Positions 1 through 53,364 of a DNA stretch of 53,364 nucleotides are shown here, one piece after another. Both the position numbers and the translations under genes were made by a program. The stretch comes from a virus. Lineage: Duplodnaviria; Caudoviricetes. Positions within the stretch are counted from its first letter, which is position 1. Each line of letters begins with the position of its first letter. The DNA is taken from IMG/VR virus record IMGVR_UViG_3300031841_003004, positions 1-53,364 of that record, one strand, 5' to 3'. The notes below the pieces were generated by a model. It made no database searches and was not told the DNA's origin. It was given only the letters and a program-made list of their open reading frames with translations.

Positions 1-3000
1 GCCCCAGATATCAATCCCTCCTTGAGGAGTAGCACGGCAGTCTGTGAAACCATACTACCCACAACAAGCTTACCGAAGTTCTGAGCCGCCTCACGAGCGT
101 CCTTGTTCTTCAGGTTGTTCATGATCCTAGGTCCAGCAACGTAGGGGGACACGTATGTCAGAGTGTCCAAGAGGATGTTCGCTGGAGTCCGAACGTAAGG
201 CAGGTTCGACCTGATAAGGAACTTAGCCATCGCCTGTCCGTCTGCCCCAGGAATCCAATCGAACGCCTTGGTAAACATGCGCTCGAAGAACGCAACTGCA
301 TCCTCAGCGGCTTGTGACGCTCCAGTCTGCTCTTGGTACGTAAGCTTCCTGCCCTCCATCTCAGCGGCAGCCCTCTCTTTCTTGGTGGGGTGCTTGATGA
401 ATTGAGCCAAGGCTTCACCTTCGAGGCCCTGAGCGCGACCAGCTTGGTAGAGCTCGATACCCTCGACATACCTTCTAAACGGAACGTCACCGAGGGACAG
501 GAACCTAAACATGACCTCTGCGGGGATGCCCAGGGTTCCCTGCACGGCAAGCTTCATTCTCTGGCTCAAAGGCGCTTTCCCGTCTGGTCCCATGGGCAGG
601 TCTCCCTTACCGACAGCAGCCATCAAGGACCTGAACGGAGCAAACCCTCTGTGTACCCTCCACTCAGAGACGTCCTTCTCCTGACCAGTAATGATTCCGT
701 CCAGCGCCTCGACAAATCCAGCTCCAAACTTTCTGATCCCGTACATGTAAGCGTTGATCGAGTAGGTCCTTTTCATGGGGGACTCGATGCCAAACATGTT
801 TATCATGCGCTCCACTGGAAGGGCTATGGCATCCACGGCAACCTTGCCAAGGGCATTGATCATGTTGGCGCCAACGTTGGTCACCTGAGACATCGGGGTA
901 AGGAGATTACCTTGGATAAGCATCGTTCCGATCTGACCCCAGCCCCTTTCAATAACGCCGTTCGCAAACGTGTCGAGCTCCCTCTCAGCGGCCTTGACTT
1001 CATCCGTCTTCGCCTTCAAAGCGGCGTCAACCTCTTCACCTGCAATGGCTCTTCTGACCAGGTCTTCATGCTCAGCCTGAAGGCGGAACAGATTACCAGC
1101 CATGTCCTGAAGCCTAGCGGTTTGAGATTCGCTTAGGGTGTTACCCCTTCTTTCTACCTCCCCTTTTATAATCTGTTCTATCCCTTTCGGGGATGCGGAC
1201 TTCAGCTCTCTAAAGTGTCTGAGGATCCGTCCAGCAGTAGTTCCTATTGCGGCTGCTTCTGCAATGATCGATGGGATGGCATCGAGGTCACCCCTTGACA
1301 CAGCTCTGGATATAAGCTCTCCCGCAGCAAGAACTCCAAGATCGTCGTTTCTATCCTGAAGACGAGACAAGCCCTCCTGACTCATAATAGCCACCAAGTC
1401 TTGGTCGCTCTTATCCTTCAGCATACCCTTGGCCTCCTTTATGGACTGAGGGGTAAAGTAATTATTTGGGTTGTCCAGGATCTGCCTTCTTATATCTCCT
1501 CCGTATTGCCTAGCTCCTCTTCCAGCCGTCTTTCTCAACTTGAGGAGGCCGCTTGCCATCCTTTGTGCTTCCTCCATGTTGGCGGCTACCTCGCTCTCAC
1601 TCATAGCGACCTTGGATTCTATGGGCATGTTGTCGTATGCAAGCTCCAGGTCTGCCTCGGAATCGAACTCCACCCCGTTTCTTTCTGAGAAGGCCTTAAA
1701 TCTCTTCAGTGCTTTGTCGTATTTAGGGGACCTCTTAATTCTGTCTTCCAGCTCTTTAGGGGTTTCTTTTCTGCCTCTCTTGAGAATGGGGTCATTGTAA
1801 TCGAAGTACTCGATGTCCCCCCTCAGATAAACGGTGTTCCCGATCACGGTAGCCTCTTCAGCAGACTTGATGGGCCTTCCAGATGCGTCTACGAAAACGT
1901 TGTGCTTGAAGGGGTTAAAGAATGCCTTAACTCCATCGAAGTTCATCTGATCCAGCTGATCAGTAAGGAATTCACCATTCACACTTGCCATGGGGAATTT
2001 GTTTTCCTGGAAGGTGACGATCTTTCTCCTTGCGTTCTGATTAACGAAGAGCTCAGGGTTCTTCACCATGACGGCAGGGGAGTACCTAAGCGCCTCTCCC
2101 GAAGCAGTCTTGTCGTGCATCGTTTGAACAGGGACCCCTGTGTTCTTCATGACGTTAAGGTTGAGCCTAATGCCAACCTTCTGACCCTGCTTAACCTCAG
2201 AGTTCTTTTCCATTATTCTTCTGGACGTAGCGTCAGTAGAAAGGGCCTCGTCTGTAAGCTTGTTGGTGATCCTTCTACCGTCTCTCATCATGGTCGCCTC
2301 TTCTGCCTTTCTGCTTCTGTAAAGCGGAGAGTCAGCGGCGTTCTGATTGTTTTCTGAGGGGAACATAAGCATGGTGGATGCTCTTCTCTCGTTTTCAACC
2401 TGAGGTATGGCATCAGAGTACGTTACGTAAGGCCTTGGCGGCTTGCTTTCTCCAGACCTGTCGAACATGCCGAAGTCAAACACCTGCCTGTCTGCAAATA
2501 TCAGCTGACCAACTTGTGCTGGGGAGTAGTTTTTCTCAAAGGTCTCGTTTATGTACTGGGTAACCTCATTCACCAAATCAACCGAAGCCCTTTTTACTAT
2601 GGGGCTTTCCGATACGTGTGGGTTGAGAACCTTGTCTATAGCCCTGTCTATAGACCTAGCAGTATCAGTATCACCCTCCAGTTCAAGCTGATCAGCTGTT
2701 TTTACAGCCCAGTCAATCTCATCCCTGATGATTTCACTAGCGTTTTTTATAATGAGGTTGTCTCTCTCCGTTCTCTCTTCTGGGTACCTCCTGAGTGCGT
2801 GCTCAGCTTTTTCAAGAACGGAGGCCTCTAGGTCAGTAAAGTCCTTAAACACTTTAGATGCTCCAAAAGTGTCGCTGTCAGACAGATACTCTCTTAGCTC
2901 CCTAAGCTTTCTAATTCCGTAAAGAGCCACGACTGGGGCATCATACCACAACCCATTTATAAGGGCAGTAGTGTTCAATACGTGGGTGTCTATTGTTACG

Positions 3001-6000
3001 ATATCAGACATCCTCTGGCCCTCATTGTTGACCATGTCCTTGTAATTAGCGGAGTTCAGGTTCATGGCCCAGGCACCAATCTTATTTCCAAAAACAACCT
3101 GAGACATTACCCTCCCTCTGAACTTAACGTTCGGACCATCGAAAGGCGTCATAAGAAACTTCATTAGGTCTTTCCACCTAACATCTTGGTTTCCATAGAA
3201 GTTATCCCTAGCTCCAGTTGCCCTCTTTATTCCGTCCTTTACTATGGGGGACATGTTCTCATACCCATCCATGTTTCCGTTAACCAGATCCATGAGCTTT
3301 CTTAGGCTCACTCTAATCTGTCTCTTTGTCATTCCCTCCAGACCTGGGGCCCCTTCGCTGGCCTTTGTAGCCATCTTTATGAAGGACTCAGTGACTCCAA
3401 GGGGGTTGTCAACCTTGTACTTTTCCGACTCTTGAAGCATCCAGAAGGCGGCTTTAATGTTCGGGACAGCGCTGTTCTTGGCTGACGTAAGGGCCGCAAA
3501 GATGTTAAGTTTCGCTACGTTATCCTGAAGCGAACCAGTGATGACGCCGCTGTCGATCATCGACTGAACCTTAGGCCTCGACTCTGTCTCCCAATCGCTG
3601 AAGAAGTCAAGCGGGTTTCTGCCGCCGAAAGTCTCTGCCATTAGCTTTTCGTCAGCTATGTACTTGCCCATAAGGGACTTAAAGTGCGCCCTCCTGGATT
3701 CCTTGTCTGGGAATCGCTCCATGAGGTGCTTAAACATAACCTGATAAGCTACCACCCTGTTGTTCGGTTTGAACCCAGTAGCCTTACCAATCTCCTCCCT
3801 TATAAACTCAAGGTCAATAGGTGACGTACCGTTTTCTATGGCATCTTTGGAGATCAGTTGAGACGCCCTTACATCAGGGTTAGATCCATACCTAAACTCT
3901 TTGCCCAGGTCTTTGGCCTCCCTATCTATAATGGACGAAACGTACTTGGAGAAGGCCTTCAGCTTCTCGACCTCGTTTTTGTACCGAGGAGAATCAGTCT
4001 GATTTCGCCCTTCCATGACTTGAATCTTGGTGGACATGCCTCTCACCTTTCTGCGAATGGTAGAAAGAACAGCCTTACCAAGGATACCTTGAGAGACAGC
4101 AGCCGAAGACATTGCGTTAATGTCTTTTGCAATACCCATCGGGGTATTTATCTGAGTGCTTCGCCTCTTAGACTTATAGTCTTTTATTCTGTCTACGTCG
4201 ATTGTGGTTCCGTCCTCCGTTTCAAAGCCAAAGTAGTGCTGATCAGCACCCATATTGGTTGCCTTTTTCCACCAGTTTACGAAGTGCCATACGTCATTAA
4301 AGGTCTTGGTTATGGTCTCGCTACCTATGTCTTTCTTGAATCCGATGTCATACTTGTAGAACGTTTCCTCCATCCTTACGACAACCTTTCCGTCTTTGTT
4401 GACTGGAATCCTGGTGGGAGACACCATCTTGGACGCCCTGCTATTGCTTTGTGCTCTAGTTCCTTGAGTTCTAGAAGAAACAGAGGCCTTACCGTTCTTG
4501 GCAGCAGCAAACTTTCCAGCGATAGCAATGAGCGAATCTGTGTCTTTGATCGAGAACTCCTTACCTATTGCTCCGTAAGCAGCAGCAATCATCTTGTTGA
4601 TTGCGACACGGATCTTATCGACAGTCTTTAGGTTTACGCTGGAGGGGTCAGCAGCGAGAGCAGACAAGAATTCATGAACCTCCTCTTCAAAAAGCACAGC
4701 CTCAGAGACACCCTCGCTTCTGTAACTCTCAACCTTGGCGTCAATCCTCGCGAGAAGATCGGGGTCGTTGCTCAAGGCCTTTCTAATCTCTGATCTTATG
4801 CTGGCCGCCTTCTTGGGGTTTACGCTGTAGATGTGGGCCATCGGAAGAGCGGCATGAAGCACCTCTTCCATCACGGTTTCAGAGAACGTCTTCGTGCGAT
4901 TCAGAACCTCCGATTCAATGGCCGCGTTGTCTCTTATCTGAGATGGGTTTATGTGAATGGTGTTTGTGGTGGGGTCATACAGCCCGCCCCAGTTTCCGCT
5001 ATCAAACTCCATAGCGGTTTCTGAATCTGGGTAGACGTACATCTTGACTCCCAGATTGTCCAGCATTTTCTGCAAAGAATTAAGGGTCTTTGCTTCTGAA
5101 GACGTTATTCCAGCGACATCGGATCTCCAAGCAGGGTTCCCGTCTTTAGCCCTGGGCGTGCTCACGGCCTTCTCAGGAACCTTTCCAGTATCCACAGATC
5201 TGTTTTCAGTCGTCTCCTTGACTTCTGGCCTGGCATCTTTTACGGCTTCGTCTATGTCAGCGAACTCCGACTCAGTGCTCTTGGGTTCTTTCTCAACCTT
5301 TGACGCCTCCTCCTGAGCCATGTTCATGGCCTCGTCGTAAGACTCAACACGCTTGCCGTCACCGATCTTCCCCTCACCAAGGGTAAAGAATACGACATCG
5401 GGTTTACCCTTGAGGGGAGAGTTGTCTGCATCCCATCCTTCTGGAGCAAACTCAGGATTAAAGTCAACCCTAGCCACGGGCTTAAAGCCAGCGTCCACAT
5501 ATATCTCCTCAAGCTTCGTGGCGTATGCATCCATATACTTGCCGCCCTTCTCTTTAGATAGCTCAAGCATCGCTCCAGCAGCGCCCTTCATGGGGGAGTT
5601 AGGAGACTTGAAAAGACCTCCTATATACCCATCAGAAGTAACGTAACCTCCAGCCATTCCATCCTTAGACAGGAACAAGCTTCCTCCGTCGTTCAGGATC
5701 CTCTGTGCCTCTTCGAGAGACACGGGAGAAACCTGCAAGAACAGATTAGAACCCTTCTCCTCATCTGCTTTTCTTGCAAGCTCCATAGCGCTTACATAGG
5801 CATCTGCTGGAGCCTCTATAAAGTCGTTCACGCTAACCGAGCTAACCTCCGAATTGGACGTCTCTTCCGTAACATCAAGCTTACCGATAGACATATCAAG
5901 GGCTTGACGGGCCTCCTTCATCTTCTCTTCAGCAGCCCTAAATGCTGTTTGATCCTCTCCTCCTAAGTCCTCAAGGGCCGCCTCGTACTCAGCTTTAGCT

Positions 6001-8207
6001 TGATTGTAGTCTTCTATGATTCCCCCTATGTCGTTCTTCTCTTCTTTAAGGGCATCCAGTTCACTCATCGCAGACCTGAGTTCTTCCATGTCTGGCTCTC
6101 CACGAAGCGCAGAATCGTGCAGGTCGTCTATCTTGGATTCAACCTCCTCTATCCTAGCGTCGATAGCAGACACCTTTTCCTCCACATCATTGTAGCTGGA
6201 CTCTGCTTTTTGCTTTTCGTTCAGCTGAACGTTCTTCTCGGCCAGAGATCTTTCAATACCAACCCTAGTAGCTACAGCATCGGCGAGACCTTTTTTCATG
6301 TCCTCCCTAAGATCCTCTGGAAGGTTCTCGTCCATCAGCATCCTTTCCGTGTTCACGATACTGATGTCCAAAGACTGAATTCTTTTGGCGAGGTCTGGGT
6401 CACTAACAACAAGGTCCCTGTAGAAGTTGACTCTCTCTTTAAGCGTTGATTCAGCCTCCGCCTCAAGCTGTTTTGCGTTAGCAAGCATAGAGGCCTTCTC
6501 CTCTTTGTTGAACACTTCTTTAGCAAAAGACCTTATTCTTTTAGCCCTATCGAGCATCTCGTAGGCCGCGTTAGACTGAGAGTCGTATCTCGATCTACCA
6601 AGCGCTCTGGCTCTTTGACCACTAGACTGTTGGTCTATATCAAGTTCGAACACCCCTGTTCCGCTATATCTTGCGGAGACGTGATCTATGGCGGCATCAA
6701 TCGCAGCTTGAGCAGCCGTAACGTTTCCGTCTGCCATCGCCTCGTTATATTTCTTAAAGGCGTGATTTGCGGCCCTATCTATGCCTATTCCGAACAGCTG
6801 CTTTCCTTGCGACTGAGCCCTGGTCTGAAGATCTTGTTTTAGCAAGTCCACAGTCGGGGCTTGCTCTTTTCTTATTCTTCGAATGTGTTCTTGCAGGTCT
6901 TTGTCTCGCTTGACTTTTATCTGCTTTTCGTCGACCATGTGGCCGCTTTCTACAAACTCAAGAACGTCCTGAGGCTTAACCCGCTCTCCATTCACCTCGT
7001 AAGTAGCTGTGGTACCCGCTGCAAGACTAATGCCGCCCATCGGAGCCTCCATCAATCCCTCAAGGGTTACCTCGTCCCAGTCTACGTCACCAGTACTTAC
7101 TAGCTGAGCGGCAAGCTCACCGAAGGACGCACCAGTAGTCTCAACTCCAGTGGTAACTGCGCCTCTCGTAAAGAGGGATCGACCAACCAGACCTGCTGAA
7201 GACTTGCTCGCAAGACCCATAGTTATCGCGTCAGCGACACCTATAGCCACGCCTCTGGAGCCAGCCTCCCATTGCATTCTTTTTCTAACCTCTTCGTTCT
7301 CAAATATTTGAGCTACGTTTTCTGCAGTAGGCTCTTTGTCCCCAAGTTCCTCTTTCACTATTTGCATAATCGTCGCCTCGGCGTCGATCATACCCGACAG
7401 GCCCCCGACGAAACCCCTAGAGAATCCGCCCGCAAAACCAATTCCAGCACCAGCAGCACCACCCACGGCAGCACCTGGACCAGTAGGAGCGGTAACAGCC
7501 GCGCCAGTTCCACCACCTATAGCCGCGAAAGTAGCCCCCGTCGCGAGGCCCGTGCTGCCAGCAACAGCAAGGGTTGTGGCTTCAGTGCCGCCACCTGCCA
7601 TGAGTCCAAGAGAGTGAAAGATAAGTTCAGCGGTCGCGTCAAGGTTCTCTCCCCTAGCAAGCATCCTGTCCCAGTATCCTCCCCCTTCTTCTTCTATCCT
7701 TCTGAGCTCGTTTTCGAGATTAAGGGCTTCGTCGGAAAGCCCCCTGCCCTGAGTCCTTCTTATGGTGTCCGCAACCTTCTGGTAGTCGTCAAGGTCTCCA
7801 AAACCCATTCCAGCAGCAAAGGCTTCTCCTCCAGCAGAGCCCTCATAATAACCGCCAACGAAAGCCCTTGACTGGTCGCCAATAAAGTCCGTAAACCAAC
7901 CAAGGCCAGGTATATCTCTTGTTGCGTCTTCGACGTATTGCCAAATTCCAGAATCCATTTCTTGAGACTCTGGCTCTCCCTCAGGCTCTGGTAGCTCAAG
8001 GGCTTGACGGGGGTCCACAGAAGCAATCTTGTACGTTGGTCTGGGTTGAACCACATCGTCTCCCCCTACTTGGCTTCCAACAAGGCTCCTTGCCTCAGAT
8101 GGATCCATGTTGTAGTTAGGGGAGTTTACGAGAGTGTTTACGATATACTGGTCAGACCTACCCTGTGCTCTGAGAACTGAAATGATCTTCTGAGGGTCTC
8201 CGTTCAT
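1..8207 (-). CDS. Giant polyvalent / ejected internal virion protein (>2735 aa, C-terminus beyond the left window edge)
   Basis: ATG at 8207 (MNGDPQKIISVLRAQG...) follows a TATATTTG box. The frame is open at every position checked (1-60, ~2980-3100, ~4850-4870, ~5580-5645), and the ORF track lists no stop-terminated ORF in it. Contains a Gly/Ala hydrophobic stretch, a GNAT-like segment and a zincin-like EEVLH segment. Confidence 0.85.
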   Translation of the reverse strand, partial: MNGDPQKIISVLRAQGRSDQYIVNTLVNSPNYNMDPSEARSLVGSQVGGDDVVQPRPTYKIASVDPRQALELPEPEGEPESQEMDSGIWQYVEDATRDIPGLGWFTDFIGDQSRAFVGGYYEGSAGGEAFAAGMGFGDLDDYQKVADTIRRTQGRGLSDEALNLENELRRIEEEGGGYWDRMLARGENLDATAELIFHSLGLMAGGGTEATTLAVAGSTGLATGATFAAIGGGTGAAVTAPTGPGAAVGGAAGAGIGFAGGFSRGFVGGLSGMIDAEATIMQIVKEELGDKEPTAENVAQIFENEEVRKRMQWEAGSRGVAIGVADAITMGLASKSSAGLVGRSLFTRGAVTTGVETTGASFGELAAQLVSTGDVDWDEVTLEGLMEAPMGGISLAAGTTATYEVNGERVKPQDVLEFVESGHMVDEKQIKVKRDKDLQEHIRRIRKEQAPTVDLLKQDLQTRAQSQGKQLFGIGIDRAANHAFKKYNEAMADGNVTAAQAAIDAAIDHVSARYSGTGVFELDIDQQSSGQRARALGRSRYDSQSNAAYEMLDRAKRIRSFAKEVFNKEEKASMLANAKQLEAEAESTLKERVNFYRDLVVSDPDLAKRIQSLDISIVNTERMLMDENLPEDLREDMKKGLADAVATRVGIERSLAEKNVQLNEKQKAESSYNDVEEKVSAIDARIEEVESKIDDLHDSALRGEPDMEELRSAMSELDALKEEKNDIGGIIEDYNQAKAEYEAALEDLGGEDQTAFRAAEEKMKEARQALDMSIGKLDVTEETSNSEVSSVSVNDFIEAPADAYVSAMELARKADEEKGSNLFLQVSPVSLEEAQRILNDGGSLFLSKDGMAGGYVTSDGYIGGLFKSPNSPMKGAAGAMLELSKEKGGKYMDAYATKLEEIYVDAGFKPVARVDFNPEFAPEGWDADNSPLKGKPDVVFFTLGEGKIGDGKRVESYDEAMNMAQEEASKVEKEPKSTESEFADIDEAVKDARPEVKETTENRSVDTGKVPEKAVSTPRAKDGNPAWRSDVAGITSSEAKTLNSLQKMLDNLGVKMYVYPDSETAMEFDSGNWGGLYDPTTNTIHINPSQIRDNAAIESEVLNRTKTFSETVMEEVLHAALPMAHIYSVNPKKAASIRSEIRKALSNDPDLLARIDAKVESYRSEGVSEAVLFEEEVHEFLSALAADPSSVNLKTVDKIRVAINKMIAAAYGAIGKEFSIKDTDSLIAIAGKFAAAKNGKASVSSRTQGTRAQSNSRASKMVSPTRIPVNKDGKVVVRMEETFYKYDIGFKKDIGSETITKTFNDVWHFVNWWKKATNMGADQHYFGFETEDGTTIDVDRIKDYKSKRRSTQINTPMGIAKDINAMSSAAVSQGILGKAVLSTIRRKVRGMSTKIQVMEGRNQTDSPRYKNEVEKLKAFSKYVSSIIDREAKDLGKEFRYGSNPDVRASQLISKDAIENGTSPIDLEFIREEIGKATGFKPNNRVVAYQVMFKHLMERFPDKESRRAHFKSLMGKYIADEKLMAETFGGRNPLDFFSDWETESRPKVQSMIDSGVITGSLQDNVAKLNIFAALTSAKNSAVPNIKAAFWMLQESEKYKVDNPLGVTESFIKMATKASEGAPGLEGMTKRQIRVSLRKLMDLVNGNMDGYENMSPIVKDGIKRATGARDNFYGNQDVRWKDLMKFLMTPFDGPNVKFRGRVMSQVVFGNKIGAWAMNLNSANYKDMVNNEGQRMSDIVTIDTHVLNTTALINGLWYDAPVVALYGIRKLRELREYLSDSDTFGASKVFKDFTDLEASVLEKAEHALRRYPEERTERDNLIIKNASEIIRDEIDWAVKTADQLELEGDTDTARSIDRAIDKVLNPHVSESPIVKRASVDLVNEVTQYINETFEKNYSPAQVGQLIFADRQVFDFGMFDRSGESKPPRPYVTYSDAIPQVENERRASTMLMFPSENNQNAADSPLYRSRKAEEATMMRDGRRITNKLTDEALSTDATSRRIMEKNSEVKQGQKVGIRLNLNVMKNTGVPVQTMHDKTASGEALRYSPAVMVKNPELFVNQNARRKIVTFQENKFPMASVNGEFLTDQLDQMNFDGVKAFFNPFKHNVFVDASGRPIKSAEEATVIGNTVYLRGDIEYFDYNDPILKRGRKETPKELEDRIKRSPKYDKALKRFKAFSERNGVEFDSEADLELAYDNMPIESKVAMSESEVAANMEEAQRMASGLLKLRKTAGRGARQYGGDIRRQILDNPNNYFTPQSIKEAKGMLKDKSDQDLVAIMSQEGLSRLQDRNDDLGVLAAGELISRAVSRGDLDAIPSIIAEAAAIGTTAGRILRHFRELKSASPKGIEQIIKGEVERRGNTLSESQTARLQDMAGNLFRLQAEHEDLVRRAIAGEEVDAALKAKTDEVKAAERELDTFANGVIERGWGQIGTMLIQGNLLTPMSQVTNVGANMINALGKVAVDAIALPVERMINMFGIESPMKRTYSINAYMYGIRKFGAGFVEALDGIITGQEKDVSEWRVHRGFAPFRSLMAAVGKGDLPMGPDGKAPLSQRMKLAVQGTLGIPAEVMFRFLSLGDVPFRRYVEGIELYQAGRAQGLEGEALAQFIKHPTKKERAAAEMEGRKLTYQEQTGASQAAEDAVAFFERMFTKAFDWIPGADGQAMAKFLIRSNLPYVRTPANILLDTLTYVSPYVAGPRIMNNLKNKDAREAAQNFGKLVVGSMVSQTAVLLLKEGLISG

Positions 8208-8252
8208 ACTGCTGGACTTTACCAGCAAATATAAGTATTAAAGACCTTTAGG

Positions 8253-9725
8253 TCACCTGCCAAAGAAGCGCCTCATTATCTTACCACCGAAAGCAAATGT
8301 GCCTTCAGGGAAGGTGCGATTGGGTAATCCCGCTGAAGGATCAGACACCTCAGTGTTTTCTGATTCGGGCTCAACACTCTCAGACTCAAACGTTTCGTCA
8401 AAGTTGTGGTCGAACAGCCACTGATCTCGATCAACGAGATCGTCTACATGCTCGTGAGCTTTAGCTTTAAGCTGTTTTACTAGTCGATTAAAGGATCTTT
8501 TACCATATTTATCATCGAACTGCTCCTTTAAGGACTTGTATGCCTTAGGCGTCTCCTCCTCATCTACGAGTATCTCTTCTCCAGTAGAATCAATTACGTG
8601 CAACCCAACCCCCCTTATGTACTTTAGTCCATGAATATTAAAAGCCCTTGTATTTCCTTCTCCGAAATCAAACCGATCTTCCCACAGAGCAGCATTTATT
8701 CTTTTTGGTTGAAGTTCCGCTGCCGCCTCGTCAGTATCTCGAAGTAGTTCGGTGTCTGTTTCGTTAGGATAATACCCAGCGCCCTCACTAGAAGTAAGAA
8801 TGACTCTGTCGTCGGGGACTCTTAGGGTTTCTTCTCCGCTAGAACTAGATCTAGAGGTGGAGGGCCTTTCTTCAGGTTTCCACTCCCCAACTGCTTCCCT
8901 TGCGTAGGCCTCTATAGCATCATTTCTAGCGCCCATCGACTCCCCCCTCTTGTTTTCGTTCATAACCTCCTCTGCGGTAACCCCTTCATCCCAAACGTCC
9001 CCTTGCTGTTCAGCCCATCTCAGAGCATCTCTAGTAAACTTGCTGTTCTCAGAGATCACAGACTCGACCCACTTAACAGCCTCTTCATTAGAGGAGTACC
9101 TTCTGTGGTCGTGATTCTTTGACCACCACTTTTCGGGGGATACCATGGGGGTATCTACAAGGTAGTTGTTCGGATCCCAAAACGTTAGATCGAACAAATC
9201 TCTGTCGTTATATGCGTGATCACCCTCATCGTCGGTAATCACCCATTCCCCGTTCTTTACAGTGACCGTTGCCCTGGCGGTATCGACACCAGCCATCCAC
9301 TCTCTGTAGTCTTGCTCTGTCCTGCTGTCCATCCGACCAGATTCTTCCCACTCCTTTGGGTTGATCCCAGACTGGGCAATACTCATGTTTCTTTTAAGAA
9401 GAGGATTTGTTTCAGAGGTGTATTTTTTACTCTCCTCAGCGAATGCCATCGCTTGATCAAGAAGCTTTTGATACTGAAGCCTACCCTCTTCGGTCTTTAG
9501 AAGCTCGTCCTTGTTGTCTTTCAGCCACGTAGCCATTTGATTATAGGAGTCCCCATAATACATGAACATGTCGTTCGGGCCTAATTCTGGCAAGCCCTTT
9601 ACATTATCCGACGCCTTCTTCAGAGCTTCGTCTGCGACAAGCTTTGCCTCAAGCTGTTTGTTCAGCTCTCCGAGGTAATCTGTTTTTTCTGGCTTGCCGC
9701 CAAGATCTACGGCTCCATATATCAT
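8253..9725 (-). CDS. Putative internal virion / ejection protein
   Basis: 490-aa acidic, helical ORF between the tail stabilization gene and the giant protein. Ends in FAFGGKIMRR. Confidence 0.55.
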   Translation of the reverse strand: MIYGAVDLGGKPEKTDYLGELNKQLEAKLVADEALKKASDNVKGLPELGPNDMFMYYGDSYNQMATWLKDNKDELLKTEEGRLQYQKLLDQAMAFAEESKKYTSETNPLLKRNMSIAQSGINPKEWEESGRMDSRTEQDYREWMAGVDTARATVTVKNGEWVITDDEGDHAYNDRDLFDLTFWDPNNYLVDTPMVSPEKWWSKNHDHRRYSSNEEAVKWVESVISENSKFTRDALRWAEQQGDVWDEGVTAEEVMNENKRGESMGARNDAIEAYAREAVGEWKPEERPSTSRSSSSGEETLRVPDDRVILTSSEGAGYYPNETDTELLRDTDEAAAELQPKRINAALWEDRFDFGEGNTRAFNIHGLKYIRGVGLHVIDSTGEEILVDEEETPKAYKSLKEQFDDKYGKRSFNRLVKQLKAKAHEHVDDLVDRDQWLFDHNFDETFESESVEPESENTEVSDPSAGLPNRTFPEGTFAFGGKIMRRFFGR

Positions 9726-10603
9726 CTGGCTTCCTTGTCAAATTTCCTGAACAGCTTGCGGGCGATGTCGCTTTGCCTAGCGATAGCTGCGGCTTGCTCA
9801 GGGTTAAGAACGTACTCACCCCCAGTAAGCTCCCCAATCTTAGACCCCCCTTGCATAACGTCTATCGGGTTTCTTCTGTGCGAGAATACCCCAGGAGTCT
9901 TTTTCACTTTCGTTCCATTTTTTCCAAATCCCTCAAGAGGCTCCAAATAGTCCCCATCATTAGAGCTATCATTCATGTAGTCTCTCATTAAGTCTCCACC
10001 CTCAGTCGCGGTTCCAAACTCCGCTCCTGCTATGTTTCCCCCAGTGGTAACCAGTTGAGACAGGAAGTCCGTACCTGCTTGAGACTTAGCTTGTTGGGCT
10101 TGGAAGCCACCTATAAGACCAGACTTGGCTTGTTGTCTTGCGAGAGTGAGGTCGGCGCTAACATCTCTTCTCCTGGCCCCTCTAAGTCCCTGCTCGATGT
10201 TGCCGTAGGCCTGAAGAGCATTCGTCTTTCTGGTAAACTCCCTCTGTCCAATACCAGCCATGACATCGGCGGCTTGTTGCTGCTGCCTTCCAAGACCCCC
10301 AAGGAGCGCCTTAGCGCCAGCGCCTTTAAGCGCACCAAGAGCTGTAGCGGAGGACCTGTCTGCGGCCCTTCTCTCAAGATCAGCTGTTGGATCCTCCATG
10401 GCGTACTGCATGTACTTACGCATGGTCGGACCCATGCTGTACAGCGACTCTCTTTCGGTAGTGAGCCTGTTTGCGTCGCGTTCTCCGCTGCGCCTAAGCT
10501 CTCCGTAGAGATCCATCTTTTCATCCGCCCTTTTGCGATCGCCCAGGTATTCGATACCAGAACTAACCGCCTTGGCGATCATCATCATAGTAATTGGATC
10601 CAT
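9722..10603 (-). CDS. Putative ejection (pilot) protein
   Basis: MDPIT start, Ala/Gly/Gln-rich helical body and C-terminal GELTGGEYV motif. Lies directly after the stabilization protein. Confidence 0.6.
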   Translation of the reverse strand: MDPITMMMIAKAVSSGIEYLGDRKRADEKMDLYGELRRSGERDANRLTTERESLYSMGPTMRKYMQYAMEDPTADLERRAADRSSATALGALKGAGAKALLGGLGRQQQQAADVMAGIGQREFTRKTNALQAYGNIEQGLRGARRRDVSADLTLARQQAKSGLIGGFQAQQAKSQAGTDFLSQLVTTGGNIAGAEFGTATEGGDLMRDYMNDSSNDGDYLEPLEGFGKNGTKVKKTPGVFSHRRNPIDVMQGGSKIGELTGGEYVLNPEQAAAIARQSDIARKLFRKFDKEAR

Positions 10604-10616
10604 GTTACAAATATAG

Positions 10617-13600
10617 TTATTGCTGCCCTAAAGCGTGATTCTGCTTAGAGTCTGAAAAATGAGTGTTTACACAGAACAGCTCGAACTGAGTGTTCTGATC
10701 GTTGACTATTGTTATTTCAGCCCAGTGACCCCTGATAGGGTCCCCGTTCTGAGACTGAAGAGTTACGAGGACAAGGTCCTCATCGGTGTTGACCACGGGC
10801 TGACCACTGGTAGTTATTGTAGTGGAGTCTTGCAACCCGTTAAAACTAATGACCGAGTTGGCCGCTCCGATTTGCTCTAGGGTACCTGAGTTCATCCTCA
10901 TTATCGTAGCTCCATTCATAAGAGGCAATGTGTTCACCCTCTTAGTAAATGTAATAGTTCCGTTAGTGAATGACTCTATTCGACCAAGCGGTATAATGTG
11001 CATCGAGGAGTTAACAGACTCGTCTCCACCCATAGCCCCGTACAAAGTACCTTCCTTTTCAACCAGGTCGAAAGACCTAGACGAAGCCCCAAGATCAGTT
11101 GTTACGTCCTCTACATCCCACTGAGTGCTGTTGGTTTCCAGCGACAAGGCGTTAAACACCTTGACCATACTGGGGTTGTAGTTGCTTGCCGTAACGACCC
11201 TAGAGTCAGCCGTTGCCGCCCCGTAAAATCCGTTGTAGTTGTTTCCGTTGTCGTTGACCCTGTGAGCAAAGAATATCTCGGCGTTATCGTCTCCCTGAGG
11301 GTCCACATATACAGCTGAGTACATCTCACTCTCAAGGTACGAGTAAGTGTCTGGATAGAAAGAATATCTGCTTTGCCATACGTTAGAGTCCATGTTATAC
11401 CCCACCGTAAATCCATTCCAGTTACCCGCAGGTCTGAACGTTACGTAGTATGTTTTTTCTTCTGGATCATATCCGCTGACAATCTTTATTCTCGTGGGTG
11501 TGGTTGCCACGAAGTTGTCAAGTTCATTTATGAACAGAGAGTCTATGCCGTTTTCAGAAGCAACAGACAACCCCTCCCTAGTCAACCTGATCAACTTTTT
11601 CCTAAACCTGTCTACGAAGAATACAGTCCCGTCAATCATAAGAACAGATTCGGGGTTGTCCCCACATCCGAAGTCCCCCATGTAATAAGACGCATTTCCA
11701 AGCACGTTAGAGGTAAGCGACGGAATCTGTCCCTGAGTGGCCGTTGTAATGATGTCTTTGTTGACTCCGATCTGAGCAACCCTGCTTTCCTGCACCGCCA
11801 AAAGAACGCCGTCCCTAAAGGATTCTATGTACCTACACGGACCGTTTGCGGAGTCTAGGCTGTAGAAGTTCCCAAGGCTGGCGTTGAATGATGATAGTGA
11901 GAGGTTCGCAACGTCTTCTGCGTAGGCATCGCTATACACGATTCCGTTTTGCCTTCTTACGGTTGCTGAGCTTTCTAGCACCGCATGGGGCCGACCCTTA
12001 CTCCACTCTCTAGACGGGAAGAAGTCAGAGACCGAATGAGATTCGAGCGCAATGGTTACAAAACCCCACTCGTCAGGTAGCTCGGAGTTCCAGCTTCCGT
12101 TTAAGTACTTTGGCCCTGCTGCAGCAGTGGCCCTAATATAGGCGTCTCCATACACCCTGATACTGGGTCCGTGTTGAGTCAGATACGTGCCTTTGTATCC
12201 GCCACAATTTCTTGCCTCTCCGATCTCATAGTACACGTCTTGATTAGACGTTCTTGGAGTTAGCATCTCTACCACTGTGTGTTTACCCCAGAGGTGGTTC
12301 CCCGATGTGGTAGTTCCGTCTGGATAGCTTTGTCCAGTCACAGAGAACCAGTCAAACCCAGGGTACTTTAGCTCAGTGGTACCAGAAACAGCAACTCCAG
12401 CGGTGACCTGAGGGGCGTCTATTATAACAAACGTACCAGTGTGTATGTCGCTTATACCGCCAAGACTCGCGGAGGTTAGAGTGTGCTCAAAGGTTCCATT
12501 ACCACCAGAGTAGGGGAACGTTATCGTGAGAACGTCCTGAGGCCTAAGCCTACCACCACGGTGCTTTACCACCATAGACTCTACCGTGTTTGAGTTCTGA
12601 ATCTTAATTCCCTCAAACGAAGGAGGGTCTACAGAAGAGGTTACATCTGTACCTCCTCTAGAAACAGTTACTGAGGAGCTTACGAATCCAGAACCACTAT
12701 TCGGAAGAAGAGAGGGGTTAGAAAACGCAAAGTCAACTATCTGCCCCGACCTCATCGCTCTTTCAATTCCAGCTATCGGGTTGTCTTCGTCCTGACCGAG
12801 GTTAACTACCCCGACAACATTAAATTCAATAGGTACGGCGTCGGTTGTCCCGTTAGATAGAGGGTACAAAAGGCTCGCTGGCTGGTACTCTCCAACATCA
12901 GCCCCAGTAGTGGGGGAGTGCTTTATGACCCTGAGCCTGTCCCCTTCGGTAAAGGAGTACTCCTTGTTTCCGTTTTTATCTTCTCTGTAGTCCTCTATTG
13001 TTTTCAGGGAAACATAAAGCTGCTTTCTTTCCTCTTGTAGCTCTCCGTCCATATCCCGTGGGGGGAACGCATTACCTACCGTGTAAGAGTTAAAGTCACT
13101 GTATGTACCCATGCCAGAGTACACTATTTGATACTTTCTGGCCCACGCAGGGGGCTCGGAAGAGAAATCAATCCTTGCCGCTATAGCGCCCCTGTTTCCA
13201 GAGGTTCTCTCCCCAGGAGTCGGGGCGTAGAACGATCCAATTCTGTTTACGTTTCCACTTCTGTTAAACTTGTCGTAGTACACAACACCGAGGTCGTGAG
13301 TACATCCAGCCTTGAATGTAGGCTGGGCAAACAAGGTCTTCATGATGACACTTGAATCTGAAACATCCAGCACCTTCATGGATGCGATGTTTCCGTTCAG
13401 GTTAGATATCCTAAGGTTAGCGTCATCCTGACCCGTAAAAGAACCATCTACAGAAGGGAATTGAGTTGTGGTACTATTATTAGTAAATTCTGGACTAGAC
13501 ACTGACGGGTTAGTAGTGACCCTAAAGCTTTTGGGGAAAGGCTTTATCGTAATGTCTGTACTCGTACTCTCTACCTCAAATCCCATTACAAGCCTGTAAT

Positions 13601-15299
13601 CTCCACCCGTAATTCCAAGGAAGTCCCCAGAAGAAATACTTCCAGAGGTTGTTGTGGCTTTTACTTGGCTGTTGTTCGCGTTACCTGTAACTAGTTGATT
13701 TTCCCAAAATACTACATCCCCAAGTTGCTCGGATATAAACTCTTCGAGCTCATCTATAAACGAGCTTAAAGACATGCTTTCCTGAACTGCGTAAGAAATG
13801 TCTGTGCTCCAAGTCCTGTCAAATCGAACCTGGTTATCTATAGTTCCAGCCGTAACGGTAAGTGAGGGGGTGAGCTGCTCTACAACGCCCCCTACAAACA
13901 ATCCCTGTGTGCTGGAAATTGTACTGAATCCAAAGTCGAAGTCAAAACTCAGGGTCAGGTTAAATAAGCTTCCTCCAGGGACTACAGTCGATGCGCCTGT
14001 AAAGAAGTCCGTTGCATCGAAATCTAGAACAACATTGTAGTTTGCATCCGAGCCAGTAGGGGTAGCTGCTGTTGGGACCAAAAAGTCGCTCACCTCAGAT
14101 TCCGAAATGGCGATGGTATTTCCGTTTACTTCGCTTGAATACCTAAGAGAAATGGAGGCATCAACGTCAACGTTGGGCCTACCACTCTCGTAGTTTGAGT
14201 ACATTAGTCTGTTTTCTACAAGTGCCTGTCCCTCGGCTCTAAATGGTACGTCGTCATACAGTTTAAAAACCGTGTCGTCAGAGACACCCCCTTGCTTCAG
14301 GTCGTTGAAGAACCTATAGACCCCCGTGTCTGGGTTGTAAATCGTTTGATTCGATCCATACACGTTTCGAGTCAGTGCTTCATTTGCGTCAAACTCATCA
14401 ATGACAAACCAAGCCCCGTTGTTTCCTACCCTTCCCAGAAGCCTAAGTCTTTCTACATCTGGGTAGTTAACAGCGTAGAGACCGAAATTACCGAAACCCC
14501 TCCAGTTTGTCTGAATCTCACAGATGTTATCCGTGAAGAACAAAAGGCCAGATTCGTCCTCCTCAAGGCCAGAGGCAGAGATTGTGTCTGGATACGCGAT
14601 CTTGGAGTACGGGCCTATAGCAGACTCCTCTCCATCAACATAGATGTACTGCATCGCAAACTGATGCGTAGTCCTATCGAAGTTGTTTACAGAAAGACTT
14701 CTATCTGACTGAAAGACAAACGACACTGGCTGATTAGGAGCTGCCTTTATCGCGTTTAGAGCGTAGTCCAGCTCGTTATTGGAAAGGTCATCGTAGTCTC
14801 CAGCTATGGCCCTATCTACGTTTATTTTTCGAGGTGGGTTTACGTTGTCAGTGAAGTAAAGTACAGTTTGGATCACCCCGTCTTGCTGAAAAGCAGCGTT
14901 AATCACATCAGCCTTTACAAAGCTTGAAGTGGCAAAATTCAAGAACGAGCCCTTGAACACTATCCTATACGTATCTTCAGATGGGTTGTGCTGGTAGATA
15001 ACAGACTCGTCATCGTTAGTCTCGTGAGCAACGAACCAGTATATAAACCCCCTCTGACTGTCAGACGCGCTTCCGATAACTACGCAGTTCTCTCCAAACC
15101 CATCAGGTATTCTGTCTGCGGCGGTAGACGGATCTACAGCTATTGTACCTTTTGTGTTCTTTATAACACCAGTAGAATTTGGCCCGTTCTCAGCTATCGT
15201 GACGTTCAAGGCATCAAGCATTTCTCCAGCCTCAGGCCTAAGAAGCCTTTGGTCTGCGTCTGCTTGAAGTCTGTTCGGTATGGTCTTATCAATAGCCAT
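10617..15299 (-). CDS. Tail stabilization (nozzle/muzzle) protein
   Basis: 1560 aa with motifs LYFTDNVNPPRKIN, ENRLMYSNY, GVVYYDKFNRS, YMGDFGCGDNPES and YSFYPD, typical of crAss-like/Bacteroidota podophage stabilization proteins. Confidence 0.8.
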   Translation of the reverse strand: MAIDKTIPNRLQADADQRLLRPEAGEMLDALNVTIAENGPNSTGVIKNTKGTIAVDPSTAADRIPDGFGENCVVIGSASDSQRGFIYWFVAHETNDDESVIYQHNPSEDTYRIVFKGSFLNFATSSFVKADVINAAFQQDGVIQTVLYFTDNVNPPRKINVDRAIAGDYDDLSNNELDYALNAIKAAPNQPVSFVFQSDRSLSVNNFDRTTHQFAMQYIYVDGEESAIGPYSKIAYPDTISASGLEEDESGLLFFTDNICEIQTNWRGFGNFGLYAVNYPDVERLRLLGRVGNNGAWFVIDEFDANEALTRNVYGSNQTIYNPDTGVYRFFNDLKQGGVSDDTVFKLYDDVPFRAEGQALVENRLMYSNYESGRPNVDVDASISLRYSSEVNGNTIAISESEVSDFLVPTAATPTGSDANYNVVLDFDATDFFTGASTVVPGGSLFNLTLSFDFDFGFSTISSTQGLFVGGVVEQLTPSLTVTAGTIDNQVRFDRTWSTDISYAVQESMSLSSFIDELEEFISEQLGDVVFWENQLVTGNANNSQVKATTTSGSISSGDFLGITGGDYRLVMGFEVESTSTDITIKPFPKSFRVTTNPSVSSPEFTNNSTTTQFPSVDGSFTGQDDANLRISNLNGNIASMKVLDVSDSSVIMKTLFAQPTFKAGCTHDLGVVYYDKFNRSGNVNRIGSFYAPTPGERTSGNRGAIAARIDFSSEPPAWARKYQIVYSGMGTYSDFNSYTVGNAFPPRDMDGELQEERKQLYVSLKTIEDYREDKNGNKEYSFTEGDRLRVIKHSPTTGADVGEYQPASLLYPLSNGTTDAVPIEFNVVGVVNLGQDEDNPIAGIERAMRSGQIVDFAFSNPSLLPNSGSGFVSSSVTVSRGGTDVTSSVDPPSFEGIKIQNSNTVESMVVKHRGGRLRPQDVLTITFPYSGGNGTFEHTLTSASLGGISDIHTGTFVIIDAPQVTAGVAVSGTTELKYPGFDWFSVTGQSYPDGTTTSGNHLWGKHTVVEMLTPRTSNQDVYYEIGEARNCGGYKGTYLTQHGPSIRVYGDAYIRATAAAGPKYLNGSWNSELPDEWGFVTIALESHSVSDFFPSREWSKGRPHAVLESSATVRRQNGIVYSDAYAEDVANLSLSSFNASLGNFYSLDSANGPCRYIESFRDGVLLAVQESRVAQIGVNKDIITTATQGQIPSLTSNVLGNASYYMGDFGCGDNPESVLMIDGTVFFVDRFRKKLIRLTREGLSVASENGIDSLFINELDNFVATTPTRIKIVSGYDPEEKTYYVTFRPAGNWNGFTVGYNMDSNVWQSRYSFYPDTYSYLESEMYSAVYVDPQGDDNAEIFFAHRVNDNGNNYNGFYGAATADSRVVTASNYNPSMVKVFNALSLETNSTQWDVEDVTTDLGASSRSFDLVEKEGTLYGAMGGDESVNSSMHIIPLGRIESFTNGTITFTKRVNTLPLMNGATIMRMNSGTLEQIGAANSVISFNGLQDSTTITTSGQPVVNTDEDLVLVTLQSQNGDPIRGHWAEITIVNDQNTQFELFCVNTHFSDSKQNHALGQQ

Positions 15300-16123
15300 T
15301 AGCGCTTAGGTGCTTGCTTAAAGTTCTTACGAATCGTCTTGAGGAGCTCCTCTTTCGTGAAGGACTTCATACGAGCGTTAGCCTTGCGCCTTTCGTTGTA
15401 GTACTCTTGCCGAGCCCTGGCCTTCTCGTTAGCAGGAACGGCAGACTTACGCTCAATCAGCTTGTAGTAGATGTAGGACCTGAGAGCCTCCTCGGCATAG
15501 ACGTGAACTCTAGGGTTGGTTGCCCTGGCCTCGTCTGCGATGTACTCGATCACGACCTCGCTGATGTCTCCGTTGGACTTCAGTTCGAGTCTGTTCTGGT
15601 CCATGTTGACCCTGAACTCTCCGTAGTAGTGTCCACCACCCACGCCGTACAACCTACCGTGGTTATTCTCGTGAACGAAGTTCCTAAAGATGTAGGAGTT
15701 CATACCGTCGGTAATGCCATCGTCTACAGCGGGGGAGCCGCTATTCGTTGCGCTCTTGCTGTCTTCCCTGTCGTACAGGCCGTCACCATCGGTGTCGTAG
15801 AAGTATCCGCCAGAGGTAGAGTACTTCTGAGACTGGTTGATGTTCTTGTTCTCTCCGAGGACGTACACCAGGCCGTCGCTGCCTACCACGCCAACCTTGG
15901 TCCAATCCACGTAGTCGTCAGGCAGGGTAACCGTACCATTGCTAGTCACCGACAGCTTCAGAGACCGAACCACCTTGAGCATATCCATCCCCATCTCCCT
16001 GATGCCACGAAGCGCAAACGCCCTGATCGTAGTGTCAGGGGCGTAGCTCACGTAGTCGTCGGTGTCCAGAGTAAGGATGAAGTCGTTGACTATCTGATTT
16101 ACTGGTATATAGTTTCTCGACAT
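15299..16123 (-). CDS. Tail ring / tubular structural protein
   Basis: LPDDYVDWTKVG and VVIEYIAD motifs, adjacent to the stabilization gene. Confidence 0.7.
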   Translation of the reverse strand: MSRNYIPVNQIVNDFILTLDTDDYVSYAPDTTIRAFALRGIREMGMDMLKVVRSLKLSVTSNGTVTLPDDYVDWTKVGVVGSDGLVYVLGENKNINQSQKYSTSGGYFYDTDGDGLYDREDSKSATNSGSPAVDDGITDGMNSYIFRNFVHENNHGRLYGVGGGHYYGEFRVNMDQNRLELKSNGDISEVVIEYIADEARATNPRVHVYAEEALRSYIYYKLIERKSAVPANEKARARQEYYNERRKANARMKSFTKEELLKTIRKNFKQAPKR

Positions 16124-16845
16124 CAGTAGGTGCTTTCTTGTTTACGTTCGTTTTGCTCTCCCTGAGCGGTTGTGGCAACAAACTGATCTCTGAGGTTGAC
16201 CCCTATAAGCTGAGCGATCTCAATCACGAGGTCTTCCAAGTAATGCTCTGGGAGCTCGAAGTCAACAGACGTGTTTTGCGGAACGTCATTGACATCTACT
16301 ACCACAGACGGGAGGGCAACGCTGTTATCTCCCTGAGGGATCTTGTAATACCTAAGCCTGATCCTATTGATGCTGTCTGGGAAAACCTCGATGTCGTTGC
16401 TTACGAGGGCCACTGGAGCCATCTCCGTAGGTCTGCTGATGTCGCTCAGCAGCAGTCTCTCGATCTTGTCCTCGTCGTAGCACAGGTCTATAATCGTCCT
16501 TGTACTCTCCCCCATCAAAAGACTGCCATCTGTAGTCGCAGAAATTATTCTAGACAGGTCTTCAGGCTTTGCAAACACACCATTGGTTCTGTCGATAGCC
16601 TCGTACCTAGCGAAGAAGGCCAAGTCCTCTTCTATGCGCTTGAACCTAGACTTATCCCTGCCAGGGTTAAACCCAGCTCTGTTCACTCGCTTAGCATCTT
16701 TCAGCTCATCAAAGAGCCTGTTAAAGATTCTCAGCTGTGCAACCTGAGCGAAGTTGTTGAATGTCACGGGCGTAACGAACCCGTTCTGGTCTTTATTTAC
16801 CAGATCCTTGAGGGTGTTGTATACCGCGCCAACGCTTACTGCCAT
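16123..16845 (-). CDS. Tail ring / head-tail adaptor protein
   Basis: NKDQNGFVTP..FN and DFELPEH..LV..I..IG motifs. Start moved to MAVSV (16845) because a TATATTTG box occupies 16850-16857. Confidence 0.7.
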   Translation of the reverse strand: MAVSVGAVYNTLKDLVNKDQNGFVTPVTFNNFAQVAQLRIFNRLFDELKDAKRVNRAGFNPGRDKSRFKRIEEDLAFFARYEAIDRTNGVFAKPEDLSRIISATTDGSLLMGESTRTIIDLCYDEDKIERLLLSDISRPTEMAPVALVSNDIEVFPDSINRIRLRYYKIPQGDNSVALPSVVVDVNDVPQNTSVDFELPEHYLEDLVIEIAQLIGVNLRDQFVATTAQGEQNERKQESTY

Positions 16846-16866
16846 GAGACAAATATACAAAAAGAA

Positions 16867-16890
16867 AAAGCCGCACTATGGCGGCTCTTT
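16867..16890 (-). terminator. Probable intrinsic terminator
   Basis: Minus-strand AGCCGC-loop-GCGGCT stem followed by TTTTCTTTTT, just after the 16909 gene. Confidence 0.6.
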
Positions 16891-16908
16891 CCAGTGTATT
16901 CAGTATAC

Positions 16909-17724
16909 TCAGCTCTGCAGTTGTCTTTCTATTTCTTCGACCACAGGAACCGCAGTCTCTGTCAGGCAATACCTAACAAAAACATCGGTTGGGTCTTGAC
17001 CTGCTGGGACAGAAACGATCAGCTTTCCGCTGTCGAACCAGTTGACCCCAGTAGAAGACATTTTGATGATCTGATACTTTTCAGCCATCTTGAGCTTCGT
17101 CTTCATCTCAACGACAGGGTTATTGAACGAGTCGATGAACTTCTTCGGAGACTTCTTAGCGTAGATAAGGAGGTCATGCTTGATCTCGGCGACTGGGCGA
17201 TCAACGTTGATGCCAGCGGACACGGCCACGCTAAGCAGCTCCTCAAGGTCCTTGTCCCTGACCATGGTCACGGCATCAGCCAAGAGGAACTCGGTATCGA
17301 CGTGAATTTCAGCCTTCTTCTCCTTGTTGACCAGCTCGAACATAGTGCCTCCGTTAGCCTTGTTGCCTGGGTGGAGCTCCATAAACCTGTTCAGGTTCGG
17401 CTGGTCTGGACGCACAAAGATCCGCCCGTCCTGAAAGACAACAGACTTACGGGTAGCGTTGTCAGACTGCTCATCCCTCCAGACGCTGGGTTCGTTCGGG
17501 CAGTACCTGAGCTCCCTTACTGTATTCTGTTCGGGGTCAAAGACTGTCGTGCCTTTTTGCTGCATCATGAAGGTCGCCCCCATCGGTCGCAGGGTCTTGT
17601 ATTCCCTTACGACGTTCTTGGGCAAATCCCTTTTAATCTTGACAGCAGCCTTAGGCTCTGCTTTCTTGGTCGCGGTTTTTGTAGCGGGACGACCAGGTCC
17701 CCGCTTTGCGGTTGTAGTAGACAT
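16909..17724 (-). CDS. Conserved capsid-cluster virion protein
   Basis: Basic N-terminus (KRGPGRP), ELRYCPNEPS..DEQ motif, GC3-rich codons, located near the capsid gene. Confidence 0.6.
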   Translation of the reverse strand: MSTTTAKRGPGRPATKTATKKAEPKAAVKIKRDLPKNVVREYKTLRPMGATFMMQQKGTTVFDPEQNTVRELRYCPNEPSVWRDEQSDNATRKSVVFQDGRIFVRPDQPNLNRFMELHPGNKANGGTMFELVNKEKKAEIHVDTEFLLADAVTMVRDKDLEELLSVAVSAGINVDRPVAEIKHDLLIYAKKSPKKFIDSFNNPVVEMKTKLKMAEKYQIIKMSSTGVNWFDSGKLIVSVPAGQDPTDVFVRYCLTETAVPVVEEIERQLQS

Positions 17725-17746
17725 TAAATTAAATTATTGGGTTGTA

Positions 17747-18592
17747 TTAATTGAAAGTGAGAATCACCACAGAGACGTTTGCTCCGTCAGAGGATGATAC
17801 CCATGCAACGCCAGTCTTGGCGTTAAACAAAGTCGTAGACTGAGTGTCGGAAGACGCAGACGTCGGAATAACTCCAGTGAATGTGTCTGATCCTGTATCT
17901 GTTATAGTTCCAACGTAGTGTTTCATGACGGTTACAGACACGTCAGATGCGGTTGTAATCGTTACGGTTCCAGTAGCGTTAAGATTGTTTATCTGAAAGT
18001 GATAGGCGTCGTCCACAGGAAGGGTGATGCTGCTGTTTGCGGCTCCAGTTCTATTGAAGACCTTGGGAATCATCCCGTCATCAGCCGTGTCAAGATTTAC
18101 AGCGGTTCCCCCTACGGTAGTCGGCTCAAGTTGATTTGCATAGAACGGACCAGCTGCCGCCTGAGAAACATCGCTAGTGTCAAGAACGACCACCCCAGTC
18201 TCACCGTTTACAGAGTCGACAGGAGCGCTTCCAGTAGCCGAAGCCATGTCCGTCTCAGAGATAATTCTCCATCTGTTGTTATCCCACACCACGGTAACGG
18301 AATCACCCGTCTCTTGAAGGGTGGCGATAGTCGTTTCAGAACCAGCGTTTCCTCCGTTATCAAAGATGGTGTAAGAACCGACGCTACTTGCTACAGCTTC
18401 AACAAACACGACCGTACCGACGTGAGTTGGCACCCCGATTTTAAGGGTCATATTAGTAGAAGAGTCGATGGACACCCTACTGGTAAGTCCATTCCAATTT
18501 GCTCCGCTGTTGGCGTCGATGTCCGCATCGGCAACTGCTTGAGTTGCTCCGTCCAGATACACTGGTATTACATGTCTTGAGGATCCTCCCAT
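17747..18592 (-). CDS. Putative head fibre / decoration protein
   Basis: Thr/Ser/Val-rich with the VDSVNGETGVVVL fibre motif. Shares TGDxVTxxWD..WxII with the 18658 gene. Confidence 0.5.
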   Translation of the reverse strand: MGGSSRHVIPVYLDGATQAVADADIDANSGANWNGLTSRVSIDSSTNMTLKIGVPTHVGTVVFVEAVASSVGSYTIFDNGGNAGSETTIATLQETGDSVTVVWDNNRWRIISETDMASATGSAPVDSVNGETGVVVLDTSDVSQAAAGPFYANQLEPTTVGGTAVNLDTADDGMIPKVFNRTGAANSSITLPVDDAYHFQINNLNATGTVTITTASDVSVTVMKHYVGTITDTGSDTFTGVIPTSASSDTQSTTLFNAKTGVAWVSSSDGANVSVVILTFN

Positions 18593-18606
18593 AACTGCAA
18601 ATATAA

Positions 18607-18638
18607 AAGAAAAAAACAGGGGCCGAAGCCCCCGTTTT
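18607..18638 (-). terminator. Intrinsic terminator with UUCG tetraloop
   Basis: Minus strand GGGGC-TTCG-GCCCC followed by TGTTTTTTTCTTTT. Confidence 0.75.
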
Positions 18639-18657
18639 CATAGCGTTGTAATTGGTA

Positions 18658-18996
18658 TTAGGAAGCAGCGTGAGCCATTCCAGCAGACTGGTCAATTATA
18701 AACCAAGCCAGTCCATCCCACATAAGCGTGACGAAGTCACCAGTAGCATTGATGTCTATAACCTTATCTGCGGCAACCCTAGGGCTGGCAACAGTAACTT
18801 CACAAGCAGCACTGGCGTGAACGTTGATCACCTTTTTGATCTGTCCTTCTTTAGTTCCGTTTGCAAGAGTCATATTGGCGCCGTCAGCAACAGCGACCGT
18901 AGACAGGTAAGTACCAACACTAAGGGCCCCATCAGCGACCAAGTCCTCTCTTTCTGCATTAAAGACAAGAGGAAACATATTTGTATCAATAGCCAT
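18658..18996 (-). CDS. Putative capsid decoration protein
   Basis: 112-aa beta-rich protein (TLANGT.EGQIK, GDFVTLMWDG.AW) directly after the major capsid gene. Confidence 0.55.
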   Translation of the reverse strand: MAIDTNMFPLVFNAEREDLVADGALSVGTYLSTVAVADGANMTLANGTKEGQIKKVINVHASAACEVTVASPRVAADKVIDINATGDFVTLMWDGLAWFIIDQSAGMAHAAS

Positions 18997-19018
18997 GTTT
19001 GTACTTATTGAGAAGATT

Positions 19019-19044
19019 AGGAAGGGGCCGAAGCCCCCTCCTTC
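19019..19044 (-). terminator. UUCG hairpin after major capsid gene (leaky terminator or stabiliser)
   Basis: Minus strand GGGGC-TTCG-GCCCC stem, extendable, with only a weak U-tract. Confidence 0.55.
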
Positions 19045-19056
19045 ACTTCAGGTTAA

Positions 19057-20454
19057 TCAGGTAAGCAGGACGTGCTGGTTAGCAGCGCGGGTCACGAGGT
19101 TGCACTCGGAGCGGTAGTGGAACTTAGCCTCGTCCACATCGTTCGTCGTGTAACCAAGGACACCACCACCTTCCATCCAGTGGTCGAGCTCACGACTGTA
19201 GCCGTTGGTCTCCTTGTAGTTCATCTCCAGGGCAGGGGAGTGATTGCCAGTCTTGGCATCAGCCACCGTGCGGAGCGGAACCATAGCACCCTTGAACGGC
19301 TTGTTGTCAAAGGCACCGAGCAGGGTCGGGTCGCTCAGGAGCTTCCAACCGTGCTTGTGGAAGGTGTAGCTACCTCTGGTGAAGCTCTTGAAGCCCAGCT
19401 TGACAGCCATGTCAGCGCTGTTTTGGAAGGCTCCGAACTGACCAGGAAGACCAGCGGTGGTCTGCGTAGCGATACCAGCAGCAAGCATGTCGTCGATGTT
19501 CAAGGACGTAGCCGTGTCAACGTACATAGCGTACTCCTGCGGAGCACCCTGCTTGTCGAGAGCGAAGATCAGCTCGTCGATGTCAGCAAAGCCAGCACCG
19601 TCACCGAAGCTACCCTGCGTGGTGATACCACGACGGCCAATGGCCTGGAAGTAACCCTCGGATCCCGTGATGTCCTCACCAGTTCTGAGATTGAGGTCTG
19701 CGTTGCCGTCACCGAAGTTCGTGCTTCCTTCGTCAACAGAATTAACCGTTTGACCGAGAAGCATCATCATCTCTCTCTGGTTCATGAAACGCTTACGAAC
19801 GTCCATCTCGCCCTTCACGTACCAGCGGTACTCACCGCCACCGAGGTTGATCCAGCCGATGTTCGTGGCCTGAGAACCAGTCACGCGGAAGGACTCCTTG
19901 GTGATGAAGTACGGGTTGACACGCTTGATGACCTGCGTCTCGTAGAACTCGTCGGGCTGACCCGTTCCTTGAGCGTAGATGTTGCCGATGATGGCGCAAT
20001 CCTCAGCAGCAGAACCGTCTTGGGTAATGTTGCTTCCGTCCATGCTCTTACCAGTGGTGGAGGTCAGAACAATGATTCTCTGTCCAGCCTCGGTAAGGAG
20101 AACGTCGTTGACGCGGGCAGCCTTGCCAGAAGCGAAGGCCAGCGTGCAAGTTCCGTTGTTGGGGGTGGCACCAGTAATGGTGACGCTTGCAAGCTTGTGC
20201 AGACGACCCTCCTCCCAGTACTGAACTTCGTCAGCGGTACCGCCAGAGCGAGTAGCGCCAGTCAGTTGGAGAAAACCAGTGATACCCTGATCACCGTAGG
20301 TATTCACCAAGAGGTCCCTGTTGTCAGGCTTGGTGACGTCGATAAGGTCTCCGATGGAGACATACTTTGAGGGGTCGGTCTTCAGAGCAGCCTCCAAGTT
20401 GGACGGCGTGACGTTTGCACCAACACCCGTGTTTTTGATGCTAATAGCACTCAT
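19057..20454 (-). CDS. Major capsid protein
   Basis: 465 aa with strongly GC3-biased codons. Motifs YGDQGITGFL, YWEEGRLH, VTGSQATNIGW, GSEGYF, LGFKSFTRGSYTFHK and HYRSE. Follows the scaffold gene. Confidence 0.85.
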   Translation of the reverse strand: MSAISIKNTGVGANVTPSNLEAALKTDPSKYVSIGDLIDVTKPDNRDLLVNTYGDQGITGFLQLTGATRSGGTADEVQYWEEGRLHKLASVTITGATPNNGTCTLAFASGKAARVNDVLLTEAGQRIIVLTSTTGKSMDGSNITQDGSAAEDCAIIGNIYAQGTGQPDEFYETQVIKRVNPYFITKESFRVTGSQATNIGWINLGGGEYRWYVKGEMDVRKRFMNQREMMMLLGQTVNSVDEGSTNFGDGNADLNLRTGEDITGSEGYFQAIGRRGITTQGSFGDGAGFADIDELIFALDKQGAPQEYAMYVDTATSLNIDDMLAAGIATQTTAGLPGQFGAFQNSADMAVKLGFKSFTRGSYTFHKHGWKLLSDPTLLGAFDNKPFKGAMVPLRTVADAKTGNHSPALEMNYKETNGYSRELDHWMEGGGVLGYTTNDVDEAKFHYRSECNLVTRAANQHVLLT

Positions 20455-20476
20455 GATATTGTGTTGTTGTTATTGT

Positions 20477-21553
20477 TTAAAAAGACCAAGTGGATCCTCC
20501 TCCCAGCGCTTGTTTGAGTTGTGCTGTAAGACTATCCTCTTGGGGGATTTGCCCACCTTGATTCGGGGTCTGAGCGCTAACGTTAGCTGCTTGATTCACA
20601 ATGCCTCTTTGACCGTCTGCCATACCTTGTTTGTAGACAGCTTGAACAATCTGTTCCATATTATCGATCACGGCTCTGTGAACATTCAGCTTGTCGTAGT
20701 CCCAGTTCCCATCCCGTTGGACGTAGGGATCAAAGAACTCGTCAAGGCGAGTGTTCTTTTCCATCAACTCTGACCTGTACTGGTCGTTAAGTCCGAACGT
20801 GAAGCTGTTTCCGTTTCCAAGGTCAAATTCGACCCCATCAAGGGCTTCCGTTTCGTACTCCATCGCGTCGTACCAGTCGTCGTCAAATGGCTCATAATCC
20901 TCTTCACTCTCTTCAAATTCTGGAGCCGAGTACCTCTCTCTGAGTTCCTCAATCCCAGCCCTTGCGTTCTGAGCGTCGATTTTCATTTGCAACTCGGAAA
21001 GCCTGACCTCATCCTCTGTGTGCAGATTCGGATCAAGTTTGTACTTGCTAGACATAAGCGTAGAGATCTCCTCCTGAGACAGGTTCGGGTAATCAGACGC
21101 CATCTGCACCTGGATAGCAGTCATGTCATCCATTTCGGAAGGGTTGAGCTGCTGATAAATGAACCAGTCTTGAGGAGCCCTGCCAGTCTCTTCGACAAAC
21201 TGAGCAATAGCTTCAATTCGTTCGTCAAGCACAGTTTCCTGTTGCTGTTCCTCGAAAAGGTCGTCCAGGGACTCTAGATTTGCACCGAGCCTTTCGCTCA
21301 AGTATTCTAGAACCGCACCTTCGACCTGATCTTCGGTGTATTGTGTTTCATATTCCTGCTGAGTCTCCTCCGTTGAGGGCTCGTATTGTTCTTCGCTCAT
21401 AGAAGCGTCGAACTGTTCTTCTTCCTGTACTGGAGCTTCAGGTTGAACCTCAGGTTGAGTTTCTTGCTGAGCTGCCGCCACTTCGGATTCGTCTACAAAA
21501 GTGAAGCCAGTAGACTCCTGACCTTCCGTAGGGTTAACTTGTTGATCTTCCAT
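20477..21553 (-). CDS. Capsid scaffolding protein (putative)
   Basis: Highly acidic (E/Q-rich) 358-aa protein immediately upstream of the capsid gene. Confidence 0.7.
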   Translation of the reverse strand: MEDQQVNPTEGQESTGFTFVDESEVAAAQQETQPEVQPEAPVQEEEQFDASMSEEQYEPSTEETQQEYETQYTEDQVEGAVLEYLSERLGANLESLDDLFEEQQQETVLDERIEAIAQFVEETGRAPQDWFIYQQLNPSEMDDMTAIQVQMASDYPNLSQEEISTLMSSKYKLDPNLHTEDEVRLSELQMKIDAQNARAGIEELRERYSAPEFEESEEDYEPFDDDWYDAMEYETEALDGVEFDLGNGNSFTFGLNDQYRSELMEKNTRLDEFFDPYVQRDGNWDYDKLNVHRAVIDNMEQIVQAVYKQGMADGQRGIVNQAANVSAQTPNQGGQIPQEDSLTAQLKQALGGGSTWSF

Positions 21554-21583
21554 AAATTGAATTTTGGCAAATATAAGTGTGAA

Positions 21584-21976
21584 TTACTTACGATATCTAG
21601 CCACCTTATTGGCTATCTTCTTGGGCTGACGCACAAACTGCTTGCCCTTTTTATTACCCTCTGCCTTGGCTCTGTTGGTAGCTGCTTTCTCTGACTTGGA
21701 AAGGCTCTTCCATGCAGCGTCAGGCAAGTAGCGCTTCTTGCCCCTCGACGGCTTACCGTCAGAGGTGCGCCACTTCTGCTTACTCCACTTGCTGAGACTG
21801 TTGCTGCTAGACTTCTTGCCCTTGTACCCGCCTCCAGCTTTCTTGTATCTAGCCGTGGCGATCTGAGCCTTACGAGCAGACCACTGCCCAGCATTCCCAC
21901 CTTTGCTACCAGCCTTTACGCTGGCTACGATTCTCTTCCAGAGAGCCCCTTTGGTTTTCTTCGCTGTCTTAGCCAT
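21584..21976 (-). CDS. Small basic phage protein (WSARKAQ family)
   Basis: GQWSARKAQ..YKKAGGGY and RYLP..AW motifs; very Lys-rich. Confidence 0.7.
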   Translation of the reverse strand: MAKTAKKTKGALWKRIVASVKAGSKGGNAGQWSARKAQIATARYKKAGGGYKGKKSSSNSLSKWSKQKWRTSDGKPSRGKKRYLPDAAWKSLSKSEKAATNRAKAEGNKKGKQFVRQPKKIANKVARYRK

Positions 21977-22154
21977 GTGTTACAGTTTTAAACTGCGCTT
22001 TGGCTACGGCTCCTGGGTGGGGCTTGTATTCCCCAGCCATGAGATAGTACCGTCCAGACTCCTCCATCCAGTGATAACCTTTCGGAGGATCGATGCTCAC
22101 TTTCTTGTTGAGCACCTTCAGCTTACCGCCCTTCTGGTACTTAACCGCCCTCAT
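21969..22154 (-). CDS. Small basic protein
   Basis: Likely start MRAVKYQKGGK at 22154, overlapping the upstream stop. Contains PPKGYHWM. Confidence 0.6.
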   Translation of the reverse strand: MRAVKYQKGGKLKVLNKKVSIDPPKGYHWMEESGRYYLMAGEYKPHPGAVAKAQFKTVTHG

Positions 22155-22411
22155 CAGCCGAAGTAAACGATATGGTTTCCTGCAGTAGAGTTTGCGTCTG
22201 TCCACCGACCGTAAATCGTAACCCCTGCGGGGATATTCGTTGCAGACAGGCTGGGCCAAAGGTTCGTGTCTTCAGAGGTCGTAGTGAGTCCAACACTTCC
22301 GCTGAAAGAAGTGATGGCTACGATTACTCGTCCATCTGGAGGGGTGATCGCAGTTCCAGTTGTCAGCGCACAACCCATCTGACCAAATGCGGCTTCGTCG
22401 TGGTTTCTCAT
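22154..22411 (-). CDS. Small structural protein
   Basis: 85-aa beta-rich ORF with IPAGVTIYGRWT, tightly packed with its neighbours. Confidence 0.55.
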   Translation of the reverse strand: MRNHDEAAFGQMGCALTTGTAITPPDGRVIVAITSFSGSVGLTTTSEDTNLWPSLSATNIPAGVTIYGRWTDANSTAGNHIVYFG

Positions 22412-22617
22412 GTTACTTTGTTTTTAGCAAGGAGAAGCTTGATCTCCTGTATGTCTTCCAGAAGCTGTTTTATGTTTTGCTTCAGTTCTCCGTTATCGTT
22501 TTCCAAGGCGTGAACCCTTGCTTTCAGCGTCGTATAGTCCGTCTGAAACTTGATCCACATGCCGATAAGTGAACCAACGATAGCGAGGAGCTCAAATTGA
22601 GTAAGTGTATCAATCAT
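22408..22617 (-). CDS. Small membrane protein with coiled coil (holin/spanin-like)
   Basis: One hydrophobic helix (LLAIVGSLIGMWI) followed by a heptad coiled coil. ATGA overlap supports the start at 22617. Confidence 0.5.
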   Translation of the reverse strand: MIDTLTQFELLAIVGSLIGMWIKFQTDYTTLKARVHALENDNGELKQNIKQLLEDIQEIKLLLAKNKVT

Positions 22618-22913
22618 GTGTTGCAGTTCCATTTATCCAGCGCAAGCTTCTTACGAGTTGGTTTTCCGTTGGGTTTTTTCAAGGGGCCCTTTACAGCACT
22701 CATTCGTCTGCAAAACGCTTCTCTCCTCTTAGCTTTTCTACTTCCCTTTTTAAGTTGAGACGGAGGCGTGGTTACTGCCATTTGTAGGTTACTACCAGTC
22801 TCTCTATTGTACTTAGCTATCCCAGCCTTCGTGAGGCCTCCTTTGGGGTCCTTATGTTTCCCCATTTTGAGTCGGACTCTTCCGCCTTTTTTGTAAGATT
22901 TACAGGCCTTCAT
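22614..22913 (-). CDS. Small basic phage protein
   Basis: MKACKSYKKGG start after a TATATTTG box. Motifs GGLTKAG..YN..TGSNL, RREAFCRRM and ALDKWNC. Confidence 0.65.
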   Translation of the reverse strand: MKACKSYKKGGRVRLKMGKHKDPKGGLTKAGIAKYNRETGSNLQMAVTTPPSQLKKGSRKAKRREAFCRRMSAVKGPLKKPNGKPTRKKLALDKWNCNT

Positions 22914-22927
22914 GAATGCAAATATAA

Positions 22928-23188
22928 TCAAGCTGGCTTTACACCGTATTCACCAGCACTCAGCGTGTAAGTCTTTGTAGAATTAGTGTCAGCGCACAAG
23001 TACGTCATACTAAAGGATTCGCCAGTAGAAACCTCCAAGGTTTCGTAAGTAGCCTCGTAAGTGCCATCATCTTGATAGCAGTCCTCTAGTTCTTGCTCTA
23101 TAAATCCGAACTCCATGTTTGGGCAATTAGCGTCTGTCCAGGTTTGCTCTAGATCACTTTGCGTAGCTATGGTAACTGTTCTAATCAT
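22928..23188 (-). CDS. Hypothetical acidic protein (possible fibre accessory)
   Basis: Start MIRTVT, immediately after the stop of the RCC1-like gene. Confidence 0.5.
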   Translation of the reverse strand: MIRTVTIATQSDLEQTWTDANCPNMEFGFIEQELEDCYQDDGTYEATYETLEVSTGESFSMTYLCADTNSTKTYTLSAGEYGVKPA

Positions 23189-23189
23189 A

Positions 23190-24494
23190 TTATGTAGCTG
23201 AAGTTGCAACCAACAAGACTTCTCCTAGCGCCTGGTTGTTTTCCCTGAACGTCAACATAACCGTATTGATTCCAACGTTTATGTCATTTCCATCAAGCAT
23301 CTGATTGATACTAGACCAAACATTGCTTCCAGGTGTGTTTTTGAAGCTGGTATTACCCATAAAGAACCCAGGAGCAAGGTTTGCATCCCAGTTTGCATAC
23401 CAAGCCCCATTCTTTTTTGCGAATATGAACTCATTGCCCAGGGATGCCGTGTGCTCAATCGTGATCAAATCTTCATAGTCCGTGTCTGTGCCGATTTGCT
23501 GATAAGTTCTATCTGAATTGGCGGGTTCAATATTAAAGTAGAAGGTCGCTCTACGAGACCCGTATAGACTACCGTCCGTCTTAATTGCGTAAAGGCAAAG
23601 TCGGCTCTTCATAAATGGCTTTTCCCAGTCGGTGTCTGTGCCTATTTGTATTGGGTAGAAGCTGTCTGTCGTGTTTCCTTGTCCCAGTGCTCCATCGTTG
23701 GCATCACCGAACGCAAAGAATTTACCACTCTTGGTTACCACCGCAGAGGCGTTGTATCCGCAGCTTATCTCAGCTATTGTCTCTGTCCAGTTTGTAGTCG
23801 CATCGGACTTGACTCTAGTCCACGGCTTGGTGCTTCCGCTGGTCGTTCCTACCCCAAGTCTTCCGAAGTAATTGCTTCCTGCGGCATACAGGTATTCGCT
23901 TCCAGTGCTACCTTTTATAGCAAGACCTCCAGTGGGAAAGTTTACGTATGCGTCGATGTCAATCCAGTCTGTGTCGCTACCAAACTGAGACCACCCGTAG
24001 TTCGTGCTGTTCGTGGTTCCAGTTCCCGTGTCTGAGCTTGCTGCGAACTGAGAGCAGTTGCCGCACCACCAAAGTTCTCCATTTGTCTTAATTGCCCAAC
24101 AACCCTGATCGAAAGGAGAAAACTTCGCCACATTAGTCAGGCACTGCACAAGCTGATGCCCGTCACCATTAACAGCTCTTCCCATTCTGTTCAGGTTGGT
24201 ATACCCCATAGAATAAAGGTTGTTAGAGCTGTCTAGTGCAAACATATGCCAGTTGTTGCACTTCATTCGAACTATGTCGGTTCGAGTAGAAAGCTGGGCT
24301 TTATAAAGGCTTACCGCATGTTCCCCGTAAAACTCCTGTGCATCAGGAACTCTCGAATTGAATCCGCCACCCTCAAAGTACAAGACTCCCGTGTTAGATT
24401 CTGAAGGACCACTGCTTCCAGCGGGTACGTCCTGTCCGTTTATAGATGCGATGTTAGCCATTTGGATTCCGTTGTATTCACTTATATCTGGCAT
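23190..24494 (-). CDS. RCC1/BLIP-II-like beta-propeller protein
   Basis: Repeats AIKTNGELW, GSNYFGRLGVG, FGDANDGALGQG, AIKTDGSLY and QIGTDTDW. Confidence 0.75.
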   Translation of the reverse strand: MPDISEYNGIQMANIASINGQDVPAGSSGPSESNTGVLYFEGGGFNSRVPDAQEFYGEHAVSLYKAQLSTRTDIVRMKCNNWHMFALDSSNNLYSMGYTNLNRMGRAVNGDGHQLVQCLTNVAKFSPFDQGCWAIKTNGELWWCGNCSQFAASSDTGTGTTNSTNYGWSQFGSDTDWIDIDAYVNFPTGGLAIKGSTGSEYLYAAGSNYFGRLGVGTTSGSTKPWTRVKSDATTNWTETIAEISCGYNASAVVTKSGKFFAFGDANDGALGQGNTTDSFYPIQIGTDTDWEKPFMKSRLCLYAIKTDGSLYGSRRATFYFNIEPANSDRTYQQIGTDTDYEDLITIEHTASLGNEFIFAKKNGAWYANWDANLAPGFFMGNTSFKNTPGSNVWSSINQMLDGNDINVGINTVMLTFRENNQALGEVLLVATSAT

Positions 24495-26716
24495 TATGCA
24501 AGCTCAATGAAGTTGGGGCTTGGGTTAAAGTAGATCTGGGAAGTGCTCATGGCATACCCCACAATCCTGACTATGTCACCTGTGGTGAACGAGCTGATAT
24601 CGTTGGTTATACCACCCTCAGTAAGGCTGACGTACAAAATATCTCCAGGGGTAAAGGTGTTAGAATAGGTGATCGACCCCCTAACGAGCATGCCATCGGT
24701 CAAAGCATTTGATCCAAGGGCTATAGCCAGCATGCCTGAAGAGGTTGACTCAGCATCGGCGTCAGCGTTGACCCACCTAGCAGTAAGGGGAGACCCTGCA
24801 GCACTCATGTACCTAAGCTGTCCAAAAGACATGCTACTACCGCTTCCAATCTTGACCACCTCTCCTTCGTATGCAGTCTGATCATACGAGGTGCTGCGGG
24901 TGACGAAATCGATCGACTGCCCCTCTAAGGTCTGCTGAGTACCACCCCCACTTACCGTTGCAAAAGACAGGTTTCCACTTCCGTCCGTCTGAATGACTTG
25001 CCCATTACTTCCGTCAGTAGCTGGCAGAGTGTAAGTGACGTCAGCAGAAAGAGATCCAGGAGCCCTAAGTACAACTGCGCTCTGCCCGCTTCCGTTAAAT
25101 TCTTCCAGCCGTATGGATCCCCCGCTTTGAAGGCCGCTGTCAAACTTTACGTTACCCACCATTTCAATCGTTGATGGGCTACCTGGAGTCACCTTAAAGG
25201 CAGCGGCACCAGAGCTGTTTTCAATTTGGAAGTAAGAGGGGTTCTCTATCTCCAAGTGATATCCGCCACAGGTAATTTTTCTGTTTGCAGACAGGGTCTG
25301 GTTTGCGTCAGCCAGGGGGTCTGGAATTACAGTGTCCCCCTCCAATGCTGTTCCAGCGGTAGTGCCGAATCCTGGGAAGGACGTCTTAGCGGTATTTGCT
25401 GTAATAGCAGACGCCTGAGCCGAAGTAATGGTAGTCGTGTCACCCGCCAAGGCGGTAGTACTCGTAGTGCCGAGTTGAAGAAGAGCTGTGTCGCCTTCCA
25501 AGGCTGTTCCAGCGGTAGTACCAAACCCTGGAAAGCTCGTCTTAGCAGTGTTAGCAGTAATAGCAGAGGCTTGTGCAGACGTTATGGTTGTGGTGTCTCC
25601 TGCGAGCGCTGTGGTTGACGTAGTCCCCAGCTGGAGCGCGTCCGTGATTCCGTAGCCAGAAATAGTTGTGGGCTTTCCAGTTAAATCCCCAAATGCACCA
25701 CTAAACAAAGAAGTGTCTCCTTCCAGCGCTGTGCCCGCCGTAGTTCCAAATCCTGGGAAGGACGTCTTAGCAGAGTTCGCAGTGATTGCAAGCGCCTGAG
25801 AAGATGTGATGGTCGTTGTGTCTCCAGCCAGGGCAGTAGTAGAGGTGGTTCCAAGCTGAAGCGGCGTAGCGAACTCCATAGCCGTCCTCCCAGCATTGAC
25901 CACAAGAACCTGTCCCGAACTACCAAATCCAGACGGCGTGTCGGTAAGGCCAAGCAATGTTGAGCTTCCGCTGCCGCTGCCGCCGCTTTGATTGACGAAC
26001 TCAAGGGCTGTCGCTCCAGAGTTTACAGCAAGAACCTGACCAGCAGATCCGAGAGAAGCAGGGACTTTGTCTAGGTCCGTAATGGATAGTTCCGTTCCGC
26101 CTCCAGAACCCACATATATACCGTTTTCAGCGATAAGCCTTCCGTTTATTGTAAACTGCGGGGCTCCAAGACCAGGGTTTCCCCCTTGTACAGTAAATGC
26201 GTCCTGAGTTCCGTTTGAAAAGGCAACCTTTCCTGTTATGGTTCCTCTGTCTGCACCAGCAAGATCCTCAGCGCTTACGGTGACAGACGTCTCCCCTTGA
26301 CCAGTGCTCCTGGTTATATCAAGTTTAGCTTCGTCGTTGTCTACAACAAGCCTACCACCAAGACCACTAGTGCCAGCTTTGTTGTGAGTGAAGATGGTTT
26401 CAGAGGACTTTTCAGACAGATCGCTTCCGATGACAAACGAGTCAACTTCCTTTCTGTTCGATATAATCGCCTCTATCTTGTCTGCAACAATCCTTGGACT
26501 GTTACCAAGGGAACCTCCGTTTTTGTCCTTAAAGTTGGACGGGTCTGACCTAACAATAAGCTCAGACTTTCTCTTTATAGAAATTTGTTCCCCTACAATA
26601 GAAACAGTAATATCCCTGAATTCGTTGAGATCTATGAACTGCTGATCGTTTTTAGCGGCAGTGTTTCTTAGCTCAAGCCTCTTAGTCTCACCGTTTCTGT
26701 ATACCCTTATCTCCAT
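24494..26716 (-). CDS. Tail fibre protein with internal repeats
   Basis: GSAGQVLAVN, TYTLPATDGSNGQV.QTDGSGNLSF and three ~50-aa repeats. C-terminal cap domain ADADAESTSSGMLAIAL. Confidence 0.75.
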   Translation of the reverse strand: MEIRVYRNGETKRLELRNTAAKNDQQFIDLNEFRDITVSIVGEQISIKRKSELIVRSDPSNFKDKNGGSLGNSPRIVADKIEAIISNRKEVDSFVIGSDLSEKSSETIFTHNKAGTSGLGGRLVVDNDEAKLDITRSTGQGETSVTVSAEDLAGADRGTITGKVAFSNGTQDAFTVQGGNPGLGAPQFTINGRLIAENGIYVGSGGGTELSITDLDKVPASLGSAGQVLAVNSGATALEFVNQSGGSGSGSSTLLGLTDTPSGFGSSGQVLVVNAGRTAMEFATPLQLGTTSTTALAGDTTTITSSQALAITANSAKTSFPGFGTTAGTALEGDTSLFSGAFGDLTGKPTTISGYGITDALQLGTTSTTALAGDTTTITSAQASAITANTAKTSFPGFGTTAGTALEGDTALLQLGTTSTTALAGDTTTITSAQASAITANTAKTSFPGFGTTAGTALEGDTVIPDPLADANQTLSANRKITCGGYHLEIENPSYFQIENSSGAAAFKVTPGSPSTIEMVGNVKFDSGLQSGGSIRLEEFNGSGQSAVVLRAPGSLSADVTYTLPATDGSNGQVIQTDGSGNLSFATVSGGGTQQTLEGQSIDFVTRSTSYDQTAYEGEVVKIGSGSSMSFGQLRYMSAAGSPLTARWVNADADAESTSSGMLAIALGSNALTDGMLVRGSITYSNTFTPGDILYVSLTEGGITNDISSFTTGDIVRIVGYAMSTSQIYFNPSPNFIELA
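25330..25862 (-). repeat. Three ~50-aa protein repeats (LQLGTTSTTALAGDTTTITSxQAxAITANxAKTSFPGFGTTAGTALEGDT)
   Basis: Visible in the translation; the DNA copies differ at synonymous positions. Confidence 0.9.
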
Positions 26717-26747
26717 TGTGAATCAACCTAATACAAATATAGGTCAA

Positions 26748-27488
26748 TTACACGGCTTGAGTTGACAGGTTTCCGCTGTTGTCGACCCCCAGGCGGTACT
26801 GAGTTCCGTTGGGTGACGTGAGTATCACTTTCTGATCAAATACGACATCCTGATCAAAGACGACATCTCCGTTGACCGTGATGTCAGGATACCCTTTTAT
26901 ATTTCCCTGGACGATGTCTATCGCGCTGATCGGTGTTCCTGATCCCGAACCGTCGTCTACAGCCAACTGAACCCTACCATAAGGTCTGCCCCCTACAACG
27001 TTTTCAGTGGTTTTGACGAAAGTACCAGATTGAAACCCTATAAGGGCGCTATTGGTATTAAGGACTACAGCGCCTCCGTTGTCTATGTCACCGTTGTGTA
27101 CGAACTCTGTTGTTTCGCTATGACCAGACGTGAGGTCGGGTTTTACGAAGTCACTGATGACGTAAGAGTCGTCTGCCACAATAACGGCTGAGGGGCGATC
27201 TAAAACTCCCTGAATAGTTTGTAGCGCTCCATTAGGATTGACTACCGTCCACTGACTTGAACCAACCTCTCTAATCTTATAGGAGGTTGCCAAAGGATAG
27301 TCTTTTATGTAGTAGGCTCCTTTTGTTGCGCTATATATAGATGCTTTATTATTAGATATAGATATATCAAGGTCCCCTGGGTTTTCTGTATTTATGATAC
27401 CCTGGACATAAGTCTGCCCCTCTGACTCTCCTTCTAAATCCAAAGTAAACCTCCCGCCTAATACGTCTATTCTTAGATAGTTACTCAT
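26748..27488 (-). CDS. Putative fibre/spike-associated structural protein
   Basis: C-terminal ILTSPNGTQYRLGVDNSGNLS fibre motif. Confidence 0.55.
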   Translation of the reverse strand: MSNYLRIDVLGGRFTLDLEGESEGQTYVQGIINTENPGDLDISISNNKASIYSATKGAYYIKDYPLATSYKIREVGSSQWTVVNPNGALQTIQGVLDRPSAVIVADDSYVISDFVKPDLTSGHSETTEFVHNGDIDNGGAVVLNTNSALIGFQSGTFVKTTENVVGGRPYGRVQLAVDDGSGSGTPISAIDIVQGNIKGYPDITVNGDVVFDQDVVFDQKVILTSPNGTQYRLGVDNSGNLSTQAV

Positions 27489-27489
27489 T

Positions 27490-28860
27490 TTATCCTAGGC
27501 CTCCTGCCCCAACAAGATTAATTCTCAAATTTTTTACTTCAAAGCTTTCAGCCAATCCAGAAATACCCCCTCCAAAAAACGAGACGCCGTTGTTAAGCAC
27601 CACAAACTCAAAATGAATTTGATGAACAACAGTGTCTATCGAAAGAGCAAAGTCACTTATGAGTTGAGGTATAACGTTTGATGTGTCTAGGTTTCCTAAA
27701 GGAAAATCAAACGTACCAGCAAAGGGAAATGGAGGTTGAACGAGATCTCCAAGTATTACCTCAGTATACGGAAGACCACTAACCGCAGTTAGGTTTGAAC
27801 CCCCCTCTTGATTGTACAAGTAAATACGACAAGCCAACTTAATGGGACTTGAGAGGAAGTCAGAGGCTGAATTCGTCGTACAAGAAGCAACAATAGTGCT
27901 CAAGGGGTCTCCGTTCGTATAAAACCTTATCGTGTGACCGACGTTTATGGTGCTTTGGCCTGAAGCTACAGAAGAAATTGGAACTCCTCCTTGGGCATTA
28001 ACCAGAAACGATATAAGATTTGTGTTTTCATTTGATCCAGCCGCTAAGTGCTCAACCACAATTCTTGGGTTTGTGAATCCACCCCCACCCACTGTAATGT
28101 CATCTCCAACCTGGTCGCCAGATACAGAGTGGTTGTTACCAAAAGAGTCGAGGCCGAATACGGCTTCCATATAGCTTACAGGACCCTCGGTAAATGAAGA
28201 TGCGGTTCCAATCAACGGCTCTGCATCTCCAGATCCTGTATGCCAAGTAGACCCAAGGTTGATGCTGTAGTTTCTATACGATTCATCCAATCCAACACCA
28301 AAGTTGCCCAGCAAAGACAAAATGTCGGACACGGTCACGATGCCGTCCCCGTTAACATCTCCTGTAAGACCAGTGGTTGAGTCACTGTATACAGTTATAT
28401 CGTTTCCTGTCGTTTCCGACAAGTGTATCGCCAGCTGCTCCCCAAAGTAGTGTGTAATTATAGATCCAAGATCCTCCCCCGTTATCTTTCTGAACAGATC
28501 GTCAGTGCTGTCATAAACCCCGAAGCTATACCTGTCCTGATTCTCTTCGGTATTTACGACAAATGAGGTAGCCCTAGCTGGTGAAGTGGAATCGACTCCA
28601 TCTGGCGGATCAATAAGGGGGTATAAAGAAAACTCAGAGGCGATCTTGGTCCAGCTGTTTGCGTCATCCCACGTTACACCAGAATAAACCTCAAGGTCCC
28701 CATCAACAACTGACAGGTACCCTGAGGTTCTGAATTCCGTGTCTAGTGAATCTCTATCGTCAGAGCTACCAAATATTCCAACGCCCTTGACCTTGTTTCC
28801 AGCAAGATCAAGTATCGGCCCGCCACACGATTCTAGTACGTCGCCGATGAATACTGGCAT
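27490..28860 (-). CDS. Structural protein with dockerin/EF-hand-like Ca-binding motif
   Basis: GDVNGDGIVTVSDILSLLGNFG. N-terminus resembles that of the 31354 gene. Confidence 0.6.
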   Translation of the reverse strand: MPVFIGDVLESCGGPILDLAGNKVKGVGIFGSSDDRDSLDTEFRTSGYLSVVDGDLEVYSGVTWDDANSWTKIASEFSLYPLIDPPDGVDSTSPARATSFVVNTEENQDRYSFGVYDSTDDLFRKITGEDLGSIITHYFGEQLAIHLSETTGNDITVYSDSTTGLTGDVNGDGIVTVSDILSLLGNFGVGLDESYRNYSINLGSTWHTGSGDAEPLIGTASSFTEGPVSYMEAVFGLDSFGNNHSVSGDQVGDDITVGGGGFTNPRIVVEHLAAGSNENTNLISFLVNAQGGVPISSVASGQSTINVGHTIRFYTNGDPLSTIVASCTTNSASDFLSSPIKLACRIYLYNQEGGSNLTAVSGLPYTEVILGDLVQPPFPFAGTFDFPLGNLDTSNVIPQLISDFALSIDTVVHQIHFEFVVLNNGVSFFGGGISGLAESFEVKNLRINLVGAGGLG

Positions 28861-29225
28861 TACTCTACGTTGATATAGTCAATGCAGCCCTTGATGTCAC
28901 TTGCAGTCAAGTCGCCGCAGTCTTCTTCTTTCAGGTTGATCATCTCGATCTCCACCTTGTACTTCTTGTCCAGCAAGGCCCTAACGTCCTCCCTGAACTT
29001 CTCAGCTGCCTCGTCTGGCACGACCTGCTTTCCGTCCTCGTCGTAGGAGGCTGTCTTCAGGTCTTCGATGTACTCGTTGCGCTTGGTCTCAAACGGAGAC
29101 ACGATGGCCTCCAAAGACTTAATGTTCTTCGCAATCATGTACGTCTGCTTAAACGGGAGCTTTGCATTAGCCACCTTATTGAAGCCTTGCAGGGCCTCAA
29201 TACACTGTTCCATGGTAATCGTCAT
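28860..29225 (-). CDS. Hypothetical helical protein (possible fibre chaperone)
   Basis: LPFKQTYMIAKNIKSL, with its own TATCTTAG box and GC3-rich codons. Confidence 0.5.
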   Translation of the reverse strand: MTITMEQCIEALQGFNKVANAKLPFKQTYMIAKNIKSLEAIVSPFETKRNEYIEDLKTASYDEDGKQVVPDEAAEKFREDVRALLDKKYKVEIEMINLKEEDCGDLTASDIKGCIDYINVE

Positions 29226-29258
29226 GTGAATTGAATTAGTCCCGCTAAGATACGAAAC

Positions 29259-31343
29259 TTATCCGATAAAGATGAATTTCACTTGGTCTCCGTTAACCAC
29301 ACCCTGCACTTTTACCTTCCTGGAATTGACACTAACTCCCTGCCTAGACTCAGGAAAAATCATGTTTCCTGGAAGGGGGAGTTGAGATCCAGATCCTTTA
29401 TTGACCACCAATCCAAGGCACATAACTTCATTAGAGTTCAGTTTATGAGTAACCTCTATGGCGGCGTCGGTCGGAGCAGTGTTTGTTCCTACACCGTAAG
29501 TCACCAGATTCGTAGACACCCTTCCGAAGTGTCTTGCGTAAGCTTGACCAGATGGCAATCCGTCAGTGTAAACCTTGTCTCCTGTCTCATCGCTAGAGAC
29601 TGGGGTGATAAGAGTATACGCAGAAGCCAAGTGCTTGATGTTGCTGTCGGCGAGAGCAGGGTCATGAAGCTCGTTTACGCCCGTCGCAGCGTCAGAAATT
29701 GTACCTGCAAGAGCAACAGAAACATCTGTAAGGACAGTCTCAACGACTGCATTCCAAGCGTGGTCGAGGTTGTCTTCTACGTTAGATCCGTCATTAGCAG
29801 CACTTGGGTTTGTGTAGTAGTTGATGAGCTTCCACACACCCCACTTCTGACCAGCAAGGCCAGTAATGTCCTGTCCAGTGCCGTAATCATAGAAGAAGCT
29901 GGGTCTAGAGTGCCATCCCTCGTCTACCACCTGTAAATCAGCACCGCCACCAGCTGGGGAGTACGTAGTCGCACCATGGAAAACCTCGATACCGCTGTCT
30001 GAGGTAAGTGCTGACGTTGCAGTATCAGCTATGTTGTCGTCGTCGTCTCTCAGGATATTAAGAGACAGGAGGTTGTCTGTAAAGGTGGTCGTCTGGGACG
30101 AGGTCTGAACGAAGTCTCCATTTACAGTAAGGTCACCTTGAATCGTAGTGCTTCCCTGAACGGTAAGAACGCCAGTAGTGCCAGACCCAGCGGGACCAAT
30201 GGTTACAGTTCCGTTCGCCGCGCCAGCCAGAACAAGCTGGTTGGCGAGAGAGAGGGTTATATCTCCTTTATCAGCTGTTGTTAGAGGAGTTGCATTATTG
30301 TCTCCGTCAACAAGAATTTGGTTAGCGGTACCAGCGACAGTCTCAGTAACGTTCGGGTAAAGGCTTCCGAAAACGTCGGAGGGCGTCTGAGCGGCTATAA
30401 CACCACTTGCATCAGTGGTAACAACCGTAGCGCCATCGTTGTTCGCCAAAGTCCCCAAAGTGACGGCGCCACTGGTGGTCGTCAGCGTTCCTGATGCAGA
30501 AACGTTCTGCAGAGAGCTTGCGCCAGAAACAGCAAGGGTGGCGGAAGAAAGAGCTCCAGTAGCCGCTACACTGGCTACACCAAGGGCTGCATCTGCAGCA
30601 ACCCTGATGTGCATCGTACCATCAGCATTGTCTACAAAGTTTATGTCTCCAGCTTGTGCGCTAGTACTAGTGGCGTTAGTGAACGCAGTCCTGATATCGT
30701 TGTTGGTCGGGAACTCTATAACAAACCCGTCAGTTCCGTTTCCAGAGACATCACCTATGGCGATGTGAGAAAGTGCTGTTGCGGCATCGACGCCTTCTGG
30801 GAGGTCGGCGGAAGACCCGTCGTAAAAACCTTGGGTTATAGAAAGCCCAGAAAGGTCAGTGGTAGTGCCCCCGACATATTCAGCGAAGTCGGTCCAAGCC
30901 ATAGGGGTGGCCTTGGTACCAGTAACTGTAAACCTATTGGTTATGTTAGAGTCATAGCTTTGAGTGGTGGCGTAGTCAGCGTTACCCGTGTACATAAACA
31001 CTTTAGGGGTAGCGTTGACCGCGTTTATAGCTATGTTTATGTTGGCTCCGTCAGAGTCTACACCAACAAAGTAGTCGGTGCCTTCGACCAAATTAGTAAC
31101 GTCGTCAAGGACGTTAAGGGCGTTACCGTTAGAGACATAGACGAGAGTAGCGTAAGGCTTAAACTTACCCCACAGGTCGAGGTTGAAGTAGTCGGTTCCG
31201 TTGTCAGTATAATCGTCAACGAAGTTCCTGAAGTCAGCCAAAGACCCGACATGGGTCTTAAACGATCCAAATACCTGATCGGAATCTACAAGACCCTTTT
31301 GAGCAGATCCGTGTACTAGGTTTGATCCGAATGAAATTGCCAT
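29259..31343 (-). CDS. Tail fibre/spike protein
   Basis: IQGDLTVNG..TTTFTDNLLSLN..DSGIEV and C-terminal VTHKLNSNEV motifs; Thr/Gly/Asp-rich. Confidence 0.7.
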   Translation of the reverse strand: MAISFGSNLVHGSAQKGLVDSDQVFGSFKTHVGSLADFRNFVDDYTDNGTDYFNLDLWGKFKPYATLVYVSNGNALNVLDDVTNLVEGTDYFVGVDSDGANINIAINAVNATPKVFMYTGNADYATTQSYDSNITNRFTVTGTKATPMAWTDFAEYVGGTTTDLSGLSITQGFYDGSSADLPEGVDAATALSHIAIGDVSGNGTDGFVIEFPTNNDIRTAFTNATSTSAQAGDINFVDNADGTMHIRVAADAALGVASVAATGALSSATLAVSGASSLQNVSASGTLTTTSGAVTLGTLANNDGATVVTTDASGVIAAQTPSDVFGSLYPNVTETVAGTANQILVDGDNNATPLTTADKGDITLSLANQLVLAGAANGTVTIGPAGSGTTGVLTVQGSTTIQGDLTVNGDFVQTSSQTTTFTDNLLSLNILRDDDDNIADTATSALTSDSGIEVFHGATTYSPAGGGADLQVVDEGWHSRPSFFYDYGTGQDITGLAGQKWGVWKLINYYTNPSAANDGSNVEDNLDHAWNAVVETVLTDVSVALAGTISDAATGVNELHDPALADSNIKHLASAYTLITPVSSDETGDKVYTDGLPSGQAYARHFGRVSTNLVTYGVGTNTAPTDAAIEVTHKLNSNEVMCLGLVVNKGSGSQLPLPGNMIFPESRQGVSVNSRKVKVQGVVNGDQVKFIFIG

Positions 31344-31353
31344 GTCTTATTCC

Positions 31354-33312
31354 TTAGTTTGATATAACGAGAGTGGTGTAAGGGAATCCAGTTCCGTCTC
31401 CCGCAGAAGCAGCAGAATACAGTCTATAGTTTACCGTAGTGCTGTTCTTAAAAGAAACTGGTATAGGTGTCGGGGTGCCCGCAGTTACTGGGGCGCCACG
31501 ACCTAGTGTTGTTCCTGGGTCATTGAAGTCACTGAATATGTCAAGTGCTCCGTCGCTGATTCCAGTTATTTCGTCTGCAGTAGAACTTTCTATGGGAAAA
31601 GCTATGTAGATGTACTTTCCGTTAGGTGTAGAAAGACCAGAGATGTTGCCGTCTATTGAGTTTACAGGAGTACCACTTGTAACACTCACTAGAACAGGAT
31701 CGCCTTGCGGATCTTGAGAGAAGTGGTCTGCGCTATCGACATTCTGAAGCATCAAATTCTGAAGTGCCGTAGCAAGATCACCAGAAGGCGTGTTCACTGG
31801 GTTTGTATCTCCATACCCAACAAAAGCGGGGACTTGGAACAAGACTACAGCTATCTCTCCCGTCTTGTCATCACCGCCAACAGTAGCAGACGTTCCGTTG
31901 TCAGTTACAATAATTCTGTACCCAACAGTTGTCAAGTCAACTTCACCAAGCTCCTTACCAGAAACGCTTCCGCCAAAATCTGCAGTGACGTGAGAGTCGT
32001 TAAAAGTATACGTTGCTGAGTTTGTCAACCCGTCGTTTTGAGTAGCTGCCAAAGCAGCTTCTCCAGTACCCCCTACCCCGTGTATCTTCTCATAGCTAGA
32101 AACACTTGTTCCGTCAAGAGAATTGTAAAACCTTTCAATCGATATGCTACTGATGTCGATGCTTGAGTCCTGACTCTTAGCTGAATTAGTAACAGTGAAA
32201 GAGATAGAGCTCTCCACATCACCAAAGACTCTAACAGAGTTGCTAGTAAGGCCACTCACAATGTTACTCGGAGAAGTTCTTGCAACAGTCAGGCTGGTGA
32301 CAGGGGAAGCGTATGCATTCACCTTGTACGAACCCTTAGTGTCGTTTCCTGCCGTCAACGTAATGACTGGCTCGTGATCGGAAGATCCGTCAAGGACGCT
32401 TCCACTTTCAGCCGCTGGGGTCACCTCTACAACATAGTTCTGATACACAGCACCGCTGTTTCCCGTGTACGCAGCTATATCTACATCGCTATCCGTAAAC
32501 TCAACAGTGACATACGGAGACGGGCTGGTTGCGTTGAAGCTGTTCATTGCCTCTATCGCAGTCTGAATGGAGGTAGCTCCAGCTGAGTCGTAGTTTGAAG
32601 AACCCGCATTAAAAATACCCGTCTTGATCCACCCGCTCCCCGCTCCATTTCCTCTAATAGACCCAAGGCTACTCCCGTTTTTCTTCACCTCTATCTTAAA
32701 CACACCCTTGTTTACCACATTCGTATTGGCTCCAGAAAGGGTGTTTCTGTTTCTGTTTCTGACCTGAAAATTTATGGTTGCACTCTGATCCAGCCTTTCA
32801 GCTGTCGAGTACTCGAATATAGAAGCGGCATTGGGGGCGGTACCAGCGAAGTTGATGTCATCATTAGCAAAAACTTGATACTTCGTCAGGGCGTCCCTAA
32901 GAGCGTCCAGAGCTGTCCTTCCCGTCCATGCAAGCTGGTCGCCGTCATCGTACTTACCGAAAGTCCTTCCTTCCCCGATGTTGACGTACAGGTCGGAATC
33001 GAAGATCGGGGTATCACCAACGTTCTTCCAGTAAGCAGAGTTTCCATCAGAGATATCGACAATCTTGGCCGCCTGAACTGGGTCGTCCTGAGCCGTAAAA
33101 ATGTAAACCTTACCACTCGCTTTGTTTACAAGTAGGACACCAGGAAAGACTTTGTTTACCAAAGACGGGTGAATCTGCCCTTCGTTGTCAGGGTCCTCAA
33201 CATCCGTGAGGGCATCAACAAAAATGACACCCTTCGAAGTGTTTTCCGAAAGGTCTATAATCGGATACTGTGCATTTGAACTTCTCAGTTCATCACCGAA
33301 ATAAATTGCCAT
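31354..33312 (-). CDS. Structural (spike/fibre) protein
   Basis: 652-aa beta-rich protein with TFGKY..GD and a C-terminal KYIYIAFP..YRLY domain. Confidence 0.6.
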   Translation of the reverse strand: MAIYFGDELRSSNAQYPIIDLSENTSKGVIFVDALTDVEDPDNEGQIHPSLVNKVFPGVLLVNKASGKVYIFTAQDDPVQAAKIVDISDGNSAYWKNVGDTPIFDSDLYVNIGEGRTFGKYDDGDQLAWTGRTALDALRDALTKYQVFANDDINFAGTAPNAASIFEYSTAERLDQSATINFQVRNRNRNTLSGANTNVVNKGVFKIEVKKNGSSLGSIRGNGAGSGWIKTGIFNAGSSNYDSAGATSIQTAIEAMNSFNATSPSPYVTVEFTDSDVDIAAYTGNSGAVYQNYVVEVTPAAESGSVLDGSSDHEPVITLTAGNDTKGSYKVNAYASPVTSLTVARTSPSNIVSGLTSNSVRVFGDVESSISFTVTNSAKSQDSSIDISSISIERFYNSLDGTSVSSYEKIHGVGGTGEAALAATQNDGLTNSATYTFNDSHVTADFGGSVSGKELGEVDLTTVGYRIIVTDNGTSATVGGDDKTGEIAVVLFQVPAFVGYGDTNPVNTPSGDLATALQNLMLQNVDSADHFSQDPQGDPVLVSVTSGTPVNSIDGNISGLSTPNGKYIYIAFPIESSTADEITGISDGALDIFSDFNDPGTTLGRGAPVTAGTPTPIPVSFKNSTTVNYRLYSAASAGDGTGFPYTTLVISN

Positions 33313-34604
33313 TAGCTGTCTAGTTTAATCTGTAAGTCAATCTTTATCTTCTCATCGAAAGCCCCAGGTATTTTTGACCTGTAATACTTTACTGGTATAT
33401 TGTTTCTAGTATATGGGTTTCCGTTAGAAAATTGATTCCCCAAATATACTATAGAATCGTTTAGAGAGTAAATGCCAGAGCCAGCAGTGGTTGCAGCAAC
33501 CTCGTCTATTACAAATTCATCAGGTATCTCTATGATCAAATACCTGTTTAGATCTGACACAGATTGGGTTCCCCCGCTAGAGAAACTTACGATAACCTCT
33601 TGTTCCTCAGAGGTAAAGTCAGTAAGGACCTCTACGTACTGATCTTGATTGGCGTCAGTCAACAAGACTCCAGTTAAAAGAACTTCATTCTCTGGATCAA
33701 AAACATTAGCTAAATCGCTTAGAACGCTCGATACGTTTGAAGCCTTAGGGTCTTTTGCCACGCTTGTGAAACACCTGATCTTCTTCCCAATGAAGAATTC
33801 AAATTCTCTAGTTCCCACCTCCGATTCCAGAAGCGTGCCGTCATACCATAGGTATTGGGTTCTTATTTTTTTCTTTCCCAAGGTGTTGTACGAAAGAGGG
33901 ATGTTTGTAGTAGTTCCAGCTTGGTTTACATCCACCGTGGTTTGTTCAGGAAATGCACCCCACCCCGATGCTGGCATTACCAGCTGAGGGTTTGCAGTAT
34001 TAAAATCACCATCAGCCGTGGTGTACTGAATAGCAATGCTTGAATTGGGGTACATCAAACCCATATCAGAAGAGGTCAAAAAAACAGAGTCTAGAACCAA
34101 GGGGTCTCCAATTTCAAACTTGTATCCGTGATCCTCGTACTCTACGAACTCCCCTCCTACGATTCTTCCAAAAGACGCACCAGTAACCGCAGGGTTAGGC
34201 TCTAGGTTTACCGTAAGCATATCCCTTATGATGTCCTCTAGATCCGTAAGCTGAGCGTACACTTGACCATCTTCAGCCTCTCCAACAGGGTTGGTTACAG
34301 TAAGCTCCTCAGTCAGGAAGCTATTGCCGTCACCAGACACCCCAGGTTCACCAGGGTCACCCTTAGGTCCCTGATATATGATCGCCTTGAACGGCCTGAC
34401 GATAGGGTTGTTGACTTGTACCTCAGCTCTGCCGATCGGCTTTATCTCGATAGATGCAGCCGAAGTAGACGGGACCTTTACAATCTGGTTTGACTGGGAT
34501 ACATTGACGGTGTTGACCGCTCCGATCGGTGAGGATACGGGAGCGGAAGCGACCCCAGTGACTCTGATTATCGGGGCGTCTTCCGTTACTACCCGTATCG
34601 CCAT
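33312..34604 (-). CDS. Structural protein with short collagen-like segment
   Basis: GPKGDPGEPG. C-terminal RYLIIEIP..YYRS segment resembles the neighbouring gene. Confidence 0.55.
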   Translation of the reverse strand: MAIRVVTEDAPIIRVTGVASAPVSSPIGAVNTVNVSQSNQIVKVPSTSAASIEIKPIGRAEVQVNNPIVRPFKAIIYQGPKGDPGEPGVSGDGNSFLTEELTVTNPVGEAEDGQVYAQLTDLEDIIRDMLTVNLEPNPAVTGASFGRIVGGEFVEYEDHGYKFEIGDPLVLDSVFLTSSDMGLMYPNSSIAIQYTTADGDFNTANPQLVMPASGWGAFPEQTTVDVNQAGTTTNIPLSYNTLGKKKIRTQYLWYDGTLLESEVGTREFEFFIGKKIRCFTSVAKDPKASNVSSVLSDLANVFDPENEVLLTGVLLTDANQDQYVEVLTDFTSEEQEVIVSFSSGGTQSVSDLNRYLIIEIPDEFVIDEVAATTAGSGIYSLNDSIVYLGNQFSNGNPYTRNNIPVKYYRSKIPGAFDEKIKIDLQIKLDS

Positions 34605-34966
34605 CAGATGGTTATGTCGTCATTGATGGTGAACTTACCGTAGAGGTAGGTTTTGACTCCTGACGTTGGGTGCTGGTGTTGCAGGTCGTACACATAAGTC
34701 CCTGGCGTCAACTCCATTCCAGCCGCACTTGCGGATATGGTAAGCTTTGAGCTAGTGTTATCTCCGTCAGACAAAGCAAAAGAAAAGTTAGAGAAAAACG
34801 CGGTGCCCGTGTCGTCAGCAGAAGGTCTAACCTCCATTGTATACAGGCTGCTCGGAGGGTCGTGGGTAGGCATAGTAACACCAAAATCAATACCTAGACT
34901 GAAGGTGTCTCCCCTCCTACAAATTATATCCAGCCTAGATGCTGTGTCAAGATTGACCTGCGCCAT
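34604..34966 (-). CDS. BppU-N-like tail/fibre attachment protein
   Basis: LDIICRRGDTF ... GTYVYDLQ ... YLYGKFTINDDIT pattern. Confidence 0.65.
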   Translation of the reverse strand: MAQVNLDTASRLDIICRRGDTFSLGIDFGVTMPTHDPPSSLYTMEVRPSADDTGTAFFSNFSFALSDGDNTSSKLTISASAAGMELTPGTYVYDLQHQHPTSGVKTYLYGKFTINDDITI

Positions 34967-37421
34967 TTTGTATGATCTTATTTATGATGTCCTGCGGTGA
35001 TTCCTCCTGACCGCTATCAGGCTGTTCTGGGAGCTCTCCCCGTTCCCCTTGTCTTTGTGCTACGAGCTTACTCTGCTCCACAGCTTGCTTCTTGACCCGC
35101 TCGTCCTTCCTGTCCTCCTTCAAGACTTCCAGCTTCTCGCGGAACTCTTCCTCTTCGGTACGGAAACCGAGGGTGGCCTGAGCCTTGATCAACTCAATCT
35201 CTTTCCTGTGCTCGTGCTTCAAGATCTCCATCTGAGACTCCAGCTGAGCCTTCATTTGTTCCATCTGAGCATCGATCTGCGCCTTGGCTTGCATCTCTTG
35301 CATCTTAGCCTGAGAAGCAGCCTGAGTAGATTGAGCTTGCGCTTGCGCTTGCATCTGCACGTTCTGCTGAGCGATCTGCTGATTCATAGCCATACGCTTC
35401 TTACGCCTAACCACAAGTAGCCTCTCAGCTTGGTTGATGTCCTTGAGTTGCCTGATGGCAATGGCGTCCTCGATATCCAGTTCTTTCTGAGCCAGTGACA
35501 CCTGTATGTTCTGTTCGAGATACTGCTTCTCGACGTCCTCCATCTCCTTCACCACCTGCACCCCGAAGTTGTACATAGAGAGAGACTCGAAGGTGTTTAA
35601 CACCCCCATGTTCTCCTTGCCTATCGCGTTTTCGTAGGCCCTGAACAGGATACTGTTCCTGGGGATGACCTGCAAGCACTTTACGATGTCGGAGCAGACC
35701 TTCTTGAACAGCACCATAGAGGAGTTCGTGATATCGTAGATCGCGTTGTTGCCCGCTGCGATAGCTTGCTGCCTAACGCCGACCAACTGCTCACCCTTCG
35801 GTGTCGTCCCGTCCATAGCCTCGTTGATTCCCGTAGCGTCACGGATCATTCTCAGGTAGTGGTTGTACAGGGCGATGAACTCGTTGATGTTCCGTACACT
35901 GTTATTGATCTCCCTGATGGGTGGATTCTGGAACCCGCCTTCAGGGTTTTTGCTCCTGTAGTAGAAGACACCTGTCTGTTCGTAGATGTCATGGAGTTCG
36001 AGCGGTTGGAGCTCCCCGCCTTTGCCGAGCTGAACATTTTCCAGACCCTCGACATCAATGATGATACCATCTGGTTTCGCTTTTGCAATGGCTTGTTGGA
36101 TCTTCAGGTGCGTCAGCTGGAGCTGGTCCGCAAACCCGATGCAGCTGTCCACCATAGACTTGGGGATCATCTCCTCCATATTGGTGGCGACCACAGAGTA
36201 AGACAGGTTGGTCTTGCTCAGGTCGTGCATGTTCTTCGGTATGTTGGTCTTCAGACCGTAGTTGAAGAGCATATCGCACCCCATAATGTAGCTACCACCG
36301 TACACCACGGCGTTATCGAGGGTTCTGACCGAGCGCTTGTAAACGGAGTTGGTCGGGGCCTTGTAGTTTTCACCCTTCTGGTAAAACCCAGTATTTCCGA
36401 ACCTGCTTTCCTTCTCCTCAAAGTACATGGTGTCGACAGAGACGAACTCGAAGTCCAGGACCTCGACCATGTATTCATCATACCCAAACTTGTAGCGCTT
36501 CAAGTAGTCGTCGTACCTGGACTGACCTATTTTGGACTGATCGTACCCGTACTTCTTAGCAGCCTTCTGTGCGATGACTTTGTACTGCTCTTCAGTGAAC
36601 TGATCGCCCGCGATGCGCTTCAGCTCGTATATCGGGATGCGCTTTACGTGACCAGCGTAAACCAAGTCACCGAAGTTCGGGTCTTCGGTATAGCTATGCA
36701 CGAACTCTGCAGGATCGACATAACTGGTTTTGATTCCTTGGTTAGGGTCGTTGTCTCTTTTGACAACTGCCATACCCAGCGTTGCGAGATCATTAACACA
36801 GCGCCTGTAGGTTGAGTCGTTGAAGTCGTTCCACTTCAGGGTCATGTTCGTCGCGATCTGGGCGGCGATTTCTGAAGTCGACTTGATGTTGTTTCCAATG
36901 AAGATCTCGGCCTCTTCTAGCGTCTCTGGAATGCTTTCCATTTCAGAGATGTTGACTCCAGTATCCTTTTGGATCTGATTCAGCTTTTCTCTGTTTGCAA
37001 CCGCCATTTCTATTTTTCGGCGCTCCAGATCTTTTTCGCTTGATGATAGTGGATCGACAGCTTCAAGGTTGGGGTACGGCTCAGAAGACAGGATCTTGTT
37101 GACCACAATCCTCACGAACTTCGGTAGGATAGGGACGGGCGTAAAGTCCATATTCAGAAAACTCCCGTCAGAATTGTTAGGGTCGAGACTAGTCAGGAGC
37201 TGCCTGTAGATACTCGTGTCCTGAGTTCCGTTGGCGTACTTCCTATTACGGTCGAACACTACCCTCCTCTTCTTCATCAGGGAGCTATCTTGCTCCGAGG
37301 TGCCCCACTGCGAAGAGATGGCTTTGGCGTACCTCAATCCGTACTCCTTGCCTTCCTTCGTTTTCCTGGATTCTAGGGGGTCAGGAAAGTTGATACTATT
37401 TTTTCCCTGTTTGCCGTGCAT
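34947..37421 (-). CDS. Portal protein
   Basis: 824 aa next to the terminase. Motifs PVPILPKFV, IRDATGINEAMDGTTP..LVGV and a Gln-rich coiled C-terminus. Confidence 0.85.
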   Translation of the reverse strand: MHGKQGKNSINFPDPLESRKTKEGKEYGLRYAKAISSQWGTSEQDSSLMKKRRVVFDRNRKYANGTQDTSIYRQLLTSLDPNNSDGSFLNMDFTPVPILPKFVRIVVNKILSSEPYPNLEAVDPLSSSEKDLERRKIEMAVANREKLNQIQKDTGVNISEMESIPETLEEAEIFIGNNIKSTSEIAAQIATNMTLKWNDFNDSTYRRCVNDLATLGMAVVKRDNDPNQGIKTSYVDPAEFVHSYTEDPNFGDLVYAGHVKRIPIYELKRIAGDQFTEEQYKVIAQKAAKKYGYDQSKIGQSRYDDYLKRYKFGYDEYMVEVLDFEFVSVDTMYFEEKESRFGNTGFYQKGENYKAPTNSVYKRSVRTLDNAVVYGGSYIMGCDMLFNYGLKTNIPKNMHDLSKTNLSYSVVATNMEEMIPKSMVDSCIGFADQLQLTHLKIQQAIAKAKPDGIIIDVEGLENVQLGKGGELQPLELHDIYEQTGVFYYRSKNPEGGFQNPPIREINNSVRNINEFIALYNHYLRMIRDATGINEAMDGTTPKGEQLVGVRQQAIAAGNNAIYDITNSSMVLFKKVCSDIVKCLQVIPRNSILFRAYENAIGKENMGVLNTFESLSMYNFGVQVVKEMEDVEKQYLEQNIQVSLAQKELDIEDAIAIRQLKDINQAERLLVVRRKKRMAMNQQIAQQNVQMQAQAQAQSTQAASQAKMQEMQAKAQIDAQMEQMKAQLESQMEILKHEHRKEIELIKAQATLGFRTEEEEFREKLEVLKEDRKDERVKKQAVEQSKLVAQRQGERGELPEQPDSGQEESPQDIINKIIQNGAGQS

Positions 37422-37442
37422 CTAACGGCAAATATAGTAAAC

Positions 37443-39554
37443 TCAGCGGTGCCACTCTTTGACTTTACTCTTTCTGAAGAACACCTTGTCGCTCAAATCA
37501 GATTGCTTCTTTTTTTGACTTCCTTTTTGAGCCGCTAAGAGGGCCAATCCAGAGCTAATCGTAAGGTCGTACTTCGTCCTGTTGTTGATTTTATATCCTA
37601 TCCAATCCTCCAGGGTATTGTTGAAATACATATTTCCGAAGTTTGCGGTCTCTGGTTTTACTCCAACGTGGTCGTGGATGTACGCTTCGATTGCGTGGGC
37701 ATGGGCTTGAATGACGTCCTGAGAATTAGACGGGATTCCCTTTGTCCTGACGTTTACCTTGGAGTTCGGGGCCTTCAAGTGGTCTGGCCTATCCAGAACA
37801 TACCCGTCGTAACCTCTTGACTCAAAATACCTTACTATCCCGTACTTATTGTTCTCGATTAAGAGCGGGAAACCATAGTAGAAGGAAGCCATCAAGACGT
37901 CTTCGTAGAAGATGCTGGCAAGGTCAGGTCGAGAAGCATACTCCACAACGAACATGTTGCTTGGCACGTCATCTCTCATATTGAATTTGGTGTACAAGTG
38001 CAGCGCACCCTTAGAGCCTCTTCCATCCAGAGTTTCATCGAGGTCGTAGGAGTCTACACCACCCACTCCGTACTGAGAATTAGGCGGAACTTTTTTTCCT
38101 CTAACTTCCGCGACTTGATTTCTCATTTCTACGGGTGGCTGCCATGCCACATGGAATCTGCCCCTGGGGTCTGGAGAGAACATTACCTCCTTGTCCTTCT
38201 CCTTCCAAATGAAGTTCCCCCTGACGACTGGGTTCGGGTAGAGGTTATTGTTCCAGTCTATCTGCTGGTAAATCTTACCAATGTTAAATATGCTTCCCTC
38301 TATACTATCTCGAAAGGCTTCGTCTTCGGTTAGCGGGAACTGCCTAATGACCTCGTTCAGCTCTGACGGGTCGTGCTTGAGGCTGTCTCGCTCGTTCTTC
38401 AGGTAGGTCTTACTACCCTGATCAATCATCTCCCCGTCTACGCCTTCTATCTCAGCATCAGGATCATCCACAACAGGATTCCCGTAAAGATCAAAGAACC
38501 CCTCAAGAGCGTGATCAGCAGGTATAAAAATACGGTAAAGGCCGCTCCTGGTCCTTCCGTTGGCATTCCTTTCAGCAGGGTCTGAATCTTCCCAGAGGTT
38601 CTTGTACTCTTCACCGCCTTTGTCCATTGGATTTACGGTGGAGCCCACCAGGGCCTTTCCGATTACTTTCTTACCAACGATGAGACAAGTTCGCTCAATA
38701 CGCCAAGCCTCCCTGATGTCGACTGGCTTCTCCCACTTTCCAGCCTCGTCGAGGTAGAGCATGTGTAGCTTCTCTCCGTCATAGGCATTGTTGGTGGTGT
38801 TTTTCCAGTTGATGATTGTGTTGAGGGCGTCACCCTTTTGTGACGTCTTATTCTTCTTGGTGATTCGTTTCGATGGTTCCCGAAAAGCGAGTTCCATACG
38901 TGGGTTCGTCGTTCCATCCTGTATAGGTTTAAAGAAGAAGGGGTAGGCCTTAAACATTGGCACTACTTTCTTCATGAATATGTTCTCCTGCGAATCTTTA
39001 CCAGTCTTGGACTGGATTCCGAGGAGCTTGTCTTTTACTTGCGTAGCCTCGTCAACAAGTACAGCGGCACAGATATTAGTATAGCCAGAACGGCGACACT
39101 TAGTATATAGCTGACCGATACAACGGGGATCAGCTTCGCACGCAGCCATGTGAAGAAAGATCTCACGTTGGAACGCAAGATACGAAGGATATCCGATATC
39201 GATCTTGCTCCACTGCAGGAACATATAGTGCCTCCCCGTAATGTACGTAGGCACACCATTATTGTAAAACCAAACACCGTTACGCCTCCGCTCAAACTCC
39301 TGCTCGATGTAAGGAGAAAAGGAACGTCGAAACTCGGCTGGCTTCTCGAACCACTCATCCATACTTCTAACCCTCGACAGTTCCTGTGGCACATCGGCGC
39401 GGCGCCACATCTGCATTCTTTTAGGTAGGTCGTGGAATAGAATGTCTGATTTCTTTGGAACTTTCGGAAGAGCAATGTTAAGACCGTGGATCGAAACGAT
39501 CTCACCAATGTCACGTCCGCTGTCCAGCCGAATAACGTCATCGGACTTGTCCAT
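37443..39554 (-). CDS. terL: Terminase large subunit
   Basis: YITGRHY, Walker A-like KCRRSGYT, Walker B LYLDEAGKW, GSTVN, and nuclease motifs GVDSYD and LIENNK. Confidence 0.9.
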   Translation of the reverse strand: MDKSDDVIRLDSGRDIGEIVSIHGLNIALPKVPKKSDILFHDLPKRMQMWRRADVPQELSRVRSMDEWFEKPAEFRRSFSPYIEQEFERRRNGVWFYNNGVPTYITGRHYMFLQWSKIDIGYPSYLAFQREIFLHMAACEADPRCIGQLYTKCRRSGYTNICAAVLVDEATQVKDKLLGIQSKTGKDSQENIFMKKVVPMFKAYPFFFKPIQDGTTNPRMELAFREPSKRITKKNKTSQKGDALNTIINWKNTTNNAYDGEKLHMLYLDEAGKWEKPVDIREAWRIERTCLIVGKKVIGKALVGSTVNPMDKGGEEYKNLWEDSDPAERNANGRTRSGLYRIFIPADHALEGFFDLYGNPVVDDPDAEIEGVDGEMIDQGSKTYLKNERDSLKHDPSELNEVIRQFPLTEDEAFRDSIEGSIFNIGKIYQQIDWNNNLYPNPVVRGNFIWKEKDKEVMFSPDPRGRFHVAWQPPVEMRNQVAEVRGKKVPPNSQYGVGGVDSYDLDETLDGRGSKGALHLYTKFNMRDDVPSNMFVVEYASRPDLASIFYEDVLMASFYYGFPLLIENNKYGIVRYFESRGYDGYVLDRPDHLKAPNSKVNVRTKGIPSNSQDVIQAHAHAIEAYIHDHVGVKPETANFGNMYFNNTLEDWIGYKINNRTKYDLTISSGLALLAAQKGSQKKKQSDLSDKVFFRKSKVKEWHR

Positions 39555-39720
39555 ACCGATTGCTTTTGAATGACGGAACGCCGACCTTTTTATCAGCCAA
39601 CTCCATGTACTTTCCGCACTCGCATTTTACGTCGTGCTGGACCTTACCGTCGATAACCTTGATGGATACGCTCCCACTGTGTTCTGCGGTCTTGCCGCAT
39701 TCGCATTTGTACTTGCTCAT
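39538..39720 (-). CDS. Small zinc-ribbon protein
   Basis: Two KCECGK motifs. True start MSKYK at 39720; the longer ORF-track start lies inside the tRNA. Confidence 0.65.
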   Translation of the reverse strand: MSKYKCECGKTAEHSGSVSIKVIDGKVQHDVKCECGKYMELADKKVGVPSFKSNRYGQVR

Positions 39721-39733
39721 GATAAATGAATTG

Positions 39734-39807
39734 CACCCCCGCCAGGATTCGAACCTGGGACCCACAGCTTAGAAGGCTGTTGCTCTATCCAGCTGAGCTA
39801 CGAGGGC
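39734..39807 (-). tRNA. trnR: tRNA-Arg (anticodon UCU)
   Basis: GCCCTCG TA GCTCAGCTGGATAGAGC A ACAGC CTTCTAA GCTGT ... CCAGG TTCGAAT CCTGG CGGGGGT G folds into a full cloverleaf. No encoded CCA. Confidence 0.92.
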
Positions 39808-39813
39808 GTAGGG

Positions 39814-39945
39814 TTACCTCCCTTGACCCCTGTAGGCCTTGGTGTAGTTTTTAGAGCCCTTCAGCTTCGACGTTTTCGTCTTGGCGTGGATTCCAGGTCT
39901 GTTGACCTTGTTTTTCTGGTTGTAGGTGCTGACTTGTTTTGCCAT
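39814..39945 (-). CDS. Small basic protein (43 aa, YRGQGR C-terminus)
   Basis: Hand translation MAKQVSTYNQKNKVNRPGIHAKTKTSKLKGSKNYTKAYRGQGR, with an AT-rich leader. Below the ORF-track cutoff. Confidence 0.65.
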   Translation of the reverse strand: MAKQVSTYNQKNKVNRPGIHAKTKTSKLKGSKNYTKAYRGQGR

Positions 39946-39962
39946 AGTGTTGAATTAAAATG

Positions 39963-40036
39963 TTGGGGCGGCGGGATTCGAACCCGCGACTTCCTGTGTA
40001 TAAGACAGACGCTCTAACCAACTGAACTACGCCCCA
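39963..40036 (-). tRNA. trnI: tRNA-Ile (anticodon UAU)
   Basis: TGGGGCG TA GTTCAGTTGGTTAGAGC G TCTGT CTTATAC ACAGG AAGTC GCGGG TTCGAAT CCCGC CGCCCCA A. Full cloverleaf with loop CU-UAU-AC. Confidence 0.88.
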
Positions 40037-40079
40037 GTGTGATCCGCCCCGTTTACGTAGGGGGCCGTCTTGTCGAAAA

Positions 40080-40295
40080 TTATTTACTAGCCCGTTTCTT
40101 GGGTCTATTGTTTGCTCTGTTCAGAGACGATTTGATAAAACGACGGATTCTACCACCCTCGTGAGCGGCGTCCAAGCCATCACCGTTACCATACGTCCCT
40201 TTCTGACGGTTATACTTATTGAGTTCCGCTCTGTACTTTTTGGCCTTTTTGGTTTTGCCGTACTTCCTGTACTCATCTTTGTAGTCTCTTTTCAT
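40080..40295 (-). CDS. Small basic HNH-like protein
   Basis: RDYKDEY..GDGLDAAH..S.NRA.N pattern of minimal phage HNH proteins, near the terminase. Confidence 0.55.
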   Translation of the reverse strand: MKRDYKDEYRKYGKTKKAKKYRAELNKYNRQKGTYGNGDGLDAAHEGGRIRRFIKSSLNRANNRPKKRASK

Positions 40296-40296
40296 G

Positions 40297-41673
40297 TCAC
40301 CTGATTATTGTCACATGACCATTGATTATATATGACTCTCCGTATCCTTCGCATTCTACTCTGTAAATATACGTGTCGTCAGGGACATAGTATTCATCTC
40401 CTCCTAGCCAGATATCCTCAGAGTAGAAGCTCTCCCACACTATCTCTCCAGACCTAGAAAAAACTCGCATCCGCCAGTCCTTCCAACAGTCTGGGTCGGT
40501 CTCTGCTCCCCAAGCGTCGTTGACCCCGTCATTGTCTGGGGTAAACGAATTAGGGATGTAGATCTCACAGTCAGAGAACGGGTTGATACACGGCTCCCCT
40601 GTAGCACAATCCACCTCTACCATGTCGTATTCGTAAATCATAGCTGTATCTACTTGATACTCAATATTGTATATAGTGTCAGTTAAAGTAATATACGAAG
40701 TGTCGACTTCTGTAATGTACAGTGTGTCAGTTAGATACACATACGTGGTGTCGTAGAAATACCAGTTTACCGCTACAGGAATGGTGTCGTTGATTATGAC
40801 CGTATCCGTCTCAGTGATGTATAGCGTATCTGGGGGTAGCTCTATATATGTGGTATCGTAAACGAAAGTGACCACGGGTAGAATTTCTGTAATCGTGTCG
40901 TAGACAAACACCGTGTCGTACTCCAGGACTACAATGGTGTCAGGCGGCAATTCTACATACACCGTGTCATACACGTAAATGACTTCTGGTATATCTTCTG
41001 GGCAAGTGATAATCCAGTTGTCTTGCCAGTTAGAGTCCTCATACAGGCCACAACAGTCGGGAGTTATACCGCCACCAATCCCCCCTACTTCAGCCCAACC
41101 TCCGTTATCAGAATACATGGTGGGTCCGTAGCTAATCTGCCATATCACAGCCTGAATACCCAGACCCTGATTCATCCAGAAATCAAAAGCATTTAGAAGA
41201 TTAGCATACAGGCTAATCCCACCCGACTGATAGAAATCGCCCAACGGAAACGTAATGGTATCCCCAGTATAGTATGGAGGGTCTACGTTGTAATCCGACC
41301 AGACATCTAGGTTGGTCCAGTTTGTTGACGAAGTTGTGGTCGTAGCAGAGTATATCCACCCAGGATGATTACTGTCGTCGGGAATACTAAGGCCCCAAGG
41401 AAAATCCCACCCTTGGTTCATGGCGTTGCAGTTCGAGTCCAAAGCCTGGAAACCGAACTGTATCTCGGCAATCCCAGTTGGGCCCGCTGCGCCCCCGCAA
41501 CTTTCGGTGTTGTTGAACGCTACGGTTATCTCACCAGCTACTGGATCGAAGTCAAGTAGCTCTAGGTCACATTGAGCGACAGAGCTAAAAGAGAAAGCAA
41601 AACAAGCAGCCAGTAGATAGATACTAGTCTTCGTACTCCCCGTTCCATTCTTCGTTAAAATAGATGTGATCAT
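40297..41673 (-). CDS. Secreted protein with T9SS type-B (gliding-motility-associated) C-terminal domain
   Basis: Signal peptide (IYLLAACFAFSFSSVAQ), DT(V/I/L) beta-repeats and C-terminal IYIPNSFTPDNDGVNDAW...VFSRSGEIVW...YIY...GHVTIIR. Start at MITS after a TATCTTCG box. Confidence 0.8.
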   Translation of the reverse strand: MITSILTKNGTGSTKTSIYLLAACFAFSFSSVAQCDLELLDFDPVAGEITVAFNNTESCGGAAGPTGIAEIQFGFQALDSNCNAMNQGWDFPWGLSIPDDSNHPGWIYSATTTTSSTNWTNLDVWSDYNVDPPYYTGDTITFPLGDFYQSGGISLYANLLNAFDFWMNQGLGIQAVIWQISYGPTMYSDNGGWAEVGGIGGGITPDCCGLYEDSNWQDNWIITCPEDIPEVIYVYDTVYVELPPDTIVVLEYDTVFVYDTITEILPVVTFVYDTTYIELPPDTLYITETDTVIINDTIPVAVNWYFYDTTYVYLTDTLYITEVDTSYITLTDTIYNIEYQVDTAMIYEYDMVEVDCATGEPCINPFSDCEIYIPNSFTPDNDGVNDAWGAETDPDCWKDWRMRVFSRSGEIVWESFYSEDIWLGGDEYYVPDDTYIYRVECEGYGESYIINGHVTIIR

Positions 41674-41720
41674 TGTTGCACGAAGATACCCAATTAAAGG
41701 ATCCGACGCGCATGGTGTGG

Positions 41721-42044
41721 TCACTTGCTGAACTTCTCAGCGAACCCTCCAGAGTAGTCTTTTTCTTCTTCGACACGTCCATTTTCTTTGAGTTCTTTTA
41801 CCATCTGCTCCAAGGATTGCCTCTCCCTGAGAAGCTCCTTGCAGTCGATAGCGGTTTGTTTCACGGATTGAAGTTCGGCCTTCCTAGCGCTTCCAGTGAT
41901 CTCTTGGTCGACGGGCTTTTTCACCTCTTCGATCATGTTATCAATGGCGATAGCCATCGCGTCCATGAGCTTCACTGCAGCGGTAAGGGTGTTAAAGCTT
42001 GTAGAGGAGCTCCGTGACCGCGACCCTGTAGTATTCTTTGCCAT
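41721..42044 (-). CDS. Helical protein, candidate terminase small subunit
   Basis: Helical/coiled-coil ~107 aa ending GGFAEKFSK, upstream of terL. Function inferred from position only. Confidence 0.45.
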   Translation of the reverse strand: MAKNTTGSRSRSSSTSFNTLTAAVKLMDAMAIAIDNMIEEVKKPVDQEITGSARKAELQSVKQTAIDCKELLRERQSLEQMVKELKENGRVEEEKDYSGGFAEKFSK

Positions 42045-42567
42045 CGATTTTAATTCTATAGTCTCTGTTCTTTTTGAAGCCAACCACGTCGCCATGGGAT
42101 ACTCCAAGCTCTTCAAGCTCTGGGGTGTCAAAGGATACCACACCTGTAGTTACTTCTTTCTCTTGTAGGGAAACCACCTCAACGAGTCCGCTATGTCCAG
42201 GATCATCCTCCTCAACAGGCTGCAGCAGACACCAACCCTTGACAGGGTGTATGCCAGCTTTATTCTTAAAAGCAATAGCTTGATTCGCAGCAGCGTGTTC
42301 GTCGTCGTAGTGGACAACATAGTGATTGTCTTCTTTGACCAGTGGCGAACCGCCATGGATAACCACATGATGATGGAAGTACAGGGTATCTCCAGCTTCC
42401 GCGCCAGTGTTATACTTGAGTGGAGCAGCCAGGATTTTGCCTTCTGTAGTTCTGTTCTCAAACTCATTGAACTTGGTCTCTATGTACAGTTCTAGTCCCG
42501 AATCGGTGGTTATGGTGTCTTGAAGCTCTTTCTCTATTTCTACAATAAATTTATCTAGGGTCTTCAT
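41992..42567 (-). CDS. GroES-like co-chaperonin (two tandem GroES-like halves)
   Basis: TTDSGLEL..EGKILA..GDTLYF, then a second half CLLQPVEE..TGVV..GDVVGF..IKIDGKEYY. Confidence 0.65.
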   Translation of the reverse strand: MKTLDKFIVEIEKELQDTITTDSGLELYIETKFNEFENRTTEGKILAAPLKYNTGAEAGDTLYFHHHVVIHGGSPLVKEDNHYVVHYDDEHAAANQAIAFKNKAGIHPVKGWCLLQPVEEDDPGHSGLVEVVSLQEKEVTTGVVSFDTPELEELGVSHGDVVGFKKNRDYRIKIDGKEYYRVAVTELLYKL

Positions 42568-42571
42568 TATA

Positions 42572-42808
42572 TTAGAAGTTCAAATCAAATTCCAGTAAGC
42601 ATGGCATATCATCAATCGCCTTCCAAAGGTCAGTGCCCTCACTGCCTTCTATGTATACTAGGTATCTGCACTTGCCAAACTTGTGCAGGTAGGACTCGTC
42701 TTGGATAATTGCAGATACGGATCCTCGTCCTGCCTTCATCCCGACAAAGTATGCCATTCCGTTCTTGGGATCTTTTCCGATCACAAGTTTTCTAATCAAC
42801 CCCTCCAT
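42572..42808 (-). CDS. Conserved hypothetical phage protein
   Basis: IRKLVIGKDPKNGMAYFVG...WK...MP..EFDL, in an operon with the GroES-like gene. Confidence 0.6.
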   Translation of the reverse strand: MEGLIRKLVIGKDPKNGMAYFVGMKAGRGSVSAIIQDESYLHKFGKCRYLVYIEGSEGTDLWKAIDDMPCLLEFDLNF

Positions 42809-43113
42809 CAGTTCAGTGATATTCCGAGGTCTCCCAGGAGATTGTCGATATCATCGTTAGGGTCCTCAAACTGCTGGTCCATTATCTCCTTCACCATCTC
42901 CAGTTCCAGCTTGCTGTCGAGGTTGTAGCTGAACACGCTCTTGAGCTGTATCTCGTCCCCTTCTTTGGGTTGGAGGAGCTCGTCGATATCGAGGACTCCG
43001 AGCATAATCGCGCTCATCACCCTATCTTCGTAGCCGTAGCTCTTAATGAGCTCCTCGATCTGAACGATGAGCGAGTACGCTTCTGCGATAAACTCTTTGT
43101 CCTTTGCATTCAT
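42808..43113 (-). CDS. Hypothetical acidic protein
   Basis: 101 aa, TATCTTTG box 5 nt upstream, GC3-rich codons. Confidence 0.6.
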   Translation of the reverse strand: MNAKDKEFIAEAYSLIVQIEELIKSYGYEDRVMSAIMLGVLDIDELLQPKEGDEIQLKSVFSYNLDSKLELEMVKEIMDQQFEDPNDDIDNLLGDLGISLN

Positions 43114-43133
43114 AAATTCAAAGATACATAATC

Positions 43134-43550
43134 ATGCCCAAGTCGAAAGTTTCTAAAGCCAAGATGTTTCGGGATTCTTCCAGACTGAAGGCCAAATATG
43201 TCAATCATAACTACCTCAAGAACCTTCATTCTGTTCGAAAGGAGTTTTGTGCTCACCACGGCATCGACTGGAAGCATCTAGAGTTTCTGCTTTGGGCTTA
43301 CGACCTGGAGTTCTTTACTATACAGTACGCATCTGACGAGTACGGGTACAACAAAGGGAACATGGGGAACAGGATTATATTCCCGCTACAAGCTGAAGGG
43401 TATATCTACAAGCACTTCGAAAGGCTTACCCCGTCCAAGAACTTAGAGGATCACATCTTCAGAGAGGAGACCAAGTACAACTACAGGGTTAGGTATGCCA
43501 TTACGCAACGCGCAAGGCTGCTGGTTCAAAGGTTTTACCAGAGCTTGTAA
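43134..43550 (+). CDS. Winged-helix (MarR-like) DNA-binding protein
   Basis: LEFLLWAY..FF, LQAEGYIYK and YAITQRARLLV pattern. Only plus-strand gene inside the late module. Confidence 0.55.
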   Translation: MPKSKVSKAKMFRDSSRLKAKYVNHNYLKNLHSVRKEFCAHHGIDWKHLEFLLWAYDLEFFTIQYASDEYGYNKGNMGNRIIFPLQAEGYIYKHFERLTPSKNLEDHIFREETKYNYRVRYAITQRARLLVQRFYQSL

Positions 43551-43996
43551 TACGTACCCACCTCGTCCTTCTCGGCACGCATCACTCTCCCTTTGTTCTC
43601 AGTGGGGGACTTGTAACTGACATGAACCCATGCGGGGTTGGAGTCATCACCGAACTCCCATATGAGCTGATCAAAGTCCAAGCAGTCCTTGATATAGTGG
43701 AAAATCTCCGCATTGGTCACACCGCCGAAGACATCAGCATCCAGGTCCAAAGCGCGGCCTTGGCAATGCTGAGAAGTATTACTACCACCGATGGCACGAT
43801 TGAGCTTTGGCGACCTGTACCCAGACGAGACGTAGATCGGGACTTCAAAGTGATCTCGGAGAGGTTGAAAGACATGCTCTGCTATCAGTTTCAGGTTCGT
43901 GATCTGAGGGTCGTCAGGCTGATTTTTTAAACCAAGGCGACTTGCCGTCTGGCTTTTTGTACACTCTCTTAGGGTCAGGTTTTTGGACAAACGCAT
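43535..43996 (-). CDS. Peptidase M15A endolysin (Zn D-Ala-D-Ala carboxypeptidase family)
   Basis: LSKNLTL.E, SSGYRS..LN.AIGG..TSQHC.G.A.D, FDQLIWE and WVHVSY. Confidence 0.9.
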   Translation of the reverse strand: MRLSKNLTLRECTKSQTASRLGLKNQPDDPQITNLKLIAEHVFQPLRDHFEVPIYVSSGYRSPKLNRAIGGSNTSQHCQGRALDLDADVFGGVTNAEIFHYIKDCLDFDQLIWEFGDDSNPAWVHVSYKSPTENKGRVMRAEKDEVGTYYKLW

Positions 43997-44057
43997 TTCT
44001 CTTCTTATTGAAGTCTTTCAATTTCATTCTTGGGTTGAAGTAACCCTTACTCCCCAT
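43914..44057 (-). CDS. Possible small basic protein (47 aa)
   Basis: MGSKGYFNPRMKLKDFNKKR..., TAATG-coupled to the upstream stop. Overlaps the endolysin start. Confidence 0.35.
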   Translation of the reverse strand: MGSKGYFNPRMKLKDFNKKRNAFVQKPDPKRVYKKPDGKSPWFKKSA

Positions 44058-44644
44058 TAGCGGCGGACGCCTCTGCCCATCAGGATATCGGCCATGGTGA
44101 TCTTACCGTCCTTATTCAGGTCAGGGAACTTACCTCCCTTCTTGTAGATCTTGCCACCCATACCCATCTGGCGACCTGGTGCGGGCTGCCCGCCTGGTCC
44201 GCGCATCTGATTAAGAATCTCCATCAAGTCTCCAGTACGGGACTCTCCAGGACCGCCTTGCGCCTTGCGCTCGGTTTCAATGCCCTTCATCCTGCCTTCA
44301 AAAGTAGACTCGTCGAGGACATACTGCCCTTCAGAGTTCTTGATGTACGGGTAGTCCTCGTCGAAGATGTACATGTTCCCCTCTTCGTCTTGACCCTGGG
44401 CGTACTCGTTCCAGTTTCCGTACACCTTAAAGGATCCAGGAGTGTTCTGCCACTCCTCGTCAGGGGCGTCGAAGTCAAGTTCCTCCGACTTATTGACCCA
44501 GACGAACTCTTTCATCTCGCCATTGTCGGCTTGCTCACGACGAACGGTGGAAGCGAACTGGCCCATCAGGGTTCCGTTCTCCTCCCTTCCTTTTTCTTCC
44601 ATCGCCTCTCTCAGGCGGTCAGACATGGTACCTGCGTTCATCAT
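44057..44644 (-). CDS. Hypothetical protein with C-terminal GG motifs and EF-hand-like loop
   Basis: MGMGGKIYKKGGKFPDLNKDGKITMADILMGRG. Confidence 0.6.
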   Translation of the reverse strand: MMNAGTMSDRLREAMEEKGREENGTLMGQFASTVRREQADNGEMKEFVWVNKSEELDFDAPDEEWQNTPGSFKVYGNWNEYAQGQDEEGNMYIFDEDYPYIKNSEGQYVLDESTFEGRMKGIETERKAQGGPGESRTGDLMEILNQMRGPGGQPAPGRQMGMGGKIYKKGGKFPDLNKDGKITMADILMGRGVRR

Positions 44645-44646
44645 GA

Positions 44647-44850
44647 TTATCTTCTATAAAGTGAAGAGGTTCCGAGCCTAGTCCAGCCCTTCCGCTCCAT
44701 TTGTCGCTGTGTTTTCGCCTCTCTTCGGCCCTGCTGCTTCTTCTTCCGCTTTTCTTGGCGCTCCATCTTCCTCTCCGCCCTCAGGTCGGCACGATCAGCC
44801 CCCTGGGCTACGACCCTACCGCCCCTTTTGTATGACTTTTTAGCCCTCAT
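44647..44850 (-). CDS. Small basic protein
   Basis: MRAKKSYKRGGR, Arg/Lys-rich. Confidence 0.55.
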   Translation of the reverse strand: MRAKKSYKRGGRVVAQGADRADLRAERKMERQEKRKKKQQGRREAKTQRQMERKGWTRLGTSSLYRR

Positions 44851-45260
44851 CTACGAGCCCTTTTGTCCATCCTGTCTTGCTTCGCTTGCATGCGGAAGAC
44901 TTTCTTGGCAGCCTTCTTTCTAGACACGACTCTTGTTCTGTCTTTATTGTATCCGCTAGGCAGGTATTTTTCAGCACCCTTGTGTGGCTTGTGAACCCTC
45001 TTTCTAACTTCCCCAGTGGCAGCGTCCACACTTTTGTGTCTGGTTCTTTTAGCGAGACCACTAACCTTAGCAATTCCTCTCTGCTTGGTGCTTACTGCGT
45101 ACTCCTTGCCCTTACCTCTTCCGCGATGGGGATTAGTATCAACCTCAACAGACCTATACCTCTTGCCTCTTCTTGCAGAAGAGGTTCTGACACTGTCTTT
45201 TGTTTCTGCGGTTCTTTCGACTTTACCGCCTCTCTTGTATGCTTTTACTGCTTTAGCCAT
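44847..45260 (-). CDS. Small basic protein
   Basis: MAKAVKAYKRGGK, Arg/Lys-rich. Confidence 0.6.
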   Translation of the reverse strand: MAKAVKAYKRGGKVERTAETKDSVRTSSARRGKRYRSVEVDTNPHRGRGKGKEYAVSTKQRGIAKVSGLAKRTRHKSVDAATGEVRKRVHKPHKGAEKYLPSGYNKDRTRVVSRKKAAKKVFRMQAKQDRMDKRARR

Positions 45261-45261
45261 T

Positions 45262-45423
45262 TTATGCTTTTTTTCTGTCTGTAACGATCATGTTCACGAG
45301 GCTATCGAGCCATCCGAAAACCATATTGTCTTTTTCCGTCGGGGTGAGATTGACGATGATCTTAATGAACGCCATGACGCCGATCAGCAATTCTCCCCAG
45401 TTGTCAAGAATAAAATCCATCAT
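45262..45423 (-). CDS. Holin-like small membrane protein (53 aa)
   Basis: Hand translation MMDFILDNWGELLIGVMAFIKIIVNLTPTEKDNMVFGWLDSLVNMIVTDRKKA. TATATTTG box 4 nt upstream. Below the ORF-track cutoff. Confidence 0.6.
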   Translation of the reverse strand: MMDFILDNWGELLIGVMAFIKIIVNLTPTEKDNMVFGWLDSLVNMIVTDRKKA

Positions 45424-45440
45424 ACCGCAAATATAGATAA

Positions 45441-45944
45441 TTAAGAATAGTAATAAAGCTCTATGCTTTTGAAGAAGATAGTGCCGTTGAAGTCGCCGTT
45501 AGTGTCAGAAAATGACAGTTTGAAAGTACCTGGATTCGTTGCTGTTATAGTGTCGGACTGTGTTTCGCTTGTGTCTGCAGCCGTAAAGTCAGTAGGCTCC
45601 GTTCCATAAGAGCTACCAAGAATAGCTTGCACCTTAGTCTGACGATCACCCTCAAATGTAAACCCTACACTGTAGTCGGTTTGATCCGCAGGTATATTAA
45701 AAGAAGACAAGTCGAGGTGAATTTCTCTTGCTCCAGTAAACGATATTCCAGCAGTCCACTTTACAGCGTCTGTAAGACCCCCAGTAGAAGATTCAGGCGC
45801 AGATACAGTGTCCCCCATTCCCAGGGGTTCTGTCCATCCGTCGACATCCTCGGTAAAGTCGCTTTGATAAACAACAATCTTCTGAGGTGGCTGAGTAACG
45901 TCACTGCCAGCAAGGCTGCCCTTGGTAACTCCTAGTCCTAGCAT
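45441..45944 (-). CDS. Putative virion protein (MLGLG N-terminus, carbohydrate-binding-like domain)
   Basis: MLGLG start and YQSDFTEDVDGW beta-sandwich-like segment. Confidence 0.5.
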   Translation of the reverse strand: MLGLGVTKGSLAGSDVTQPPQKIVVYQSDFTEDVDGWTEPLGMGDTVSAPESSTGGLTDAVKWTAGISFTGAREIHLDLSSFNIPADQTDYSVGFTFEGDRQTKVQAILGSSYGTEPTDFTAADTSETQSDTITATNPGTFKLSFSDTNGDFNGTIFFKSIELYYYS

Positions 45945-46576
45945 TATTTCTCTAAGTATGATTTAATGGTTTCGAAGGCTTGGTAAGCCCTGGGGTTATA
46001 TCCCTGCATATCCTGTCTTTCTCTTGGGTTGTAGCGTGCCCTTGCGAAGTCCTCCTCGCTCCCCTCAAACAAAAGGTTTCGAAGCTTACCGTCAACGTAG
46101 TTTCTTCTGTACTGATCGTAGCCATCCTCAGCATACCCCTCCTCTCTATCCTTACTGTACCAGTACCTGATCTCCCCCTCGTCTAGGCTGCTGCCAAACT
46201 CCTGCAGCAACCTCCTGAACTGAGGGTCAGCATCGGCCATACCGTGCAGCAAGTCCAAAGCAACAGCTTGAGAATCGTTGGTATCGGGGTTTACCAGAAC
46301 CGTGTGCCTCCCCCTGGGGGACGGCCTGTCTACCACGCTACCAGAAGGGTATGTAATCGCCTCCTGATCGGGACCGTAATACTCGATGTCCCCTATACCA
46401 GTCAGGTCTCTAGTAAATTCCCTGTCTGGGACGACGCTAATGTCACCAAGCCTCCTCAGAGCAGGGAAACGCTGCAGAGCCTCACTCAAAAGACGGTCCC
46501 CCACCTCTTGATTAGATGGCATCTCCGCCAACCTGCCCAGCAGGTCCCCTACTTTACCGCCTTTGACTGGCCTCAT
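45944..46576 (-). CDS. Hypothetical protein
   Basis: Start MRPVKGGKV at 46576, after a TATATTTG box at 46581-46588. Confidence 0.55.
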   Translation of the reverse strand: MRPVKGGKVGDLLGRLAEMPSNQEVGDRLLSEALQRFPALRRLGDISVVPDREFTRDLTGIGDIEYYGPDQEAITYPSGSVVDRPSPRGRHTVLVNPDTNDSQAVALDLLHGMADADPQFRRLLQEFGSSLDEGEIRYWYSKDREEGYAEDGYDQYRRNYVDGKLRNLLFEGSEEDFARARYNPRERQDMQGYNPRAYQAFETIKSYLEK

Positions 46577-46705
46577 GACGCAAATATAACAAGATAGTAC
46601 TTGCGCCAGCACAGCAATACAGCTTCCAGACTTTCGTCCAACTCAAAAAACCTTTTGGGAAGCTTATCGCAACTCGGATGTCCATCATCGCGCTGAGCTG
46701 CTTGG

Positions 46706-46737
46706 CGAAGTTACAGGGAATTTTTGACATATGCAAG
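46706..46737 (-). promoter_or_regulatory. Leftward Bacteroidota-type promoter
   Basis: CTTG-N20-TAACTTCG on the minus strand. Confidence 0.5.
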
Positions 46738-47263
46738 TCTTTAAGCAAGATTCTAACGCATCCAAGCTAATTTGCTGTGTTAGAACAGAGTATCTGCTTA
46801 AAAAAGGGGGTGAGTAATACAGATCCTGGGGAGGGTACGTACCTATACACGCACGCGCACGTACACCCAAACGCATTTGCGTACCCCGACCCCCTGCATA
46901 ATGCGCACCGTCGGCAAAACTTTCAGCGTTTTGGTATCTGCTTGGTAGTCAAGGGGTTAACCTACTTAAGTTGCAGCACCGCTTGAGGTCTCTTTCACCC
47001 CGACTTCATTGCCGCTACGGGACACACCCTACCCCCCTCACCTCACACACGAAACCACACTCCATTCCGCTTGCATTATACACGCCGAATCACGCAGGGT
47101 TTCACACAGGAAGCTTCGCTTCGCGAGGGGCTTCGTCGAATCAGGTTCGTCAAGCTGTTTGGCACGATGGTTGGTATCGCCGCGTACATCATACTAATCT
47201 TCGCGTGTTTTCACGCGCATAATGCGATCAGGAAAAATCGCGCACCAGATTGTCGGCTTCAGA

Positions 47264-47297
47264 TTTGAGATTGTCCGAGAACTTAGCCTTAACTTTG
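47264..47297 (+). promoter_or_regulatory. Early promoter 1 (Bacteroidota -33/-7)
   Basis: TTTG-N22-TAACTTTG before the first plus-strand gene. Confidence 0.65.
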
Positions 47298-47343
47298 TCG
47301 GGCCGTTCAGCACCGAAGCTGTCGGTTTCAAACACTCGCCGTC

Positions 47344-47964
47344 ATGAACATGACCTACACACTCTCTGCGGAGCAGAAGTCCTGCATCACCCTCCAAGGC
47401 CGTAAGGCCGCCAACAAGGCTCTCTGGGCCGCTGAAAAGGCCGACCGCAAAGCGGTTGCCGCGTGGGCTTCGAAGAAGCCTCGCAAGGCCAAGAAGATTG
47501 CCAACAAGCTGGACAAGCTGAAGGCCGCTTCTATCGAAGCCGTGTATGCCTCTGTGTCACAGACACACTCACGGGGCGTAGCCCTCCTTCCCACGAAGCC
47601 GCTGGACTCCAAGGTCGAGTCGGTGACTGCCAAGCGCCTCAAGCGCAAGTCCCGTAAGGGACCGAAGGACTCCAATGGCAAGTTGGAGGCCAAGGCTCAG
47701 CGGGAGTCCCTCGCCAACACACAGAAGCGTGCCGCGAAGACGGCGCCCAAGGTTGACGTGGTCTGGGACGAGGCTACCAACCGCCGTGTCGAAGTGGAGG
47801 TCGAGGTGAAGAACCCGACCAAGGCACACGCCATCCGCAAGACCTGGTGCGACTTCTCCGAAGTTCCTGCGGGGTTGGAGATGGAGGATGCAGTCCGCTG
47901 GGCTTCCCTTCAGGAGGGCTACGGCTGTGCCGCTGACGAGGTGTCCTTGGACGATTGCCTCTGA
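47344..47964 (+). CDS. First early protein, Lys/Ala-rich with acidic tail
   Basis: 206 aa, GC3-rich codons, downstream of promoter 1. Confidence 0.7.
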   Translation: MNMTYTLSAEQKSCITLQGRKAANKALWAAEKADRKAVAAWASKKPRKAKKIANKLDKLKAASIEAVYASVSQTHSRGVALLPTKPLDSKVESVTAKRLKRKSRKGPKDSNGKLEAKAQRESLANTQKRAAKTAPKVDVVWDEATNRRVEVEVEVKNPTKAHAIRKTWCDFSEVPAGLEMEDAVRWASLQEGYGCAADEVSLDDCL

Positions 47965-47976
47965 CCCACACAGACA

Positions 47977-48018
47977 AGCGCACATGGTGCTTGGGGAGGT
48001 TCGATTCCTCCCTGCGCT
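47977..48018 (+). ncRNA. tRNA-like minihelix element 1
   Basis: AGCGCA...TGCGCT acceptor-like stem stacked on a GGGAGG-TTCGATT-CCTCCC T-arm, with linker CATGGTGCTTG. Intergenic. Confidence 0.65.
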
Positions 48019-48033
48019 CAAACACACAGACAC

Positions 48034-48129
48034 ATGAACAAGCACACACAGGATGTCCTTGAGGACATCATCGACACCATCCCCTTCGTCATCGTGACGA
48101 CCTTCTTCATCCTCCTTTTCACCCTCTGA
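48034..48129 (+). CDS. Small membrane peptide (31 aa)
   Basis: MNKHTQDVLEDIIDTIPFVIVTTFFILLFTL, preceded by ACACACAGACAC. Confidence 0.6.
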   Translation: MNKHTQDVLEDIIDTIPFVIVTTFFILLFTL

Positions 48130-48140
48130 CACACAGACAC

Positions 48141-48284
48141 ATGAGAGCTAAACTTTCCCTTCGGGATTACTGCCACAAGCAGATTCGCTTCTACAAGCAT
48201 CTCCTGCAACACTCACACACAGAGGCCCAGAAGAAAATGGCCAAGGACAACATCGAATACTACACCAACCTCGCAAACACATGA
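48141..48284 (+). CDS. Small early protein (47 aa)
   Basis: MRAKLSLRDYCHKQIRFY..., preceded by ACACACAGACAC. Confidence 0.6.
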   Translation: MRAKLSLRDYCHKQIRFYKHLLQHSHTEAQKKMAKDNIEYYTNLANT

Positions 48285-48502
48285 CAGACATGACAGACAC
48301 ACGTACACTCAAGCAGGTGAATGCTCAAGAGCAACTCCACCGCCTCGTCACTTGGGACTCCATCAACGAGTTCGTCGTCCGCACCTTCGAGGACACAGAC
48401 ACACGACTCCGTGTCCTGCGGGCCTTGGAGAACTCCCCGATGGACACCGACCACATCGATTGGCGCGGCATCGTGGACTACGCCATCCGCAAGTTCCTCT
48501 GA
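48281..48502 (+). CDS. Small early protein
   Basis: ATGA overlap and GC3-rich codons. Confidence 0.65.
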   Translation: MTDMTDTRTLKQVNAQEQLHRLVTWDSINEFVVRTFEDTDTRLRVLRALENSPMDTDHIDWRGIVDYAIRKFL

Positions 48503-48531
48503 CACACACACACACACAAGATCGACCACAC

Positions 48532-48732
48532 ATGATGAAACGACTCTCCAACCGCTCCCTGAGCCTGCTCAACTTCACCTCCCTGATGGGTGTGTGTGGG
48601 TTGACCACCATCCCTCTCGGCTACTTCGGCGAATGGGCCATTGTCCTCTCGTGGCTCGTGTCCATGTGCCTGTGGATTGAGTCCGACTTCGAGCAGGGAC
48701 GGCGCGGCATTCACCCCAACGGCAATGTTTGA
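48532..48732 (+). CDS. Small membrane protein (two hydrophobic segments)
   Basis: MMKRLSNRSLSLLNFTSLMGVCGL...WAIVLSWLVSMCLW, with a CA-rich leader. Confidence 0.6.
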   Translation: MMKRLSNRSLSLLNFTSLMGVCGLTTIPLGYFGEWAIVLSWLVSMCLWIESDFEQGRRGIHPNGNV

Positions 48733-48745
48733 CAAAGACACACAC

Positions 48746-48922
48746 ATGATGATTGACATCCTGAAGGCGGCGGCCTACCTCAACGCAGAACCCCTGTTCA
48801 CCTCCCTCGGCTCGTCCGTGTTCCGCCTCCCGTGTGGCGACTGCGTGATGTACACAGACACGGAAGTGGCACAGATGGCCCGCCAGCAAGAGGCCTTCGA
48901 AGCAATCTACCCTAAAGGGTAA
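48746..48922 (+). CDS. Small early protein
   Basis: MMIDILKAAAY..., preceded by AAGACACACAC. Confidence 0.6.
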   Translation: MMIDILKAAAYLNAEPLFTSLGSSVFRLPCGDCVMYTDTEVAQMARQQEAFEAIYPKG

Positions 48923-48931
48923 GAAATTAGA

Positions 48932-48964
48932 TTTGGAAATGTGGGGTCGGTGTGCTTAACTTAG
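48932..48964 (+). promoter_or_regulatory. Early promoter 2
   Basis: TTTG-N21-TAACTTAG. Confidence 0.6.
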
Positions 48965-49014
48965 CGGTCCGATTCGGCACCAACCCAATCAAACATTCAA
49001 ACACTCACAGACAC

Positions 49015-49194
49015 ATGAAAGTCAACTTCGACATTCGAATCGCGTCACTATACGCCATCATCGGGGGATTCGTCAGCCTGTTCACCTCCTGCATCCTTGA
49101 GGTCGCCACACTTGCACAAGTGGGTGTGGTTGGCATCTTCGCAGGGGTGGCTCTGACTGCCCTCGCCATCATCATCGACACCTTCAACCTCTGA
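49015..49194 (+). CDS. Small two-helix membrane protein
   Basis: MKVNFDIRIASLYAIIGGFVSLF...VGVVGIFAGVALTALAII, preceded by CACAGACAC. Confidence 0.7.
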   Translation: MKVNFDIRIASLYAIIGGFVSLFTSCILEVATLAQVGVVGIFAGVALTALAIIIDTFNL

Positions 49195-49205
49195 TACACA
49201 CAGAC

Positions 49206-49727
49206 ATGGAATACATCAAAGCCTTCGAGTACCCTCACTTCAACCTCATTGCCGAGTGCTATGGTCGCACCCTTGCACACGGAGGTGACACCATCCTCAT
49301 GACCCCTGGGCACACACGCTACACCTACAAGTGTGGAACCCTGAACTACAACAAGATGCCGACCGACCCGTGGCGTCCGTGTCATGGCTACGCCGTGGGT
49401 GGTGTGGTCCCCGCAATCACCATCTCCATGATTGAGTTTAACGAAGGCTCCATGGAGTGGGCTACCGCACACCCACAGGTCCTGTGGAAGAAGTTCAAGC
49501 GGGCCTTCGAGCAGACTTGGCACGCCGCCTACGAACACGGATGGAAGCCTGACCACCCCCTGTGTGTTGGCACATGGGTGAATGGCGAGGACATCGTCTT
49601 CGACGTGGTCACCCTCGTGGACGACCAATCTGTGGCCACACGCCTCGGAACTGAGCGCGGTGAACTCTGCATCTACTCCATCGAAAAAGGGGAGGAAATC
49701 ACCTGCCCCGTCCCCCTGAAATCCTGA
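49206..49727 (+). CDS. Early protein, possible SAM-lyase-like fold
   Basis: GYAVGG...VGTW...VFDVV...A.RLG.ERGE.CIY..EKGEEI. Fold assignment is tentative. Confidence 0.5.
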   Translation: MEYIKAFEYPHFNLIAECYGRTLAHGGDTILMTPGHTRYTYKCGTLNYNKMPTDPWRPCHGYAVGGVVPAITISMIEFNEGSMEWATAHPQVLWKKFKRAFEQTWHAAYEHGWKPDHPLCVGTWVNGEDIVFDVVTLVDDQSVATRLGTERGELCIYSIEKGEEITCPVPLKS

Positions 49728-49739
49728 ACACACAGACAC

Positions 49740-49901
49740 ATGACAAAGCACGACTTCCTCGGCATCTGCATGGAGTGCGAAGTTGACCCGAACCTCGTGG
49801 TCGATATCGCCGAAGTGCGTGACCTGCTCAAGCGAGACAAGGACAACGCCAAGATTGAGAACCAACTCCTCCTGCATACCCTCATCCACAAACACTTCTG
49901 A
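49740..49901 (+). CDS. Small early protein (53 aa)
   Basis: MTKHDFLGICMECEVDPNLVV..., preceded by ACACACAGACAC. Confidence 0.6.
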   Translation: MTKHDFLGICMECEVDPNLVVDIAEVRDLLKRDKDNAKIENQLLLHTLIHKHF

Positions 49902-49904
49902 GAC

Positions 49905-50189
49905 ATGAATTACACAGACTACAAGCGAGACCTCGCCATCCGCATACTCCGCAAGATTGACGGGCTTGGTCAGTTCCAAAACATGGACGACCTCACCCGC
50001 ATTGACAAGACCATTGAGGCCCTCGACGAGTTCCTCCCCACAGACGACAGTGCCGCGCGTGGACACACAGAGTTCGTCGATCTGGCGTGTGTGTACGAGG
50101 TCGACGAATGCCCCAACTGCGGCAAGAAAGAAGTCCAATACAGCGACACCTACGAATTCTGCAACGAGTGCGGATACACCTTCAACTGA
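49905..50189 (+). CDS. Early protein with C-terminal zinc ribbon
   Basis: CPNCG...CNECG. Confidence 0.7.
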   Translation: MNYTDYKRDLAIRILRKIDGLGQFQNMDDLTRIDKTIEALDEFLPTDDSAARGHTEFVDLACVYEVDECPNCGKKEVQYSDTYEFCNECGYTFN

Positions 50190-50196
50190 CACAGAC

Positions 50197-50349
50197 ATGA
50201 CGAAAGACGAAATCCAAAAGGTGCAACAGGCACTCATGGTGGCAGACATGTTCTTCACGGCTGTCCCTGCATCCAAGGGTGCAGACATCAACCCGCTCGG
50301 CAAGATGCTGGGTGAAGCAATTCAAATCACACTCAAGTACACAGACTGA
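50197..50349 (+). CDS. Small early protein (50 aa)
   Basis: MTKDEIQKVQQALMVADMFF..., preceded by ACACAGAC. Confidence 0.6.
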   Translation: MTKDEIQKVQQALMVADMFFTAVPASKGADINPLGKMLGEAIQITLKYTD

Positions 50350-50513
50350 TGTACACGCTCATCGGCAAAGCCCCCGCCCGCTCCGCCCGACCAGGGTTGG
50401 AGGTCACGCTCTACACTCACACACACAGGAGTGAATGTGAACGAGCGTGGGCCTTCTTCTCCCTGCACTACGACGACCTTGAAATCATTACCCCTAAAGG
50501 GGTAGCAAAATAA
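50349..50513 (+). CDS. Small early protein (54 aa)
   Basis: TGATG-coupled; MYTLIGKAPARSARPGLEV... Confidence 0.5.
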   Translation: MYTLIGKAPARSARPGLEVTLYTHTHRSECERAWAFFSLHYDDLEIITPKGVAK

Positions 50514-50514
50514 A

Positions 50515-50546
50515 TTTGGTAGATAGGAACATTTGCCTTAACTTTG
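50515..50546 (+). promoter_or_regulatory. Early promoter 3
   Basis: TTTG-N20-TAACTTTG; near-duplicate of promoter 4. Confidence 0.75.
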
Positions 50547-50586
50547 TCCACGGCAATTCAGCCAACGACATTCAAAACTCACACCC

Positions 50587-51309
50587 ATGAATACGAACCT
50601 TCGCATCGCCCCTCACTACTTCATCATCGACTCCATCGGTGGTATGCACGAGGGCTACTCAGACACCACCTGCCGCCGCGTCGAGGACGTGGTGACCCCC
50701 GAACTCGGCAAGGCTCTTGTCGAGGAGTACATCGACCAATGGATTCACGACAAGCAGGAGTACTACTCTGGCCTGTGTGAAGAGATGGGTGTTGACGACA
50801 GGGTTGTCAAGGTCATCCACGACGAGTGCAAGTACGGCGGGTGGCACAGAGTGTGCTTCGTCCCTGACAACATCGCCCCTGACCTGCATTCTGACGATGG
50901 CGAGTGGCTCGACTTCGAGTCTGCATACACGCTCTTCATCCAAGTGTATGACGGGGTCATGCTCGGCGACGGGGTCGTGGTCTACGACCAGATGGACGAC
51001 ATGGTCCGCACCATCACACACAAGTCCACCGCCATCCGCATGGCAGAGGAGGGCATCTCCCTCGACGTGGAACGAATCAAGGCTCTCCTGTACAACAAGC
51101 CTGAACGTCACATCGACATGAGCTACCTGACTACCAATCTCATCTACTGCTACGACTGCCTCGCTGAAGTGGTGCGTGACCTTGAGTGGCCTCAGGATGT
51201 CATGGTCGACATCGACGACTCCTGCACCCACTACTTCCCTGTGCAGAACTGCAAGCGCCTCGTGTGGCTGAACGGAAGCCGCATCCAAACCGAAACCGAA
51301 TACGCATGA
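50587..51309 (+). CDS. Acidic early protein, unknown function
   Basis: 240 aa, Asp/Glu-rich, GC3-rich codons. Confidence 0.7.
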   Translation: MNTNLRIAPHYFIIDSIGGMHEGYSDTTCRRVEDVVTPELGKALVEEYIDQWIHDKQEYYSGLCEEMGVDDRVVKVIHDECKYGGWHRVCFVPDNIAPDLHSDDGEWLDFESAYTLFIQVYDGVMLGDGVVVYDQMDDMVRTITHKSTAIRMAEEGISLDVERIKALLYNKPERHIDMSYLTTNLIYCYDCLAEVVRDLEWPQDVMVDIDDSCTHYFPVQNCKRLVWLNGSRIQTETEYA

Positions 51310-51536
51310 ACAAGTACACAGAAGCGGACGTGAACCGCACACACAAAGCCTCAGTCGAGGAACTCATCGACATCTGCCTCAACAATTGGAGGGAGGTATC
51401 TGACCCGCTCGAAGCACGGACATGGTATGCCGTAGCCGCACAGCTTGAGGGCATCAGGGAGGCTGACTACTCCATGTATGACATGGAGCGGATCCTCGCA
51501 CAAGCAAACATGAACGCACAAGAACAGAACGCATGA
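51306..51536 (+). CDS. Small early protein
   Basis: MNKYTEADVNRTH..., with ATGA overlaps on both sides. Confidence 0.6.
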   Translation: MNKYTEADVNRTHKASVEELIDICLNNWREVSDPLEARTWYAVAAQLEGIREADYSMYDMERILAQANMNAQEQNA

Positions 51537-51886
51537 CAACTACTTACGAAATCTACGACTCCATCCGCAGGGAGTACTACATCCGTGACGAGGAGACTGT
51601 CCTCGACGACCTCTTCGATATGCTCGACGAGGTGGTTGACCAACGGCTCGGCGGTTGGGTCTACAACAACTTCGGCCTGAAAGCGTATGTCGGCGACCAC
51701 TGCAACGACGACACCCACCTCGGCACAGCCAAAGGTGTGCGTGAAGTCCTGGCGTGGGTGTGTGGCCCACACTTCCAAGCAGAGGGTGACAAGGAGGCAT
51801 ACCAAGACCTGCTTGAGCGCATCCAACAGGAGGAAGCAAACGGGCCAGCATGGAGTACGAGCAAGCTGGACTATCCCTCCCTGTAA
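51533..51886 (+). CDS. Acidic Ocr-like (DNA mimic) protein, putative
   Basis: 117 aa. [22 protein letters not shown] resembles the T7 gp0.3 Ocr N-terminal helices by eye. Confidence 0.5.
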   Translation: [117 protein letters not shown]

Positions 51887-51907
51887 ATCAGCAACTTAGA
51901 AAATAAA

Positions 51908-51939
51908 TTTGGTGGATACGAACATTTGATGTATCTTTG
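51908..51939 (+). promoter_or_regulatory. Early promoter 4
   Basis: TTTG-N20-TATCTTTG. Confidence 0.75.
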
Positions 51940-51966
51940 TCCACGACAATTCAAACCTCACAACAC

Positions 51967-52182
51967 ATGAAACAACCCTCATCCACCGAGGCGCACATCG
52001 CCGACCTCAACCGAGACAAGGTTCACCCTGACGTTGCCATCCACACCCACGTCTGCTTCATGAGCATGATGCGGGACTGGATTGACGAGATGGACCCGTT
52101 CACGGACTGGGAAGACTTGGGACGACAGGACCTCATGGACATCATGGAAGGCCTCATGGATATGTACGAACAGAAACTCTAA
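51967..52182 (+). CDS. Small acidic, Met-rich early protein
   Basis: Start MKQPSS after CACAACAC. Confidence 0.6.
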   Translation: MKQPSSTEAHIADLNRDKVHPDVAIHTHVCFMSMMRDWIDEMDPFTDWEDLGRQDLMDIMEGLMDMYEQKL

Positions 52183-52194
52183 ACACTCACAGAC

Positions 52195-52491
52195 ATGAAT
52201 CGCAAACTCATCGCATACCTCGACGCAGTAGAAGGCTACGTCAACTCAATCGCCCGTGACATCCGTAACAACCACGTGAACTACGCCGTGGCTATGTACG
52301 ACGAGGACGGACCCTTCACTCGTCTCATCCCCCTCCCCTCCCCGCAGACCGCAGGGACGGAGACACAGAAGCGGGACTACTCACTCATGAAAGCCCGCGA
52401 GATTGTGGAAGACATGAAGACGTGGAACCCGCACCTGAACTACGACACCTTCGGCACCCTGCCCAATGAATTTGAACAAGACCCTGCCTGA
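52195..52491 (+). CDS. Small early protein
   Basis: Preceded by CACTCACAGAC. Confidence 0.65.
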   Translation: MNRKLIAYLDAVEGYVNSIARDIRNNHVNYAVAMYDEDGPFTRLIPLPSPQTAGTETQKRDYSLMKAREIVEDMKTWNPHLNYDTFGTLPNEFEQDPA

Positions 52492-52585
52492 CGGCAAGTA
52501 CTTCAAGCAACCCGCTAACCGAGTACACAAAGACAAGTCCAAGTACACACGAAAGAAAAAGCACAAGAACAATGCTGAACGATAA
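52466..52585 (+). CDS. ArfA-like small basic peptide (39 aa), putative
   Basis: MNLNKTLPDGKYFKQPANRVHKDKSKYTRKKKHKNNAER fills the gap between two genes. Confidence 0.5.
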   Translation: MNLNKTLPDGKYFKQPANRVHKDKSKYTRKKKHKNNAER

Positions 52586-53213
52586 CACCAACACCCGCGC
52601 CTTCGCCGAATCCTTTGGCCGCGCCATCTGCCACGGCATGAACATCGTCACCTGTGACGCTCTCCTCAACCCGCAGTCCTACGGCTTCTACTACTACGCC
52701 AATGACGCGGAAGCCACCGTCATCTCACCCACGGATCCTGAGGGTGCGTACTCGTACTGGGCTGGCGAACTGCGCGAGGCACAGGCTCTTGCCGAGCGGT
52801 ACGGCCAAGACCCCGCCACCTACGGCATCATGATGACCTACAACCACGGACGTGGGTGCATCTACCTGAACCTGGTCCGTGTCGAGTACATGAAGAGCCG
52901 CGCCTTGGACATGGCAGAGAACGATGGGGTGCAATGCCCGCACATCATCACGGAGTTCGGACGCAACCAACCGAACAGGCGCATCTCCCTCGACGAGGAG
53001 GGTCGTACCCCATACCCACAGGATGAGGCGGGGCGTGCATTGGAAGATGCAGGGCGCAACCGAGAAGACGTGGAGGACGCGGCAATTCTGTTCCGAGACC
53101 TCGGCTTCACCTCCGAGAAGGGGACGAACCCTAAGGGTATCGACCTCGAAAAGAAGTTCAGCAATCTTGCTGAGCAGGACTCGCAATGTGACGAGTTCGA
53201 CGAGTGGGAGTGA
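52572..53213 (+). CDS. Acidic early protein, unknown function
   Basis: 213 aa, GC3-rich codons. Confidence 0.7.
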   Translation: MLNDNTNTRAFAESFGRAICHGMNIVTCDALLNPQSYGFYYYANDAEATVISPTDPEGAYSYWAGELREAQALAERYGQDPATYGIMMTYNHGRGCIYLNLVRVEYMKSRALDMAENDGVQCPHIITEFGRNQPNRRISLDEEGRTPYPQDEAGRALEDAGRNREDVEDAAILFRDLGFTSEKGTNPKGIDLEKKFSNLAEQDSQCDEFDEWE

Positions 53214-53224
53214 CACCCCACACA

Positions 53225-53287
53225 TGATGCGAATGGTTGACCCCTGTGTGTCTGGGGGGTCGGAGGGTTCGAGTCCCTCCCGCATCA
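53225..53287 (+). ncRNA. tRNA-like element 2 (no D-stem)
   Basis: TGATGCG...CGCATCA acceptor stem, AATGGTT linker, GACCCC...GGGGTC hairpin and GGAGGG-TTCGAGT-CCCTCC T-arm. Confidence 0.7.
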
Positions 53288-53291
53288 CACC

Positions 53292-53352
53292 TGTTGCCTA
53301 CGTGTCAGAAAGAGGGGCAACACTCATCGGAGGCTGACACCTCATGGATGAG
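53292..53352 (+). ncRNA. Two adjacent hairpins with complementary (kissing) loops
   Basis: Stem TGTTGCC/GGCAACA encloses GTGTCAG. Stems CTCATC/GATGAG and GAGG/CCTC enclose CTGACA. Confidence 0.55.
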
Positions 53353-53364
53353 CGGCGTGAGAGG

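What the first reader, a model, noticed from the sequence alone, without database searches (positions are those of the whole stretch)
53225..53287. Second D-arm-less tRNA-like RNA with a non-canonical anticodon-position hairpin
Seen: a perfect 7-bp TGATGCG/CGCATCA stem, linker AATGGTT, a hairpin GACCCC...GGGGTC around a GT-rich loop, then a T-arm GGAGGG-TTCGAGT-CCCTCC. It follows a stop codon and CA-rich spacer, as element 1 does. The loop sequence TGTGTGTCTG is close to complementary to the CA-rich leader motif (CAGACACACA-like) found before early genes. Inference: a family of tRNA mimics with a variable middle arm, possibly an antisense regulator presenting a loop that pairs with the early-gene leaders.
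Basis: partly seen in the sequence, partly recalled or inferred. Interest (0 to 1): 0.85.

Follow-up and report, generated by a model that had tools for sequence, protein, structure and literature searches.

The report
Phage tRNA look-alike with extra arm
A marine phage carries a conserved 63-base RNA fold that copies the top half of a tRNA but has no anticodon; it most likely marks where the host's tRNA-trimming enzymes cut the phage's early transcript, and it decodes nothing.

Summary
At 53225-53287 (+) there is a 7-bp acceptor-like stem, the linker AATGGTT, a 6-7-bp hairpin with a 9-11-nt loop, and a 6-bp T arm with a canonical T loop. It is not a tRNA: ARAGORN gives no call in any mode, and Rfam gives nothing above threshold. 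It is not chance either. Six distinct homologues exist in viral and metagenome contigs. A wider set of 14 tRNA-like elements pairs in 162 of 162 acceptor/T-stem cells, with double changes at 10 of 12 pairs (0 of 500 shuffles reach this).

The middle arm varies across the family: absent, a GNRA-capped stub, the present long arm, or larger inserts. In related phages these elements and true tRNAs (Met-CAT, Arg-CCT, Arg-TCT) occupy the same slots around conserved structured RNAs.

My best reading (0.55) is a tRNA-derived "punctuation" element that is cut by RNase P and RNase Z, like the t-elements of plant mitochondria. No cut has been shown.

The antisense idea is only partly supported. The loop complements CAGACACA at four start codons, but the one distant homologue has an unrelated loop with no such match.

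This scan has noted tRNA top-half mimics in phage early operons before, on other DNA.

The parts
53225..53287 (+). D-arm-less tRNA-like element (long-arm class). By a 12-bp acceptor/T ruler the predicted mature RNA would run from G53226 to discriminator A53287.
   Evidence: Sequence. MFE fold. Covariance model R1 scores it 71.5 bits, while true tRNAs score 19 bits or less. Covariation.
53225..53231 (+). Acceptor-like stem, 5' strand. It pairs with 53281-53287.
   Evidence: 7 of 7 pairs are kept in all 7 aligned sequences. Two pairs change on both sides in L062.
53232..53238 (+). Linker AATGGTT that replaces the D arm. Its GG is inferred to dock on the T loop, as G18 and G19 do in a tRNA elbow.
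   Evidence: Invariant in 7 of 7 sequences. Across 14 family members A9 is invariant and G11, G12 and T13 are at least 90% conserved. The docking is inferred, not tested.
53239..53261 (+). Middle arm: a 6-7-bp GC-rich stem with the loop TGTGTGTCTGG. It is not an anticodon arm.
   Evidence: All stem substitutions in close variants keep pairing (GC to GU, AU to GU). The loop core is unchanged in 5 close variants and replaced in L062.
53262..53280 (+). T arm: a 6-bp stem with the loop TTCGAGT. It matches GGTTCRANYCC.
   Evidence: One T-stem pair changes on both sides in L062. In the 14-sequence set 3 of 5 T-stem pairs change on both sides.
53281..53287 (+). Acceptor-like stem, 3' strand. It is followed by CA, and no CCA is encoded.
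   Evidence: The four true phage tRNAs parsed also lack an encoded CCA and have CA after the discriminator.
47977..48019 (+). Element 1: a minihelix member of the same family (6-bp acceptor, linker CATGGTGCTTG, 6-bp T arm, no middle arm).
   Evidence: R1 scores it 51.2 bits. Syntenic copies in L072, G001 and G003 carry a compensatory T-stem change.
53288..53364 (+). 5' part of a roughly 160-nt conserved structured RNA ("RNA-B"), cut off by the end of the record. The element forms its upstream border.
   Evidence: In the consensus fold of 5 full copies, 6 of 45 pairs change on both sides. Slot table.
53204..53221 (+). 5-bp hairpin GTGGG/CCCAC. Its loop holds the stop codon of the upstream gene (TGA 53211-53213).
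   Evidence: Sequence. Folded in relatives. L004 has GAGGG/CCCTC, so the second pair changes U-A to A-U.
48027..48036 (+). Leader CAGACACATG at a start codon. It is one of four such sites (48027, 48134, 49008, 49733) that complement the loop. Candidate target only.
   Evidence: Predicted 9-bp duplex of -14.4 kcal/mol. No evidence that the pairing occurs.

Best explanation
The element is a tRNA-derived "top-half mimic". It keeps the parts of a tRNA that the maturation enzymes read: a 12-13-bp coaxial acceptor/T stack, a canonical T loop, and a GG-bearing linker that can close the elbow. It has lost the D arm and any anticodon.

It is transcribed as part of the plus-strand early operon of an uncultured Flavobacteriia-type podophage. 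I propose the following steps:
1. Host RNase P cuts at its 5' side, between U53225 and G53226. This frees the upstream mRNA.
2. RNase Z, or an equivalent 3' activity, cuts after discriminator A53287. This creates the 5' end of the adjacent structured RNA (RNA-B).

On this view the element is a punctuation mark. It does the job that genuine tRNAs do in the same slots of sister phages.

Shown: the structure, its conservation and covariation, family membership, the lack of decoding features, and positional interchange with true tRNAs. Inferred: recognition and cleavage by RNase P and RNase Z, the elbow contact, and the exact cut sites.
For: (1) The top half is under selection. In 14 family members 162 of 162 acceptor/T-stem cells pair, 10 of 12 pairs change on both sides, and 0 of 500 shuffles reach this. 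Slid registers pair only 40-68%.

(2) In the long-arm class, 99.2% of cells pair and 3 pairs are compensatory (2 of 500 shuffles).

(3) The linker A-GGT is conserved across classes.

(4) The bottom half is dispensable. The same acceptor and T arm occur with no arm (L073 8525-8567), with GNRA stubs (L002, L009), and with large inserts (L072, L085, L086). One form is cloverleaf-like, and ARAGORN calls it tRNA-His(GTG) with a poor D stem.

(5) Slots are interchangeable:
- Of 17 loci holding RNA-A or RNA-B, the 3' border could be read in 15. It is tRNA-Arg in 11 and a tRNA-like element in 4.
- The 5' border is a tRNA-like element in 12, tRNA-Met in 2, and nothing within 260 nt in 3.
- Several loci are near-identical, so these counts are not independent.
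- After the homologue of the 213-aa gene, L002 and L009 have tRNA-Met where the window and L004 have this element.

(6) Element 1 and the RNA-C-linked elements lie between a stop codon and the next leader plus ATG.

(7) It lies on the same strand as the early genes. No CCA is encoded, and CA follows the discriminator, as in the phage's true tRNAs.

(8) There is precedent. Plant-mitochondrial t-elements carry the same GGTTCRANYCC motif, and their ends coincide with mapped mRNA ends (PMC1920247, passages read). RNase P also cuts phage M3 RNA and P1/P7 C4 RNA (PMC11143913, passage read).
Against: - No RNA end has been mapped. The only public runs that hold the region are stored as contigs, which cannot show ends or strand.
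- Folding energy of the single sequence is not better than shuffles (z = -0.84).
- Three of 17 loci have RNA-A or RNA-B with no tRNA or mimic upstream, so a 5' handle is not obligatory.
- Complete relative G002 has no family member, and neither does the 64%-complete G004, so the elements are accessory.
- The stack is 13 bp if the outer U-A pair forms, one more than a tRNA's 12.
- A pure processing role does not explain why the 9-nt loop core is unchanged in all five close variants, or why it matches the leader motif.
- The host and its RNase P and RNase Z are unknown.
Confidence: 0.55

Rival explanations
1. Trans-acting antisense regulator on a tRNA scaffold. The excised ~62-nt RNA presents its 9-11-nt loop to the ACAGACACAUG start regions of several small early genes and blocks their translation, as a timer. 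Processing by RNase P and RNase Z would then only be its maturation route. The P1/P7 C4 RNA works in this way.
For: - CAGACACA occurs 7 times on the + strand, all within 47560-49733.
- Four sites abut the ATGs at 48034, 48141, 49015 and 49740, with a predicted 9-bp duplex of -14.4 kcal/mol.
- Shuffled loops of the same composition reach the observed 8-mer count in 5 of 1000 trials (window), 6 of 1000 (L072) and 11 of 1000 (L073).
- The loop core TGTGTGTCT is unchanged in 5 of 5 close variants, while the stems took three pair-preserving changes.
- GT-rich sequence is unusual on this C- and A-rich strand.
Against: - The distant homologue (L062 type) has an unrelated loop with 0 complementary 8-mers in its contig. 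Its 7-mer count is matched by 648 of 1000 shuffles.
- On the L004 locus the match is not above shuffles (512 of 1000).
- Other family members carry tetraloops or no arm.
- Leaders containing CACAGACA occur in G001 and G005, which lack the long-arm element.
- Any (TG)n loop will match the (CA)n-rich leaders.
- The loop may be an expanded remnant of an anticodon loop; compare CTGTGAC in the cloverleaf-like L073 element.
- There is no expression or binding evidence.
Confidence: 0.15
2. Decoy, sponge or protective cap. The tRNA top half binds a host or phage factor that recognises the tRNA elbow or acceptor end. Candidates are a defence toxin that acts on the acceptor end, the CCA-adding enzyme, T-loop modification enzymes, or RNase P itself. 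Alternatively it simply shields the ends of neighbouring RNAs from exonucleases, with cleavage not being the point.
For: The structural conservation is the same as for the best explanation. The elements sit at the ends of conserved structured RNAs. The location in the early operon fits host takeover or counter-defence. Ten early ORFs have no Pfam family, so the region's biology is unknown.
Against: - No candidate partner was identified.
- Interchange with ordinary tRNAs in the same slots is explained more simply by a property that all tRNAs share, namely being cut out.
- Having one or two copies per genome is few for a sponge.
Confidence: 0.15
3. Decaying pseudo-tRNA: a tRNA gene of the phage's tRNA island that lost its D arm and anticodon loop and is drifting without function.
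For: - It lies in a tRNA island.
- At another slot the same acceptor and T arm exist both as a cloverleaf-like tRNA-His(GTG) call and as stubs. This suggests reductive evolution from tRNAs.
- Presence is patchy among relatives.
Against: - Compensatory changes keep both top-half helices.
- It is 62/63 identical to L004 where the adjacent coding DNA is 72% identical.
- All observed stem changes preserve pairing.
- Drift would not do this.
Confidence: 0.08
4. A genuine but odd decoding tRNA (D-arm-less, with an enlarged anticodon loop), or a tRNA-gene fragment marking an integration site (attP).
For: Perfect acceptor stem and T arm. Weak resemblance to tRNA-Sec (20 bits).
Against: - ARAGORN makes no call in standard, relaxed (-ps80), metazoan-mitochondrial or tmRNA modes.
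- There is no 7-nt loop, and the loop sequence differs between homologues.
- Both acceptor strands are present, unlike an att core.
- The 24-nt T-arm/acceptor stretch has 0 exact matches in one genome of each of 185,579 species, and the family pattern also has 0.
- No tyrosine integrase was found in the record, which is 79% complete.
Confidence: 0.03

Closest known systems
t-elements of plant mitochondria (Forner et al. 2007, PMC1920247; abstract and passages read)
   Same: Both are non-canonical tRNA-like folds with the conserved GGTTCRANYCC T-arm motif. Both are embedded in longer transcripts next to coding regions. True tRNAs do the same job at other positions. The plant elements are proposed, and partly shown, to direct RNase P and RNase Z cuts that make mRNA ends.
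   Different: The plant elements are organellar and unrelated in sequence, and their ends were mapped experimentally. The present elements are phage-encoded, much reduced (43-64 nt), share a conserved A-GGT linker, also flank structured non-coding RNAs, and have no mapped ends.
mascRNA / MEN-beta tRNA-like RNAs (Rfam RF01684). Their biology is recalled, not read here.
   Same: Both are ~60-nt tRNA-like folds with an acceptor stem, T arm and a short middle hairpin but no working anticodon. The mammalian RNAs are cut out of a longer RNA by RNase P and RNase Z. RF01684 is the best Rfam match for this element.
   Different: The score is only 20.8 bits against a gathering score of 42.5 (E = 1.7 over 8.4 kb; E = 0.072 on a 341-nt stretch of L004). 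This is resemblance of shape, not membership. The known family is mammalian and nuclear.
C4 antisense RNA of phages P1/P7. It is named as an RNase P substrate in PMC11143913 (passage and reference list read); its mechanism is recalled.
   Same: Both are phage-encoded small RNAs matured from a longer operon transcript at a tRNA-like stem. In C4 the loops pair with sites in the same operon.
   Different: There is no sequence or Rfam relationship. C4 has no T arm. Here the pairing is only a computed complementarity, and it is not conserved in the distant homologue.
D-arm-less or armless mitochondrial tRNAs of nematodes and mites (PMC6158502, PMC2797822, PMC7609411; search listing only)
   Same: The D arm is replaced by a short linker, while the acceptor stem and (in some) the T arm are retained.
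   Different: Those tRNAs keep a 7-nt anticodon loop and decode. This element has a 9-11-nt loop that differs between homologues. ARAGORN's mitochondrial mode does not call it.
tRNA top-half mimics between phage early genes, noted earlier in this scan on other DNA (for example e1-3446769, e1-3269161, e1-3458200). These are unchecked AI notes.
   Same: They are acceptor/T-arm minihelices in phage early operons, and follow-up agents read them as cut signals. One note concerns a Flavobacteria-type phage in which the element ends a structured RNA.
   Different: Those notes describe arm-less minihelices. The present element adds a conserved third arm, forming a three-way junction, and shows direct slot exchange with true tRNAs. 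I did not examine their sequences.

Membership tests
Canonical tRNA (Rfam RF00005 / ARAGORN) | Cloverleaf with a D arm; score above the family threshold | tested here: not met
   There is no RF00005 hit at 53225-53287, at gathering score or at E up to 10. ARAGORN makes no call in standard or relaxed modes. Only a 7-nt linker lies between the acceptor stem and the middle stem.
Canonical tRNA (Rfam RF00005 / ARAGORN) | 5-bp anticodon stem with a 7-nt loop | tested here: not met
   The stem is 6-7 bp and the loop 9-11 nt. The loop is TGTGTGTCTG in the close clade and TTAGTGGAAT in L062.
Canonical tRNA (Rfam RF00005 / ARAGORN) | 7-bp acceptor stem stacked on a T arm with a TTCRANY loop | tested here: met
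D-arm-less mitochondrial-type tRNA | Recognised by ARAGORN's metazoan-mitochondrial models, which allow D-arm loss | tested here: not met
   aragorn -mt and -mtx found nothing in 53181-53364.
tmRNA | tRNA-like domain whose two halves enclose a tag reading frame and pseudoknots | tested here: not met
   aragorn -m found nothing. Rfam tmRNA matches only the T loop of L004, at 9.2 bits against a gathering score of 47. The two acceptor strands are 49 nt apart.
mascRNA-menRNA (RF01684) | Score at or above the gathering score of 42.5 bits | tested here: not met
   20.8 bits in the window and 20.7 bits in L004.
t-element-like processing signals (functional class) | Non-canonical tRNA-like fold containing GGTTCRANYCC | tested here: met
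   GGTTCGAGTCC at 53266-53276. The motif definition comes from PMC1920247.
t-element-like processing signals (functional class) | Lies within a longer transcript at the border of a cistron or another RNA, in slots that true tRNAs can also fill | tested here: met
   That it is co-transcribed is inferred from strand and spacing.
t-element-like processing signals (functional class) | RNA ends coincide with the element's ends; cleavage by RNase P / RNase Z | not testable with these tools
   Only assembled contigs of RNA runs were available, with no read ends.
Phage tRNA-like family defined here (model R1) | Acceptor stem, A-GGT linker and T arm; R1 score well above that of true tRNAs | tested here: met
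   71.5 bits, but the element is in the training set. Members not in the training set score 31.6 bits (L072 4684-4776), 31-54 bits (G001, G003, G005), and 23.3 bits for one copy cut off by the end of locus L067. True tRNAs score 19 bits or less.
attP / tRNA-gene fragment | Identity of the 3' half to a host tRNA gene; integrase nearby | tested here: not met
   0 exact matches in genome contigs. No PF00589 match in the record, which is 79% complete.

The most novel reading that the evidence does not exclude
The element is cut out as a stable ~62-nt tRNA-shaped RNA. Its third arm is a programmable antisense loop. In this phage clade the loop pairs with the ACAGACACAUG start regions of at least four small early genes and shuts them off once the distal end of the early operon has been transcribed. 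That would be a tRNA-scaffolded riboregulator. The family's variable middle arm would then be a slot in which different phages install different effector loops.
Probability: 0.13. Interest if true: 0.8.

Novelty: new variant of a known kind. Interest (0 to 1): 0.55.

Why it matters
If these elements are cut by RNase P and RNase Z, phages of marine Flavobacteriia use tRNA punctuation, a principle known from mitochondria, to divide early transcripts and to release small structured RNAs.

Three consequences follow:
- It would explain why tRNA-finders miss conserved "half tRNAs" in phage genomes.
- It would give a simple rule for predicting RNA ends in uncultured phages.
- It would point to three unannotated structured RNAs (RNA-A, RNA-B and RNA-C) that the phages take care to excise.

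The long-arm variant adds a concrete and cheap test of whether a tRNA scaffold can carry a regulatory loop.

My three full-text searches turned up no description of such a family in phages. That is not proof that none exists. This scan has noted the general kind before on other DNA.

Tried and rejected
- DNA similarity to the 50,697 deposited phage records found no match for 52000-53364 or 47000-53364. A capsid-region protein finds only Flavobacterium, Cellulophaga and Maribacter phages, at 29-30% identity in the rows listed and under 60% in all 85 records.
- Exact-pattern scans for the element's 3' half in viral contigs gave 0 and then 1 stretch. The looser pattern gave 54 stretches. ARAGORN of them ordinary tRNAs, and only L012 and L062 belong to the family. 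A differently relaxed pattern found only the same two.
- The metagenome scan gave 15 stretches: 10 family members and 5 unrelated.
- Public RNA runs: 18 runs were listed, all stored as contigs. I laid four of them. One RNA-library contig (X6, 377 nt) spans 53202-53364 and continues into a second T-arm/acceptor copy and then a tRNA-Arg-like sequence. X7 (151 nt) covers from 53263 onward and X8 (193 nt) from 53299 onward. Contigs show neither ends, strand nor transcription, so I draw nothing from this. The parts without cover mean nothing.
- Rfam at permissive thresholds gave no family for RNA-A, RNA-B or RNA-C.
- Pfam found nothing in 10 early ORFs.
- RNA-A and RNA-C motifs are absent from the window.
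- Rejected readings: decoding tRNA, mitochondrial-type D-arm-less tRNA, tmRNA, attP fragment and chance hairpins. Reasons are given under rival explanations and the membership test.
- I considered a loop-loop contact between the element's GUGUC and the GACAC loops of the upstream hairpin and of RNA-B. It is only 5 bp, so I did not pursue it.
- Supplementary files of papers were not consulted.
Full report
WHAT THE WINDOW IS. The window is a complete IMG/VR virus record of 53,364 bases, linear and about 79% complete. Long genes fill the minus strand from 3 to about 46.6 kb, including an open frame of at least 2,742 aa. Small genes on the plus strand run from about 47.3 kb to the end. A structural protein finds only phages of Flavobacterium (68 records), Cellulophaga (15) and Maribacter (1), plus one unclassified phage record; the rows listed show 29-30% identity and all 85 are under 60%. 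There is no DNA match to deposited phages. G+C rises from about 0.49 to 0.55 in the plus-strand region, and that strand is rich in C and A. Ten of its ORFs have no Pfam family.

THE OBSERVATION. The minimum-free-energy fold of 53215-53300 is that structure: a 7-bp acceptor-like stem, a 7-nt linker, a 7-bp middle stem with a 9-nt loop (6 bp and 11 nt if the U-G pair is not counted), and a 6-bp T arm abutting the acceptor stem, at -32.4 kcal/mol. Energy alone does not separate it from shuffles (z = -0.84). The case therefore rests on comparison with relatives. ARAGORN finds only tRNA-Arg(TCT) and tRNA-Ile(TAT) on the minus strand near 39.7-40.0 kb. It calls nothing at the element in standard, relaxed, metazoan-mitochondrial or tmRNA modes. 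Rfam at gathering score finds only those two tRNAs. At E up to 10 the element gives mascRNA-menRNA at 20.8 bits (threshold 42.5) and tRNA-Sec at 20 bits (threshold 47). The T-arm motif GGTTCRANTCC occurs four times in the window against 0.26 expected: twice in the tRNAs, once here and once in element 1 at 47998.

HOMOLOGUES. The 213-aa gene upstream has homologues at 77-83% identity in five viral contigs. In all five the gene is followed by a small RNA island:
- L005 and L006 have tRNA-Arg(CCT) alone.
- L002 has tRNA-Met(CAT), a conserved ~130-nt RNA ("RNA-A") and tRNA-Arg(CCT).
- L003 has RNA-A and tRNA-Arg(TCT).
- L004 has the same D-arm-less element as the window, followed by a ~160-nt RNA ("RNA-B") and tRNA-Arg(CCT).

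The window is cut off inside RNA-B. Pattern scans added more copies. The element exists in six distinct versions. Five are close, with stem changes GC to GU, AU to GU, and CG to UG with a 1-nt shorter G run, and one has T loop TTCGATT. One is distant (L062 type): acceptor TGGTGTA/TACATCA, T stem GGGTGG/CCATCC, the same linker AATGGTT and T loop, and a different loop, TTAGTGGAAT. Against L004 the element is 62/63 identical. The coding DNA before it is 172/240 identical with 24 gap columns, the spacer is 5/11, and the RNA-B part is 71/77.

COVARIATION. On the seven-sequence alignment, 99.2% of cells pair and three pairs change on both sides. All three come from L062, so this is one lineage. Only 2 of 500 shuffles reach this.

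A FAMILY WITH A VARIABLE MIDDLE. Scanning relatives for T-arm motifs outside called tRNAs showed the same design in several forms:
- Minihelices with no middle arm: element 1 in the window, its copy in L072 with a compensatory T-stem change, L009 10128-10172, and L073 8525-8567. The L073 copy has the very acceptor and linker of the present element and sits after RNA-B in place of tRNA-Arg.
- Elements with a short GACCC-GNRA-GGGT stub (L002, L009), or slightly longer (L062 12405-12458).
- Elements with 30-60-nt inserts (L072 4684-4776, L085, L086).
- One 75-nt cloverleaf-like form that ARAGORN calls tRNA-His(GTG), with a poor D stem and A1-U72 (L073 12965-13039).

The stub stem (GACCC/GGGT) matches the base of the long arm here (GACCCC/GGGGTC). 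The long arm therefore looks like an extension of the same helix. In a 14-sequence alignment the acceptor and T stems pair in 162 of 162 cells, and 10 of 12 pairs change on both sides. None of 500 shuffles reaches this, and slid registers pair 40-68%. In the linker A9 is invariant, and G11, G12 and T13 are at least 90% conserved.

A covariance model built from this alignment scores family members at 31 bits or more. This includes members outside the training set: L072 4684-4776 at 31.6 bits, and five hits at 31-54 bits in complete relatives. One copy cut off by the end of locus L067 scores 23.3 bits. True tRNAs score 19 bits or less. The window has exactly two members. Of the four relatives at least 90% complete, G001 has 2, G003 has 1, G005 has 2 and G002 has 0. 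The 64%-complete G004 has 0.

NOT A HOST tRNA OR AN att SITE. The 24-nt T-arm/acceptor stretch and the family pattern each have 0 matches in one genome of each of 185,579 prokaryote species. The record has no tyrosine integrase.

WHERE THE ELEMENTS SIT. Element 1 and its syntenic copies lie between a stop codon and the leader plus ATG of the next gene. The stub and insert forms follow a conserved ~75-nt RNA ("RNA-C") and precede a leader plus ATG. For RNA-A and RNA-B I tabulated 17 loci:
- The 3' border could be read in 15. It is tRNA-Arg in 11 and a tRNA-like element in 4.
- The 5' border is a tRNA-like element in 12, tRNA-Met in 2, and nothing within 260 nt in 3.

Many of these loci are near-identical, so the counts show a pattern and are not independent events. 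True tRNAs and the mimics are thus positionally interchangeable. The simplest property they share is being substrates of the tRNA end-processing enzymes. Like the phage's own tRNAs, the mimics encode no CCA and are followed by CA.

MECHANISM PROPOSED. The 12-13-bp acceptor/T stack and T loop are the elements that RNase P, RNase Z and the CCA-adding enzyme are known to read. This rests on established knowledge; the RNase P review PMC11143913 was read only in passages. The conserved GG linker could add an elbow contact, which is inferred. I therefore read the element as a punctuation signal. RNase P would cut 5' of G53226 and release the upstream message. A 3' cut after A53287 would create the 5' end of RNA-B.

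The closest described analogues are the t-elements of plant mitochondria. They carry the same GGTTCRANYCC motif and coincide with mapped mRNA ends (PMC1920247, passages read). None of the cuts is shown here. The public RNA runs holding the region are stored as contigs only.

THE ANTISENSE IDEA. The complementarity is real and specific:
- CAGACACA occurs seven times on the plus strand, all within 47560-49733.
- Four sites run into the ATGs at 48034, 48141, 49015 and 49740, which start ORFs of 31-59 codons. The predicted duplex is 9 bp.
- Shuffled loops of equal composition do as well in 5 of 1000 trials (window), 6 of 1000 (L072) and 11 of 1000 (L073).

Several results count against it:
- On the L004 locus the match is not above shuffles.
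- The distant homologue's loop matches nothing in its own contig. Its leaders are of a different type.
- Tetraloop and arm-less family members cannot work this way.
- Complete relatives with leaders containing CACAGACA lack the long-arm element.
- A (TG)n loop will tend to match (CA)n-rich leaders. The cloverleaf-like relative has CTGTGAC in its anticodon-like loop, so the present loop may be an expanded remnant; this is inference.

I keep the antisense role as a clade-specific possibility at about 0.13-0.15.

COMPARISON AND NOVELTY. The element is not a member of the tRNA, tRNA-Sec, tmRNA or mascRNA families by score. It works most like t-elements and mascRNA, and if the loop matters, like P1 C4 RNA. 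Three full-text searches gave no description of such a phage family. This scan's own notes record many tRNA top-half mimics in phage early operons on other DNA: 154 notes hold the search words and eight were shown. Those are unchecked AI notes and I did not test them. They agree with my reading but are not independent evidence. The points particular to this finding are the conserved third arm, the direct slot exchange with genuine tRNAs around conserved structured RNAs, and the loop-leader match.

VERDICT. The family idea is supported and the regulator idea is unproven. The best explanation is a tRNA-derived processing signal (0.55). It is a new variant of a known kind, with interest 0.55.

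Noticed in passing
window 53288-53364 (cut off); full copies at L004 3694-3857, L011 1045-1201, L069 639-805, L076 119-281, L073 8568-8729 (-): RNA-B is a ~160-nt conserved structured RNA with four helices. In its consensus fold 6 of 45 pairs change on both sides. No Rfam family matches. Where the border can be read, a tRNA-Arg or a tRNA-like element always follows it.
   Followed up: partly
L002 3732-3864, L003 3629-3753, L008 9921-10047 (-), L009 13087-13213, L062 12275-12404 (-): RNA-A is a ~125-133-nt RNA that occupies the same slot as RNA-B in other relatives. It has a variable 5' hairpin and a highly conserved 3' domain. In L009 the palindrome CTGCAG is replaced by GTGCAC, so it remains a palindrome. 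No Rfam family matches. It is absent from the window.
   Followed up: partly
L072 about 4777-4860 (-), L085 about 630-713, L086 about 1420-1500, L002 upstream of 857, L062 upstream of 12458 (-): RNA-C is a conserved ~75-nt hairpin-rich RNA. It lies between a stop codon and a tRNA-like element whose middle arm varies widely. It is absent from the window.
   Followed up: no
window 53204-53221: A 5-bp hairpin presents the upstream gene's stop codon in its loop. In L004 one pair changes on both sides (GTGGG/CCCAC against GAGGG/CCCTC), even though the gene's C-terminus has diverged.
   Followed up: partly
L073 12965-13039 (-): A 75-nt cloverleaf-like element has the acceptor and T arm of the stub class. 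ARAGORN calls it tRNA-His(GTG), but it has A1-U72 and a poor D stem. It may be an intermediate between a real tRNA and the reduced mimics.
   Followed up: partly
L019, L023, L026, L046, L056, L064, L066 (unrelated viral contigs): Seven contigs share a conserved tRNA-like sequence that ARAGORN does not call as a tRNA. It contains a D-loop-like AAATGGTTGTCTA, a hairpin and a GGTTCGAGTCCGG T arm. This looks like a different, unexamined family.
   Followed up: no
window 46000-53364 against 1-46000: G+C is about 0.55 in the plus-strand small-gene region and about 0.49 elsewhere. AT skew turns positive there. None of 10 ORFs tested in this region has a Pfam family.
   Followed up: no
RNA-run contig in X6 (record 5): A relative in a public run has RNA-B followed by a second T-arm/acceptor copy and then directly by a tRNA-Arg-like sequence. 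This is a third arrangement of the slot (mimic, RNA-B, mimic, tRNA).
   Followed up: no

What the first reader, a model, noticed from the sequence alone, without database searches (positions are those of the whole stretch)
53292..53364. Kissing-loop double hairpin immediately 3' of the tRNA-like element
Seen: hairpin A is TGTTGCC(53292-98)/GGCAACA(53316-22), with GTGTCAG(53302-08) in its loop. Hairpin B starts at the next base: CTCATC(53323-28)/GATGAG(53347-52) plus GAGG/CCTC, with apical loop CTGACA(C)(53334-40), the exact complement of the loop A sequence. Four helices in about 60 nt are unlikely by chance. Established: phage tRNA regions host ribozymes and large ncRNAs (theta ribozymes, GOLLD), but this topology does not match an HDV-like or hammerhead core. 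Inference: an unclassified structured RNA, perhaps the 5' part of a larger ncRNA released by cleavage of the tRNA mimic and continuing past the window.
Basis: partly seen in the sequence, partly recalled or inferred. Interest (0 to 1): 0.75.

Follow-up and report, generated by a model that had tools for sequence, protein, structure and literature searches.

The report
New structured RNA beside phage tRNAs
The two hairpins are the first half of an undescribed, roughly 160-base folded RNA that a few uncultured marine phages carry squeezed between tRNA genes and tRNA look-alikes; it is real and conserved, but its job is still unknown.

Summary
Hairpin A, hairpin B and the complementary loops are at the stated coordinates.

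The window is a whole 53,364-base IMG/VR contig that stops inside the element. Relatives show that 53288-53364 is the 5' half of a 152-197 nt non-coding module; a model built from them matches its positions 1-77 of 151 (86.7 bits).

I found 12 distinct full-length variants. Both hairpins and a terminal hairpin keep pairing through compensatory changes. One-sided changes give only G-U, which points to a + strand RNA.

All 12 kissing-loop positions are invariant, against 7 variable of 16 other unpaired columns (p=0.01). The kiss is therefore plausible, but covariation cannot prove it.

The module always ends 4-6 nt before a tRNA-Arg or a tRNA-like minihelix (13 of 13 loci). It often starts right after a tRNA or tRNA-like element.

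- No Rfam family matches, and there is no coding signal.
- There is no match in 50,697 deposited phage records.
- Only 1 of 5 near-complete related phage genomes carries it.

Best reading: an accessory stable RNA cut out of an early transcript by tRNA-processing enzymes. Its function is unknown.

First readers of this scan flagged the same RNA on two other genomes.

The parts
53204..53221 (+). Hairpin 0: GUGGG/CCCAC stem with a loop holding UGACAC. It overlaps the stop codon of the upstream gene (TGA at 53211-13). It would be the 3' end of the upstream mRNA if RNase P cuts at 53226.
   Evidence: RNAfold. Relatives L004, L008 and L016 have a GAGGG/CCCUC hairpin with a CUGACA loop at the same place. 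Its role is inferred.
53226..53287 (+). D-arm-less tRNA-like element.
- Acceptor: 53226-31 with 53281-86.
- Linker AUGGUU.
- Middle arm: 53239-44 with 53256-61, 9-11 nt loop.
- T arm: 53262-67 with 53275-80, loop UUCGAGU.
- Discriminator: A53287.
   Evidence: Sequence; fold. Neither ARAGORN nor Rfam tRNA calls it. The L004 copy gives a sub-threshold mascRNA match (20.7 bits against 42.5 needed). There are 11 distinct variants in relatives, with constant acceptor and T arm and a variable middle.
53288..53364 (+). 5' half of the conserved 152-197 nt RNA module, truncated by the end of the contig.
   Evidence: Covariance model R1: 86.7 bits, E 5.6e-18, model positions 1-77 of 151, cut at the 3' end. 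Read by eye, identical to the first 77 nt of the L008 copy.
53288..53292 (+). Conserved 5' leader CACC(N), preceded by A. ACAC(C/U) is present in 12 of 12 variants, whatever lies upstream.
53293..53321 (+). Hairpin A: 7-bp stem (53293-99 with 53315-21) and a 15-nt loop that holds GUGUCAG.
   Evidence: Alifold; of 7 pairs, 5 never vary and 1 shows a compensatory C-G/A-U change (6 and 5 sequences).
53303..53308 (+). Kissing strand in loop A (UGUCAG).
   Evidence: Invariant in 12 of 12 variants, although it was not part of the search anchor.
53323..53352 (+). Hairpin B: 11 pairs with two single-base bulges (53323-33 with 53340-52) and a 6-nt apical loop.
   Evidence: 5 pairs never vary, 3 change on one side only (always to G-U), and 3 change on both sides (columns 42-58, 44-55, 45-54).
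53334..53339 (+). Kissing strand, the whole apical loop of hairpin B (CUGACA).
   Evidence: Invariant in 12 of 12 variants. RNAduplex of the two loop regions gives -11.4 kcal/mol for 7 bp.
53353..53364 (+). Junction CGGC (53353-56) and the 5' strand of helix C, GUGAG (53357-61). Their partners lie beyond the contig end.
   Evidence: In relatives GUGAG pairs with CUCAC about 95 nt downstream. CGGC could pair with GCCG in the loop of the last hairpin. All of these positions are invariant.

Best explanation
**What it is.** The 73 bases are the 5' half of an accessory non-coding RNA gene of a marine phage, probably one that infects Bacteroidota.

**Layout.** The whole module is 152-197 nt on the + strand. 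It has five helices:
- hairpin A;
- hairpin B, one base further on;
- a central domain, helix C enclosing helix D, with a variable insert;
- a terminal hairpin E.

It fills the space between an upstream tRNA, tRNA-like minihelix or gene end and a downstream tRNA-Arg or minihelix.

**How it most likely works.**
1. It is transcribed as part of the + strand early polycistronic RNA (inferred).
2. RNase P cuts 4-6 nt after hairpin E, at the 5' end of the next tRNA or minihelix (inferred).
3. In this window the host's tRNA 3'-end processing cuts right after the tRNA-like element at A53287 (inferred).
4. A compact RNA of about 165 nt is released.

**The double hairpin.** Hairpins A and B are real RNA helices; this is shown by covariation. 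Their loops most likely pair with each other (6 bp) and lock the two arms side by side. This rests on invariance and complementarity only, and I rate it at about 50%.

**Role.** The role of the released RNA is not known. My best guess, about 30%, is a nuclease-resistant stable RNA that caps or insulates transcript ends created by this tRNA punctuation and binds a host or phage factor. The nearest parallel is the stable RNAs of the T4 and T5 tRNA regions.
For: **Homologues.** A metagenome scan, anchored 3' of both hairpins, gave 19 loci. Four other IMG/VR contigs also carry the module. Together they yield 22 full-length copies in 12 distinct variants.

**Structure.**
- 99.0% of 586 cells are paired.
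- 6 pairs change on both sides, against 3.7 +/- 1.0 in shuffles; 14 of 500 shuffles reach that number.
- The covariation score is 0.139 against 0.086; 0 of 500 shuffles reach it.
- Slid controls give 0-1 such pairs.

**Strand.** All one-sided changes give G-U. On the other strand these would be A-C mismatches. The neighbouring tRNAs and genes of relatives lie on the same strand.

**Conservation.** Between the window and L004 the element differs at 7 of 143 aligned columns, while the adjoining protein is 81% identical.

**Kissing loops.**
- 0 of 12 positions vary, against 7 of 16 other unpaired columns (Fisher p=0.010) and 19 of 46 all other columns (p=0.005) within columns 1-58.
- The chance of such complementarity is 0.0021.

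**Context.** The gap from the end of the module to the next tRNA-Arg (CCU or UCU) or minihelix is 4-6 nt in 13 of 13 loci. Among 12 variants the module starts at the discriminator of a tRNA-like element in 4 and of tRNA-Met in 2.

**Non-coding.**
- The 52 variable sites split 13/19/20 by codon position.
- Length differences are not multiples of three.
- The reading frame is stopped in 5 of 12 variants.
- No protein relative was found.

**Presence in RNA libraries.** Contigs from four metatranscriptome runs of three studies hold the element. One 377-nt record spans the tRNA-like element plus the whole module. This is weak, because DNA carry-over is not excluded.
Against: **No direct RNA evidence.**
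- Nothing shows RNA ends, processing or abundance. The laid contigs cannot show starts, ends or strand.

**Weak points in the structure evidence.**
- The kissing helix, helix C, helix D and the proposed CGGC/GCCG contact never vary. They have no covariation support.
- Part of that invariance was imposed by the search anchor, which covers alignment columns 59 to about 91.
- The 12 variants fall into two clades. Several compensatory changes are therefore single events.
- The single-sequence minimum-free-energy fold of the whole L008 module differs from the consensus fold.

**Geometry.**
- Hairpins A and B are joined by one base, so an intramolecular kiss needs the stems to lie side by side. By my own rough distance estimate the 3-nt and 6-nt loop linkers can just span this. 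I could not model it.

**Distribution and context.**
- The module is dispensable: 4 of 5 near-complete related genomes lack it.
- In 6 of 12 variants no tRNA precedes it, so 5' release by tRNA processing is not general.
Confidence: 0.6

Rival explanations
1. The complementary loops act between molecules. Loop A of one RNA pairs with loop B of another, giving dimers, rings or filaments. This would be a small counterpart of the oligomeric ROOL and GOLLD RNAs found in tRNA arrays.
For: - The loops are complementary, non-palindromic and invariant.
- The 1-nt linker makes an intramolecular kiss strained (my inference).
- Extra GUGUC-type and GACAC-type loops sit in the adjoining tRNA-like arm and in hairpin 0.
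- A review I read in passages states that ROOL and GOLLD lie in tRNA arrays of bacteria and prophages and assemble through intermolecular kissing loops (PMC12990946).
Against: There are no data on oligomers. The RNA is 3-5 times smaller than ROOL or GOLLD, and no Rfam match to either was found. The asymmetric loop A, with a short 5' linker and a longer 3' linker, fits an intramolecular kiss at least as well.
Confidence: 0.1
2. It is a new self-cleaving ribozyme that cuts at its own 5' edge and so trims the 3' trailer of the preceding tRNA or tRNA-like element. The function would match theta ribozymes but with a different fold.
For: - The module starts at the discriminator base of tRNA-Met or the tRNA-like element in 6 of 12 variants.
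- The conserved ACAC(C/U) leader, many invariant unpaired bases and a pseudoknot-type contact are typical of catalytic RNAs.
- Theta ribozymes sit within 5 nt of phage tRNAs and are proposed to process 3' trailers (PMC10879173, passages).
Against: - The helix order does not fit the HDV-like nested double pseudoknot. It runs A5', kiss5', A3', B5', kiss3', B3' (sequence; fold).
- No hit to any ribozyme family at E<=10.
- Six of 12 variants follow non-tRNA sequence.
- The tight link is to the downstream tRNA, in 13 of 13 loci.
Confidence: 0.07
3. It is decaying tRNA-derived debris or a recently exchanged spacer without a function of its own. Its conservation reflects recent horizontal transfer between related phages.
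For: - Patchy distribution: 1 of 5 near-complete relatives carries it.
- It is far better conserved than its flanks.
- The slot before tRNA-Arg holds other elements, or nothing, in relatives.
- The central domain has T-loop-like and acceptor-like strings resembling the tRNA-like element (my reading).
Against: Compensatory and G-U-only substitutions occur in three helices. Loop positions are invariant while neighbouring loop bases vary. Two clades about 25% apart keep the same architecture, including an insert that forms its own hairpin.
Confidence: 0.1
4. The double hairpin is a put-like element. The nascent RNA binds RNA polymerase and lets it read through the strongly structured tRNA region.
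For: It has two hairpins joined by a single base, about 60 nt in all, in an early phage operon. HK022 putRNA is about 70 nt, has two stem-loops in a V shape and one base at the fork (PMC9378689, passages).
Against: - The conserved unit is 152-197 nt, not 60-70.
- The nearest upstream TAnnTTTG promoter-like motifs on the + strand are at 51904 and 51932, about 1.35 kb away.
- Most relatives with the same tRNAs lack it.
- No sequence likeness was tested or seen.
Confidence: 0.04
5. The region encodes a small protein, or it is a DNA-level site such as attP, an operator or an origin.
For: - One frame is open through the module in 7 of 12 variants, and a 98-aa ORF spans it in L008.
- GTGTCAG and CTGACAC form an inverted repeat.
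- The tRNA-like 3' half resembles the tRNA pieces found in att sites.
Against: - No codon-position bias (13/19/20).
- Frame-breaking indels, and stops in 5 of 12 variants.
- No protein relative.
- G-U-only changes are mismatches in DNA.
- The tRNA-like 22-mer and the module anchor each gave 0 hits in 185,579 prokaryote species genomes.
Confidence: 0.03

Closest known systems
Stable RNAs of phage tRNA regions (T4 RNAC/RNAD, also called species 1 and 2; T5 stable RNAs)
   Same: These are small structured non-coding RNAs encoded beside or among phage tRNA genes on the same strand, and their function is unknown. [quoted passage not shown] That they lie in the T4 tRNA operon and are matured with the tRNAs is recalled, not taken from a call.
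   Different: There is no sequence match to any of 50,697 deposited phage records. The phage lineage, probable host phylum and fold differ. Here the RNA is bounded by tRNA-like minihelices as well as by true tRNAs.
Theta (minimal HDV-like) ribozymes next to phage tRNAs
   Same: Both are structured RNAs placed within a few bases of a phage tRNA end, in phages of Bacteroidota among others. Theta ribozymes are proposed to act in tRNA trailer processing (PMC10879173, passages).
   Different: The helix order is not the HDV-like nested double pseudoknot. No Rfam HDV-type hit was found. The module is about three times longer, and its constant neighbour is the downstream tRNA, not the upstream one.
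GOLLD and ROOL RNAs
   Same: They are found in tRNA arrays of bacteria and prophages and use kissing loops (PMC12990946, passages).
   Different: They are 550-830 nt against 152-197 nt here. No Rfam match was found. Oligomerisation was not tested here.
MALAT1/MEN-beta with mascRNA (tRNA-like processing signal behind a protective 3' structure)
   Same: A tRNA-like element lacking a normal D arm follows directly after a compact structured RNA, so RNase P cleavage would define a structured 3' end. The Rfam mascRNA model gives the best, though sub-threshold, match to the tRNA-like element.
   Different: That system is eukaryotic and nuclear. The score is 20.7 bits against a gathering score of 42.5, so this is not a member. 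No triple-helix element was seen. The comparison of mechanism rests on my own knowledge.
HK022 putRNA
   Same: Two stem-loops joined by one base, about 60-70 nt, in a phage early transcript (PMC9378689).
   Different: putRNA stands alone near promoters and acts on RNA polymerase. Here the double hairpin is only the 5' third to half of a longer conserved module tied to tRNA genes.

Membership tests
HDV-like / theta ribozyme | Nested double pseudoknot with strand order P1, P2, P3, P3', P1', P4, P4', P2' | tested here: not met
   The observed order is A5', kiss5', A3', B5', kiss3', B3'. Only 7 nt lie between the kiss strand and A3', which leaves no room for P3/L3.
HDV-like / theta ribozyme | Match to Rfam HDV-type covariance models | tested here: not met
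   No such hit at E<=10 on L004 5560-5960 or L011 4050-4420, nor at gathering on the window and five loci.
HDV-like / theta ribozyme | Self-cleavage at the 5' edge, next to a tRNA 3' end | not testable with these tools
   Adjacency to a tRNA or tRNA-like 3' end is met in 6 of 12 variants and in the window. Cleavage needs a bench assay.
Intramolecular kissing-loop (loop-loop) interaction | Watson-Crick complementarity of two hairpin loops | tested here: met
   UGUCAG (53303-08) with CUGACA (53334-39). Present in 12 of 12 variants; chance 0.0021.
Intramolecular kissing-loop (loop-loop) interaction | Covariation between the two loops | tested here: inconclusive
   All 6 pairs never vary. Conservation exceeds that of neighbouring unpaired columns (0 of 12 against 7 of 16, p=0.010).
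Intramolecular kissing-loop (loop-loop) interaction | Sterically possible within one molecule | not testable with these tools
   I made only a rough distance estimate of my own. No 3D RNA modelling tool was available.
tRNA (for the adjoining tRNA-like element) | Cloverleaf with a D arm and a 7-nt anticodon loop | tested here: not met
   ARAGORN and Rfam tRNA find nothing at 53226-53287. The fold shows no D arm and a 9-11 nt middle loop.
tRNA (for the adjoining tRNA-like element) | 12-bp acceptor/T-arm stack with a T loop of UUCGANU type | tested here: met
   6 + 6 bp and UUCGAGU. Kept in 11 of 11 distinct variants.
GOLLD / ROOL | Match to the Rfam models; size 550-830 nt | tested here: not met
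   No hits. The module is 152-197 nt.
Phage tRNA-operon stable RNAs (T4 RNAC/RNAD type) | Non-coding RNA gene inside a phage tRNA cluster, on the same strand | tested here: met
   Flanked by tRNA-Met, tRNA-like elements, tRNA-Arg or minihelices on the same strand.
Phage tRNA-operon stable RNAs (T4 RNAC/RNAD type) | Sequence relationship to the known examples | tested here: not met
   blastn at word size 11 found no match in 50,697 phage records.
Phage tRNA-operon stable RNAs (T4 RNAC/RNAD type) | Accumulates as a discrete processed RNA | not testable with these tools
   Only contigs from RNA libraries were available. They show presence, not ends or level.
HK022 put-type antiterminator RNA | Two stem-loops at a one-base fork, about 70 nt, just downstream of an early promoter | tested here: inconclusive
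   The architecture is met. The placement is not: the nearest + strand TAnnTTTG motifs are at 51904 and 51932. The conserved unit is more than twice as long.
   No run of four or more GGYNN units on either strand of the window. The feature is taken from the abstract listing.

The most novel reading that the evidence does not exclude
The module is a new class of self-cleaving ribozyme, built on a kissing-loop double hairpin. It cuts at its conserved ACACC leader and matures the 3' end of the tRNA or tRNA-like element in front of it. That would be a non-HDV solution to the job proposed for theta ribozymes.
Probability: 0.07. Interest if true: 0.85.

Novelty: new variant of a known kind. Interest (0 to 1): 0.55.

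Why it matters
Phage tRNA regions keep yielding structured RNAs whose purpose is unknown. T4 RNAC and RNAD have been unexplained for decades, and GOLLD and ROOL only recently gained structures.

This case has several useful properties:
- It is a compact, well-delimited new family of about 160 nt.
- Three of its helices are supported by covariation.
- It has a probable loop-loop lock.
- It is strictly coupled (4-6 nt) to an RNase P site.
- It sits in phages that also use anticodon-less tRNA minihelices to punctuate an early operon.

It is small enough for direct tests: probing, RNase P assays, cleavage assays and cryo-EM of possible oligomers. It is accessory, present in 1 of 5 complete relatives. 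Host-interaction or anti-defence functions often show that pattern.

If the minihelix-plus-structure arrangement really defines transcript ends, it would be a bacterial-virus counterpart of mitochondrial tRNA punctuation and of the MALAT1/mascRNA 3'-end mechanism.

Tried and rejected
**Known RNA families.** The gathering search of the window returned only the two tRNAs at 39.7-40.0 kb. The gathering search of five loci returned tRNAs only. Searches at E<=10 of L004, L011 and L009 stretches returned only sub-threshold tRNA-like matches: mascRNA, tRNA-Sec and tmRNA T-arm pieces.

**Deposited phages.** No match for window 52900-53364 or for the full L008 element.

**Prokaryote genomes.** There were 0 hits for the tRNA-like 22-mer and 0 for the module anchor. 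I therefore have no host tRNA source, prophage copy or att-site support.

**Coding.** Rejected.

**VIPR guide RNA** (lead). Rejected, because there is no GGYNN periodicity.

**Neighbouring proteins.** Pfam and PHROGs gave nothing for P0001 and four or five neighbours. Among ten large ORFs, only a CHU_C domain and RCC1 repeats were found.

**More distant relatives.**
- The model R1 with filters off gave nothing above noise in L009, L029 and L002 apart from the known copy.
- A loops-free pattern in IMG/VR found only contigs already known.
- My pattern was badly designed. It required one base too many for the first clade and found only L011.

**A P1-like closing helix.** RNAfold of the window drew one between the ACACC leader and GGCGUG. 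I did not pursue it. Both strands are invariant, and it competes with helix C.

**Metatranscriptomes.**
- The four RNA-library runs gave one short contig each over the element (151-377 nt).
- The bins outside 9005-9311 of L008 had no cover.
- That absence proves nothing. The contigs come from relatives whose flanks differ, and three of the four run on into unlike sequence. I draw no conclusion on processing or abundance from it.

**Supplements.** Supplementary files of the theta-ribozyme paper, which could list marine or non-HDV tRNA-adjacent motifs, were not seen.

**Not in print?** I ran five literature searches. None of them could search by sequence. That this family is undescribed therefore rests on Rfam 15, the phage collection and those searches only.
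Full report
**Where the window lies.** The window is an entire IMG/VR virus record: 53,364 bases, linear, with estimated completeness 79%. Position 53364 is therefore a contig end, not a biological end. GC content is 49.7%. A protein at 40297-41724 on the minus strand carries a CHU_C type IX secretion signal domain (E 3.9e-10). TAnnTTTG motifs are frequent.

**The observation.**
- RNAfold gives hairpin A and hairpin B as the minimum-free-energy structure of 53285-53364.
- The energy is not exceptional on the + strand: z = -1.62, and 13 of 200 shuffles fold as well.
- The reverse complement scores better (z = -3.42).
- The loop complementarity is unusual by chance (0.21% of random draws). The duplex of the two loop regions is worth -11.4 kcal/mol.

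**What lies upstream.**
- Gene 52572-53213 (P0001, 213 aa) has no Pfam or PHROG family.
- It ends in a small hairpin at 53204-53221.
- Next comes a D-arm-less tRNA-like element at 53226-53287. It has a 6-bp acceptor stem, a 6-bp T stem with a UUCGAGU loop, a short AUGGUU linker and a middle arm with a 9-11 nt loop.
- ARAGORN and the Rfam tRNA model do not call it.
- The best Rfam match of the L004 copy is mascRNA, below threshold (20.7 bits against 42.5).

**Homologues.**
- Five IMG/VR relatives of P0001 show that the space between this gene and the next tRNA-Arg is highly variable. Only one of them, L004, carries the element.
- DNA patterns then found it in L008 and L011.
- A metagenome scan found 19 more loci. 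It used an anchor 3' of both hairpins, so that the hairpins and loops were left free.
- In all there are 22 full-length copies in 12 distinct variants of 152-197 nt. L030 is truncated at the 5' end and the window at the 3' end.
- A covariance model built from the 12 variants matches the window only at 53288-53364, over model positions 1-77 of 151 and cut at the 3' end (86.7 bits).
- The nearest relative L024 agrees at 189 of 195 aligned bases. It continues with the rest of the module, 4 nt, and tRNA-Arg(CCU).

**Structure.** RNAalifold gives five helices:
- hairpin A;
- hairpin B, one base later, with 11 pairs and two bulges;
- helix C (GUGAG with CUCAC) enclosing helix D;
- in three variants, an extra 44-45 nt insert that forms its own hairpin;
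- a terminal hairpin E.

Counting pairs, including two pseudoknots that I proposed, gives the following:
- 99.0% of 586 cells are paired.
- 6 pairs change on both sides, against 3.7 +/- 1.0 in shuffles (14 of 500 shuffles reach this).
- The covariation score is 0.139 against 0.086 (0 of 500 shuffles reach it).
- Slid controls give 0-1 such pairs.

By helix:
- Hairpin A has one compensatory pair, C-G in 6 sequences and A-U in 5.
- Hairpin B has three compensatory pairs, two of which vary within one clade. It also has three pairs that change on one side only, always to G-U.
- Hairpin E has two compensatory pairs.
- Helices C and D never vary. Part of that region was fixed by my search anchor, so they remain predictions.

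G-U pairs would be A-C mismatches on the other strand or in DNA. The folded molecule is therefore the + strand RNA, despite the better single-sequence z-score of the minus strand.

**The kissing loop.**
- UGUCAG (53303-08) and CUGACA (53334-39) are complementary in 12 of 12 variants and never vary.
- Within columns 1-58, which lie outside the anchor, 0 of 12 kissing columns vary. By comparison, 7 of 16 other unpaired columns and 12 of 30 stem columns vary (Fisher p=0.010 and 0.005).
- A further loops-free pattern search of IMG/VR found no variant with different loops.
- Both loops are therefore under constraint and complementary. That is what a kiss predicts, but without covariation it is not proven.
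- The 1-nt linker excludes the usual end-to-end coaxial kissing complex. The stems would have to lie side by side.
- By my own rough estimate, the short 5' linker (3 nt) and the longer 3' linker (6 nt) of loop A fit that geometry. This is inference, not a model.
- An intermolecular kiss is an open alternative.

**Not coding.**
- The 52 variable positions of 160 split 13/19/20 over codon positions in the one mostly open frame.
- Variant lengths differ by amounts that are not multiples of three.
- That frame has stops in 5 of 12 variants.
- A 98-aa ORF runs through the whole array in L008. It has no relative among 5.8 billion predicted proteins (1 candidate, none scored).

**Context and likely mechanism.**
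- The module ends 4-6 nt before the first base of a tRNA-Arg(CCU), a tRNA-Arg(UCU) or a tRNA-like minihelix in 13 of 13 loci.
- Among the 12 variants it begins at the discriminator of the tRNA-like element in 4 and of tRNA-Met in 2. In 6 it begins a few bases after what reads as the end of a gene (no gene calling was done).
- ACAC(C/U) precedes hairpin A in all 12.
- The minihelix occurs in 11 distinct forms. The acceptor and T arms are constant and the middle part is 14-67 nt. Every 3' half found has its 5' acceptor strand.
- Minihelices also separate other genes of these phages, each preceded by a structured segment.
- Established knowledge says RNase P recognises the acceptor/T-arm stack. 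From that I infer that these elements punctuate the early polycistronic RNA, and that the module is released or left as a structured 3' end by RNase P cleavage. In this window its 5' end would be made by 3' processing of the tRNA-like element.
- None of these cuts is shown.
- Contigs from four metatranscriptome runs of three studies contain the element. One 377-nt record spans the tRNA-like element and the complete module. That shows presence in RNA libraries only.

**Distribution.**
- The module is accessory. The model finds it in 1 of 5 near-complete related genomes of 59-68 kb.
- In IMG/VR I found it on five contigs, counting the window.
- Within its clade it is far better conserved than its surroundings. 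The window and L004 differ at 7 of 143 columns, while the adjoining protein is 81% identical.
- In relatives that lack it, the same slot holds nothing (L005), an unrelated short spacer (L006), or a different conserved structured element (L002, L003, L009).
- The model shows no relation between that other element and this module.

**Comparison with known systems.**
- It works most like the stable RNAs of phage tRNA operons, such as T4 RNAC and RNAD, whose function is still unknown (PMC9697503, passages). Their location in the tRNA operon is recalled. There is no sequence relationship to any deposited phage.
- It shares its position beside tRNAs with theta ribozymes (PMC10879173, passages) but fails their fold.
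- It shares tRNA-array location and kissing loops with GOLLD and ROOL (PMC12990946, passages) but neither their size nor their models.
- The two-hairpin, one-base fork recalls HK022 putRNA (PMC9378689, passages), but the conserved unit is much longer and is not near a promoter.
- The tRNA-like element behind a compact structure recalls MALAT1/mascRNA (recalled; Rfam match sub-threshold).

**Earlier notes of this scan.** First readers flagged the same RNA on two other genomes, one of them the L011 genome, without follow-up. Several earlier follow-ups describe other novel RNAs in phage tRNA islands. The kind is therefore recurrent, but this family is distinct.

**Verdict.**
- This is a real, conserved, previously unclassified phage RNA of which the window holds the first half.
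- Its stems are proven by comparison and its kissing loop is probable.
- Its processing is inferred and its function is unknown.
- Interest is moderate to good (0.55). I rate it a new variant of a known kind.

Noticed in passing
L002 5726-5872, L003 5620-5760, L009 1612-1747 (+): A different conserved structured element of about 125-145 nt occupies the same slot in relatives that lack the module. It sits after tRNA-Met or a minihelix and directly before tRNA-Arg. Its 3' 70 nt are nearly invariant. Alifold gives 34 pairs, 2 of them compensatory, from 3 sequences. No Rfam family matches and it is unrelated to model R1.
   Followed up: partly
L009 ~1480-1571, L010 ~6412-6502, L029 ~1135-1226 (+): A third structured segment, made of several GC-rich hairpins and ending in CCUAC, precedes tRNA-like minihelices placed between protein genes. 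This suggests that minihelix-plus-structure units punctuate the early operon of these phages.
   Followed up: no
window 53226-53287; L011 4080-4179 (-): The tRNA-like minihelix family has a constant acceptor and T arm but a middle part of 14 to 67 nt. The longest form (L011) gives a sub-threshold tRNA-Sec match (22.5 bits against 47). Only one copy (L008 9037-9083) ends in ACCA.
   Followed up: partly
window 53204-53221, 53245-53253 and L004/L008 equivalents: GACAC-type and GUGUC-type loop strings recur outside the finding, in hairpin 0 and in the middle-arm loop of the tRNA-like element. Helix D of one clade also has them. Several alternative loop-loop partners therefore exist.
   Followed up: no
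L008 9014-9310 (-): A 98-aa ATG-started ORF runs through the tRNA-like element, the whole module and the second minihelix. It has no protein relatives and is an annotation trap. In the window the same effect gives ORF 52924-53337 and the open-ended ORF 53237-53362.
   Followed up: yes
window 40297-41724 (-): A 475-aa protein has a C-terminal CHU_C type IX secretion signal domain (E 3.9e-10). This supports a Bacteroidota host.
   Followed up: partly
window 23190-24494 (-): A 434-aa protein has RCC1 repeats (PF00415, E 1.8e-11). Eight other large ORFs in the structural region have no Pfam family at all.
   Followed up: no
window 51904, 51932 (+): Two closely spaced TAnnTTTG motifs lie on the + strand just before gene 51937-52182. 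They are the nearest candidate promoters for the transcript that would carry the tRNA-like element and the module.
   Followed up: no
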